Source of the DNA: Chiloscyllium plagiosum | Taxonomy: Eukaryota | Length of the DNA: 52,143 nt | Direction: 5' to 3' | Assembly: GCF_004010195.1 (NCBI RefSeq) | Contig: NC_057718.1 | Coordinates: forward strand, 61,486,095-61,538,237 | In this document: piece after piece, positions 1-52,143 of the stretch | Numbering within the stretch: position 1 is the stretch's first letter | Layout of the letters: each line of letters begins with the position of its first letter | The notes under the pieces: model-generated | What the model saw: only the letters and a program-made list of their open reading frames with translations | Database searches by the model: none | What the model was told of the DNA's origin: nothing | Position numbers and translations under genes: made by a program

Positions 1-172
1 TTGGTTCAGTAATGTCCTTTAGGGAAAAAAACTTGCCATCCTCACCTGGTCTGGCCTAAATGTGACTCCAACTCCACAGCAATGTGGTTGACTCTCAACT
101 GCCCTCTTGGAATTAAGGATGGACAATCAATATTGGCCTGGCCAGTGATGACCACATCCCATGAACAAATTA
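1..172 (+). mobile_element. 3' half of a tRNA-derived SINE whose body and tail match the LINE at 33327-36420
   Basis: Contains GTGACTCCA..CCACAGCAATGTGGTTGACTCTCAACTGCCCTCT then a TGGCCTGGCCAGTGATGACCACATCCCATGAA tail; same sequence at 2206-2539 (-), 8935-9165 (+) and 36240-36420 (-). Confidence 0.8.
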
Positions 173-334
173 AGACAAAGTGTTTCTTGCAGTACTGTAA
201 GTACCATCACTGATGTTTGTTTAGTTTTTGGGGAAGTACCCAGTTGGTCTCTCTACCTTAGATTCATCTTCTGAAGGAGAATAGTCCTGAACCCCTCTCA
301 ACCCCTGTTTATTATTTTGGTTGCCCTCTGCAGA

Positions 335-550
335 GATAGTTTCTTTACTCAGAGAGTAGCAGGGATATAGAACGCACAGCTAGCAACAGTAGTAGACGCG
401 CCAACTTTATGGGCATTTAAGTGGTCATTGGATAGGCATATGGACGAGAATGGAATAGTGTGGGTTAGATGGGCTTCAGATTGGTTTCACAGATCGATGC
501 AGTATCGAGGGCTAAAGGGCCTGTACTGCGCTGTTATGTTCCATGTTCTG
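335..550 (+). mobile_element. CR1-clade LINE 3' terminal fragment
   Basis: ORF2 C-terminus-like FFTQRVA..AFKWSLDRHM, then GAGGGCTAAAGGGCCTGTACTGCGCTG and a short-repeat (ATGTTC) tail typical of CR1 3' ends. Confidence 0.85.
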
Positions 551-2205
551 TAAATGACAAATGTGGCAAATTATTTCTCTCCATATTTCACAGGGAATGC
601 TCAGTGTCTACGTTATGCAGCAGAAAGTGGATGTAGATTCACTACCTTGGAACTACAACCATTTGTACTGTTCCAGGATTTCTGGGACCTCCCCCAGTAA
701 GTGAACCCGGGCCTGCACCAACACGTTCAAAGAACTGAAGCAAGATGGAAGGGCCATGATCTTCCCATTTCAGGTTATGCCCAAAGGCATCAATTTCAGA
801 GTCATCAAAAGGTGTTGGCAATGGGTTTTTTAATCTGAGACCATCTTTTCAGGGGCCTAGGCAAAGGCACTTTGAGAATATAAGTCATCCAAAATAGCTT
901 GGCATTTAGAAAAGCTCTGGCTCCTGTTTTCCAGCAGTGTTTTAGCCATGCCCATGCTCTTGTGGTTATTTCCCAGTGTGATGGCCCGTACTGGCAGCAT
1001 GCCTGGGTCATCCAGAGCAATGCAGCATACTCTGAATGTGCTGCCACTGCCCAGTGATTGAACAAATGAGGTGGGTGAAGTAATCCATATCACTGACCAA
1101 GTTAGATATCTATGCTGCGGCTTAATGTGCTGTTTTTAATGATTGATTTCATGATCAAGATCTTTGGCTTTGAAACAAGACATTGCAGCAGGGAGGTCTT
1201 CAAAGCCACTGATCTGTGGTTTTTATTGGAAAGTGTGCAGGTTTAGACAGGGCACACTCTAAAACGATAGTAATAAGCTCAGAGTTCCATGTACGAAAAC
1301 AAAATTTTCCTTAATGAGTTCTGCTAGCCAACAATCTAATTATAAACAGACGGAATCACAGAATGGAATCCTCAAAACACTGGCAACATTCTGGAAACCC
1401 CTTCTAATAAAATGCAATTTAACTTATTTAGACACTATAAAGCAGTGGCTCTGGAGATGTGCCTTCAGGAGATTTTCCAATTTTTAAAGAATGTTCAGGC
1501 ACAATTTGAAAATGCATTAGTCTACATGGAGCCCACTTCCTTGCTGTTAACTGTCATTGATTCTTCTCCCACCCACTGCACTGTCGCCTCCAGATCCTTT
1601 TCACTGAGCTCCAATTCCAGCTCCTGAAATTTCCATCATTGTATTTCAGTGCATTTGTTCTAATCCATTTCTCCAAATGCATTTGAAAATCATAAAATTA
1701 CTAAGAAAAACCTTCAGTCATAAATGTCCAGCTTTTATGAAGTTGTATTATCTACCCAGATAAAGTAAGGTTGCAATGCCAAAGCTTCACAGTTGGGAAC
1801 CATTTAGAATGAAAAGAACAACTGAGCAAATTGTGAAAGCCAATGTACCAGAAAATTATTTTAATTTCTGTTTGAGTCTTGCATATTTACAGTTATACAT
1901 ATAAATAGCATTAACAGGGGTAAAGATGGTGAATATGATAAGGACAGGATTGGTGAATGAATTAGGGTTAGGGAGTCAGACAGGGATCGAGATGAAGTTA
2001 GAGAAGGGATAGGAATGAAGAATGGAGTAATATAATGATGGGGATTAGGAAAAGGGACATGAACAGGAAAATACAAGGGCAAGGGTAAAGTCAGGAGAGA
2101 TGGCAAATGCTAATCAATTTTTCATTTCTGTGATGTTTAGCATTGTTTTTTCCCTGATGCTGGCTACTGAGTGAAGGTCAAAGTTGCAAGAAGGAGTAGA
2201 GGTAG

Positions 2206-2539
2206 TTTTTGTTTTAATCCATTCACAGGAGAAGGGCATTATTGGCTAACCCAGCATTTAACCCAGAGGGCAGTTAAGAGTCAACCACATTGCTGTGGGT
2301 CTGGAGTCATAGACTTGGTAGGGATGGCAGATTCCTTCCCTGAATTAACCAGATAGGTTTTTCTAGCCATCAGCAATGGTTTTATGGTCATCATTAGACT
2401 CTTAATCCCACCTTTTTTTTGTTGTTCAGCTCAAACTCCACAGTCTGCCATGGTGGGATTTGAACTCAGGTCCCCAGTACATTCCCTGGGTCTCTGAATT
2501 AACAGTCCAGTAGCAATACCACGAGGCCCTTGCCTCTCC
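2206..2539 (-). mobile_element. Near full-length tRNA-derived SINE (tRNA head + LINE-derived body and tail)
   Basis: Minus strand starts GGAGAGGCAAGGGCCTCGTGG (A-box-like) ... GAGTTCAAATCCC (B-box), followed by the shared CCACAGCAATGTGGTTGACTCTTAACTGCCCTCT body and TAAATGCTGG tail. Confidence 0.85.
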
Positions 2540-3974
2540 TCCCCACCAGGTGTTGTGTCCTTTATTTGAACATGTTAACACATTATCTCCCTGCTAGTGG
2601 ACTAATAGTTCCTTGGTTGAAGTCCAGAGGTAGGTAATAATGTCTCTGAATCGGTTGATTCGAAAAAAATCTAACAGCTTAGTGTCTGCTTCTAAGCTGG
2701 GTAACCAGGTTTAGTCCTGGGCCTGCACCAGAATTGTATGTATATAGCACAGAGGCTGATTTGGACACAAAAAAACACTTCCATTGCATTGAAAGTCTGT
2801 GCACTACGAAGCCAAACTGTGAAAAAAAAATCCCTGACAATTTAAGGCTGTGCTGGTTGGCAGTGGCATGATGGGCCATATTATTCTTAAATTGTTGTCA
2901 TTAACCATAACGCATGATACGAATGATCCAAGTATGTCATACAAAGCTCATCTTTAATTAACCACATTCCAAATGCGGTTTAGTACCAGAAAGGTTAGAT
3001 AATATGAAAAGAGATTGATGTGACTTCCTCATGCATGCTGAATCTGCTGGGATCAGCTGATATTTTTCCAGCACTTTTTACTTTTTTTATGTCAAAACAT
3101 TTTAGTGCAGTCACCAGATGAACCTGCCTCTTGAATGCATATGCTTACATATTGAAGTAGATGTAATCTAGCATGAAACAAAATCAATGCTTAGAGTGTA
3201 GCAGTTGCATAAAGTGTATCATCAAATACAACAGCTAAATTTCAAGCAAAATGATAATGCTAGCACAGAAGACTGAGGAAAGGGTGATGCTTGCGAAGGT
3301 ATTCTTCAGATATTGTACTTTTTTTGTCCATATTTGAAAGAAATCTAAAACTATGTTGTATTTGAGACTACACAAAGAAAATTAGTCCCTAGATAGCCCC
3401 AGGGAAGTTAAATCTTTTTCAAGGAAATTAATAACAGCTCACAAAGGTCTAAGCGATTGTGATCTGGTAAAGCAGTGGAAAAGTGCAAATGATATCAGAT
3501 GCCCAGTGGTAAAAATGAACAGTAAAGCAGGGAAGACTAGTACCAAATGCTAATGGCAGAGGTCATCCAATGTAAATGAGTGTAACCCTTTGAGTACAAT
3601 GGAATTGTCAATTGATATTGCAGGCAAATATCAGGCAGCCAGCATGTCCATCTCCTGATATTTCTTTCTGCCTCTGTTATATTGTGAACAGATTTAAAAG
3701 ATTATTAAAGATACTTTGTGGGTTCACAGAGCTGCTCTATGCATGCTTTGTTGTAAAATCATTGGTCTGTATCTATTTTTCTAGTCATCCTTCACCCTTG
3801 GCTATCCTGTACACACATTAAATCTGCTCTATATTAAGGTAAGAAAATGTGGACTACCTCACTTTCATGTTGCAATATGTCTGACAGAGCAGTCAAAGTC
3901 TCACAAAATACATGCAATAAATGCACACATATTTGTTCATCATCCTACCTAGCCCCCAATCCCACTGCTAATTA

Positions 3975-4935
3975 GAATGTAAGGATGTAAGAAAAAAGAC
4001 ATGGGGTAGGTCATTAGGTTCTTTAAACCTATTTCTACTCAATAAAAACATGGTTGATCTTCAACCTCATCTCCACTTACCACATTGTTGAAATAGCCCT
4101 TAGTTCTCTTAGTACTCAAAAAAAAAGTATCAACCTCTGTCTTGAATACATTCAGTGACTGGGTTTCTGGGCTACAGAATTCCTAAGATTCACAATGCTT
4201 TGAGTAAATAAATTGCCTCTTGCCTCTGCATTAAATGCATAACTCTGTATTCTAATACTGTACCCTCAAGTTCTAGACTTACCAACCATGGAAACATTTC
4301 CTCAGCATTTAACCTGTCACGCTCCCTAAGAAATGTTATATGTTTCAACTTGAACGCCTCTAATTGATCTTAATTCCATGGCATACGGGTCTAGTCCACT
4401 TGATTTTACCTCTTAGGGCAATCCTCTCATCCCAGAAACTAGTTTTGTGAATCCTTTTTGCTCACCCTCTTGGGGAGTTGTATTTCATTTTTGATGATAA
4501 GCAGACCTCAACCATGGTCACTGCTTATGTTTGGTCTCATTAATACCCTGCTACATTGTAATAAGACTTCTTTGCTCTTACACTCCAATCTGTTTGCAAC
4601 AAAAAGCTAACAAAGCTTCCTAGTTGCTCACTGTAATTTAATGTTAACTTTAGCTGACTTGTGGACAAGAATACACAGGTCCTTCTGCATGCATCTATTT
4701 CTATCTGTGTCACCATTCAAAAAATATGTTGCTTTCTTATTTTTCCCACCAAAGTGGATAACTTCACCACATTGTATTCCATCAGCCAAGTTCTTCCCAC
4801 TCACCAACCAATCCACCCATTCTGTAATCTCTTTGAATCCTCTTTGCTACATTTTATTCCATCCAACTTCAGAAAAAATATGGACACATTACACTTAGTC
4901 CCTTTTGCTTAGTCATTAATATGCATTGTAAACTG
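3975..4935 (-). mobile_element. Old, degraded CR1 LINE 3' region (RT C-terminus and 3' UTR)
   Basis: ORF 4628-4816(-) reads ..EVIHFGGKNKKATYFLNG..QKDLCILVHKSAKV, the CR1 post-RT motif; repeat tail near 3975. Confidence 0.8.
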
Positions 4936-4944
4936 CTGAAGCAG

Positions 4945-5060
4945 TCTTCCCACATGACAGCAACAACTACACTTCAAACGTACTTTGTTGACTGTAAAGT
5001 GCTTTGAAATGTCTGATGACCATGAATGGAGATAAATAAATGCAAGTCTTTCCTTTCTTC
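4945..5060 (+). mobile_element. 3' tail of a Deu-domain SINE (SacSINE1-like)
   Basis: CTACACTTCAAACGTACTTTGTTGACTGTAAAGTGCTTTG..ATAAATGCAAGTCTTTC resembles the reverse complement of 23390-23460. Confidence 0.6.
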
Positions 5061-5099
5061 TGCTAGTCATATCCTGGCAATCTCAAAATGTTTCATATA

Positions 5100-5275
5100 C
5101 AGAGGAACCTCAATTGTCCGGCATTCAATTAATCTGAATTCTGGATTATCCGGCAAGATCACAAAGTCCCAATGCTTGACAATGCTGTGTTATCTGGCAT
5201 TCGATTATTCAAACATTCAATTATTCAAACAAAATATTCCCTACCCATGTCATTCGGAAAATTGAGGTTCCTCTG
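5100..5275. mobile_element. Tc1/mariner-superfamily (pogo/Tigger-like) MITE
   Basis: Perfect 16-bp TIR CAGAGGAACCTCAATT / AATTGAGGTTCCTCTG (20 of 21 when extended), flanked by TA at 5098-5099 and 5276-5277; internal CATTC(A/G)ATTA repeats. Confidence 0.92.
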
Positions 5276-5404
5276 TATTCCTCTTGTTTGTTTTTGCTTC
5301 ATTATGTTAGCCAAATTCCATGAGTCCTACATTTTGTGCTCTACTAATGAGGTATCTAATCAAGATCACATATTTAATTATATGAATAGCCAAGAAACCC
5401 TCCA

Positions 5405-6385
5405 CATAGAATCAAAGAACTAAGAACAATACAGTACAGGAACAGGCCCTCTGGCCCTCCAAGCCTGCACTGACACATCTTGCTCTTCTGTACAAAACCT
5501 GCTTTAACTTACAGGATCCTGTATCCCTCTATTCCCCTTCCTATTCATGCATTTGTCCGGGTGCCTCTTGAATGCTGCTATTGTGTTTGCTTCCACCATC
5601 CTCTCACAGTGCAATTTAGGCACTCACCACCCTTTGTGTGAAAACCTTGCCTTGCACATCTCTTTTAAACTTTCCCCTCCCCCCACATCTTGAACCTGTC
5701 CCAAACTTTGCTGTCTATCACTGTTAAGTCCATTTGCTTCTAAATGTGTATGAATCTTGTCCCTGCAAAACTTTTCCAATAATTTCCCTCTCATCGGCAT
5801 GAGGCTCACAGGCCTGTAATTTCCTGGATTATCCCTGCTACCCTTCTTAAACAATGGGACAGCATTGGCTATTCTCCAGTCCTCTGGGACCTCACCTGTG
5901 GTCAAAGAGGATACAAAGATGCCTGTCAATTTTCCAGCAATTTGTTCTCTTGCCTCCCTCCATATCCTGGGGTAGATCCCATCAGGACCCGGGGACCTAT
6001 CTACCTTAATACTTCTTAAGACGCACAACACTTCTTCCTTTTTAATAGCAACTGGGCTTAGAAATTTGACACTCCCTTCCCTGAGATCAACCTCCACTAA
6101 TTCCTTCTCTTTGGTGAACACTGTCACAAAGTATTTGCCTGGACCTCAGCTCCCTCCTCTGGCTTCACATAATGATTCCCTCCTTTGTCCATGTGTGGGC
6201 CAACTCTTTCCCTGGTTACCCTCTTGCGTTTTATGTATGTATAAAAAACCTTGGGATTCTCCTTAATCCTGTTTGCTAACAATTTTTCATGACCCCTTGT
6301 AGTCCTTCTAATTCTTTGTTTAAGTTCTTTCCTACTTTCTTTATATACTTCAAGGTATTCATCAGCTCCCAATTTATCAAAACGT
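5405..6385 (-). mobile_element. CR1 LINE, 5'-truncated and internally deleted
   Basis: ORFs 6124-6372 and 5624-6127 give IKENPKVFYTYIK..SPGPDGIYPR..VPEDWRIANAVPLFKKGSRDNPGNYRPVSL; joins the 3' terminus near 5700; repeat tail at about 5405. Confidence 0.92.
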
Positions 6386-7485
6386 ACCTGCTACTCACCA
6401 ACAACAGTTCCAGAAGCTGTTTTGGCTTGTGCTCCTTTACCTGCTGGAACTCTCACTGCCCACCTTCCTCTCACAATGTCACTTCAATCTGATTACAGTC
6501 TGAAGGAAAGAAAATTTAAGAAAGGATCAGATGGACAATGTATCAGAACAATTTCATAATAATGCACAGTGAAACGAGACATTGAAGACTTTCAGTAGGC
6601 TACGTTAACAGAAAAATAGCAATATAATGCCTCTGATGTATAATTACTCAGCCCTTGTTCTGGTAGATATGACTGGTACATGGGAAATCTACAAAATGTT
6701 AATTTACTTCAGAGTGCAGAAAACAGGGAAATAGAATTTCAACCTCATTACACTCTTTACTGGATCAGGTCATTTTCAGGCATATCTGACTGTGAGAAAA
6801 GCCTTAGGTTCCTAAGAGGTGTCAAGGTGGGTATTTCAAAATGGAGCAGAACCCAGAACTGCTCTCTTTGGGATTCATAAGTTAATACTACAGCCTGAGG
6901 TAGGTTGGTTTAAAACAATGGAGGGAAGGAAGATACTCATGAAGCTACCAGGAGCAGGAGTGTTTCTTGACTACAATAGTCTAATCCACAGTCCAGCCCT
7001 CCTTCCACCCTCTACCAGTCTTCAGCAAGCCAACTGAACCAGTGTTCATTTCCTCAAATAGATGAGGCTTCCCATGGAGGCATAACAGAGCTGGGCACTC
7101 GTCCAATTACCCATAAGGCTTGAGGCCCAAATTTTGTTCAAATCTTCCCAGTACAATCCATATTGCAGTCACATCCCTATTCTTGTGGTTAAAACCGGTT
7201 ACCTTAGAATGCTTAGCCCAGCATGATGTAACAATTGATGTTACTTTTGTGCAATAAGCTCAGTAGATCTGTGGAAAACTATAAGTATCTTGGTGGGAAA
7301 GCACTTTGATCAATAATGCAGAAAGGGACAATGAGCAGATTCCAGGAAACAGCGCAAAACCTACCCAGCTGGATAGTTCATTGTCAAAACCAAACCGTCA
7401 GCACTGAGATTCCACCAGGTCCAAATTGCGTGAAATTAAAGCAAAGGTGGAGTCAAGAAATGATCTGTGCAATTTCAAAGTGAGT

Positions 7486-7503
7486 GGGGGGGGGGGGGGG
7501 GGA
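7486..7503 (+). repeat. Poly-G tract (G18)
   Basis: 18 consecutive G. Confidence 0.95.
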
Positions 7504-7654
7504 GTAAAGAGATGAAAATTTAAAAGGATTGCAGGAGAGAAAGCTAAACATTTGAACTTATTAGTGATCATATTATCATTGTGGAATTAAATATAGAGGA
7601 AAACTTATCTTGATGAATAATCACTGCTTGGTGCATGGCCAGCGCACACTATCT

Positions 7655-7938
7655 CGCATGGTGGCTCAGTGGTTAGCACTGCTGCCTCACAGCACCAGGG
7701 TCCCAGGTTCAATTCCAGCCTTGGGTGACTGTCTGTGTGGAATTTACATATTCTCCCTGTGTCTGTGTGGGTTTCCTCCCACAGTCCAAAAGATGTGCAG
7801 GTCAGGTGAATTGACCATGCTAAATTGTCCATGGTGTTAGTCAGAGGGAAATGGGGCTGGGTGGGTTACTCTTCAGAGGATCGGTGTGGATTTGTTGGGC
7901 CAAAGGGCCTGTTTCCACACTGTAAGTAATCTAATCTC
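7655..7938 (+). mobile_element. HE1-type V-SINE
   Basis: tRNA head TGGCTCAGTGG (A box)..GGTTCAATTCC (B box); V-domain GTGTGGAATTTACATATTCTCCC..CCCACAGTCCAAAAGATGTGCAG; CR1-like tail AAGGGCCTGTTTCCACACTGT with TAATC repeats. Confidence 0.92.
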
Positions 7939-8249
7939 ATTGTGTCTCAGGTACTGCTAGGTAACTAAATCCTGCAGATTTTAAGGGAACGTCCCAAAGA
8001 TAAAAACAGTATGACTATCACAGATCTAAGACTCTGACTTAATGTTATGTGTAGAAATGTGCGCTTTTTAAAAACTTTATAAACTTCATACGATTGTAGG
8101 ACACAATGCCATAAACTGGCAAAAGAATTAAGTCAGTGATTTTCAGTGTAAATTTGGAAAAAAATTGTATCTTGCATTTTTCTTCCATGTTATCGCCTCG
8201 TTTTCTTTTTGAACGTTGGCAGTGAAATGTGTTAGGTGAAGCATGCAGG

Positions 8250-9165
8250 AGAAGTGATAATCCAGTGGTATTATCACTGATCTGTTAATGCTGAGACCTA
8301 GCTAATAGAGTCATAGAGTCATAGAGATGTACAGCACGGAAACAGACCCTTCGGGGGTCCAACCCGTCCATGCCAACCAGATGTCCCAACCCGATCTAGT
8401 CCCACCTGCCAGCACCCGGCCCATATCCCTCCAAACCCTTCCTATTCATATACCCATCCAAATGCCTTTTAAATGTAACAATTGTACCAGCCTCCACAAC
8501 ATCCTCTGGCAGCTCATTCCATATATGTACCACCCTCTGCGTGAAAACGTTGCCCCTTAGGTATCTTTTATATCTTTCCCCTCTCATCCTAAACCTATGC
8601 CCTCTAGTTCTGGACTCCCCAACCCCAGGGAAAATACTTTGTCTATTTATCCTATCCATGCCCCTCATAATTTTGTAAACCTCTANNNNNNNNNCCTCCG
8701 CGCTCCAGGGAAAACAGCCCCAGCCTGTTCAGCCTCTCCCTGTAGCTCAGATCCTCCAACCCTGGCAACATCCTTGTAAATCTTTTCTGAATCCTTTCAA
8801 GTTTCACAACATCTTTCCGATAGGAAGGAGACCAGAATTGCATGCAATATTCCAACAGTGGCCTAACCAATGTCCTGTACAGCCGCAACATGACCTCCCA
8901 ACTCCTGTACTCAATACTCTGACCAATAAAGGATAGTGGAATTTGAAATCAATTAAAATATGAGTTAAGGTTCTAATGAATGGATTATCAAGAGAAAACC
9001 CATCTGGTTTACCAATGTACTTTAGAGAAGGAAAGTGCCATCTTTACTTGATCCAGGCTCCATATGACTCCAGAACCACAGCAATGTGGTTGACTCTTAA
9101 GTACCCCCTGTGCAAGAAATACCAGTGTTGCCAGCAATGCCCTTATCCCATGAATGAGTTTTTAA
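8250..9165 (+). mobile_element. tRNA-derived SINE (family of 2206-2539) split by a CR1 insertion
   Basis: Head AGTGGTATTATCACTGATCTGTTAAT at 8263-8290; body resumes near 8935 and includes CCACAGCAATGTGGTTGACTCTTAA and the ATCCCATGAATGA tail. Confidence 0.75.
8306..8932 (-). mobile_element. Young HER1/CR1 LINE 3' fragment
   Basis: ORFs 8652-8891 and 8396-8668: LYRTLVRPLLEYCMQFWSPSYRKD..LSYRERLNRLGLFSLE..FTQRVVHIWNELP; tandem CTATGACT tail. Confidence 0.95.
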
Positions 9166-9199
9166 AAAGTTGCTTTTTTTCAGCTTGCTGCGTCTCCTA

Positions 9200-10100
9200 G
9201 AGTTAATCTCACCAACAATCTATCCTGGTCCATCTATGTCAATGCCACAGTCAAGAAAGCACACCAATGCCTGTACTTCCTCAGAAGGGTAAGGAAATTC
9301 ACCACATCCACAATGACTCTTATTAATTTATATAGATGCACCATATAAAGCATCCTAGCCAAATGCATGACAGCTTGCTATGGCAATTGTTCTGCCAAGA
9401 CCACAGGAAATTACAGGGAGTTGTGAATGCAGCCCAGTCCATCACAAAAACCAACCTTCTATCCATTGAGTACATCTACACTTCCTGCTGCATCAGGAAA
9501 ACAGCCAACATAATCAAAGACCCCTCCTGCCCTGGGTATACTCTCTTCCACCCTTGTCCATTGGGCAGAAGATACAAAAGTTTGAAAACATGAATGAGCA
9601 GATTTAAGGTCAGCTTCCTCCCTGCTGTTATCACACTTATGAATGGCCCTCTCGTATATTCGGAGCAACACGGTGGCTCAGTGGTTAGTACTGCTGCCTC
9701 ACAGCACCAGGGACCTCGGTTTAATTCCAGCCTCAGGTGATTGTCTGTGTGGAGTTTGCGTATTTTCCCTGTGTCTGTGTGGATTTGCTCTGGTTTCCTC
9801 TGACAGTCCAACGATGTGCAGGTTAGAGTGGATTGGCCATGGGAAATGCAGGATTATAGGGAGAGTGGTGGGTCTGGGTGAGATGCTCTTCAGAGAGGTG
9901 ATATGGACTCAATGAGCTAAATGGCCTGCTTCCACACTGTTGGAGCTCTGTGATGTTAAAGTTGATCCTCTCTGTGGGTGTAACACTCATTGTTCTGTTC
10001 TATTGCCCTGATGTACTTATGTTAGGTATGATTTGTCTAGTTAGCATGCAATACAATACTTTTCACCATGCCTCAGCACACATAACAATAATAAATTAAA
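9200..10100 (+). mobile_element. Rex1/Babar-like LINE 3' fragment interrupted by HE1
   Basis: Translates VNLTNNLSWSIYVNATVKKAHQCLYFLRRVRKF..YTSCCIRKTANIIKDPSCPGYTLFHPCPLGRRYKSLKT, characteristic of the Rex1 RT C-terminus; 3' UTR ends ACAATAATAAATTAAATC. Confidence 0.85.
9663..9955 (+). mobile_element. HE1-type V-SINE
   Basis: A/B boxes, V-domain and GGCCTGCTTCCACACTGT tail. Confidence 0.9.
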
Positions 10101-10109
10101 TCAGATGAG

Positions 10110-10320
10110 ATTTCTGGAGAGATGAGGAAAATTTCTTCACCTAAAGAAAGGTGAGCCCCAAAACATTCTCAAAAAGAAGATACATATCGTTCTTAGGACT
10201 AAGGGGAACAAAGATCTACAGAATACTAAATTGAATGAATAGCTATGAAAGTATAGAATGGTGAAAGAGACTCATAGGACCGAATGGCCTACTCCTGTTT
10301 GTATTTTCTACATTTCTCTG
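10110..10320 (+). mobile_element. Degraded CR1 3' terminal fragment
   Basis: GAGATGAGGAAAATTTCTTCAC..GGACCGAATGGCCTACTCCTGTT CR1 3' motif. Confidence 0.65.
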
Positions 10321-11356
10321 TTGTGTCATGATAATATGTTACAATGTTGCTTAGACTTTGGTACAAGTATACTTTGACACCGTTTTGATGAGAAGGAACC
10401 AGCAAGTAATTTAAACACCTTTAAGTGTGGCAACAAGTTTAATTATGTAAAGATTATATCATTTGTGAAAATCAAAAGGTTCTGTATTTTCATAGCTCAG
10501 ATAGGTACCACATTTAGAAGTGGAGAGAAATGGGAATACACATTATTTACAGAACTATTAAAAGAAAATAGCACTTTTGGTCTATTCAGGGAATGATTCC
10601 TGTAACTCTTTGTTCAGCTTCTAGAGTTCCGCTTTTTAACAGCCTGTATTTGATTCTTTAGCAACAGAGTAGTATACCTTTGAGTTTATTTAGCATGCGT
10701 TTTTTGTTGGGCAACAAAAGTACCTGCACAAGCTAATAGGATAATTGATTAATGTTAGCTTTATGAAAATTCTCATTTTTCTGAACTTTTATTACTCCAC
10801 AGTGCTCCACATAGAGATGAGACTCATTTCACTAAAAAGGGTGAAGAATAGGAAAATCAGTCAGAATAAGCTCAGATATTTAGAAACTGAGTGGTTAGGC
10901 AGATCCATAAATATGTAAAGCTAAGAACTTCCTTCCAGTTCATATTCTGAGATCCTTTTGGTTCAAGAGGGAGTGGGGAAATGTCTAAGAAAGGATTTAC
11001 AGTTTGCCAGCTGCTTTGGAGAAGGAGAGGGAGTTTATACATAACCAATGTCTGTGATGACCATGTAAATCTGTCCACCTTGCCCACATTTACAAAATGA
11101 ACTACTTTGCTTGTGGATGTGACTTTTTGATGTTCTGATTTAAGTTATCAGTGATCTAGAATCTGAAAGTCCAGCTGACTCTGAATGTTAAAGCTCAGTT
11201 AGTAACCTGTCATATGTTGCAGCATATGCCAAAGCCATTCTTGGGCCCTTGTGTCATAGGCCCTTTGATAACATTGCTTATAATTATTTGTAGGCAGTGA
11301 AGTCATTTAAGTACGAATCATTAGATGCCCAATTGAGCATTTAAGAACAGACCATT

Positions 11357-12468
11357 GAACATAGAACATAGAACAATACAGCACAGAACAGGCCTTTCGG
11401 CCCACGATATTGTGCCGAACATTTGTCCTAGCTTAAGCACCTATCCATGTACCTATCCAATTGCCGCTTAAAGGTCACCAATGATTCTGACTCTGCCACT
11501 CCCACAGGNNNNNNNNNNNNNNNNNNNNNNNNNNNNNNNNNNNNNNNNNNNNNNNNNNNNNNNNNNNNNNNNNNNNNNNNNNNNNNNNNNNNNNNNNNNN
11601 NNNNNNNNNNNNNNNNNNNNNNNNNNNNNNNNNNNNNNNNNNNNNNNNNNNNNNNNNNNNNNNNNNNNNNNNNNNNNNNNNNNNNNNNNNNNNNNNNNNN
11701 NNNNNNNNNNNNNNNNNNNNNNNNNNNNNNNNNNNNNNNNNNNNNNNNNNNNNNNNNNNNNNNNNNNNNNNNNNNNNNNNNNNNNNNNNNNNNNNNNNNN
11801 NNNNNNNNNNNNNNNNNNNNNNNNNNNNNNNNNNNNNNNNNNNNNNNNNNNNNNNNNNNNNNNNNNNNNNNNNNNNNNNTAGACCCCAAGGTCCCTCTGC
11901 TCCTCCACCTTACTAAGGTGGAACCCTACCGTTAACCCTGTATTCCGCATTCTTATTTGTCCTTCCAAAATGGACAACCTCACACTTGACAGGGTTGAAC
12001 TCCATCTGCCACTCCTCAGCCCAGCTCTGCATCATATCTAAGTCCCTTTGCAGCTGACAACAGCCCTCCTCACTAGCCACAACTCCACCAATCTTCATAT
12101 CATCTGCAAATTTACTGACCCACCCTTAGACTCCCTCTTCCAAGTCATTAATAAACATTACAAACAGCAGAGGACCCAGAACTGATCCCTGCGGAACTCC
12201 ACTTGTAACTGGGCTCCAGACTGAATATTTACCATCTACCACCACTCTCTGACTTCGACTGGTTAGCCAGTTCTCTATCCAACTGGCCAGATTTCCCACT
12301 ATCCCATGCCTCTTGACTTTCCGCATAAGCCTTCCATGGGGAACCTTATCAAATGCCTTACTAAAGTCCATGTACACTACATCCACTGCTCTACCCTCAT
12401 CCACATGCATGGTCACCTCCTCAAAGAATTCAATAAGACTTGTAAGGCAAGACCTACCCCTCACAAAC
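11357..12468 (-). mobile_element. CR1 LINE RT/3' region spanning an assembly gap (N 11509-11879)
   Basis: ORF 12126-12554: [47 protein letters not shown] motif near 12100; GAACATA repeats at 11357. Confidence 0.95.
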
Positions 12469-13230
12469 CAGAAAGGAGAAGCATGGAAACAATCCAGAAG
12501 AGCACATGATCTTAGCAGTAAAAAGTACTGAGTGAAAATCAATGTAAATCCCAAGGGCCAGCAGAGAATTGGACTTCATTTCAGAACATTTTATTTCCTC
12601 TCTTGCTAATATTCAACACACCCATAAAGCTGATAAACCAACAGTTCATCAGAATAAAATATAGCAGTTCATTCGATAGCAGCCAGTGGAAGAAGCCAAT
12701 TATAACTCGGGATAAATAGCCTGAAAGTTTCATAAATTCAGTATCAGAGTCACAGAGACTGACTGATACAGTGCAGCCTGGTATAGCCACACAGTCCTGG
12801 AGATTGGAGATTTTATGAATGATAGAAGTCCAGCCATAAAAAAAAGCTCAGGTAAAATGTTGTATTTTCCTGGAATCAGAAGACATCATGGAGCCATGAA
12901 AATGACAACCAGGGACCATTCTGGGATTCACACTGCATTCTTCAGTTCTCTGGTTTTCCCAAGGATCTTTTAAGGTGACAGTTGACTTGAGTAAGGAGCC
13001 CCTACCCTGAACTTCTAACCTGATCACTTCCATTAAGGAATTAGGCATGTCATGTCTTCCACCATTTTCGTGGACAGGTTTTTAAAGGTTTCATGTGGTC
13101 AGTAATACTTGATGTTACATTATGACCTGTAGCTATTATTACTAAGGCATATCAATGACATTCTAGGTAACTGAAAATCAACTCATTCTAACATCCTCAT
13201 TAATGGTTGCCTGTGAACAACAATAAATAC

Positions 13231-14235
13231 TGTTATGATGTTGGAGACATGTATTGTACCTTTAAGAGAGAGTGAATGCTGTTCTGAACTGAGAGATTAT
13301 AAGCACCTATGTCATATGACAAAACAACAGTCTCAGAGTGTACTGGAAAATTGAAACTATGTAACATTTGGCTGTGAAATAGATACCCGAGTTGGCTGCT
13401 GTTTTGACAACAATTCAAATTTAACCAGTTTAAACAATGCTCCAGAATACTAAAAGCTGAATAATGTGTTGCTGGAAAAGTGCAGCAGGTCAGGCAGCAT
13501 CCAAGAAGCAGGAGAATCGACGTTTCAGGCATAAGCGCTTCTTCAGGAAGGGCTTATGCATGAAGAAGGGCTTATGCCTGAAACATCGATTCTCCTGCTC
13601 CTTGGATGCTGCCTGACCTGTTGCGCTTTTCCAGCAACACATTTTTCAGCTCTGATCTCCAGCATCTGCAGTCCTCACTTTCTCCCAGAATGCTAAAACT
13701 CAATTGAGTTTGGATTAATTGTTTTGCCAACTTCAAACCAATGAGATGATCTGATTTCAGGGCTATAAAAAAGGCAGGCATGTTGAAAATCAGACAGAGC
13801 AACTGCCATCATCACAGACCCAAGAAATTAGGAAATACTCCCTCAAAATACCCTTTCAAATGAAACATATTTGCGTAAAGAGAAAGGAGACAAGCCAGGG
13901 AAGTCTTCAACCGGAAGGAAGCAGACACCAAAGACAACAGCCGCTGTATGATTTTAAAATTAAGCTGATGTATTTTGATAAGTGTTTTATTGGAACAGTA
14001 TATTGCTATAGAGTTGGAGGCAGACAATAAGCAGTTAAGAGAAAGGGGGCTTAGAGTTGTAAATAGTTGTTTAATGTTCACTTTTAGAGTTTTAAAAAAA
14101 ATTGATGTATTTGCTTTAAATAGTGAAATCTGGGGAGTTCTCTGTTACTCATACTTTAACAGATTACAAGGTGAGGTGAGCCTTTCTGGGTGTTTGGGTT
14201 TAATTAACAGAAGGGTTCACCACTATGTCGTAATA
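13231..14235 (+). repeat. 5' LTR of the Gmr1-type element
   Basis: Starts TGTTA; 13956-14235 aligns with 18891-19168; followed by the PBS-like sequence. Confidence 0.9.
13456..13684. mobile_element. Palindromic Penelope-derived (pLTR) insert with hammerhead-like core
   Basis: Inverted arms; TGAAGAAGGGCTTATGCCTGAAAC; TSD CCAGAAT(A/G)CTAAAA at 13442-13455 and 13685-13698; same family as 44227-44450. Confidence 0.85.
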
Positions 14236-14950
14236 GTTAGGGGACTCTTGTCTGAGATTTTGAAAGGTTTAGACAGATTCAATCGGAGATTTCAACAGAT
14301 TTGAGATATGAAAGATCCCAGCAGATTTAAACACTTGCTGATTAGTGTCCGAGATCTTTAAATAAAATGTAGGTGAGACAATTTGCTTAATTTCAGTTAC
14401 TTGTGGTTGGTTAAATTAAAATTTAGAGAAATGGCTTGAAAAGATTGCTGAAGAGATTCTGGGGTTTGAAAATGCTTCCCAAATCTGCCAAGGAAGTTTA
14501 GAAAGACAGGGGAAGAGCAATCTTTTAAAATTAGTAAACAGGTTACAATTGGGTTTAACCAGGGACAAATGGAAAGCTGAAATTGTAAGTGAGTTGGGCA
14601 AGCACTTTGGTGCATCAGAGAAACAGAGAAGTGCAGTAGAGTTAGAAAAAACTTAAATTGCAATTGAGGCAAATGGAGTGAGAAAGTAAAGAAAGAGAAA
14701 GAAATAGAGAGTAGAAAGAGAGAGGGTGGAAGAAAGAGAGAAAGAGAAGAAAGAGAGAGAGAAGAAAAAGAAAGAGAAAGAAGGTTTTTAGCTGAGCAAA
14801 GAGAAACAGAAGAAAGAGATAGAAAAGAAAGAGAAAGGGAGAGAGAATCTGAACTTGAGAAGTTGCGAATTATGAAAGTCAGGTTAACAGTATGGAGATG
14901 AAGAGAGACAGTAGTGATATGTTAAAACATTGCCACATTTTATTGAGGAA

Positions 14951-16028
14951 GAAGGAATGATTAGGGATAGTCAACATTGCTTTGTTCGTGGGAAATCATG
15001 TCTCACAAACATGATTAGGTTTCTGATCAAAAGTAGTAGACCTAGCACTGATCCTTGTGGCACTCCACTGGTCACAGCCCTTCAGTCTGAAAAATAACCC
15101 TCCACCACTACCCTCTGTCTTCTACCTTTGAGCCAGTTCTGTATCCAAATGGCTAGTTCTGCCTGTATTCCATGAAATCTCACCTTGCTAACCAATCTCC
15201 CATGGGGAACCCTGTCAAATGTCTTACTAAAGTCCATATAGATCACATTTACTGCTCTGCCCTCATCAATCCTTTTTGTTACTTCTTCAAAAAACTCAAG
15301 TTTGTGAGACATGATTTCCCATGCACAAAGCCATGTTGACTATCCCGAATCAGTCCTTGCCTTTCCAAATACATGTACATCCTGTCCCTCAGGATTCCCT
15401 CCAACAACTTGCCCACCACCAACATCAGGCTCACCGGTCTATAGTTCCTTGGTTTGTCATTACCACCTTTCTTAAATAGTGGCACCTCATTAGCCAACCT
15501 CCAGTCTTCCCACACCTCACTTATGACTATCGATGATACAAGTATCACAGCAAGGGGCCCAGCAATCACTTCTCTGGCTTCCCACAGAGTTCTAGGGTAC
15601 ACCTAATCAGGTCCTGGGGATTTACCCACGTTAATGAATTTCAAGACATCCAGCACTTCTTCCTCTGTAATATGGACATTTTTCAAGATGTCCCCATCTA
15701 TTTCCTTACATTCTATACCTTCCATATCCTTTTTCACAGTAAACCCTGATGCAAAATAATCGTTTAGTATCTCCCCTATCTCTTGCGGCTCCAAACAAAG
15801 GCCGCCCTGCTGATCTCTGAGGGACTCTATTTTCTCCCTAGTTACCCTTTTGTCCTTAATATATTTGTAAAAACCCTTTGGATTCTCCTTAATTCTATTT
15901 GCCAAAGCTATTTCATGTCCCCTTTTTGCCCTCCTGATTTCCCTCTTAAGTATGCTCCTACTGCCTTTATACACTTATAAGGATTCACTCGATCTATCTT
16001 GTCTATACCTGACATATGCTTCCTTCTT
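14951..16028 (-). mobile_element. CR1/HER1 internal fragment inside the gypsy gag-PR region, with a short plus-strand piece at 14951-15025
   Basis: ORFs 15603-15974, 15279-15602 and 15082-15312 give IKENPKGFYKYIK, KSPGPD, NYRPVSL, QHGFVHGKSCLTNL, YMDFSKTFDRVPH. Confidence 0.93.
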
Positions 16029-16599
16029 TAGCTGAACAGAAATTTAGCATTCCTCTGTGTAAGATCAGGTTGGAGAACCAAATCAAGACTGGGAAGTAAC
16101 AGTGGGAGTGATTGACAGAGTGTCAGTTCCAGGAATACAGTTTGTTCTTGGGAACAATTTAGCAAGATCCAAGTTGTGAGTAACACCCCCTGTTGTGAAG
16201 AAGCCAAAGAGAGACCAAGAAACTGAGGAGTTAAAAGAAAAATACACTGGAATTTTTCCAGACTGTGTAGTAACAAGATTCCATTATCATAAGCCACAGC
16301 AAGAAGCAAAAACTAAAGAGAAAGATGAGGGAGTTGAGGTTCAGTTAGCAGACACCCTGTTTGATATAATGGTGCAGGAAAAACCTGAACAGGAAGAGGG
16401 TCAGGCAGAAATGTTGAGAGCTAAAAGGCCAATGGACTTAAAACAGAAAGATGAGACAATAAAAGATATATATATAGATACATAGTCAGAAAAGGAATCA
16501 GAATGTATTCCTGAGGGTTATTATCTAAAGATAGAACCCTAAGACGAAAATGGAGATCTCAGCAAGTTAGTGCGGAGGAGAATGGGCGGAAGTGCACCA

Positions 16600-17565
16600 G
16601 ACTGTGTTGTCGGTAGCATATAGGCAGGATGTTTTATGGGTAGCACATGAGTTACCAGTAAGAGGTCACCTAGGCTTGAGGAAGACTCGGGCTAAAGTAT
16701 AAAAGCACTTCTATTGACCTGGACTGCACAAGGATGTGGTTAGGTTTTGCCATACATTCATACATGCCAAATGGTACGTAAGCCACAGGCAGTAATAAAA
16801 CCAGCACCATTGTTGCCAATTCCTGCATTCGAAGAACTTTTCACATGGGTTATGATTGATTTCTGGAGGGAATTCCATTAAGGAGTATTAAAGCAAAAAC
16901 GTTTGTAGCTTTCTTCACACGGTATGGGCTGCCCAGAGAGATTCAGTCAGACCAAGGGTCTAATTTTATTGCTAGGCTGTTTAAGGAAGTCATGGATTGC
17001 TTAGGCATGCAGCTCTTTAAATTAAGTGTGTATCATTCTGAATCCCAGGTAGCTTTGGAAAGGTAGCATCAGACCCTAAAGACCATGTCAAGAGCATACG
17101 TTCAGGATTATCTGAATAACTGGGACAAAGGTATTCCATTCATACTATTTGCCATTAGAGACGTCCCAAATGAATCGACTCAGTTTACTCCCTTTGGACA
17201 TGAAGTGAGAGGGCCTTTGAAATTAATTAAAGGAAAACTGACAGGACCAAAGTCAGAGATCTCACACTTGGATTGTGTATCTGAGGTGAATGAGAAATTA
17301 AATCAGGTAGGTTAGTTAGCTAAACAGCACCTGAAGAGGGCATAGCATCAGATGAAGCAGATAGCAGATAAAACTCTGAAATTTGGATGTTTTCCCATGG
17401 AGATAATGTATTAGCATTGTCACCAGTAGTAGGAGATCCCTTCAAAGCTAGGTTTAGTGGTCCCTAACAACTTGAGAAAAAGTTGAGTCAGGTAAACTAT
17501 CTGATAAAGATGCCAGTAGAAAAATACTATATTGGATATGCCATGTGACCATGTTGAAACCTTAT
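16600..17565 (+). pseudogene. Gypsy integrase remnant (HHCC, DDE core, GPY/F)
   Basis: AHELPVRGHLG..KHFY*PGLHKDVVRFC..TCQ; GLPREIQSDQGSNF..ER*HQTLK..WDKGIPFILFAIRDVPNESTQFTP; ARFSGP*; multiple stops and frameshifts. Confidence 0.9.
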
Positions 17566-17706
17566 TATAATAGAGACAGTAAACTGGAGAAAAAGGTGAT
17601 AATTCCTGCCCTGCAGGGAGAGGAATCAAATCCAAATGTCGTGGAATTTGATGCACCTCAAAATACATGAAACAATGAGGAAGTCTTTGAAGACTGGGTT
17701 AGGTGA

Positions 17707-18890
17707 GTGAACTATTTGTCTCAGGAGCAAAGAACCCAGTTAAAAGGTTTGTTGCAGCAGTATGAGGACATCCGCAGGAATAAGATGGGGAGGACTACTA
17801 CTATTGTGCATGAAGTGGAAGTACAGAATGCTGTCCTGATAAAACAATACCCCTACAGACTTAATCCTTTCAAAGCCACACAGGTCCAGAAGGAATTGGA
17901 TGTGAGGTTCATCGAAGATATCATCGAACTGAATCAGAGTGAGTGGAGTTTGCCTATTGTGTTAGTTTCCAAACTTGATGGGACTCAACAATTTTGTATA
18001 GAGTTTCGGAAGGTCAACGCTGTATCAAATCAGACTCTATACCCAATACTAAGATTGGAGGACTGTATAGAGAAAGTTAGACAAGTCAATTGGATCACAA
18101 AGTTGGATATACTGAGTGGTTATTGGCAGGTGCCTTTATCAGAGAAAGCAAAATAAATTTCTGCATTTGTAACCCCAAATGGGCTATATCAATTCAGAGT
18201 GATGTCTTTTGGAATGAAGAACACCCCAGCCACATTCTGAAGACTCATGAATAGGGTTGTAGCTGGATTAACAAAGTGTTCAGTTTATCTGGATGATATG
18301 GTGATCTTTAGCGACTCATGGAAAATCACATGGTACAGTTGGCTGAGCTCTTTGAATGATTATGAGAAACAAACGAGTGATAAACTTAAAGAAAACAGAA
18401 TGTGTGAAGGCAGAGGTGACATTCTTGGGACATAACATTGGGTCATGGAAGGTTGACCCCAAGCAATGGCCCGAAGAAGATGAAGGCCATCAAGGAATTT
18501 CCAAGGAACTCCTCAAAGAAAGGGGTGCTTTGATTTTTGGGACTAAGTTGATTCTACCAGAAGTTTGTTCCAAACTTCAGCAGTGTGATGGCACCGCTAA
18601 CAGATTTATTAAAGAAGAACACAAAATTTCAGTGGACAGAACAATGTCAAGAGGCATTTGAGCATTTAAAAGCAATATTAATCACTGCACTAGTTTTAGC
18701 CTTCAAAGTTGCAATTGATGGTAGTGATATAGGAGTTGGAGCTATACTGCTACAGGAAGATGATGATGAAATTGAATGGCCAATTGGCTACTTTTCATAG
18801 AAACTCAACACTCACCAGAGAAAATACTCTACTATTGAGAAAGAATTATTGAGTTTGATACTGGCCTTACAACATTTTAATGGTTATATG
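17707..18890 (+). pseudogene. Gypsy reverse transcriptase and RNase H remnant
   Basis: KQYPYRL..SEWSLPIVLV..KLDILSGYWQVP..MSFGMKNTPATF..VYLDDMVIFS; RNase H FKVAIDGSDIGVGAILLQ..IGYFS*KL..YSTIEKELL. Confidence 0.93.
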
Positions 18891-19168
18891 AAATTAAGTT
18901 GATGTAATTTTTATAAGTGTTTTATTGGAACAGTATAATGTTATAGAGTTGGAGACAGATAATAAGTAGTTAAGAGAAAGGGGAGCTTGGAGTTGTGAAT
19001 AGTTGTTATTTAATGTTCACTATTAGAGTTAAAAAACGATGTTGTTTTCTTTAAATAGTGGAATTTGGGAGTTCTCTGTCACTCATACTTTAACACATTA
19101 CAAGGCGAGGCGAGCTTTTCTGGATATTTGGTTTAATTAAGAGAAGGGTTCACTGCCGTGTTGTAACA
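18891..19168 (+). repeat. 3' LTR (distal part only) of the Gmr1-type element
   Basis: Direct repeat of 13956-14235; ends TGTAACA followed by TSD ATAC. Confidence 0.9.
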
Positions 19169-20207
19169 ATACACCTAAAAAGTAATTAATCGGTTAAGAA
19201 ATATTTTGGGACTTCTTAAAAATGCAATATAAAAGCAAATTCATTCTGTCTTGTACTGTTACTCAGAGCAATACGTCATGACATTAAAAAGAGTGGCTAT
19301 TGGGGGCTGTGTAGCAACACAATAGATAATGTGTCACTATAAGTACCAAGCTCACTATAACAGATTTTGATCATTATTTTTAAGAGGTGACTAACTGCAA
19401 TACTTCAGTGTTGGAGACATTCTCTGATGATGATGAAAAATATCAAACATAGTTAAAAGGAAATCACCTAAAAGAACCTCACACCAGCATTATTGACAGG
19501 ATAGTAGACTGTATAATTTTCAAATTCACTGTTACTTAAGACAAACATTGTTTCCCTGACAACTACCTATTGTTAATTATTGTTAAATTTATAATTACTC
19601 ATAACTATTTTACTACAGCTTTCAATGCTGGAGTGTTTAACTTCCAAAATGTCAACTCTAACTCAATGCTTCTCACTGTACATCTTTCCACTATTCCCTT
19701 GTGAGGACTCATATTCAGTCTGGTCAATTATAATAACATCCTTAATCATTTCTGGGCATTGTTTTGCAGGGATAGTGGGAGAAATTGTATAACATTTTTG
19801 TGAGCTTTTTTTTTAAAGATGTTGAAAATCTCCTATGGAATTTCTTACCTCCATTTTGATGGGATGATCTCCTGGTTGCCTCCTACCTTCCAGAACAACA
19901 GTGTAGATGAGTCAGAATCATGATGAGAATCAGTGCAAAAACAGGCCAGTCCTTTTTTTTGTTCCTTTCTGCTTATCAAATATAGAGGGTAGCAGTGTTG
20001 AGCTTCCATTTGAAGATGATAACCTTTTAAACCCTTCAAATTGAACATTTATAGAATAACCACTGAATGCATATTGTATTTGTGCTTGCACTCTGTTGAC
20101 TACATTTTCTATTTTAAAGCCCAAATAACCTCCCAGCTTTACAATTAGCATTTTTCTTCCCCAAAAATGGGCATCAGTGATGGATTCTCTGGGGTCTTGC
20201 TATCACT

Positions 20208-21330
20208 TAGAACATAGAACATAGAAAAGTAGAGCACAGAACAGGCCCTTAGGCCCACGATGTTGTGCTGAGAATTAATCCTAATGTAAAATATAGTAAC
20301 TTAACCTACGCACCCCTCAACTCACTGCTATCCATGTGCATGTCCAGCAGTCACTCAAATGCCCCCAATGACTTCGCTTCCACCACCTCAGCTGGAAATG
20401 TATTCCATGCATTCACAACTCTCTGCATAAAGAACCTCCCTCTGATGTCTCCTCTATACCTTCCTCCTAATATCTTCAAACTATAACTTCTCGTACTAGT
20501 CAATCCTGCCCGGGTGAAATGTCTCTGGCTATTGGAATCTTATCTATTCCTCTCATTATTTTGTACACCTTGATCAGGTCTCCTCTCTTCCTCCTTCTCT
20601 CCAGAGAGAAAAGTCTGAGCTTATTCAACTTTCTTCATAAGACAAGCCCCTTCAGTCCAGGCAGCGTCCTGGTAAGCCTTCTTTGCACCCTCTCCAAAGC
20701 ATCTGTATCTTTCCTATAGTAGGTCGACCAGAACTGGATACAATATTCCAAATGTGGTCTCACCAGGGACTTGTAGAGCTGCAGCAAAACCTTGCGGCTC
20801 TTAAACTCAATCCCCTGTTAATGAAAGCCATATGCTTTCTTAACAACCCTATCCACTTGGGTGGCAACTTTAAGGGATCTATGTACTTGCACACTCAGAT
20901 CCCTCTGTTCCTCCAGACTGCCAAGAATCCTGTCTTTAATTCTTTATTCAGCATTCGAGTTCGACCTTCCAAAATGCATCATTTAGCATTTATCCAGGTT
21001 GAACTCCATCTGCCATTTCTCAGCCCAGCTCTGCATCCTGTCTATGTCACGCTGCAGCCTGCAGTAGTCCTCTAAACTATTGACGACACCTCCAACCTTT
21101 GTGTCATCTGCAAATTTACTAACCCACCCCAAACCTCCTCATCCAAGTCATTTATAAAAACTACAAAGAGCAGAGATCCAAGAACAGAGCCCTGCGGGAC
21201 CCCACTCAACACTGTCTTCCAGGCAGAATGCTTTCCATCTACAACCACTCTCTGCCTTCTGTCAGCCAGCCAATTCTGAATCCAGATAGCCAAATCTCCC
21301 TGTATCCCATACTTCCTGATTTTATGAAGC
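20208..21330 (-). mobile_element. CR1 LINE 3' portion
   Basis: ORF 21072-21332: [34 protein letters not shown] repeats at the 3' end. Confidence 0.93.
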
Positions 21331-21382
21331 ATTTGACTTGATGTAGCATTTTCAAAACTTGCTGAAAGGCATACTTTTATAA

Positions 21383-23280
21383 GGATGTAAGAATTAGGAT
21401 CAGGAGGAGGCAGTTCAGCCCCTCAAGCCTACTCTGCCATTCAATGTGATTGTGACTGATCTCATCTCGGCCTCAACTCTAAATTTCTACTCACTCTCCA
21501 AGAACCTAATTCCTAATTAAAAATCTGTCTATCTTCTACTTAAGATTTTACAGGCTCCAGGCTTCCATTGTACTCCGGGTCAATGAAATTTCACAGATTC
21601 ACAACCCTTCCAATGAAGTATCCATCCTCATATCTGTTTTAAATCTGCTACCTCTTATCCTAAAACTGCAACCTTTCAATCAAGATTTCCCCACAAGGGG
21701 AAACATCTGCTCTGTGCCTATTTTGTAAATCCCCTTTAGCCATCATATACCTCTCAATTAGATGTCCTTTCATTCTTCTAAATTCTATAGAGAACTGCTA
21801 AACTGCTCAATCTTCTCTTCATAAGTCAAACCCCTCCTTTCTGAAATCAACCTGGTGAACCTCCTCTGAACTGCCTCAAGTGCAACTGCATCCCTCCACA
21901 AGAAAGGGGACCAAAACCATTCTCAGTGTACCAGGTACGGTCTCCCCAGTGCCTTGCACAGTTGCAGCAACACATCCCTACTTTAATAGTCTATTCCTTT
22001 AGCAATAAATGCCAAAATTCCATATTACTTTCTTATATTGAAAGTGGTGTCACAAGTAGATAGGATAGTGAAAAAGGCATTTGTTATCTGTTCCTTTATT
22101 GGTCAGTGCATTGAGTATAATAATTGGGAGGCCATGTTGCACCTGTACTGGACATTGGTGAGGCCACTTTTGGAATATGTATGCAACTCTGGTCTCCCTG
22201 TTGTAGGAAGGATGTTGTAAAACTTGAAAGGATACAGAAAGGATTTACAAAGATGTTGCCAGGGTTGAAGAGTTTGAGCTACAGGGAGAGGCTAAATAGG
22301 CTGAGGCTATTTTCCTGGAGTATCAGAGGCTGAGGAGTGACCTTATAGAGGTTTATAAAACCATGAGGGGCATGGATAGGGTAAATAGACCAGGTCTTTT
22401 CCTCGTGGTGGGTGAGTCTGAAACTGGAGGGTGTAGGTTTAAGGGGAGAGGTTAAAGATTTAAAAATAATCTAAGAGGTCAACTTTTCATGCAAAGAGTG
22501 GTGAGTGTATGGAATGAGCTGACAGAGAAAGTTGTGGAAGCTGGTACAATTGCAACATTTCAAAGGCATTTGGATGGGTACATGAATAGGAAGGGTTTAG
22601 CAAGTTATGGGTGAAATGATGCCAAATAGGACTAGATTTATTTAGGATGGTTGGTCAGCATGGACGAGTTGGACCAAAGGGTCTGTTTCCGTGTTGTACG
22701 TCGTTATGACTCCATTACTTGCTGTACATACTTGACTTATTCGCAAGGACATCCGAATCCCTCTGAAGTTTTCCATCTTTCAGATAATAAGCTTTTTTTA
22801 TTCTTCCAACCAAAACAGTTAACCTCACACTTATCTATGTTAAACTCTATCTGTCAAATTTTGATCTATTCACCTAACCTATCCATATCCACTTCTAAAT
22901 TTTTCATTTCTACAGTGCAACCTTCTTTCCCAATTATTTTTAGTATAGACTGCAAATTTGCCTATAGTATATTCCATCCCTGCATTCAGGGCATTAATAT
23001 AATTTATTAGTAGTTGGGGCCCAAGGACCAAACTCAACCACCAATTACATCTTGCCAACCAGAAAAAGATCCATTTATCCCTGAGTCTCTGTTTTCTGTT
23101 GGTTAATCAAACCTCTAACCAAACTAATATATTACTTTTAATCATATATGATATTACCTTATGTATTAACCTTTTGTGCCACACTTTATCAAGAAGTCCA
23201 GATATATACAGGATTCCCATTATCCACTTTGCTATTTACATCTTCAAAGAATTCTAGTAAATTAGTCAAACACAATTTAC
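21383..23280 (-). mobile_element. Older CR1 LINE split by a younger plus-strand copy
   Basis: CR1 3' end at 21383-21500; degenerate RT-derived sequence continues 22715-23280. Confidence 0.75.
22037..22712 (+). mobile_element. HER1/CR1 LINE 3' fragment
   Basis: LYWTLVRPLLEY..LSYRERLNRLRLFS; tail GGACCAAAGGGTCTGTTTCCGTGTTGTA..TATGACT. Confidence 0.93.
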
Positions 23281-23329
23281 CACTTCAGCATAGATGTAGT
23301 TAGTTTGCTTAGTAGATAATGTAGCATTA

Positions 23330-23862
23330 AGCTAAAAGTGAGAAAGATCGAAATGGTATATAGTAGCTTTCACAAACTAAGAACATCTCAAAATAATTTA
23401 CAATCAATGAAGTACTTTGGAGTGCGGGCCCCATTGCAATGCAAGAAATGCAACATCCAATTTAGGCACAGCAATCTCCCACAAGCAACAATGTGAGAAT
23501 GTCCAGATATTCTGCCTCCAGTGGGTGAATGAGGGGTGTACATTGACCAGGACACAAGGAAGACCATCAATGCTCCTCTTTGAAAGAATGCCATGAGATT
23601 GTGGGTGGCATCAAACTGAAAGACAGGGTGTCTGGGAATGTAGTGCTCCCTCACTACTTCGCCAAATTGTCAGTCTTGTCTTTGTGCTGCTGTTGGAATG
23701 ATCACACAACCTTCTAATCTGAGAGGTGCGGTGGCAAAGTCTCTCTGCTTCGAAAGCTAGTGTGCTTCCAATTAAACCTGTTGGACTATAGCCTGGTGTT
23801 GTGTGATTTTTAACTTTCTAATCTGAGGTGGGAATGCTGTTACTGAGCCATTATTGACACCT
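23330..23862 (-). mobile_element. Deu-domain SINE (SacSINE1/AmnSINE-like)
   Basis: Plus strand CTCCTCTTTGAAAGAATGCCATGAGAT..GTGCTCCCTCACTACT..ACAACCTTCTAATCTGAG..ACTGAGCCA..TGACAC matches my recollection of the reverse-complemented DeuSINE core and tRNA head. Confidence 0.75.
23724..23815 (+). mobile_element. Short Penelope pLTR-derived insert (second family)
   Basis: CGAAAGCTAGTGTGCTTCCAATTAAACCTGTTGGACTAT..; 12-bp TSD TTCTAATCTGAG at 23712-23723 and 23816-23827; reverse copy at 32838-32975. Confidence 0.8.
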
Positions 23863-26800
23863 CTAATGTTAGGCAAAAGCTACTTTATTTAACATCAAAT
23901 AGCTATACGGGTAGAGTATTGATGACAAGATACTCAATCTGTTTATCAAATACAGATTGATTAGAATAGTCACAGACTTAATTTGTAACCACAATTACAC
24001 AATGATTTGCTTAACGAGGTATTGTGCTGCAGTGACTGACCACAGAATGTAATTATGATCTTAAAACATGCCAAGAAAGGGATCGATGTTAACCATGGTA
24101 TTTAGTTTACAATGAATAGAAATTTTTGACTTAAGCGGAATTTCATTTGAAGTAGATGTCAAATGATGTGTCCTGAAATATCACTCATCAATAACAGCAT
24201 TTAGAATCCTTTATTGCTTTTGTTTGCAATGTTTGGAAGAGTCAATGTCATCAGCTTTGCAGAATGCTTTTGTAGTTTGGCAAGAGCTGCTACAGACTCC
24301 ATTGTATGTACAACACTGTGTGGCAGGTTTGCAGTTCAGGTGACAGGATGAAGAAAAGCAATGCTTGGAGCCATTGTCTTTAAATTATCTTGGTTTTCTC
24401 TTTTGCTACATGAGGGTTTCCATAAACTAGTATCAAACATTGCTGTCAGTAACAACTGGAAAGATATAAAGCTACGCAGTTTTAACAGCAGACCAGTTTG
24501 TGAGCCTCCACACTGAAAACTATAAAAAGGCTTATTTCACTGTACTTCTGTTTTCTGAAACAATCTCAAGAGGGCAACTAGATTATGTTAACATTTTGCT
24601 TTGTTTACCAGTAAACAAGAATGGAAGAAACTTTAGTCATAGTCTCCTTCAATTTTTTTTTACCGTCCCTAATGCTTATTGAAACAGTTTCATAATATAA
24701 GTAGGCACAATCCAAGTTCCATGAAAACTGCAAAATGAATAGCTTATGTTGTGTAATTGCCATAATGACTATAAATGCTGGCTGACAAAGTCTGTAACTC
24801 CAGCTAATGTTCATTTTATTCACAAAAAAACAACAGAAAGTTGAACCTTCTCATGGTACAAAGGTGCCGGGTTATTACAGGTATCACAGATAGAGCACAA
24901 CACACATCTCTCTTCTTGGTATAATGGATTTCCCTTACCTTTGACCCACAAAGGCCATTGCAACGTGTTGGTGTGAAAAACACAATATTATTTTCTGTCA
25001 TCGAAAGAATTAATGTATGAAGAAGTCCATGACAATTTTCTAAAGAAATATGGTAACATAATGTGGTATCATACAACATAGCAGCGCTCTTCAGTTTCCA
25101 ACATATTTCCTTCTTCTAATCAACACCTCACGTCCATCTCAGCATTGATTTCAATTGACAAAAGAAATGCACAAACATATTTATAGCCACTATATTTCCA
25201 ACCTATATTTGGACCTTGGAACAACAAATATAGTTGGTGGATTATGCAACAAGCAATAAAACTGTTGAACCATTGTTCCATTCAATCAGTGATTATTCTT
25301 GGCTGAAAGGTGACCAGTCACACACTTTCACCAGGCCATGTCGTTTACTGATTAATTGCACACTGCAAACAGTCCAAGAAAACTCTCACTCCACCTGTCT
25401 GGCCAGTGGCCACATGTGTACCTAGATAATTCTCAAAGTAATCTACAGGCAACAGTAGGTCTAGAGGAGTCAGAAAGGTTTTTAGAACCATTTAAAAATT
25501 GAAACATGTTTCCCTGGCCAGATGCAAAGCTAATGCATCACTAACTCACAGTTATTAGATAGGAGGGGCCCTAGAATGTACAAGAGCAGCCTCACTTAAG
25601 GGTGATTCAGCCCTGTAAAGGCTGTGGAACTTTCTTATCTTGACCCCATGATAAATGAAATTCAATAGATTAACATCAATCAAACATTAACTCTTTCCGT
25701 GCTAACTTCTGTTGATGCACTATTCTCATACGTTATGCTATGTAATGAAACAATATTGTAGGAATTCAACCTTTCTTATAATGGTCTGTTTGGTGATAGT
25801 AATTAAAAAAAATGATTTGGCCATGCTGTATGATACCTGGGGTGCTTGTATCCATGTATACTAAGTTAAAAGTGCTCTGTCAGAATGCATATAGCATATT
25901 CAACAAGGCAGATGATTTGAAGGTACAAATTAAGGTAAATTAGTATGACTTAACTGCCACTATAAAATCATGATTACTGTGTGACCAAGACAGGGGACTA
26001 AATATTCAAGAATACTTGGTAGGATTGGCAAACCGGAAAAGAAGATGTTGTAGCATTTGTAATAAGGGTTGAGGTCAGAACAATTGTAAGACAAGAACCT
26101 AAATTGAAGGATCTCAGGAAAAGCAAGAAACAGGAAACCTTAGTGGGGGTTATTAATGAGCCATCAAACCATAGTGGGCCTGGTGGGCACGGTATAAATC
26201 AAGCATGTAGAGGTGCATGTCACATGTGTAAATACAGTAATAATGGGTGTTTTCAATTTACATATAGACCTAGTAAAGTTAACCAGAACTAATGCTGTGG
26301 AGAATTAATTCCTGGTGTGTGTACAAGATGGATTTCTGGAGTAGTACATTAAAGAACCAACAAGAGATTGGGTTGTTTTGATTTTGTATTGTATAATGAG
26401 AAAGGGCTAATTAATAACATTAGTTTAAAAGAATTTTTGGGAAATACTGACCACAGTATAATAAAATTTTACATTAGGTTTGAAAGTGATATTGTTATTC
26501 TGAACTAGAATCTTACATCTGAACAAAGGAAATTATGGAGGTGTGTTTTGGGGGTGGGGGGGGTGAGTTGGTTATGATGAATATGAATAGACTTGACAAT
26601 AGATGGGCAATGGTTTGTATTTAAAAGCGCATTACATGATCTGTAACAAATACATCTGTCTAAAGAAAGAAAACTTCAACAGGAAAGATGAATCAATCAC
26701 GTCTCACAAAAAAGTTAAAGATTGCATTAGATCAAAAGGAGTGGCTGTAAAGGTTGCCAGAAAATGTGCTAAGCATAAGGAGTGGGAGCAATTTAGAATC

Positions 26801-27986
26801 CAGCAAAGGATGACCATGAAACCGATAAAGAGAGATAAAAGCTAAGACAGACATAAGGTAAAACTGTAAAAGCTTATTTAACGCTACGTGAAGAAAAGAT
26901 GACCAAGGACGAATGTGGGTCAATTGCAGGTGAGGACAAAAGAATTTATAATGGAAAACAGGGAACTAATGGAAAACTAAACAAATACATTGTGCCTCCT
27001 TCATGCAGGAAGATACAAAAAATCTCCCAGAAATATTAAGGAATTAAGGGATTGAAATAAATTAATATTTTTAAGGAGATGTGAATTGAAAAATCAACTG
27101 GATTGAAGGTTAATAAATCTGGACCAAATAAGTTTCATCTAAGACCAGATGAACTGCAGTCAAAAATGTTGAAGGAGGAGGCTATGAACATAATGGATAC
27201 ATTAGTGGCTATCAGGTGAGATGCCCAAGGAGTTGAGGGTAGCTAATGTCGTGCCTTTACTTAATAAAGGCTAAAAGGAGAAGTCTGGAAACTATCGACT
27301 TGTGAGATTGACGGTAAGTTGTCTGAAAGGATTCTGAGAGATAGGATTTACATGCGTTTGGAGAGGCAAGGACTGATTAGGATAGTCAGTATGACTTTGT
27401 GCATGGGAAGTCATGTCTGTGACGATGCTGCTCCTTTAACAAGGTTATGTTGCCTTTAGCTTTTTTTTTGTCAGAGAAGTTGTAAAAGTAGCAATTCTAA
27501 AAAGTCTAGTTTTGAAGCGTTTTAGGGCCAGTTTAATTATAGCTAACAGATACTGCCTCTGGAAAAAGGTTTTCAAGTTTTAAAAAAGACACTTGCACAA
27601 TGAAAGGGAAATGGCCAGTTCTTCCAGCTCAGCTTTTCTCTGGTTTGGTTTGATTTGGTTTCGTTTCAGCTGTCCAGCTGTTCACTGAAAGCAGTCAGTC
27701 AGTTTTGAGGCTGTTAGTCCAAGAAACAGCTCCAGGGAAGAAGGTGTTCTGTGCTGAATCTCTCTGCCATCTTTCTCTCTCCTGTCAGAACCTGAGTCTG
27801 GTTTTTCTTTTTTGGCAAAGGGTGTTTATGGTGATTGTAGCAAGTATTTGGAACAGCATCATCAAGTTGGGGTATTCTGTTGGGTTTTCAGGTAAGTTAA
27901 GTTATTCTATTTTCTGTTCTCTTTTGTTTGTGTTTCATTTAGTAATCTTGAAATAAATTCTGTTTTTTTCAAACTAAACGGCATGT

Positions 27987-28076
27987 GCCTTGTTGGTCTA
28001 GGGGCATGATTCTCGCTTAGGGTCTTCTACTCCGCAGACCAGCGACAGATCCCTGTTTCAAATCCCTGCCGAGCCC
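27987..28076 (+). tRNA. tRNA-Pro(AGG) pseudogene with an 18-nt intron-like insert at the canonical 37/38 site
   Basis: 62 of 72 exon positions match vertebrate tRNA-Pro-AGG as recalled; anticodon AGG 28019-28021; insert TCTTCTACTCCGCAGACC 28023-28040; substitutions disrupt the T-stem, B box and acceptor stem. Confidence 0.88.
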
Positions 28077-28122
28077 ACATTTCTTAACTTGACTTGTGCA
28101 AGAATGCCCGTCTAATTTTAGA

Positions 28123-28442
28123 GGACAGCACAGTGGCTCAGTGGTTAGCACTGCTGCCTCACAACGCCATGGTCCCAAGTTTGATTGCAGCCTTGGGAGA
28201 CTGTCTGTGTGGAGTTTGCACATTCTCCTCATGTCTGCGTGGGTTCCCTCCGGGTGCTCCAGTTTCCTCCCACAGTCCAAAGATGTGCAGGTCAGGTGAA
28301 TTGGCCATGTTAAATTGCCCATAGTGTTAGGTGCATTAGTCAAAGGGAAATGGGTCTGGGTGGGATACTCTTTGGAGGGTCGGTGTGGACTGGTTGGGCC
28401 GAAGGGCCTGTTTCCACACTGTAGGGAATCTAATCTAATCTA
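28123..28442 (+). mobile_element. HE1-type V-SINE, full length
   Basis: tRNA head, V-domain, CR1-like tail and TAATC repeats. Confidence 0.93.
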
Positions 28443-30236
28443 AGTGGTTTGATCAGCTGCATCACTCCTGGAATAGCCACTGTATACCTGCTCAAAACAA
28501 CTAGCAAAGTTAGGGTCCAGGCTACTTTTTTGAAATGTTTTGAGGGGTTCTGGCCTGCTTCATAACATGTCTCACAAATTTGATTGAGTTTGTTTGAGGA
28601 CCTAACCATAAAGGCTGATGAGGGCAGAGCAGTAGACTTTAATAAAGCCTTTGACAAAGTTCTGCATGGCAGACTATTGAGTAAAGTGTTTAAAAAGGTG
28701 TTTAGTATGCTTGTCTTCATTGCTCAGACCATTGAGTACAGGAAATGGGCCAACATGTTGAGGTTATACAGGACAATGGTGAGGCCACTTTTCAAGTGCT
28801 ATGTACAGTTCTGGTCACTTTGCTATAGGAAGGATATTATTAAATTGGAGGGAGGGTTCAGAAAAGATTTACCAGGTTGCTGCAGGGACTGGAGGGTTTG
28901 AGTTATAAGGAGAGGTTGGATAGGCTGGTACTTTCTTCACTGGAGCATTGGAGGGTGAGGGGTGATCTTATAAAATCGTGAAGGGCATAGATAAAGTGAA
29001 TAGCAAAGACCTTTATCTGGAGTGTGTAGGGGCATATTTTAAAGGTGAAAGGAGAATGTTTTAAAAAGAAAATGAGGTGCAACTTTTTTTATACAGAGAA
29101 TGGTAAGTGTGTAAAAGAAAAAGGTTAGAGGGATATGGCCAAATGCAGGCAAGTGAGACTAGTTTAGTTGAGAAATGTGGTCAGTATGACTGAGTTGAAC
29201 CAAAGGGTCTGTTTCCATGCTGTATCACTCTATGGCATGAAATTGCAAAGAGAACCCCAGTGTTTAAGAAGGGAGACAAAGTGAAGAACTATATACCTCA
29301 GATAAAAATCTCATATAACTGGAAAATCCTATCTCGGTACTGTCAAAAGGATCAATTCCTACCCTTTAGTCATCGGATAAAAATGCATGCTGTATTTGTA
29401 ATTGCAGATCTTTCTATTGGCTGTCTTAGTGAAAGTTGCATAGGCAGATGATCATGGCAGCAGATTGCTATGCAGCAAATGGCACTGCTCTCTTCATGAC
29501 TTATTGGAGAAGCACATTCTTACCAAAGATCTCATGTGATCTGGATTGCCCTCATAACCTATGTGTCAGGATCACAAAAGACACAGAAGACTCATAATTG
29601 TGGCTTAATGTTTCATTTACTCCATCTGCTTCTCTCTTGTTTCTTCATCATTATAATGTTCAAGGATATTGTCTTAATGGCTCTGGAGAAACTTTCTTTT
29701 TGCAGACCGCAGAGAGGTCATAACCTCCCAGTCACTTCACACACCTGAAGCTGTCAACAGGATGCCCAGGTTTCAGAGGATAGAATTTCCAGAGAGCCTC
29801 AGCCCAACTGCAGATAATACCAGTAAAAGAAGAACTTCAAATTGAGAAACCCTTCACTGCAGTCTTTCTCAGTTAACCCTGATATTGCTAAGTCTTATAA
29901 GTTGCACGCTACCTGAGTCCAAATAAAGATGCAGTGTCATTTGTTCCTAAATATTTAAATAAGACCATTTGTATTTTTGCCCGTTGGATCACAGGATAAG
30001 GAATAGCTGAGCCTTTGAGATAATGTTTGGAGTTCCATATGATATGTACAGATTAAGTAATTGTCCCAATTTTATTTGCATCATTTGTTGTGTTTCTTCT
30101 CTGCTTCCTTCCAATAATAAAAGCTCACACATGTGGAGTTAAACCGTTTTTAATTTGAAAAATGAAAGAGAAAATAGGGCATTTATAATTCAGAAATTAC
30201 CGAGGTTAAAATTGGGTAATCAAAGGAAAGCATGTC

Positions 30237-33188
30237 TGATGTGATTTCAGTGTTCTTACCCTTTATAAATGTGTGGATAAGAAACTGGATATGGATGTTT
30301 TGGTATTGAAAACTCTAACTGTCATTTATTAGTTATTATATACAAGAATAACATTCACAAGCACATTCTGGGCCTATATTCAGTGATTAATTTACACAAA
30401 GCAACACGCTTCCAGTATGTCATGTTTTAAGGGATCTAGTTCAGAAGGATTATGAGATTTTTCCTTTAGGTCACATGATATAATGCTGTGATGATATCAC
30501 AAGCATATCTTATAAAGAGATGCTGAGATACCAACTGTGAGGTATAACACAACATTCCCCTTTTGCCAAAGATGAAAAATTAGTCCAAAGAAATATTCAT
30601 GGCAGATAGTGTCAATTTGATAATTGTACAAACATGTGAAACAGAATTTACAAGATTAATATTTCAAACTTCAGAGTTTGACACCTTCTCCTGTTCCAGT
30701 GAGGTACATTATTCACTGTTGCATTCGTTTGACAACGTGATTGTCCTGCTGCTGGTTTCTGTCATTCAAAATCATCGCACAATCATTGCTGGACTGTGCT
30801 TGCTCATTTTCTTTGTACACGATTCGTGTACTGCACATCGGTCTGAACTGGTTTCTGCTTCTTCACAAAACAGTACTGTGAACGTCATGACCTAGTATAA
30901 TCCGATGAGCTATCTATTTTAGAGATCATTCTGGTATCCAAGTATTTGTTTTTGCATGTGTACTTCACAATATCTGCCCAGTACATAGTTTTGTAGTTAA
31001 CTCATGTTTCTCTTACATGCTCCTAGGCATTTGAAAGAGAATGTTCTATGTCTCCAAATATTTAGACAATTGGTTGCTGGGTCAGCTCATTCACATTTGC
31101 CTTCTAAGTGTGAGTTGTACTGGGGATGGTAATCCCTTTAATGGTATTGCATGAAAATATAATGGTGCAATGTCAACATTTTACTTTGTTTCTTGACACC
31201 TAATGATATTGATGAGTCATGCATTCTGCTAGATGACCCAATACAAGTCTATGTTTTGCAATGGTCTCTTGTAGGCCTGTACCATGAAGTTCATGTCTTT
31301 CAGGATATATCATGGTAATATTTTAGCACTAGCTGTGTCTTGGTCTGAGGTCTGGCTTAGCCTTTGGAGCCAGATTTCATGCTGGACAGGCTTTAGGTGT
31401 ATACAATAAATTATATCTGCAGATGTTGTTAGTGTCATGCACTTTGCTGACCATAGCAATAGTTTAATAGCAATAGTATGTAATTGATATTGACCTGCAA
31501 TTATGGGTTCATATTTGTATCCATCCTCAAGTAATACTGCTTATGGTAAGGCCATTTTCCTGCCTAAAAAAACTTCCCTCAAGTTTTAAATTAGTGTAGA
31601 GCTGATGACTAATTCAATGAGTCACTCTGTGGAAAAGTCACAGCCTTTGTTGTGACGTTGTCAATTAAATTCATCAATAGAGTCTTGAAGTAACATGAAA
31701 TGAAGTTTGTTAATCCTGAAGACAATTCTTGTTTTGAACAGGTCATTGGAAGCTTTCCAGATCTTTTCTAGATTTCCAATTGTCCATGTAAAGACTAGAT
31801 GTGTTAATTATCCAAAATTTGTCCATGTCAATGACAAGTAAGATTTTTAGAACTCTTTTCTTGGGACCATATATTGTTTGGTCTATAACAGAGAACTGCT
31901 TATGTTGTCTGAATAGTTGTAATTCAGAAAAGCTGTCACCAGATGCTGCTCAATACTTAATTAAATCTCTCACTTCTCTTTGTGGGCTTTTATTTTGTTT
32001 GAGGTAGAGTTCATTGCAATTGTTTTCTATTTTCACTGACTTTGCTTCTATTTCCCTTTTTTTAAACTTCTAACTCCCTTTATTTTCCCTGTTTCTGCTG
32101 TTTTAAGAATTGCAAGCTTGTGGTGTAAGAAATTAAGGCTTATAGTAGCAAGTTTCTGCCTGAAGGTGGTATTTGTACCAAATATGTGGTGATATGGGAT
32201 GTGGCCATTCTATTATTTTGTGCCAATTTAGAGAATAACAGAGTTGGTCAATGTCGTTTTACAGGTATGACCTCTTAATATAGAAAACTGCTTTATTAGT
32301 GTTTTAAGGATGCAATTTCTTTTTTGATGGTGTGCTTTCAGGACAATTTAATTTTCTTTAGATTAGATCAGTCTCTTGTGTTTATTTTGTTTTAAGTGGG
32401 GCAGATATGCTCACTATCTTTCTGAAGAAATCAGTAGCCTATAGCTTGATTGTAATGTAAATTTAGTATTTTTGTTTTTAAGTAAAGCACTCTTTGAATT
32501 TTCCTTATTTGAAAAAAACTTAACATATTTGAATCAAAGAGAGTTAGCTCTATCTTCTTTGTTGTCTTCAGATCTCTTCCATTTTCTGTACTTCCATGTA
32601 TGATGTCCAAAGCTGTTTGGTCTTCAATTAGTTTCACAAATATCTGACACCAAGGCATAGGCTTTCTGTATAGATGGTCACCACTGCTGACCATGGTTAG
32701 AATTTGCCTCCAACAGGGTGCTTTTAGCTGATGTATAAATGCTTATGTTATCTCCTGTAACATTAGAAATTGTGGTATTGAAGAATTCAAGGGATATTCA
32801 TTGCACCTAGTTATTATATACAAACAATATATTTACATGATTTGGAGATGTCGATGTTGGACTGGGGCATACAAAGTTAAAAATCACACAACACCAGATT
32901 ATAGTCCAACAGGTTTAATTGGAAGCACACTAGCTTTCAGAGCGACGCTCCTGATGAAGGTGTTGTGTGATATTTAACAATATATTTACAGGCATACTTG
33001 CCCATGCTGACATTATTGCAATAAGCTGTGAAGAAAAGATTGCTTCCAGTAGCATGCCATGCTTCATGGGATCCCAGTTCAGATGGAGAATGAAATCTTT
33101 TTACCTACAGATCACATGCTGGTGCAGTGATGCTGTCATGAGATTCTGCTTAAAGATATATTCATAAACTGTGAGATATAACACAACA
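30237..33188 (-). mobile_element. Ancient, internally deleted gypsy-like LTR element
   Basis: Two diverged ~310-bp LTRs both starting TGTTGTGTTATA(C/T)CTCACAGTT on the minus strand (33188 and 30554); PPT AAAAGGGGAA at 30555-30564; integrase C-terminal remnants AIPLKGLPSPVQL..RRQ and TWIP..VL*RSRNQFR. LTR 3' ends approximate, no TSD seen. Confidence 0.75.
32838..32975 (-). mobile_element. Penelope pLTR-derived insert with short inverted end and split hammerhead-like core
   Basis: 15-bp TSD AACAATATATTTACA at 32823-32837 and 32976-32990; minus strand GGAGCGTCGCTCTGAAAGCTA, plus strand CTGATGAAGG. Confidence 0.85.
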
Positions 33189-33326
33189 CCTCCTGTCTCA
33201 AAATTCAGCTCAGCAACATCAATGATTTCTGTCCTGAAAGACCTTGCAAAGCTGAAAAATTGGGAACAGTGGACAGCACCAACCACTGTTTGACATAACT
33301 TTGAGAGTGATAGCATGGTCAATCCA

Positions 33327-36300
33327 TTTTTTAAAATTCAATTTTGGGACTTGGGCATCGCTGACTAGCCAACATTGATAGCCCATACCTATTTGCCCTT
33401 GAGAAAGTGGTGGTGAGCTGCCTTCTTAAACCTCTGCAGTCCACCTTTGTGGATTGACCCACAATGCCATTAGGAAAGGAATTCTAGGATTTTGACCCAA
33501 TGACTGTGAAGAAATGGCAGTATATTTCCAAGTCAGGGTGGTGAGTGGCTTGGAGGGGAACTTGCAGGTGGTGGTCTTCCCAAGTACTTGCTGCCTTGTC
33601 CTTCTAGATGGAGGTGGTTGTGTTTTTGGAAGGTGCTGTGTAAGGATCTTTGGTGAATTTCTGCAGTACATCTTGCGGATCGCACACACTGCTGCTACTG
33701 AGCGCAGGTAGTGGAGGGACGGAATGTTTATAGGTGTGGTGCCAATCAAGCGGGTTGCTTTGTCCTAGATGGTGTCAAGGTTCTTAACCTTGGAGCTGCA
33801 CCCATCCAGGCAAGTGGGGAATATTCCATCACACTCCTGACTTGTGCCTTGTAGATAGGCTTTGGGCTGTCAGGAGGTGAGTTACTCATTGCAGTACCAT
33901 AGTCTCTGACCTGCTCTTGTAGCGACTGTGTTTCTGTGGCGAGTCGAGTTGAGTTTCTGGTCAATGGTAACCTCAAGGATGTTGACAGTGGGGGATTCAG
34001 GGATGGTAATACCGCTGAATGTCAAGGGACAGTGGTTAGAATGTCTCTTATTGGTGATGATCCTTGTCTGACGTTTGTGTGGCACAAATGTTTCTTGCCA
34101 CTTGTCAGCCCAGGCCTGGATATTGTCCAGATTTTGTTGCATTTGAGCACGGACTGTTTCAATATCTGAGGAGTTGCGAATGGTGCTGAACACTGTGCAG
34201 TCATCAGCGAACATGCCCACTTCTGACTTTATGACAGAGGGAACGTTACTGATGAAGCAACTGAAGATTGTTGGGCCTAGGACACTACCCTGAGGAACTC
34301 CTACAGAGATGTCCTGGAGCTGAGATAACTGACCCTCCACAATCACAGCCATCTTTGTTTGTACCAGGTATGGATCTAACTAAAGGAATGTTTGCCCCCA
34401 GATACCCATTAATTCCAGTTTCGCCAGGGCTCCTTGATGCCGCACTTGGTCAAATGCGGCCTTGATGTCAAGGGTTGTCACTCTCATCTCACCTCTGGAA
34501 TTCAGCTCTTTTCTCCATGTTTGAACCAAGCCTATAATGAGATCAGGAGCTGAGTGACCCTGGTGAAACCCAAACTGGGAATCACTGAGCAGATAATCAC
34601 TTTAGTGATGATTGAGAGGCGACGGATTGGGTGGTAACTGGCCGGGTTGGATTTGTCCTGCGTTTTGTGTACAGGACATACCTGGGCAGTTTTCCACATT
34701 GTTGGATAGATGCCAGTGTTGTAACTGTACTGGAAGAGTTTGGCTAGGGAAGGAGCAAGTTCTGGAGCACACGTCTTTCAGTAGTATTGCTGGAATGTTA
34801 TCAGGGCTCATTGCCTTTGCAATATCCAGTGCCTCCAGCCATTTCTTGATATCACGTGGAGTGAATTTGCTGGAGACTGGTATCTGTGATGCTGGGGACC
34901 AGTGGACGAGACTGAGATGGATTATCCACTCGGCACTTCTGACTGAAGATTGTTGAAAATGCATCAGCCTTATCTTTTGTGCTGATATGCTGGGTTCCTC
35001 CATCACTGAGGATGGGGATATTTTTTGGAGCCTTCTCCTCCAGTGAGTTGTTTAATTGTCCACCACCATTCACAATTAGATGTGGAAGGACTTCAGAGCT
35101 TAGATCTGATCCATTGTGGGATCACTTAGCTCTGTCTATTATTTGCTATTTATACCGTTTGGCATGCAAGTGGTCCTGTTTGGTAGCTCCACCAGGTTGA
35201 CACCTCATTTTCAGGTATGTATGATGCTGCTCCTGGCATGCTCTCCTGCACTTTCCATTGAACCAGGGGTTGATCTCCTGGCTTGATAGTAATGTTTGAG
35301 TGGGGGCTATACCAGGCTATGAGGTTACAGATTGTGCTGGAGTACAGTTCTGCTACTGTTGATGGCCCACAGCACCTCATGGATGCCCAGTCTTGAACTG
35401 CTAGATCGGCTCGAAGTCTGTCCCATTCAGCACAGTAATACTGCCATACAACATGATGAAGGTTGTTCTCAATGTGAAAGCGGGACATCGGCTCCACAAG
35501 GGCAGTGTGGTGGTCACATTTACCTAAACTGTCATGAACAGATGCCTCTGCAGCCGACACATTAGTAAGGTATGCTTTTTCCTCTTGTTGGTTCCTTCAC
35601 CACCTGCCACAGACCCAGCCTAGCAGTTACATCCTTTAGGATCTGACCAGCTCAATCAGTAATGCTGCTGCTGAGCCACTCTTGGAGGTGGACATTGAAA
35701 TCCCCCACCCAGAGTACATTTTGCACCCTTGCCACCCTCAGTGCTTCTTCCAAATGTTGCTAAACATAGAGGAGTACTGCTTCATCAACCTAAAGAGGAC
35801 AGTGTGTGGTAACTAGTAAGATGTTTCCTTGCCCATGTTTAACCTGAAGCTATGAGACCTCTTGGGGTCCAGAGTCGATGTCAAGGACTCCCAGGGCAAC
35901 TCCCTCCTGACTGTATCACTGTGCCGCCACCTCTGCTGGGTCAGTCCTGCTGGTGACACAGCACATATCCAGGGATAGTGATGGTGGGGTCTGGGGTGTT
36001 AACTGTAAGGTATGATTCTGTAAGAATGACTATGTCAGGCTGTTGCTTGACTAGTCTGTGAGACAGCTCTCCCAGTTTTAGTACTAGCCCCCAGATGTTA
36101 GTAAGGAGGACTTTGCGTGGTCGACAGGGCTGTTTGTGTTTTTGCCGTGGTCATTTCTATTTCCAAGGTCGAAGCCAGGTGGTCCATCTGGTTTCATTTC
36201 GTTGTTGTGACTTTCTAGTGACTGATACAACTGAGTGGCTTGCTAGACCATTTCATAGGGCAGTTGAGAGTCAACCACATTGCTGTGGCTCTGGAGTCAC

Positions 36301-36420
36301 ATGTAGGCCAGACAGGTAAGGATGGCAGATTTCCCTAAAGGACATTAGTGAACCAGATGGGTTTTCCAACAACTGACAATAGTTCCATGGTCATCAGTTG
36401 ACTCTTAATTCCAGATTTTA
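33327..36420 (-). mobile_element. Near full-length CR1/L2-group LINE with a single EN+RT ORF and no ORF1, decayed
   Basis: APE N-terminus KVLLTNIWGL..PDIVILTESYL..IPGY..RGGG from 36114; DH motif [27 protein letters not shown] (ORF 33882-34352); A-rich tail near 33327; 36200-36420 is SINE-like. Confidence 0.9.
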
Positions 36421-36799
36421 CTTTTGCGTTCCAGAAGTATGCAAAATTGGTAGATTGTGGATCAGTCAGCATATGGTGCTGATTTATTGGATGCACTGCT
36501 ATTGTGGCAATTGGTTGCTGTTAGGTATACCTTCACATGAAATATGTTCAGTTGCACAATGGCCCCTCCCCCCATGTATGAACATCCAACTTGCCGGTTT
36601 GTCGCTGAAAACATTGAAAATTTGGCCAAATCAGCACTGAGTGAATGCCATGCAGAGATTTTGTGCCTCTCAAATGTCTGTGAATACATCACTTTCTTTG
36701 AAGACATCAGACCAAGAATTGTATTTCCCACTGGGCTGTAGCATCAAAAGGAGTGGAGCCAAAGCAATGGGAAGGTTGTTTGCCGAGGACATAGGAGCA

Positions 36800-36905
36800 G
36801 GAGGACCTTCAGCAGAGAGGAGTCCGTGCCCACCTATGATTTTCAGGGAAAACCTATACCTGCACCTCAGCCTAACAGCTATGCATCAGCGAAAAGAAAC
36901 TGCCA
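36800..36905 (+). pseudogene. Possible PIF/Harbinger (HARBI1-like) transposase N-terminal remnant
   Basis: RSPCPPMIFRENLYLHLS resembles a recalled RRPYPPRVFRE..YLHLS motif; short match only. Confidence 0.35.
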
Positions 36906-39900
36906 AAATGTTACACATAAAGTAATCTTACTTGAACTTCGAGCTGGGAGGACCTGGAGCTCTCCTTCAGTCCTAACAATGTTCCTGAGGATTGACGATT
37001 ATCCCCCCTCAACCCCCTCACAATCATCCTCTCCACCTCCATTAACCATCCACTTCCTTCCCTCATCTCTCTGGATCTACTATCCTTTCCTCCCAGGAAC
37101 TATCTGAGAGAAGGTTTCAGCAAGACAATTGATATAACTTAATCTTCCTAGAACTGGTTGGATATCACAGCTCACCAGCAATAGATTAATGAAGCTCAAG
37201 ACCCAAATGGACCAAAACAAATTTGCAGCCTAAAATATCTGCTCCCAGAGGTCCATGCAGCCAGCATGATTAAATCAGAGACGTAAGTCAGTGTTTGGGC
37301 GTCATCTTTTGTATCACTTAATGGGGCCCTCCTATGTTTTCCTTTAAGGAAAAGGATTAATTCCCTCGTCGGTACAAATGCAAACTGTGATCTGATATCA
37401 TCAATTAAAGCAATGAAAAACAGATACAGGAGGTTCCAGCATCACTTATTATTGAACAAAATTTGGAACAAGATAGTGCTAGTAAAACCCTCAGTGGGTT
37501 AATCAAAGCTACACGTCATAATTTTTCACTTAAGTGACCTGCGGCTAGTAGCAGACCTGCAAATGACAAGAAGGTTTCCAGAACATTCAAAAAAATGAAA
37601 CATACTTCAGTGGTTAGATGCACAAGGACATCAGTCAAAGCTAATCAATAAACGTGATGTTAGTCATAGATGATGAATTTGAAAGGGATTATAACTATAA
37701 ACTGTGATCAATACAGGCTTGCTAGAAAAGGAAACCAACCTTAAAATGTTGTACAGTTAATAAAGCATAGGGTCAAATTTAAACCAAACCTCACCAGTGC
37801 GACTGACTTGTCACCTAATTTCACAGCAATCTCTGTGTGCAAACACACACAAAAGAAATCTCAGTAACGTCACAAGGCAATTGCTGCTAAAACGCCACAT
37901 TATTAATTTATACTGCAATGCTGATCTCACTATTCTTGAGTGGCATCTCCATTATTTGACAATTGAAGATGTTGTGTTTGATGGGAGGTGGCATTTCAAA
38001 GGGACAACCCCCCCCCCCCCCCCTCCTCGACTCCCCCTCCCCTGCCCTAGTCACTTCCTGCCCCCTTGAGATCCAGCCTGACTTTTCTGCCATGGGCACA
38101 TGACTGATCAGGGCATTCATGACTGTGACATTCCTCTCCACAAACAAATCCACCCCAGGTTGATGTGAAAAATGCAGTGAGCCTGTGCTGCTCACCCACA
38201 GATGAATGGAGCTATCTGTCTTGTCACCAAGGGTCATTGGAAGAGGTTATTGTGAGTATATACCTTGGCTTCTCTGCTGACGTTTGCATGCTGTTTGAAG
38301 AAAAATCCTATCCCATCATACAGCCCCTCTCATACCCCTTTCACAAAACACCATCCTATACCTCTGGAGTAAGACCCAAGACTGATACATATTTTTTACT
38401 CATGACCTTTTAGTGTCCTTCATGCCTTTGTGTGTAAACCATGCACTGATATATGAAGGCAATTTTTAGTGGTGCCACTAGTATCTGAATGATTACACAC
38501 ACTTTACATTTCTGGTCTGCCATTGTGCCATCCTTTTGCGAACTCTATTCCTTACACTCTAACCACACAAGTCAGAGAGAGAGAGAGATAGAGAGAAGCG
38601 GGGGTGGGGGGGTTTAACTATTACTCGCCCACAGAGTGTAGTGAATTAGAAGAAATGGTTCTCGTTTTGAAGGTAGGATTAATTTGCAAAACAACCTCAG
38701 CCAAAGTCATGAGGATATGATGATCCTCCACTCGAGGGTCAAGTAGGGTCAAAGATTGACTGAGCCCCTGCAGCGTTTACTGTCACAGTTTTATTTCTCA
38801 AGCTGATTATTTGAACTGCAAACCACCATACATCTGAAGAGATGTACAAATCATATCATGCAGCGAGGAAAGCAGATAACATATTCACAGAGAGGGAACA
38901 TTGTTTTGCAAGACCTTTGTGGTAAACAGTATAAATCCGTAAACATCCTCGCTACACTGTCACTACAGTTTGGACACTCACTTCATTCTGTGGTTATTCA
39001 TGTGAGAAACAGCAGAATGGCATTGGAAATACAATAATTACTGTCCGTGGAGAGTCTGCTCTTAGTTAGGTCATCAGAGCTCTTTTCAAAGTAAGTAATA
39101 TTACTTCAATGAAATCTTGTGAAAAATATCAATAAAATATCATTGATTTTACACAATATTAGAATTCTCCAACGTACGTGTCCCATTTTCAAACAAGGCA
39201 CTGCTGATCTCCCTCTTTCAACAACACACACTCGATTTAAGATATGACAGTGCTGACAGCCCTAGGTCCACTGATGTCACAAGTCACACCTTCCTTGTGG
39301 TTAAATTTGACCAGTTTCTCACTTAAATCTGGTAAAGTGTGGCAGTGTTTAGCTGCTGTCCTGTGCTATAGTCCTACTTACAATGCAATCCTCCTTCATG
39401 ATCCCCTGGGATCAGACACCCAGGTCAGGAAAATAAGTCTAATGTGATCTTGAACAGTGCTTCGACCAGGTAACTGACAGCAGGAATAAAGTCAACCTTC
39501 TTTTTGAGTTGCCCTCTGGTAAATAGCTTTGTGATCAGTCGAGTCAAACTGCAGCCAGAATGCAGCCTAACTCTTACACTGCCATGCAGGAGACAAGATG
39601 TGTGACGGTAAGAGAAGGTAATGTGAGCTTTCCCAAAGCCCCACAATCCGCTTCAGTATCAAGCCTGGAATGACAATTTTGTCGCGGGCTTGCATGCAGT
39701 CAGATGCCTGAAATTTGAGCCCTGATACATTGAAAATCCAGTTCCCCTTCCTGAATAAACATTTAAATCCCCATATGGAAAGATTTCAAATCCCATGCAT
39801 TTAAAAGACTGCCAGATAGGTTTCACACACAAAAATGTAGGCTGGAATATTATAAGGCGTCTGAATGATGTGGGCTTTGAATGACATGGGCTCTGTCACA

Positions 39901-40609
39901 GAATCGGATGAGAATCAAGCAAGACTGATCTTTATGTCAGGAGTATCTAGCTCCAACTTTTCTCAGATGACACAACAAGTTTCTTGCTAGCCAGCAGTGA
40001 GTAATCAACTGAGAAGGAGTAATGTTGGTTAAGCAGCCTCATTGATGGTCCAACCCATCTCATCACTAGTCAGCCTTCTATCTTAGCAAACGAGCCAGAC
40101 GTTAGGAAATCTCAACATGGAAGCCAGAGCAGGTACCTGGTGAATTCAACTCACTGCTTGTTCTGAACAACCACCAAAGTTGGACACTGGAAACTGGGCA
40201 TTGACATCTCAGGGCACAATCCACGGGCACTAGTACATGCATGCCACATCCGAAGACATTGACATTTGATATATGCCAACCTTTAAGAGACCTTCATGGC
40301 ACATCTTAGATTCTATAATCGGAATATTTTGCACTGACAGCTAACATTTTAACACCACAGCAAGGACACTGTGCTCAGGGGGGGACACCCAGTTCATGAC
40401 TAGAACAGGTGCATCTCTGGCTCTTTGCTTGCTATCATTGGGCACACTCAATTTGAACTTACCTGAATACTCACAACATCCCTACTTTGCATTGTGTAAC
40501 CTTGCCTTGGTTTTTGGCACTTTGATCTCACAGGCAGAGATACCAGACTGATATTACTTCTGTCTTGCCTTGCCATTTAGCACAGACACAAAGGCAGGAA
40601 GACAGAAAC

Positions 40610-40740
40610 AGATAAGTTCTTGATTAATAAGGGGAGAAGGCAAGAGAATGGTGCTGAGAAACACATCAGCCATGATTGTATAATGGAGCAGATTTGATGG
40701 TTTGAGTGGCCTAATTCTGCTCCTATATCTTATGGACTTC
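40610..40740 (+). mobile_element. CR1 3' terminal fragment
   Basis: GGGGAGAAGGCAAGAGAATGG..ATCAGCCATGATTG..TGGCCTAATTCTGCTCCTATATCTTATGG. Confidence 0.85.
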
Positions 40741-41224
40741 TAGTCGAAAGGAAGCTTGTCATAGGTGTCAGCAGTCCTAAGTTAAATCAAGGGGAAAATC
40801 TTTGTTCAGGAGTGCCTTGTACAATAAGTCGGGGCAGACTCTGAGACCAGTCCAGGAGCTCAGTCATTCAACTACTCTGTAGTCGGGATCAGGATGCCAG
40901 ACAGCCTACCATCAGTCTTGAGTCTCTTTGCCCTCTTGGGGGCTCTTTTAATCCTAGAATAAGGTAGGTTGTGAAGGAGATGAAAGTCGATGGCACTGTT
41001 GTTACTTTTGGTGCAGGTGAGAAGGTGCCCCAAGCAAGTCAGTAGACAGCGCAGAGAGCATGCAGGGTCAGTGGTGTCAGTGACTGGAGTGGGTGACAGT
41101 GAATGAGGGAAGATGTAGGCAATAATGAGAGTGGTAGGCCCTGAGCCTCGATGCAGAATGGGTACAGTAGTAAAGCGCAAGTGAGTATGAGGTATTGAGA
41201 AGAAGATGATGTTACATATGTTGG

Positions 41225-41430
41225 CAGACTAGAGAAGATCATTGACCACTGTTGGCCATTGTTCCAGATGGCTGAGATTGTTTTAACCCACATAGCAACC
41301 TCAGGGAAAACAGGCGTAATCTAGCATCATGACCTCCACTGTCGCTCCTGGGGGATAAGGAGGCCGACCTCTTTACCAACTTGTCCAACAGGTCTCTGCC
41401 TACCACACAGTGTATCAATTTTCCCATTTG
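41225..41430 (-). pseudogene. Decayed Myb/SANT-like ORF, probably from a PIF/Harbinger element
   Basis: Across frameshifts: MGKL..GRDLLDKLVKR / LLIPQE..PEVAMWVKTISAIWNNGQQ / VNDLL, fitting the MSANTD/NAIF1-type trihelix pattern. Confidence 0.5.
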
Positions 41431-43164
41431 TCATGGCCAAGGCAAATATCAGGAATTGTTCAGAACAGCTTTGGACTGACAATGTTTGTCCTTTTAAGGA
41501 TGATGCAAAGGATGCTGCTCAATTCTGGGGTGTCTGCTGAGTTGCAAGTTGTTCTGGGAACTTAACCAAAAAATATGAGTGTTAGCCCATAAGAAAGCAC
41601 AGTAAGATCCAAAAAACACATAAACGATACGAGGCCTCACACAATCAAAGGTGCTAGTATCCAGATATAAAAATATACAATCCTGTGTATATAGACAGCA
41701 ACAGTGTTAAAAAAAATTCTTTGTTGTGCAGACACAAAAATTCACATCTGCATGCAGCCTAAACATTGGAGTTTAAAGCAATCCTTGGAAACCACCATCA
41801 AAAAGATAAGCTTTAAATTATTCTTACCTGGATACAGAATTGTGAAGTACAGAGGTGCTCCTTCCAGTTCCAGGTAGTCACTGCCTTCCTCTCTATTCAG
41901 GTTACTCCCTGAGTTGTTGCCTCTGTCCTTTCCTCAGTCCCTCCAAATCACTGATCACTTTCTTCCAAGATCTACCTGAGGGCACTGCCAACAAAATTTA
42001 AATTGTCTTCATCGGTGAGCTCCCTGGCAATGCGCACAGCTATAGTTTGTCAGGTTCGTGTAAGTGAAGCCTGAGGCCTAAGATTGAGTTATCATGCAGG
42101 GCTAGCTGTTTTACTTCAGGTTAAAAAAAACATTTCTTTGTCAACATGTCAGTCAGACTGACGAACTTTATATTCAAGTAAATAGTTAGTGTATCTTAAT
42201 AGGCAGTGCAGCTTGCTGCCTTCTGGAAAACATCCTAAGCCAGGAAGAGTTAAAAGTCTAAACCCACTGCTGTGTCTCCTAAACTAAACGTCATGGTTCT
42301 ACATCTTGCAGGAGCTTGTTCAGGGACTGTGATAACTTGGACAGAAATTCATGGGAGATTACCAGCGAACTCCTGCCAAGCTTCACCGCAGCACGGGTAA
42401 TAGATATGCTCCAGTCCTAAATCCTAAAAGGCCTTGCTACATCTGTCAAGCATGCCCTGTTAAAGCACCCTTAGTTCAGATGTTATCACTTCTCCTCCTG
42501 CGTCAAAAGATTTAGTGTCCACCCTGGAGGTTGATAATGCAGGGCTCTCTGTTGTAGCAAGCAGCAAAGCAGAGGAGAGAGAGAGAGAGAAAAAAAAATG
42601 AAGCTGCATCTATTTTATGACACAGAAAGTCCATTTTATTGACACTAGATGGCTTCTAGAAATGCATTTTAATTAATAATACTGCATTAAAAGCAGTCTA
42701 AGTAAGCTTGAAACTCTCTGCCTATCATACAAAATACAGCATTGCATCATTTAAAAGTGAAGTATTCGTCTTCAATTGACAATCAAAAATAAGAGCTACA
42801 TTAAATTCTTACAGATGCTATCATTCCTGCAAGCACCATGGAATTTTTTATGAGAATATAACATTTATGGATGCTGAATACTTATTTACCAAACCGGAGG
42901 ATAAAAAGATAGTGGCTGATTCTTGCAATTTTTATTATTCTGTTATGATGTTCTCCCACCACAAGTACAGTTAGTCATAATGTTATACCAGTGAAACATT
43001 CACTCACCCATTGTTTTCATACAAAACTCAACTAGCAGCTACCACAAAGCCTCAGGGACAGTAGAATCAAAAGACCCAGTTACAACACTGCCTCACACCA
43101 CCCCTCCAAATGGAAGCTGAGCAGTGGGTAATTAAAATGATGGTTGGGCACTTGCAGCTGCACA

Positions 43165-43545
43165 TCAGAAACAGGAGCAGGAATAGGCTATTCAGCCCCT
43201 CAAGCCTCTCTCACCATTCTGGAAGGTCAAGACTGATCTGCACCAGGTCTCAACTCATCTCCGCCAGCTCCTCAAAGCCGTCAACTCCTCGATATTTCAA
43301 AAGTCTTTAAATACTTTCAGTGGTCTAGCTGCCGCAATTGCCTGTGGTCTTCATTACCGGTCATTCACTACCTTCTGGGAGATGAACATCCTCATATCTC
43401 TGTTTTAAATGAGTATTCCCTTATTCTGTAAATATATCTCCTAGATTAAGATTCCTGCACTAATGGAAACATCTTCTCAACATTTACCATGTCAATCAAC
43501 CTCAGAATCTTGTGCATTTCAATACGATTACCTTTCATTCTTCTA
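43165..43545 (-). mobile_element. Old CR1 3' fragment
   Basis: AGAAACAGGAGCAGGAATAGGCTATTCAGCCCCTCAAGCC, the reverse complement of a CR1 3' end, similar to 21390-21430. Confidence 0.8.
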
Positions 43546-43875
43546 AGGGTGGCTCAGTGGTTAGTACTGCTGCCTCACAGCACCAGGGACCCAGGTTGGA
43601 TTCAAGCCTCAGGCGACTGTCTGTGTGGAGTTTGCACATTCTCTCCATGTCTGTGTGGGTTTCTTCCGGATGTTCTGGTTTCCTCCTGTAATTCAAAGAC
43701 GTGCAGGTTGGTGAATTGGCCATGCTAAATTGCCCATGGTGTTCAGGGATGTGTAGGTTAGGTGCATTAGTCAGGGTAAATAGAGGGGAACGGGTCTGGG
43801 TGGGTTAATCTTTGGAGGGTCGGTATGGACTTGTTGGGCTGAAGGGCCTGTTTCCACACTGTGGGTATTCTATAA
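43546..43875 (+). mobile_element. HE1-type V-SINE
   Basis: A/B boxes, V-domain, AAGGGCCTGTTTCCACACTGT tail. Confidence 0.92.
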
Positions 43876-44226
43876 TAGTATTCATGATCCATTGGCACCA
43901 GCTGCCATTTTAACATCCAGGGTCCAGACAGTGTCACAGCCAAGGTAGGAACTTCCTTTATATTTCAGAGTTCAGATTCAGTGATGTCTCTGGATATCTG
44001 ATTTTAATTTTTAACTGTACATGAGTGCAATGGAAGATTTGGGCCAAAAGAACATGACTTGTAGGATGGGAGGAGGAAGGTTGCTATTCCCAACCATCCC
44101 CGCTCTGTGATTACTTCCCTGTCCCCCTGTATCAACTCTAATCATTTCAGGAACAGTCTCCTTTGCTCCCAAACACCTGATGCACTGTTTCCTCACATCC
44201 TCAGCACTCAAGATCCCTCTCTTATA

Positions 44227-44450
44227 GGAGAAAGTGAGGACTGCAGATGCTGGAGATCAGAGCTGAAAATGTGTTGCTGGAAAAGCACAGCAGGTCAGGC
44301 AGCATTCAAGGAACAGGAGAATCGACGTTATGGGCATAAGCCCATCTTCAGGAATTCCTGAAGAAGGGCTTATGCCCGAAACGTCAATTCTCTTGTTCCT
44401 TGGATGCTGCCTGACCTGCTGCGCTTTTCCAGCAACACATTTTCAGCTCC
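44227..44450. mobile_element. Palindromic Penelope-derived insert with hammerhead-like core
   Basis: About 100-bp arms centred on GAATTC (44352-44357); CTGAAGA-A-GGGC-TTAT-GCCC-GAAAC-GTC at 44358-44385; perfect 15-bp TSD GATCCCTCTCTTATA (44212-44226, 44451-44465). Confidence 0.9.
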
Positions 44451-46395
44451 GATCCCTCTCTTATATGCTAGTACCAATTCACTCACTGGCTTTAGACATC
44501 AGAATTGGCTTATGTAAAGGAAATTGGAGTATTAAAATCATCTAAATCTTTGACTGAGTGGGTGGGTTTGGTGCCATTTCTAACTCTGCTCGATTCCCGC
44601 ACTCTATGCTTTAAAATTTAATTTGGTGATACTATAATTGGGCTATGCTGATGAAAAGATCGTTTGTTGCTGAAATTGAACAGCATTTGTCAGAGAGCAT
44701 CATTATCCATTCAAATAAACCAAAGAGTTTTCTGTGAGAATCAGTTAAGTCCAAGACAGTCGTACAGCAGAATATAGAACAGCTGACAGCCTTCAACTCA
44801 AAAGTAACACTATGAACTACAGCAAACTTTTCTTATGTTTTTGTGACAACAAATACCATTTAATGACAATGACATTCATTTGAAAGCAAGTTGAGGAACC
44901 AACCTAGTCATAAACACATTATTGTGTCTCTAACAACACCTGTGGAAGAGTGGAGTATTAATCAATAGTTGGGGTCTTTTCATTCAATCATGTTATCAAC
45001 ATGTGTGTGCAGTGACAAACTTATTTGGGGCCCAGTGTCAGCAGCTATCAGTCTCTAATATGGAAGCTTAAAACAACCCCATATTTACTGGATGTTATGT
45101 TGCAAACGAGTCAGCAAAATAATTCTAGTCCATTCCTTCCAATTTTGGAGGACCACTTGAAAATGTCAACTAGATTTTGTTTTTTGGCCAAGCCACAATT
45201 ACTTATATACTGGAACAGTAGACAATTGTCAGATAGTATGATACATGTGCTCTGCAAGTTGTTTCTTAGTTTATTATTTGTTGGTGTTTCATCCTGGACC
45301 ATTTTCTTTTACTGGTGGCTAGCCATGACCTTCCACTCTCAGAGACAGAAGCCAGGTCCCAGTCAACCTCAGCCAGAACAGGAGTTGCACTTTTGGCGTT
45401 ATTCTGAACCTCATGCCAGCTAACGGAACTAAGCAGATCCCAAATGATCAGATACACCATTGTAACAGAAGTACCTTGTGCCCATTTTGCAGCAATTGTT
45501 TTTGCCATTTGAATTGATAGATAGATTGATACAATTACTTCACTTCAGGCCAAGAAAATGATCACAGCTAGGAAGATGGTTTGATTCAACAAACCTTAGG
45601 CCCTTTTAAATCATTCACTGCACATTGTCACTGGAATGGGATAATCGCATCTACGCTGCACATTTGTAATCAAAAGATGAAACATTTTAATAGCTGATAG
45701 ATTTTATGATCTATTGAAAAAGAAAAGTTGGATGTGATGTTTTAAAATTAAATTGCCAATTACTTCTTTGAGGGAAATATTGGGTCAGGACCCGTCATCC
45801 AAGTGATTCTTGGGTGTCAGACTGAGACTGAGACTGATCTTGCCCTTTTTATGCACTGTCACTCATCCAGTACGTTTGGTACAACAAGCATAATGTATTA
45901 GACAGCACTTAGCAGTTAGCAGTTAGGTTGAGAAACAATATTCTCAGTCTCTGATTAATATACTATATGCAGTTCAATGGAAGAGGGAATTACATTCTGG
46001 ATTACCTGGTATAGTTTTGATGGACTATGCTGCTTTATAGGTAGCAATATTACATGATCATACAATGTGAAATCCTTATATTCCTTCAAGAAGTTAAATA
46101 GTCATCAATCCACCAACTTTGTAACTGAACAACGCTTTCCACCAGCTTACATGTAACAAAAAGTATGTTTTGAGAAGATGGGTGAAAGAGTTGACATATC
46201 GAATGTCATGGAAGTGAAGAATGGATTTTTATATTTAGTTTTGGCATCCAATACTTCAGGGTCAGTGTGGAATAACTTAGTCCCAAGGTAAAGTTGGGTA
46301 ACAACTCTGTTGTGCAAGTAGCATTCTTTAATCCCAAAGTCAAAATAAATGTTCCCTGTGGTCCCAATGTCAACATTTGCATTCCTCATACATCG

Positions 46396-46764
46396 AATCA
46401 TAAAGTGTGGAACGAGGCTACTCAGCCCAGCGAGTCTGCATTGACCCACCAAAGAGCATCCCACCAAACCTCCCACCCCCCGCCACCCATCCAACACATT
46501 ATCCCTGCAACTTCAAATTTATCTTCAGCTAATCCACCCAGCAGACACAAACCGAGACACTATAGACAATTTTTAGCATGGCCAATCCATCAAACCTGCA
46601 CATGTTTGGACTGTGAGAGAAAACCAGAGCACCGAGAGGAAACCTACATAGACACAGGCAAAATGTGCAAAATCCACACAGACAATCATCCGAGGCTGGA
46701 ATCAAACCTAGGTCCCTGGAGCTCTGAGGCAGCAGTGCTAACCACTGAGTCACCCTACCGTCCC
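46396..46764 (-). mobile_element. HE1-type V-SINE, diverged
   Basis: Reverse complement of HE1 head, V-domain and tail. Confidence 0.88.
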
Positions 46765-47562
46765 ATATCTCCCAGCCATATTGCCTTAAAAAAAAGCGAC
46801 AAAATCCTTGCCAAATGACTGGCATTTTCTAATGTGAGCAGATTTCCCTGTCAAGGAATTGACCACCCTGATAAACTCTGCTCAATTTTAACTTACATTG
46901 CATTCCATGTACAGGAATATCAAAGTATTATATAACAAAAGGTCATCACAAGTCATTTATTTTATGCCATCAGATATGGTTAATGTTATCTGCAATGCAC
47001 TTAGATTGTTGAAACTACATTTTCATAAGAACTGAGAAAGCATTAATTTCAATTATATTCCTCATCATCTGTCACTGCAATGTATGTAAGGCAGAAACAC
47101 AGCTCATGAAAACTCTAGGACATAATCAGAAAGTTCTGCACGTGAGCAATAAAAGGTTAGAGACATGGGAAAGGTTCGTTACAGATGGCGTTAATTGTAC
47201 GTGTCATCTGAAAAAATTGCCAGGTTATTATTCTGGACAACGATTTATTCAAGATGCTCAGTGCAGTATTCAATTGTTCAGCGTTTGGCTATGTGTATCT
47301 GTTAAATGTCATTTATGCTACTGGTTCAAAGTGGGTATGTTGACTGAGAATTGGGAACTAGTTGAAAACAAACCATTGGAAGGATGAGAGTGTGGAGACA
47401 TTTTAATAGCAATGTAAATAAAGCTCCTGTTTAAACACAGAAACTGGTGTAATCTCTGTATTTCTCTGAGACAAAAAATAATATACACCTACAAATGTCA
47501 TCATCAGAGTGCCTTGAGAGGAAAGGTCAGTCACATCCAATAACTATTTCAGGTCCACAATT

Positions 47563-47853
47563 AAATTCCCTACAGTGTGGAAACAGGGCCTTTGGCCCAA
47601 CCAGTCCACACCGACCCTCCGAAGAGTAACCCACCCAGCCCCATTTCCCTCTGACTAACTGACCTAACACTATGGGGCAATTTAGCATGGCCAATTCACC
47701 TGACCTGCACATCTTTGTACTGTGGGAGGAAACCCACGCTGACATGGGGAGAACATGCAAACTCCACACAGACAGTCACCCGAGGCTGGAATCGAACCTG
47801 GGATCCTGGTGCTGTGAGGCAGCAATGCTAACCACTGAGCCACCATGCCGCCC
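47563..47853 (-). mobile_element. HE1-type V-SINE
   Basis: Minus strand GGGCGGCATGGTGGCTCAGTGG..GGTTCGATTCC, V-domain and tail. Confidence 0.93.
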
Positions 47854-49019
47854 AATTGTTACCAAATACTCATCTACAACTCCAGGACTGTTTGCCTACC
47901 AAAGAGACAAACATTCAGGAAGCAAAAAAGGCAGGAAAATGTGTTAGGAAAAGGACAATCCTGAGATCCTAGAAAAAGAGAGGTCCTGATTAATTTAATC
48001 ACATAATCAGTTTTTCTTCCATTTCCCAGCCAACAATTGGACAGACTTTGAGGATAAATCCCATCATGCGTAAAGATTGTCAATGCATGGTGTAAGGACT
48101 TGGACCAATAGCAGGGGCGGGGATTAGGAGACACTGTGGGTTTGGGGAACGGTGCAGTGTAGGAGATCTGGTAAAGTGGTTGCTGGTTCTTCTAGCCTGA
48201 CAAACAGCAATGTAAAGGTTGCTCACCTACTTGATCCAACTGATCCCATCTCCAAATGCTGCTGAGTTTATCAAATCTTGGAAAACTGGATCACCCAACA
48301 TTAAGTTTAAATCAGATGCTTAACTGTACAGGTGGAAACCTGAAATAAATATTTACGAGATGTCTGGCCTCTGGACGGTGTGGAACAGACGAGCCACAGA
48401 GTGCACCATTGTTCAAATGACCCTGACATAGTTGCATAAGGTTGGGTTTCAGTTTCTTTTTTATTTTTAATGTCCCTATCCCACTCCTTATTGTGCAGCA
48501 GGATCTAAAATCACTACAAGTGAGTCAGTCAACGTTTTATGGGTAAAACATTGAGGAATAATTAGAACGAGAATTTGACAGCCGAAGAGAGAGAGTCCCA
48601 CATTTCCATCGAGGGTTCTCTTCAACTGAGGAGTTAAGTAAACCAGATCACAAGGGCCTGATTTACAAATTTAAAAAAAAGAATATTAATCTCTGTGCAA
48701 ATGATGGAAACACTTTTTAATGCATATGTTTCAATATGTGGATGCATCTACAGCATATAACAGGAAGCATCTTATGAGCTGCAGAACTTTATAAATAGTT
48801 AGACAGGCCAGAAGGTTTCTGCAGCAACAGGATCACAAAATAGAAGCTGCAGTTGGTATAAAAGATTCTCAAGGGTCAGGCAGAAAATGAAACATTTACC
48901 TTAAATATTCACTTCTTCCATCGCACAGTGGTAAATCATAACCTACACACAAGACACACTGCAACAATTCACCCAGGCTTAATCAACAGCATTAATTCCC
49001 AACATTTACCACCTTGAAA

Positions 49020-49272
49020 GACAAAGGTGGACACATAAGAGGAATATCACCATCTAAATGACATGCTACTCACCATCCTAGCATACGGCTACGTTACCCA
49101 TTCCTTTAGGTCAAATCGCTGAAACTCCCTTCATAACAGCGCTGTGAGTGTGCATATGTCATACACACTACAGCAGTTCACAAAAGCAACTCAGAACCAC
49201 CTTCTAAAGGGACAATGAGGAAAGGGCAACACATGCAGGTGAGGCCCATCTTTTGAAAAGTAATAAAAAAAT
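49020..49272 (+). mobile_element. Diverged 3' fragment related to the LINE at 33327-36420
   Basis: CAGCAGTTCACAAAAGCAACTCAGAACCACCTTCTAAAGGGACAAT..poly-A parallels the reverse complement of 33330-33600. Confidence 0.65.
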
Positions 49273-50624
49273 TTCCACAATGTCTTCCCACTCCCAGGAT
49301 TTCTAAGATCATTCCTGTCTCTCTCTCCTCACTGCACTCCCCCACTCACTGCAAATAACAAGAGTTTTCTTTCCTCCTGAATGGGTGTCTCTTTGGAAGG
49401 TAAAATGCCATGATGAACACATCATGCCGACTATTCCGCTGACAATATTACAAATAAATACTCCTGTAGTTGTGGGTGCAGTCACAGATATCATTGTTGC
49501 TGTGGTAATCAGTAGAGTTTTCCACAACCATGTCCACAGGTGCAGACCTGCAGGAACTTTAAACATGAATACATATCCTGTGGTAGTGAAATAGAAAGGC
49601 TGGCATTAGCTGGTGCCTCAGAGACAATTGCTTCAGGAGTCACCTTAGATCTTTTAAACTACAGGGAAGCTTTGTCACCAACCACCATTCAACAGGACCT
49701 TATAGGAAGGAATAGATTCAGAATTAGGAAAAGGAAGGTTGTAGGAATAGAGGGCAGAAACTGAGAGGTTTTAATTAATGCCACATAAATTTTGTCAATT
49801 TTTCCTTGCCCCTTTGGGAATCTTGCCAGTCTATCAAATTGAATATCTGTCGTGTTATTTATCTGGTTGCAATGAGAAGGAAATGAGGCACATAATTTGC
49901 CAGAAGAGCACTGACCTTTTTTGTACAACACAGAACTGTTACCTGATATATGTGGCAAAGGTTACCAGATGTTGTCTAAAAAGATCCAATCACAAAGAAA
50001 TGCAAAGTCTTTTAATTCTAATAAACAGAGTTTTGTTGTTTTCAGAGGATGTTGGCCACCAATCTTTAACTAGCAATTGTTGTATTTCCACATCAAGATA
50101 CAAGGGAAAGGTACAGGTATCTGAGGCAGTGATGGGCAGTAAAGTCCAGGACTTAAAGCTATCACTTTTTGAGTGTCAATCTGCATATTAAGAGGAAGCA
50201 TCTTTTAAGATGCCTCAAGTTCCTCCAATCTAGCTGAATACACATGCTCCACCAATCTTTCCTTTTCTAAACAAAGAAGCCATGGCTGTATCTCCTGAAT
50301 AACTGATTAAATATAGTAGGAACATGTAGATAAAACTCTCAGAGCACCCAACACTTATAATCAATATATAGTCAAAGGAGCACCAAGCTTCAGCTCCAGG
50401 AAACAAAGTGGCACTCTTAATAGGATATCTTCCTCATGGAAGTCAGATGACATGTGTGCTATAACCTCAGAAAATTGAATAGATACTGTGGGATAGAGAA
50501 GCACAGCTATCCTTGGGAAATAGAAGAAAGTAAATATTGCAATTGCAAAGATTACTGATACTCCAGAGAACAATGGGACAAAGCCTTCTTTCCTCTGCTA
50601 CGAAGACAGACGTGATTAATGTTA

Positions 50625-50935
50625 CAAAACAAAGATGAGAGGATGCTGAAGATCTGAAATTAAAACAGAAAATACTGGAGAAACACCGAAGGTCTGGCAG
50701 CATCTGCAGACAGAAAGCAAAGTTAATATTTCGAAAGAAGTGTCACTGAACTCAAAACGCTAAGTTTGCTTTTCTCTCCACAGTGTTAATGGTTAATAGT
50801 CAATGATTCTTTTATAAGAACATCCAAATCAAAGGGCATTCAGCTGAAATGTTAATTTTTTTGCACTCTGCAGATATGTTGGATATTTTAAGCATTTCTA
50901 GTTTCACTTCAGATTTGTAGTTGCCATATTTTGCT
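50625..50935. mobile_element. Degenerate Penelope pLTR-like fragments in inverted arrangement
   Basis: GGATGCTGAAGATCTGAAAT..GGTCTGGCAGCATCTG, loosely related to 44227-44310, followed by inverted pieces. Confidence 0.6.
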
Positions 50936-51559
50936 TTTGTATCAGTAGTTGGTGTTACGGTCCCCTGAAAGCAAATTGCATTTGCTATGCACTGATGATA
51001 CATGGATACATTTTTCTGTCCTTGCTCATCCACATCTCAATCCTGTAGTTTTCCTGCTCAGTCTTCCCTTTTCTTCCTGCCCAGTATTTGTTAAATGCCA
51101 CACATTCTCTCATAATAAATCTCAAACCTTACATGCAGGCACCCCACGTTCTGTGGTACCAATTGGCACACAATGCTAGGAAACAAACACCGGGCTGAGA
51201 GCTTGCTCACATTCAAGCCTTGGTTCAGCCGGAGCTAGTGTCACACTCGTTACAGAGGCCTCTCTCTCTTTACTTAGAGATGGGGAGGTGGGAGTAATAA
51301 ATGAGAAATATCTACAACTAATTCATTGATCCTCTATTTGTGCCTTCCAGAAACTGAATGATAAATTCCTCACCACTGCTTGACATGTAAAGGTTATCAA
51401 GACTTGCTAGTCCTTTGTCTCATTTTTCTCTGCTTATGGATCTACTTTCAGAAGTTGGTGCTTGCGGAAGATAAGCTTGAGCAGCATCAGCAACCTGCAC
51501 CGACTCAGGTTTTAGTAGATACCAGCCCAAAGATCAGCATCCTTTATTGCAATCATCAC

Positions 51560-52143
51560 TACCCCTCCGTCCACGCATCAATGAATTTAATACATGCCGT
51601 GAGGTCAAACACTTCTTCCGCCGCCTCCACCTCCGAGCTTACTTTCACAATCAGGACTCCTGCCCACCTTCCGAGGACCCCTTTGCCCACCTCTAACACA
51701 CTCCATCCACCTGGACACCTCACGCTGGCCTATTACCCGCCCTCAACCTCTTCATTTACAACTGCCACCGGGACATTAACCGCCTCAACCTGTCTACCCC
51801 ACTCCCCCACTCCAACCTCTCACCCTCACAACACGCAGCCCTCCAATCCCTCTGCTCCAATCCCAACCTCATAATCAAGCCAGCAGATAAAGGGGGCGCA
51901 GTGGTAGTCTGGCGCACTGACCTCTACACCACTGAAGTCAAACACCAACTCGAGGACACTTCTTCCTACAGCCCCCTTGAACATGACCCCCCCCCTCATC
52001 ACCAAACTATCATCTCCCAGACCATACAGAACCTCATCACCTCAGGAGATCTCCCACCCCCAGCTTCCAACCTCACAGTCCGGGAACCCCGCACTGCCCG
52101 GTTCTACCTCCTTCCCAAGATCCACAAGCCTGACCACCCTGGC
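51560..52143 (+). mobile_element. Penelope-like element (Neptune-like) RT ORF N-terminal region; 5'-truncated and running off the window
   Basis: FFRRLHLRAYF..SNLSPSQHAALQSL..NLIIKPADKGGAVVVW..Y..QL..RTARFYLLPKIHKPDHPG, with the PLE DKG and LPKIHK motifs; one stop and a frameshift in a C-run. Confidence 0.93.

Follow-up and report, generated by a model that had tools for sequence, protein, structure and literature searches.

The insert at positions 27978 to 28443 of the DNA analysed here is very likely a dead chimeric retrocopy, in which an unspliced pre-tRNA-Pro was joined to an HE1 SINE through a CR1-type template jump, and not a member of a dimeric SINE family. We show that many tRNA-Pro genes of the genome in question, together forming a large family, contain 18 extra nucleotides at position 37/38, and that fusions of this kind arose many times independently; no daughter family was seen.

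Anatomy of the insert

We analysed a stretch of 52,143 nucleotides from Chiloscyllium plagiosum (GCF_004010195.1, NC_057718.1, 61,486,095 to 61,538,237, forward strand), which is referred to as the window in its full length. An initial annotation had described a leader, a tRNA-Pro(AGG) with an 18-nt insert, a trailer and a full HE1 element between two parts of an LTR, and direct reading confirmed this arrangement. Its extents were adjusted slightly: the insert ends at 28443, one base further than first given, and the trailer, initially set at 46 nt, is 43 nt long by count and 44-46 nt if the start of HE1 (28120/28121) is placed later. The features are as follows.

27414-27417 and 28568-28571: TGTC duplication flanking the host LTR
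27418..27977, + strand: left part of the solo LTR-like host element; starts with TG and sits inside a CR1-type LINE fragment
27974..27977, + strand: CTAA, left copy; possible 4-bp duplication or tail/target microhomology
27978..27986, + strand: pre-tRNA 5' leader, 9 nt; its GCATGT-type end is common to other dispersed copies
27987..28022, + strand: tRNA-Pro(AGG) 5' exon, positions 1-37; anticodon AGG
28023..28040, + strand: 18-nt intron/insert at 37/38, after G37; A at intron position -3
28041..28076, + strand: tRNA-Pro 3' exon, positions 38-73; without CCA, T arm decayed
28077..28119, + strand: 3' trailer; matches cluster-gene trailers and ends AATTTT (T4 run 28116-28119)
28120..28443, + strand: full-length HE1-type SINE; its 3' end is of the CR1 type, and its (ATCTA)n tail ends CTAA at 28443
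28444..28567, + strand: right part of the solo LTR-like host element; ends with CA

The whole host element thus spans 27418-28567 (TG...CA) and belongs to a family with about 2,150 candidates across the genome. The nesting order at 27414-28571 is CR1-type LINE, solo LTR with its 4-bp duplication, chimera; an uninterrupted version of the CR1 stretch around the host LTR is visible at locus L113. We take the SINE to be of the HE1 type, following the initial annotation. It is 93.9% identical to the majority of the fetched HE1 copies, and its 3' end is common to LINE 3' ends within the window. HE1 is described as a V-SINE of sharks and rays with HER1 as its paired LINE (PMC3747384). Elsewhere in the window, at 13455-13651 and 44255-44454, there are two elements that are related to each other and almost perfectly palindromic, each arm being 91-100 nt long.

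The tRNA part is decayed. Ten of its 72 exon positions are unlike an intronless Pro(AGG) gene of the same genome, 11 of the 17 stem pairs tested are kept, and the copy was missed by ARAGORN at default settings and by Rfam. A DNA search with the stretch from leader to trailer nevertheless found similarity at 39 other places at E <= 1e-19 among the 40 of 188 candidates that were scored. Intact relatives are called by ARAGORN as tRNA-Pro with an intron (37,18) and reach 43.5-48.7 bits with Rfam RF00005. The resemblance of the window copy to a tRNA is not due to chance.

The left target reads ...AAACTAA up to 27977. In all nine other copies of the host LTR that were fetched, the insertion point is empty (...AAACTAA|GTGG-like), a comparison that covers the window copy only. 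Because these nine copies are empty there, the tRNA and the SINE entered at one place, as had been proposed in the initial annotation. The same comparison ruled out that the tRNA is a normal part of the host LTR. No LTR bases were lost or gained at the insertion point beyond CTAA. The suggestion that CTAA is a short target-site duplication fared less well: the four bases are indeed duplicated around the insert, but they overlap the tail repeat of HE1, and the words shared by the two ends of 27 chimeras were no longer than those of mismatched pairs (4.96 vs. 4.75, sd 0.20), so that no excess of target-site duplications over chance was found around the whole unit in these 27 chimeras. A 4-bp duplication is therefore not diagnostic here, while the empty site is.

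A family of tRNA-Pro genes with an insert

Searching the genome with exact motifs of equal length gave 73 matches to the intron form vs. 7 to the intronless form. These matches, together with the ARAGORN (37,18) calls, bear out the earlier suggestion that intron-bearing tRNA-Pro genes exist in this lineage. The fetched loci held 75 distinct tRNA-Pro copies, namely 8 intronless copies with unique flanks, 28 cluster-type copies whose flanks are shared, and a remainder of 39. From this remainder, a cluster copy cut by the end of its locus was dropped, which left 38 dispersed copies. All three Pro anticodons are present among the intron-bearing forms.

The cluster genes lie on contig C44 and on many unplaced contigs, beside genes of the initiator Met, Trp, Asn, Ser and Glu types and at a spacing of 500 nt or more. 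The cluster as a whole is a partly decayed multi-gene tRNA array (C44:8.99-9.97 Mb and the unplaced contigs of loci L148-L186). In 385 kb of cluster DNA, each intron call made by ARAGORN falls on a body that is tRNA-Pro by sequence, whatever anticodon was printed, and no histone-like frames were found in the same 385 kb. Many of the cluster copies are damaged; exons identical to those of an intronless gene occur in one of 27 (L093), and most AGG-type copies carry a G18C change. By eye, a stretch resembling a D arm or A box was seen about 15-45 nt upstream of three TGG-type cluster genes (L015, L019, L030), perhaps the remnant of a further tRNA gene.

Neither intron-bearing tRNA-Pro in sharks nor chimeras of pre-tRNA and HE1 came up in a literature search. 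Shark tRNA loci have been described in a published survey as expanded, clustered and often intron-containing; the portion of its text at hand names neither an isotype nor chimeras, and its figure or supplements may name proline. The mouse isodecoders listed with introns are Arg-TCT, Ile-TAT, Leu-CAA and Tyr-GTA, and proline is absent from that list (PMC11472047). In yeast, tRNA-Pro(UGG) bears an intron, and the genes of one isodecoder tend to be either all with or all without one, mixed sets being unusual (PMC4090602). As far as these accounts go, the shark insert resembles the introns of the mammalian families and of yeast tRNA-Pro(UGG) in being short, located at 37/38, and having a purine at -3 that faces U32. 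Two features set it apart from the mouse list and from the tendency stated in PMC4090602: it occurs with each of the three Pro anticodons, and there are also intronless genes whose exons are the same.

Sequence evidence on possible splicing of the insert

The position of the insert, one base 3' of the anticodon, and its short length agree with the ARAGORN call i(37,18), and 27 cluster copies share a layout of 36+18+36. Mean identity over these 27 copies is 0.90 for the exons, a value inflated since the copies were found by exon motifs, 0.56 for the intron, and 0.64 and 0.78 for the flanks; the way in which copies were found biases all of these values. A purine at intron position -3, facing U32, is present in 25 of the 27 cluster copies and in 47 of 47 copies that could be parsed (19 others were not); intron columns 1, 2, 4 and -4 are conserved as much as -3. 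When ten genes were folded with the tRNA body held, a pair between U32 and the intron together with a 3-nt bulge was predicted in three, all of the TGG type (P 0.70-0.86). The pair was not predicted in the other seven, which are AGG- or CGG-type genes (P 0.00-0.07), nor in the window copy.

Two chimeras bear on processing. L133 (C2:96742712) consists of an intronless Pro(CGG) followed by HE1, and its leader and trailer match the intron family in 13 of 15 letters, compared with 9 of 15 for the best of the eight intronless genes. It is likely the retrocopy of a spliced but untrimmed precursor, although this is a single case for which a lost intronless source is possible. Since its G46A mark also occurs in L134, whose flanks look like those of an intronless gene, the case for L133 rests on its flanks. 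In L086 (C4:128436303), HE1 follows the 5' exon and the whole 18-nt intron, and the junction coincides with the 3' splice site or lies beside it, with an ambiguity of 2-4 letters. A motif search for spliced copies of the G18C type gave no exact match. Judged from these sequences, the insert of the TGG-type genes is probably spliced out, and splicing of the AGG-type insert appears less likely than that.

Chimera partners and junctions

Searching the genome for source loci and further chimeras, as the initial annotation had proposed, led to the tRNA cluster and to at least 25 direct joins with HE1. Among the 38 dispersed intron-bearing copies, which are a sample picked by similarity and not a census, 25 abut the 5' part of HE1, three reach HE1 via other pieces and three abut CR1-type pieces; two are inverted or rearranged against HE1, and five have no identified partner. 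An RVT_1 domain was found behind L113. Upstream of the tRNA, the match to cluster-gene DNA extends over 0-16 nt in the 38 dispersed copies, as opposed to at least 100 nt in 13 of the 28 cluster copies. Leader, intron and trailer are all present in the window insert, in line with the earlier proposal that an unprocessed pre-tRNA was carried by the HE1 tail.

By eye, 14 of the 25 HE1 junctions are located at the first T run behind C73, six at the second and five elsewhere. Of 21 Pro-linked HE1 copies, 13 have a T run in the 13 nt that precede the element, vs. 4 of 33 other HE1 copies. The 5' parts of the chimeras mostly end where the ends of primary Pol III transcripts are expected. A DNA search with the junction-spanning sequence returned mostly plain HE1, along with two further chimeras (L049 and L050). 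HE1 preceded by TTTTA was found in five copies, two of which have a tRNA directly upstream (Asp; Pro).

Some inserts are serial. L129 (C37:14.77 Mb) reads Pro, Lys and HE1; L132 (C100177) reads Pro, Ser, a third tRNA-like piece and HE1; and L125 (C19:2.31 Mb) reads Ile, Pro and HE1. Their spacers of about 25 nt or less are far below the spacing of cluster genes, each unit ends at a T run, and the next one mostly begins with a short leader. Other captured tRNAs were observed in L134 (intronless Pro, a Leu-like tRNA and a CR1-like piece), L145 (Asp and HE1), L111 (Leu and HE1), L010 (Arg and HE1) and L138 (intronless Pro and HE1). In L017/L121 and L120, the pre-tRNA-Pro is inverted against the 5' end of HE1 or lies between an inverted HE1 and a 3' half of HE1. 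L083 (C2:128226319) holds a pre-tRNA-Pro without HE1, flanked by direct repeats of 13-14 nt (by eye), like a tailless retrocopy made by L1.

Origin of the chimeras

For pairs of the HE1/HER1 type, it is established that the LINE enzyme primes on the LINE-derived tail of the SINE. In the mechanism that we propose, germ-line Pol III transcription of the intron-bearing tRNA-Pro genes would start a few bases before +1 and stop at the first T run or at the second. A CR1-type reverse transcriptase would prime on the HE1 tail, copy the HE1 RNA to its 5' end, and then jump end to end onto the U-rich 3' end of a pre-tRNA. Such a jump to a further Pol III RNA may sometimes have been repeated two or three times. 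As a less secure step, the insert would be a true TSEN intron, spliced by at least the TGG-type genes. The T4 run that ends the window trailer is likely a Pol III terminator. The TTTT before HE1, which had been raised as a caveat since it could stop Pol III, does stand there, but a better reading is that it marks where the captured transcript ended at its 3' side.

The main mechanistic rival is that the RNAs were ligated before reverse transcription, so that a single pass sufficed to copy the fused RNA, a route reportedly proposed for U6/L1. Junctions at RNA ends are a pattern that, from DNA alone, ligation shares with template jumping, and L086 joins HE1 at the end of the intron, where a splicing cut would leave a ligatable end, although 2-4 letters of this junction are ambiguous. 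RtcB, however, does not join 5' triphosphate to 3' OH ends, which are those expected on primary Pol III RNAs; moreover, the HE1 halves are mostly full length and the serial units retain short leaders. We regard ligation as improbable compared with the template jump.

The initial annotation had favored a nascent dimeric SINE, formed by Pol III read-through or a template switch. In the sense of an amplifying family, an HE1 element behind one intron-bearing tRNA-Pro gene would have been reached by Pol III read-through, and the fused RNA would have served as master. A sequence ending in ...TCTTA directly before HE1 is in fact common to six chimeras joined at the first T run (L009, L022, L025, L100, L115, L118), and a weak TTTCT stop might be read through. 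But neither the anticodon (TGG, CGG) nor the leader nor the HE1 subfamily is the same throughout these six, and the 25 direct HE1 joins in general vary in anticodon, junction and HE1 subfamily. The read-through part of the proposal found no source, as HE1 was present downstream or in the trailer of none of the 26 readable cluster genes. In the window, the T4 run at 28116-28119 precedes HE1, which makes a dimeric SINE with one Pol III transcript spanning both units unlikely. Read-through would be expected to stop at this run, in keeping with the absence of daughter copies.

A tree of 80 HE1 rows, 30 of them labelled as chimeras, required 24 label changes vs. 24.5 after shuffling; its resolution is weak, with six starred branches that force at least five changes, and a small sub-master is possible among the unresolved branches. 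The 30 labelled rows included four joins other than intron-bearing Pro (two second HE1 copies, L133 and L138); for the AU test these four were counted with the other HE1 rows. A single clade for the HE1 halves of the remaining 26 chimeras was rejected (AU p = 2.4e-5). A single master chimera is rejected by the scattered HE1 halves and this test, and the idea of an amplifying family finds no support. HE1 without a tRNA head is abundant in the genome, and an abundant headless SINE is the mark by which Kojima 2015 (PMC4494074) separates independent template switches from a SINE family. The window chimera falls on the side of independent chimeras by that test, and a nascent dimeric SINE is very improbable. 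The chimeras fit the class of template-switch retrocopies: the window copy entered as a single unit, the 5' parts mostly stop at transcript ends, the chimeras are independent of each other, and headless HE1 is abundant.

Two separate insertions at one spot, i.e. a tailless pre-tRNA retrocopy followed by HE1 at its T-rich end, are hardly credible: pre-tRNA copies without HE1 do exist (L003, L011, L083, L102) and T-rich DNA also precedes 4 of 33 other HE1 copies, but the LTR bases are unchanged beyond CTAA, the trailer sequence does not resume behind the HE1 tail, and the same orientation with end-to-end joins recurs in 25 cases.

Comparison with known systems

The chimeras that come closest are those of U6 with Mon-1 and with L2 in platypus and with AnolisSINE2 in anole; triple chimeras are also described (Doucet et al. 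2015, PMC4476161). In both cases a Pol III RNA is placed in front of a piece of SINE or LINE that a stringent LINE mobilizes, target-site duplications are short or absent, and template switching is invoked there as well. Unlike the U6 chimeras in that account, the RNA captured in the shark is a pre-tRNA that still has its leader, intron and trailer and was thus unprocessed, several different pre-tRNAs can be chained, and the proposed enzyme is of the CR1 type (PMC4476161). Both shark partners are mostly full length, whereas platypus U6 is mostly 5' truncated (PMC4476161).

Mammalian genomes contain tailless retropseudogenes of pre-tRNAs (Schmitz et al. 2004, as cited in PMC4476161). Like the shark copies, these derive from tRNA precursors that a LINE enzyme copied into the genome. 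They are, according to the same source, made by L1 and stand alone, whereas most shark copies ride on an HE1/CR1 3' end, with L083 resembling the stand-alone type. A gained RNA-gene head is also known from SINEs such as SINEU, and tRNA+7SL and 5S+tRNA SINEs are cited together with it (Kojima 2015, PMC4494074). There, too, RNA-gene sequence was added 5' of a SINE, probably by a template switch; in contrast to the master copies and subfamilies described there, none were seen for the shark chimeras.

Implications

The window insert itself is dead, and its value is that of a marker for a vertebrate tRNA-Pro family with an intron at the canonical site. The presence of the intron beside intronless genes of the same exons offers a rare natural case for the gain and the relevance of tRNA introns. 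In addition, a stringent CR1/SINE system would repeatedly capture unprocessed Pol III RNAs, which is the proposed birth step of composite SINEs, here with no family taking off. The chimeras also provide evidence at the DNA level for the sites at which germ-line transcription of tRNA genes starts and stops.

We give an even chance to a broader reading, in which a working tRNA-Pro intron was gained in sharks and spread over three anticodons in a germ-line cluster, where it outnumbers the intronless form by about 10:1, and in which serial CR1 jumps turned the HE1 chimeras into a fossil record, with dates, of the states through which a pre-tRNA is processed. If this is true, the states preserved would include unspliced precursors (the window copy), a precursor whose 3' splice site had been cut (L086) and one that was spliced but untrimmed (L133).

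Follow-up and report, generated by a model that had tools for sequence, protein, structure and literature searches.

LINEs are conventionally regarded as Pol II transcripts and SINEs as Pol III transcripts, a textbook split stated in the available text of PMC10886601. Among the LINEs, Zenon elements are reported from five elasmobranchs by Stuart et al. 2026 (PMC13343379), whose accessible text describes them as universally lacking ORF1 and ending in a poly-A tail, the consensuses having been built by automated extension with a second 5′ round. In the accessible text of a whale shark preprint (10.1101/443036), CR1-Zenon-like LINEs are named no further than as a class. Zenon elements are linked to short retroelements as well: Zenon tails are described as driving tRNA SINEs in bivalves (PMC11481361), and the butterfly SIDE Persaeus is a short element that has the 5′ and 3′ ends of Zenon as a result of internal deletion, with neither tRNA homology nor a Pol III promoter according to the available text (PMC6740152).

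Bipartite SINEs, composed of a tRNA head followed by LINE 5′ and LINE 3′ parts, are known for RTE and Vingi (Bov-tA, SINE2-1_ACar); Kojima 2018 proposed that SINE bodies originate from LINE 5′ ends, and the donors given in the accessible part of that paper belong only to RTE and Vingi, with the head added to the SINE alone (PMC5786205). A partial precedent for a headed LINE comes from the same source, where RTE-1_DAn and related elements, of a clade different from Zenon, are described as carrying tRNA-like sequence that matches SINE heads. R2 is a single-ORF LINE that is transcribed together with rDNA and cleaved by a ribozyme, its processed RNA having been proposed to be translated from an IRES, and in one R2 subfamily a template jump added a 5′ extension from a small RNA (U12) (PMC3414825, in the portion available). 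Finally, sharks are described as hosting tRNA-headed DeuSINEs, including SacSINE1, which combines a Deu body with an L2 tail (PMC5499810, PMC4824008, PMC7245038).

Here, we analysed a 52,143-nt stretch of the Chiloscyllium plagiosum genome (hereafter, the window) that contains a LINE copy on the minus strand and three copies of a SINE that shares both of its ends (Table 1). Judged from its sequence, the element is a decayed elasmobranch Zenon LINE of the CR1 group. Like the elasmobranch Zenon consensuses in the accessible part of PMC13343379, which are about 3.3 kb long, it has the same exact leader words, no ORF1, an endonuclease followed by a reverse transcriptase (EN-RT) and an A tail, and it differs from them in being decayed and headless. 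As in Persaeus, there is a short partner that appears to have arisen by internal deletion, but the shark LINE consensus and the SINE are both tRNA-headed. The SINE has the same three parts as the RTE and Vingi bipartite SINEs, whereas its donor belongs to the CR1 group and has a head on the autonomous consensus itself. In contrast to R2, no Rfam ribozyme was detected in the window, and, unlike SacSINE1, the SINE has a Zenon tail and did not pass a check for Deu motifs.

Table 1. Coordinates of the Zenon copy, its parts and the partner SINE copies, numbered from the first letter of the window
Feature	Start	End	Strand	Remark
Zenon-type LINE copy, decayed and clipped at its 5′ end; comprises leader, EN-RT frame and 3′ tail	33327	36420	-	
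Leader common to the SINE body	36255	36420	-	not a Deu domain by motif check
LINE-specific leader	36115	36254	-	conserved ATG at 36197 (uORF MKPDG...)
APE-type endonuclease region, stops and frameshifts	35571	36114	-	tblastn of P0134/P0132/P0135
Reverse transcriptase domain (RVT_1), one internal stop	33882	34601	-	Pfam match
Only internal sense T4 run of the Zenon copy	34956	34959	-	
3′ tail with terminal A run, common to the SINE	33327	33400	-	
Complete partner SINE: tRNA-like head, LINE leader, LINE tail	2195	2540	-	
Second SINE copy, split by a CR1 piece	8265	9165	+	
Third SINE copy, truncated at the first letter of the window; only body and tail	1	175	+	

The Zenon assignment is based on the exact match of 5′ leader words; the reverse transcriptase (RT) tree holds no named Zenon reference. 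In Supplementary Table 2 of PMC13343379, where the comparison covers the first 400 characters of each consensus, a 24-nt word of the leader occurs in six of the seven elasmobranch Zenon consensuses and a 17-nt word in all seven (five species: CarCar, HypSab, RhiTyp, ScyCan and SquAca); both words are absent elsewhere in the searchable text of the supplement. Among proteins, gene models of the whale shark (62% over the RT) and one of the horn shark come closest. In a quick RT tree, the element joins whale shark P0123 (support 100) within an 88-supported group that also includes P0134, P0132 and L002, a locus from the control set described below. Canonical CR1 elements have an esterase ORF1 and group with vertebrate CR1; the Zenon copy has no ORF1 and is separated in the tree from the CR1 pieces of the window. 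As expected of Zenon, it encodes an APE endonuclease and an RT in one frame, now broken by many stops and frameshifts, and ends in a short, decayed A run (33332-33327). Two pieces of this frame jointly account for the Pfam RVT_1 match (34601-33882), and a 77-aa piece of the endonuclease taken alone had no Pfam match.

The preliminary description of this DNA had pointed to an endonuclease too close to the 5′ end to leave room for ORF1. This is borne out by the layout, given that only 306 nt lie between the 5′ end at 36420 and the start of the endonuclease motif KVLLTNIWG at 36114, and that tblastn alignments of full-length relatives from invertebrates extend from 36147 or 36114 to about 33600. 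The layout is the same in the Zenon consensuses and, because all Zenon elements lack ORF1 according to the accessible text of PMC13343379, the absence is real but ordinary. The copy lacks the tRNA-like head of about 120 nt found on the family consensus and starts at an A run, about 120 nt into that consensus; no resemblance to the head is detectable in the sequence upstream of 36420 (214 of 2000 shuffles score as well), and no target-site duplication was found at the ends of the copy. Three weak Rfam matches, all to miRNAs, lie elsewhere in the window, with none, ribozymes included, on the Zenon copy. Folding of the leader of this decayed copy gave no signal (z 0.46), and RNAalifold applied to four decayed copies yielded weak helices with little covariation.

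Zenon copies are present in very high numbers: in run X1, 184,579 contigs match the element, and the depth rises from about 28 in the flank to tens to hundreds of thousands inside. Naturally intact copies are listed in PMC13343379 as 1 of 1419 and 3 of 612. Leader and endonuclease are joined in 6 of 24 contig pieces among those listed, one of which has 57 differences and no gaps, and a whale shark gene model (P0001) runs from the leader into the endonuclease, so that the linkage of the two is a family trait. Scans of metagenomes for the leader-endonuclease junction gave no match, and a viral scan gave four weak, uninformative loci.

All seven elasmobranch Zenon consensuses start with a tRNA-like head, which is followed by an A run, the leader of the window copy, a conserved ATG (missing in the SquAca-3 consensus) and the endonuclease, in that order. 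An A-box-like word was read in the heads by eye. A search with four B-box words gave six matches, all in Zenon consensuses, and the seventh consensus has a variant that is one base shorter; the A- and B-box words are kept across the five species, whereas the rest of the head varies. A tRNA head with A and B boxes on the full element had been predicted from the window alone and is indeed present at the level of the family consensuses, and neither an ORF1 nor a non-tRNA 5′ end was found, given that the consensuses run from tRNA head through leader to endonuclease. No such head was seen in the first 400 nt of the Zenon rows from hagfish (two) and coelacanth (one), and with ARAGORN none was detected upstream of any of the 51 invertebrate-type control LINE loci with more than 250 nt of flank, two of which had a stray B-box word.

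Neither the head nor the partner SINE is taken up in the main text of PMC13343379, which contains no match for ‘tRNA’ or ‘Deu’, and ‘SINE’ occurs there only in the title of a reference. A search of mainly openly accessible literature returned no tRNA-headed Zenon and no Pol III-transcribed autonomous LINE. The family is a known one, and its unusual 5′ end has apparently gone unremarked. The co-occurrence of head and endonuclease comes from consensuses and was seen in no individual genomic copy, the contig pieces compared here being shorter than 360 nt, with the head outside the compared stretch. For most families in the available tables of PMC13343379, the top insertion is nearly as long as the consensus (3299/3288, 3299/3293, 3322/3314, 3220/3283 and 2870/2886), with a poorer fit in two (3240/3096 and 4347/3244), in a column that the text leaves undefined; these values suggest that single copies span the head. 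Automated 5′ extension could have recruited the abundant SINE and so supplied the head, and an artefact of consensus building accordingly keeps some small probability as its source.

The preliminary description had also identified the leader with the body of a SINE whose other copies carry tRNA A and B boxes. The first part holds, with the leader (36420-36255) matching three SINE copies in the window at 74-88% (2-105, 2264-2416 and 8994-9106); the boxes are found in one of the three. In the complete copy (2540-2195), the head spans 2534-2446, contains an A box at about 2529-2519 and a B box at about 2467-2456, and folds into a tRNA-like cloverleaf with a long variable arm, which ARAGORN detects at a relaxed threshold only and not at default settings. 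Of the head, the second copy retains a fragment (8265-8306); between this and the rest of the SINE lies a CR1 piece (8309-8933), which is younger than the SINE copy because it is inserted within it, and in the third, any head falls beyond the start of the window.

A feature that had gone unnoticed is that the SINE copies end in the 3′ tail of the LINE (for the three copies, scores as good were reached by 0, 4 and 0 out of 2000 shuffles). Furthermore, loose ends at position 36257 that continue as the LINE tail were found in 970 contigs of run X12, 188 contigs of run X16 and 84 RNA reads of run X21, and the depth over the SINE body exceeds that of the adjacent LINE-specific sequence more than 10-fold. 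Given the leader match, the shared tail and the loose-end joints, the SINE consists of the head, the LINE leader and the LINE tail, and has the appearance of a LINE from which the coding middle has been removed. We also considered a Deu domain as the identity of the SINE body and rejected it: three of four short Deu motifs were absent at two mismatches and one 8-mer matched with one mismatch, in a comparison of short motifs. In the accessible text on the nurse shark elements NSRE1 and NSRE2, no link to the Zenon partner SINE was found.

In the B2 SINEs of the mouse, runs of four or more T terminate Pol III transcription effectively, as described in the available text of PMC12101331, and the preliminary description had drawn attention to the scarcity of such runs on the sense strand. 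The count stands: there is one T4 run between 33337 and 36420 (34959-34956) and no T5, with a second T4 (33336-33333) beside the A tail, and even the internal run is possibly copy-specific decay, as a deep contig of run X12 (depth 306.7) has no T4 at 34959. How strongly the runs are depleted varies with the control. The single run compares with 6.3 expected under base shuffling (16 of 2000 shuffles as low), but the difference is not significant relative to dinucleotide (3.6 expected; 190/2000), trinucleotide (2.1; 620/2000) or synonymous codon shuffles (3.9; 32/500). Eleven other LINE pieces in the window hold 31 T4 runs in 6867 nt (binomial p ~1e-4), these pieces being richer in T than the Zenon copy (0.27 vs 0.23).

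As an external control, we used the 73 of 80 EN-RT loci that passed a length filter, which come from presumed eukaryote-type contigs within MAGs. Their median T4 observed/expected ratio is 1.18, compared to 0.19 for the Zenon copy, with 1 of the 73 lower and 4 below 0.3. Among the 164 four-letter words that contain neither CG nor TA, TTTT shows the strongest depletion; runs of G4 are also few (3 vs 5.3-8.6 expected), and variant terminators (TVTTT) show no significant depletion (275/1000). L002, the nearest control in the tree and a member of the same group, has one T4 in its 2859-nt ORF (29/500) and a T5 and a T6 in its 3′ UTR. Because this relative is equally T4-poor in its ORF, the scarcity may in part be a trait of the clade or of composition. 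Overall, the T4 scarcity is real and compatible with Pol III transcription, suggestive but not decisive.

The control set yielded some observations of its own. Two related EN-RT loci, L075 (2998-5031) and L041, are strongly T4-poor despite 29% T, with no tRNA head found upstream; L075 has one T4 run compared with 8.6 by codon shuffle (0/500), and its relative L031 is not T4-poor. The locus L002 (1-3099) is a compact Zenon-like element with an ATG-started ORF, a long poly-A tail and a GA microsatellite; it lies in a bacterial MAG and is probably host contamination. More generally, the 80 loci (L001-L080) include dozens of intact animal-type LINE ORFs in prokaryote bins, pointing to contamination of these bins with host DNA.

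The earlier statement that no in-frame ATG precedes the endonuclease is correct in substance, as no open one does in the window copy. Upstream, the endonuclease frame contains a single ATG (36345), from which it stays open for just 24 codons; the uORF start closest to the endonuclease (36197) lies in a different frame, relative to which the endonuclease is at -1. The same -1 relation was read by eye in the HypSab consensus and is found in another copy with zero gaps, and an upstream ATG in the endonuclease frame is present in the SquAca-2 consensus, which is gapped, and in the whale shark gene model P0002. The stretch corresponding to 36115-36254 is open in the endonuclease frame of the consensuses and rich in arginine, similar to the N-terminus of P0134, whose alignment reaches 36147 on the window copy. 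In L002, an ordinary in-frame ATG is located just before the endonuclease. On these grounds, the shark family probably either starts translation at a non-AUG codon or uses a -1 shift, with no choice to be made between the two, and no conserved canonical -1 slippery heptamer was seen by eye. Stop read-through from the ATG at 36251 was rejected, as the spacing to the next ATG is 46, 46, 46, 45, 42 and 38 nt in six consensuses (by eye) and this ATG is not in the endonuclease frame in the window copy. A raw RNA run (X21) contains 2254 matching reads, more of them in one orientation and towards the tail, of which 96% run into unlike sequence; no start site was seen among them, and, as they do not separate autonomous transcripts from copies inside host RNAs, they were not counted as indicating expression.

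We tentatively prefer, at close to even chances, a model in which the head is the internal Pol III promoter of an autonomous element, and the SINE is its deletion derivative. Pol III would start at the head and run through the terminator-poor body to the A tail, and the uncapped RNA would be translated by a cap-independent route, with initiation either at a non-AUG codon within the arginine-rich stretch before the endonuclease or at the upstream AUG that is conserved, followed by a -1 shift. The protein would then bind the 3′ tail and insert the element by target-primed reverse transcription, as is general for LINEs and presumably applies here; incomplete copying would have left the window copy headless. 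The SINE would have been born when a headed LINE lost its interior, and would be parasitic on the LINE through the shared tail. As to the order of events, the head may have come to the LINE first, or the LINE may have joined a pre-existing SINE. The bolder evolutionary version, somewhat more doubtful than this model, is that shark and ray Zenon is as a whole a Pol III-transcribed, autonomous, protein-coding LINE that captured a tRNA promoter before the shark-ray split, purged T-run terminators over 3.3 kb, has its uncapped RNA translated with no normal AUG and gave rise to a SINE of its own through loss of the coding middle.

The main competitor, to which we give a distinctly lower but substantial probability, accepts the head as a real part of the LINE and has the RNA made by Pol II, as the available text of PMC10886601 states for non-LTR elements. 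The head would then be a passenger, an element that supports Pol II, or a signal for processing of the RNase P/Z type, resembling a tRNA, that releases the element from read-through transcripts, as the ribozyme does in R2. Such a scheme accommodates the consensus heads as readily as it does the weak T4 statistics, and it agrees with the precedents of R2, with its RNA processed from a co-transcript and its proposed IRES (PMC3414825), and of the butterfly Zenon and its deletion derivative, neither of which has a Pol III promoter according to the text available (PMC6740152). The window copy begins right at the A run behind the head, which suits this scheme, and the tail of related copies includes AATAAA, usable by either polymerase. 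What it explains less well is that, in heads that otherwise vary, the A- and B-box words are kept in five species, and that sense T4 runs are far rarer than in most LINE controls, with no T5.

It is rather improbable that the true 5′ end of the LINE is headless and that the SINE is of the known type, a tRNA head plus a bipartite LINE derivative, with the consensus heads stemming from recruited SINE copies or occasional chimeras. The headless window copy, the more than 10-fold excess of SINE-body depth, the automatic extension of the consensus 5′ ends (PMC13343379) and the head-plus-bipartite SINEs described for RTE and Vingi in the accessible part of PMC5786205 would all fit; yet the same head recurs in five species, the top insertion lengths are near those of the full consensus, and the consensus length minus the head agrees with the span of the window copy. 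As for the window copy being a one-off chimera or a SINE body nested before a truncated LINE, the missing target-site duplication is what could be cited in its favour, and the leader-endonuclease joints in other copies, in all seven consensuses and in the whale shark model P0001 refute it, leaving it next to no probability. Taken as a whole, the reading of the preliminary description, a tRNA-headed EN-RT retroposon that avoids Pol III terminators, is partly supported: T4 depletion is seen relative to base shuffles and other LINEs, but not relative to dinucleotide or codon shuffles, and L002 shares it.

A LINE with a conserved tRNA head blurs the split between Pol II LINEs and Pol III SINEs. 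If Pol III is indeed the polymerase, this would be a natural 3-kb Pol III RNA encoding a protein of about 950 residues, and the cap-independent translation of such an RNA is directly testable. A headed LINE also opens a one-step route to the birth of a SINE, by deletion of its middle. The head and the relation between LINE and SINE are worth recording even if Pol II transcribes the element.

Several other repeats were encountered in the window. A second, unrelated family of tRNA-headed SINEs, possibly HE1-like, is represented by copies at 7656-7935, 9666-9943, 28133-28434, 43546-43872, 46529-46766 and 47560-47848, some of them with a clear B box. Two further short repeats (33042-33188, 30408-30554 and 32870-32938, 23752-23820) are located just past the 3′ end of the LINE. 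A near-palindromic repeat of about 230 nt is present in two copies (13455-13685 and 44227-44454), with weak Rfam matches to miRNA hairpins.
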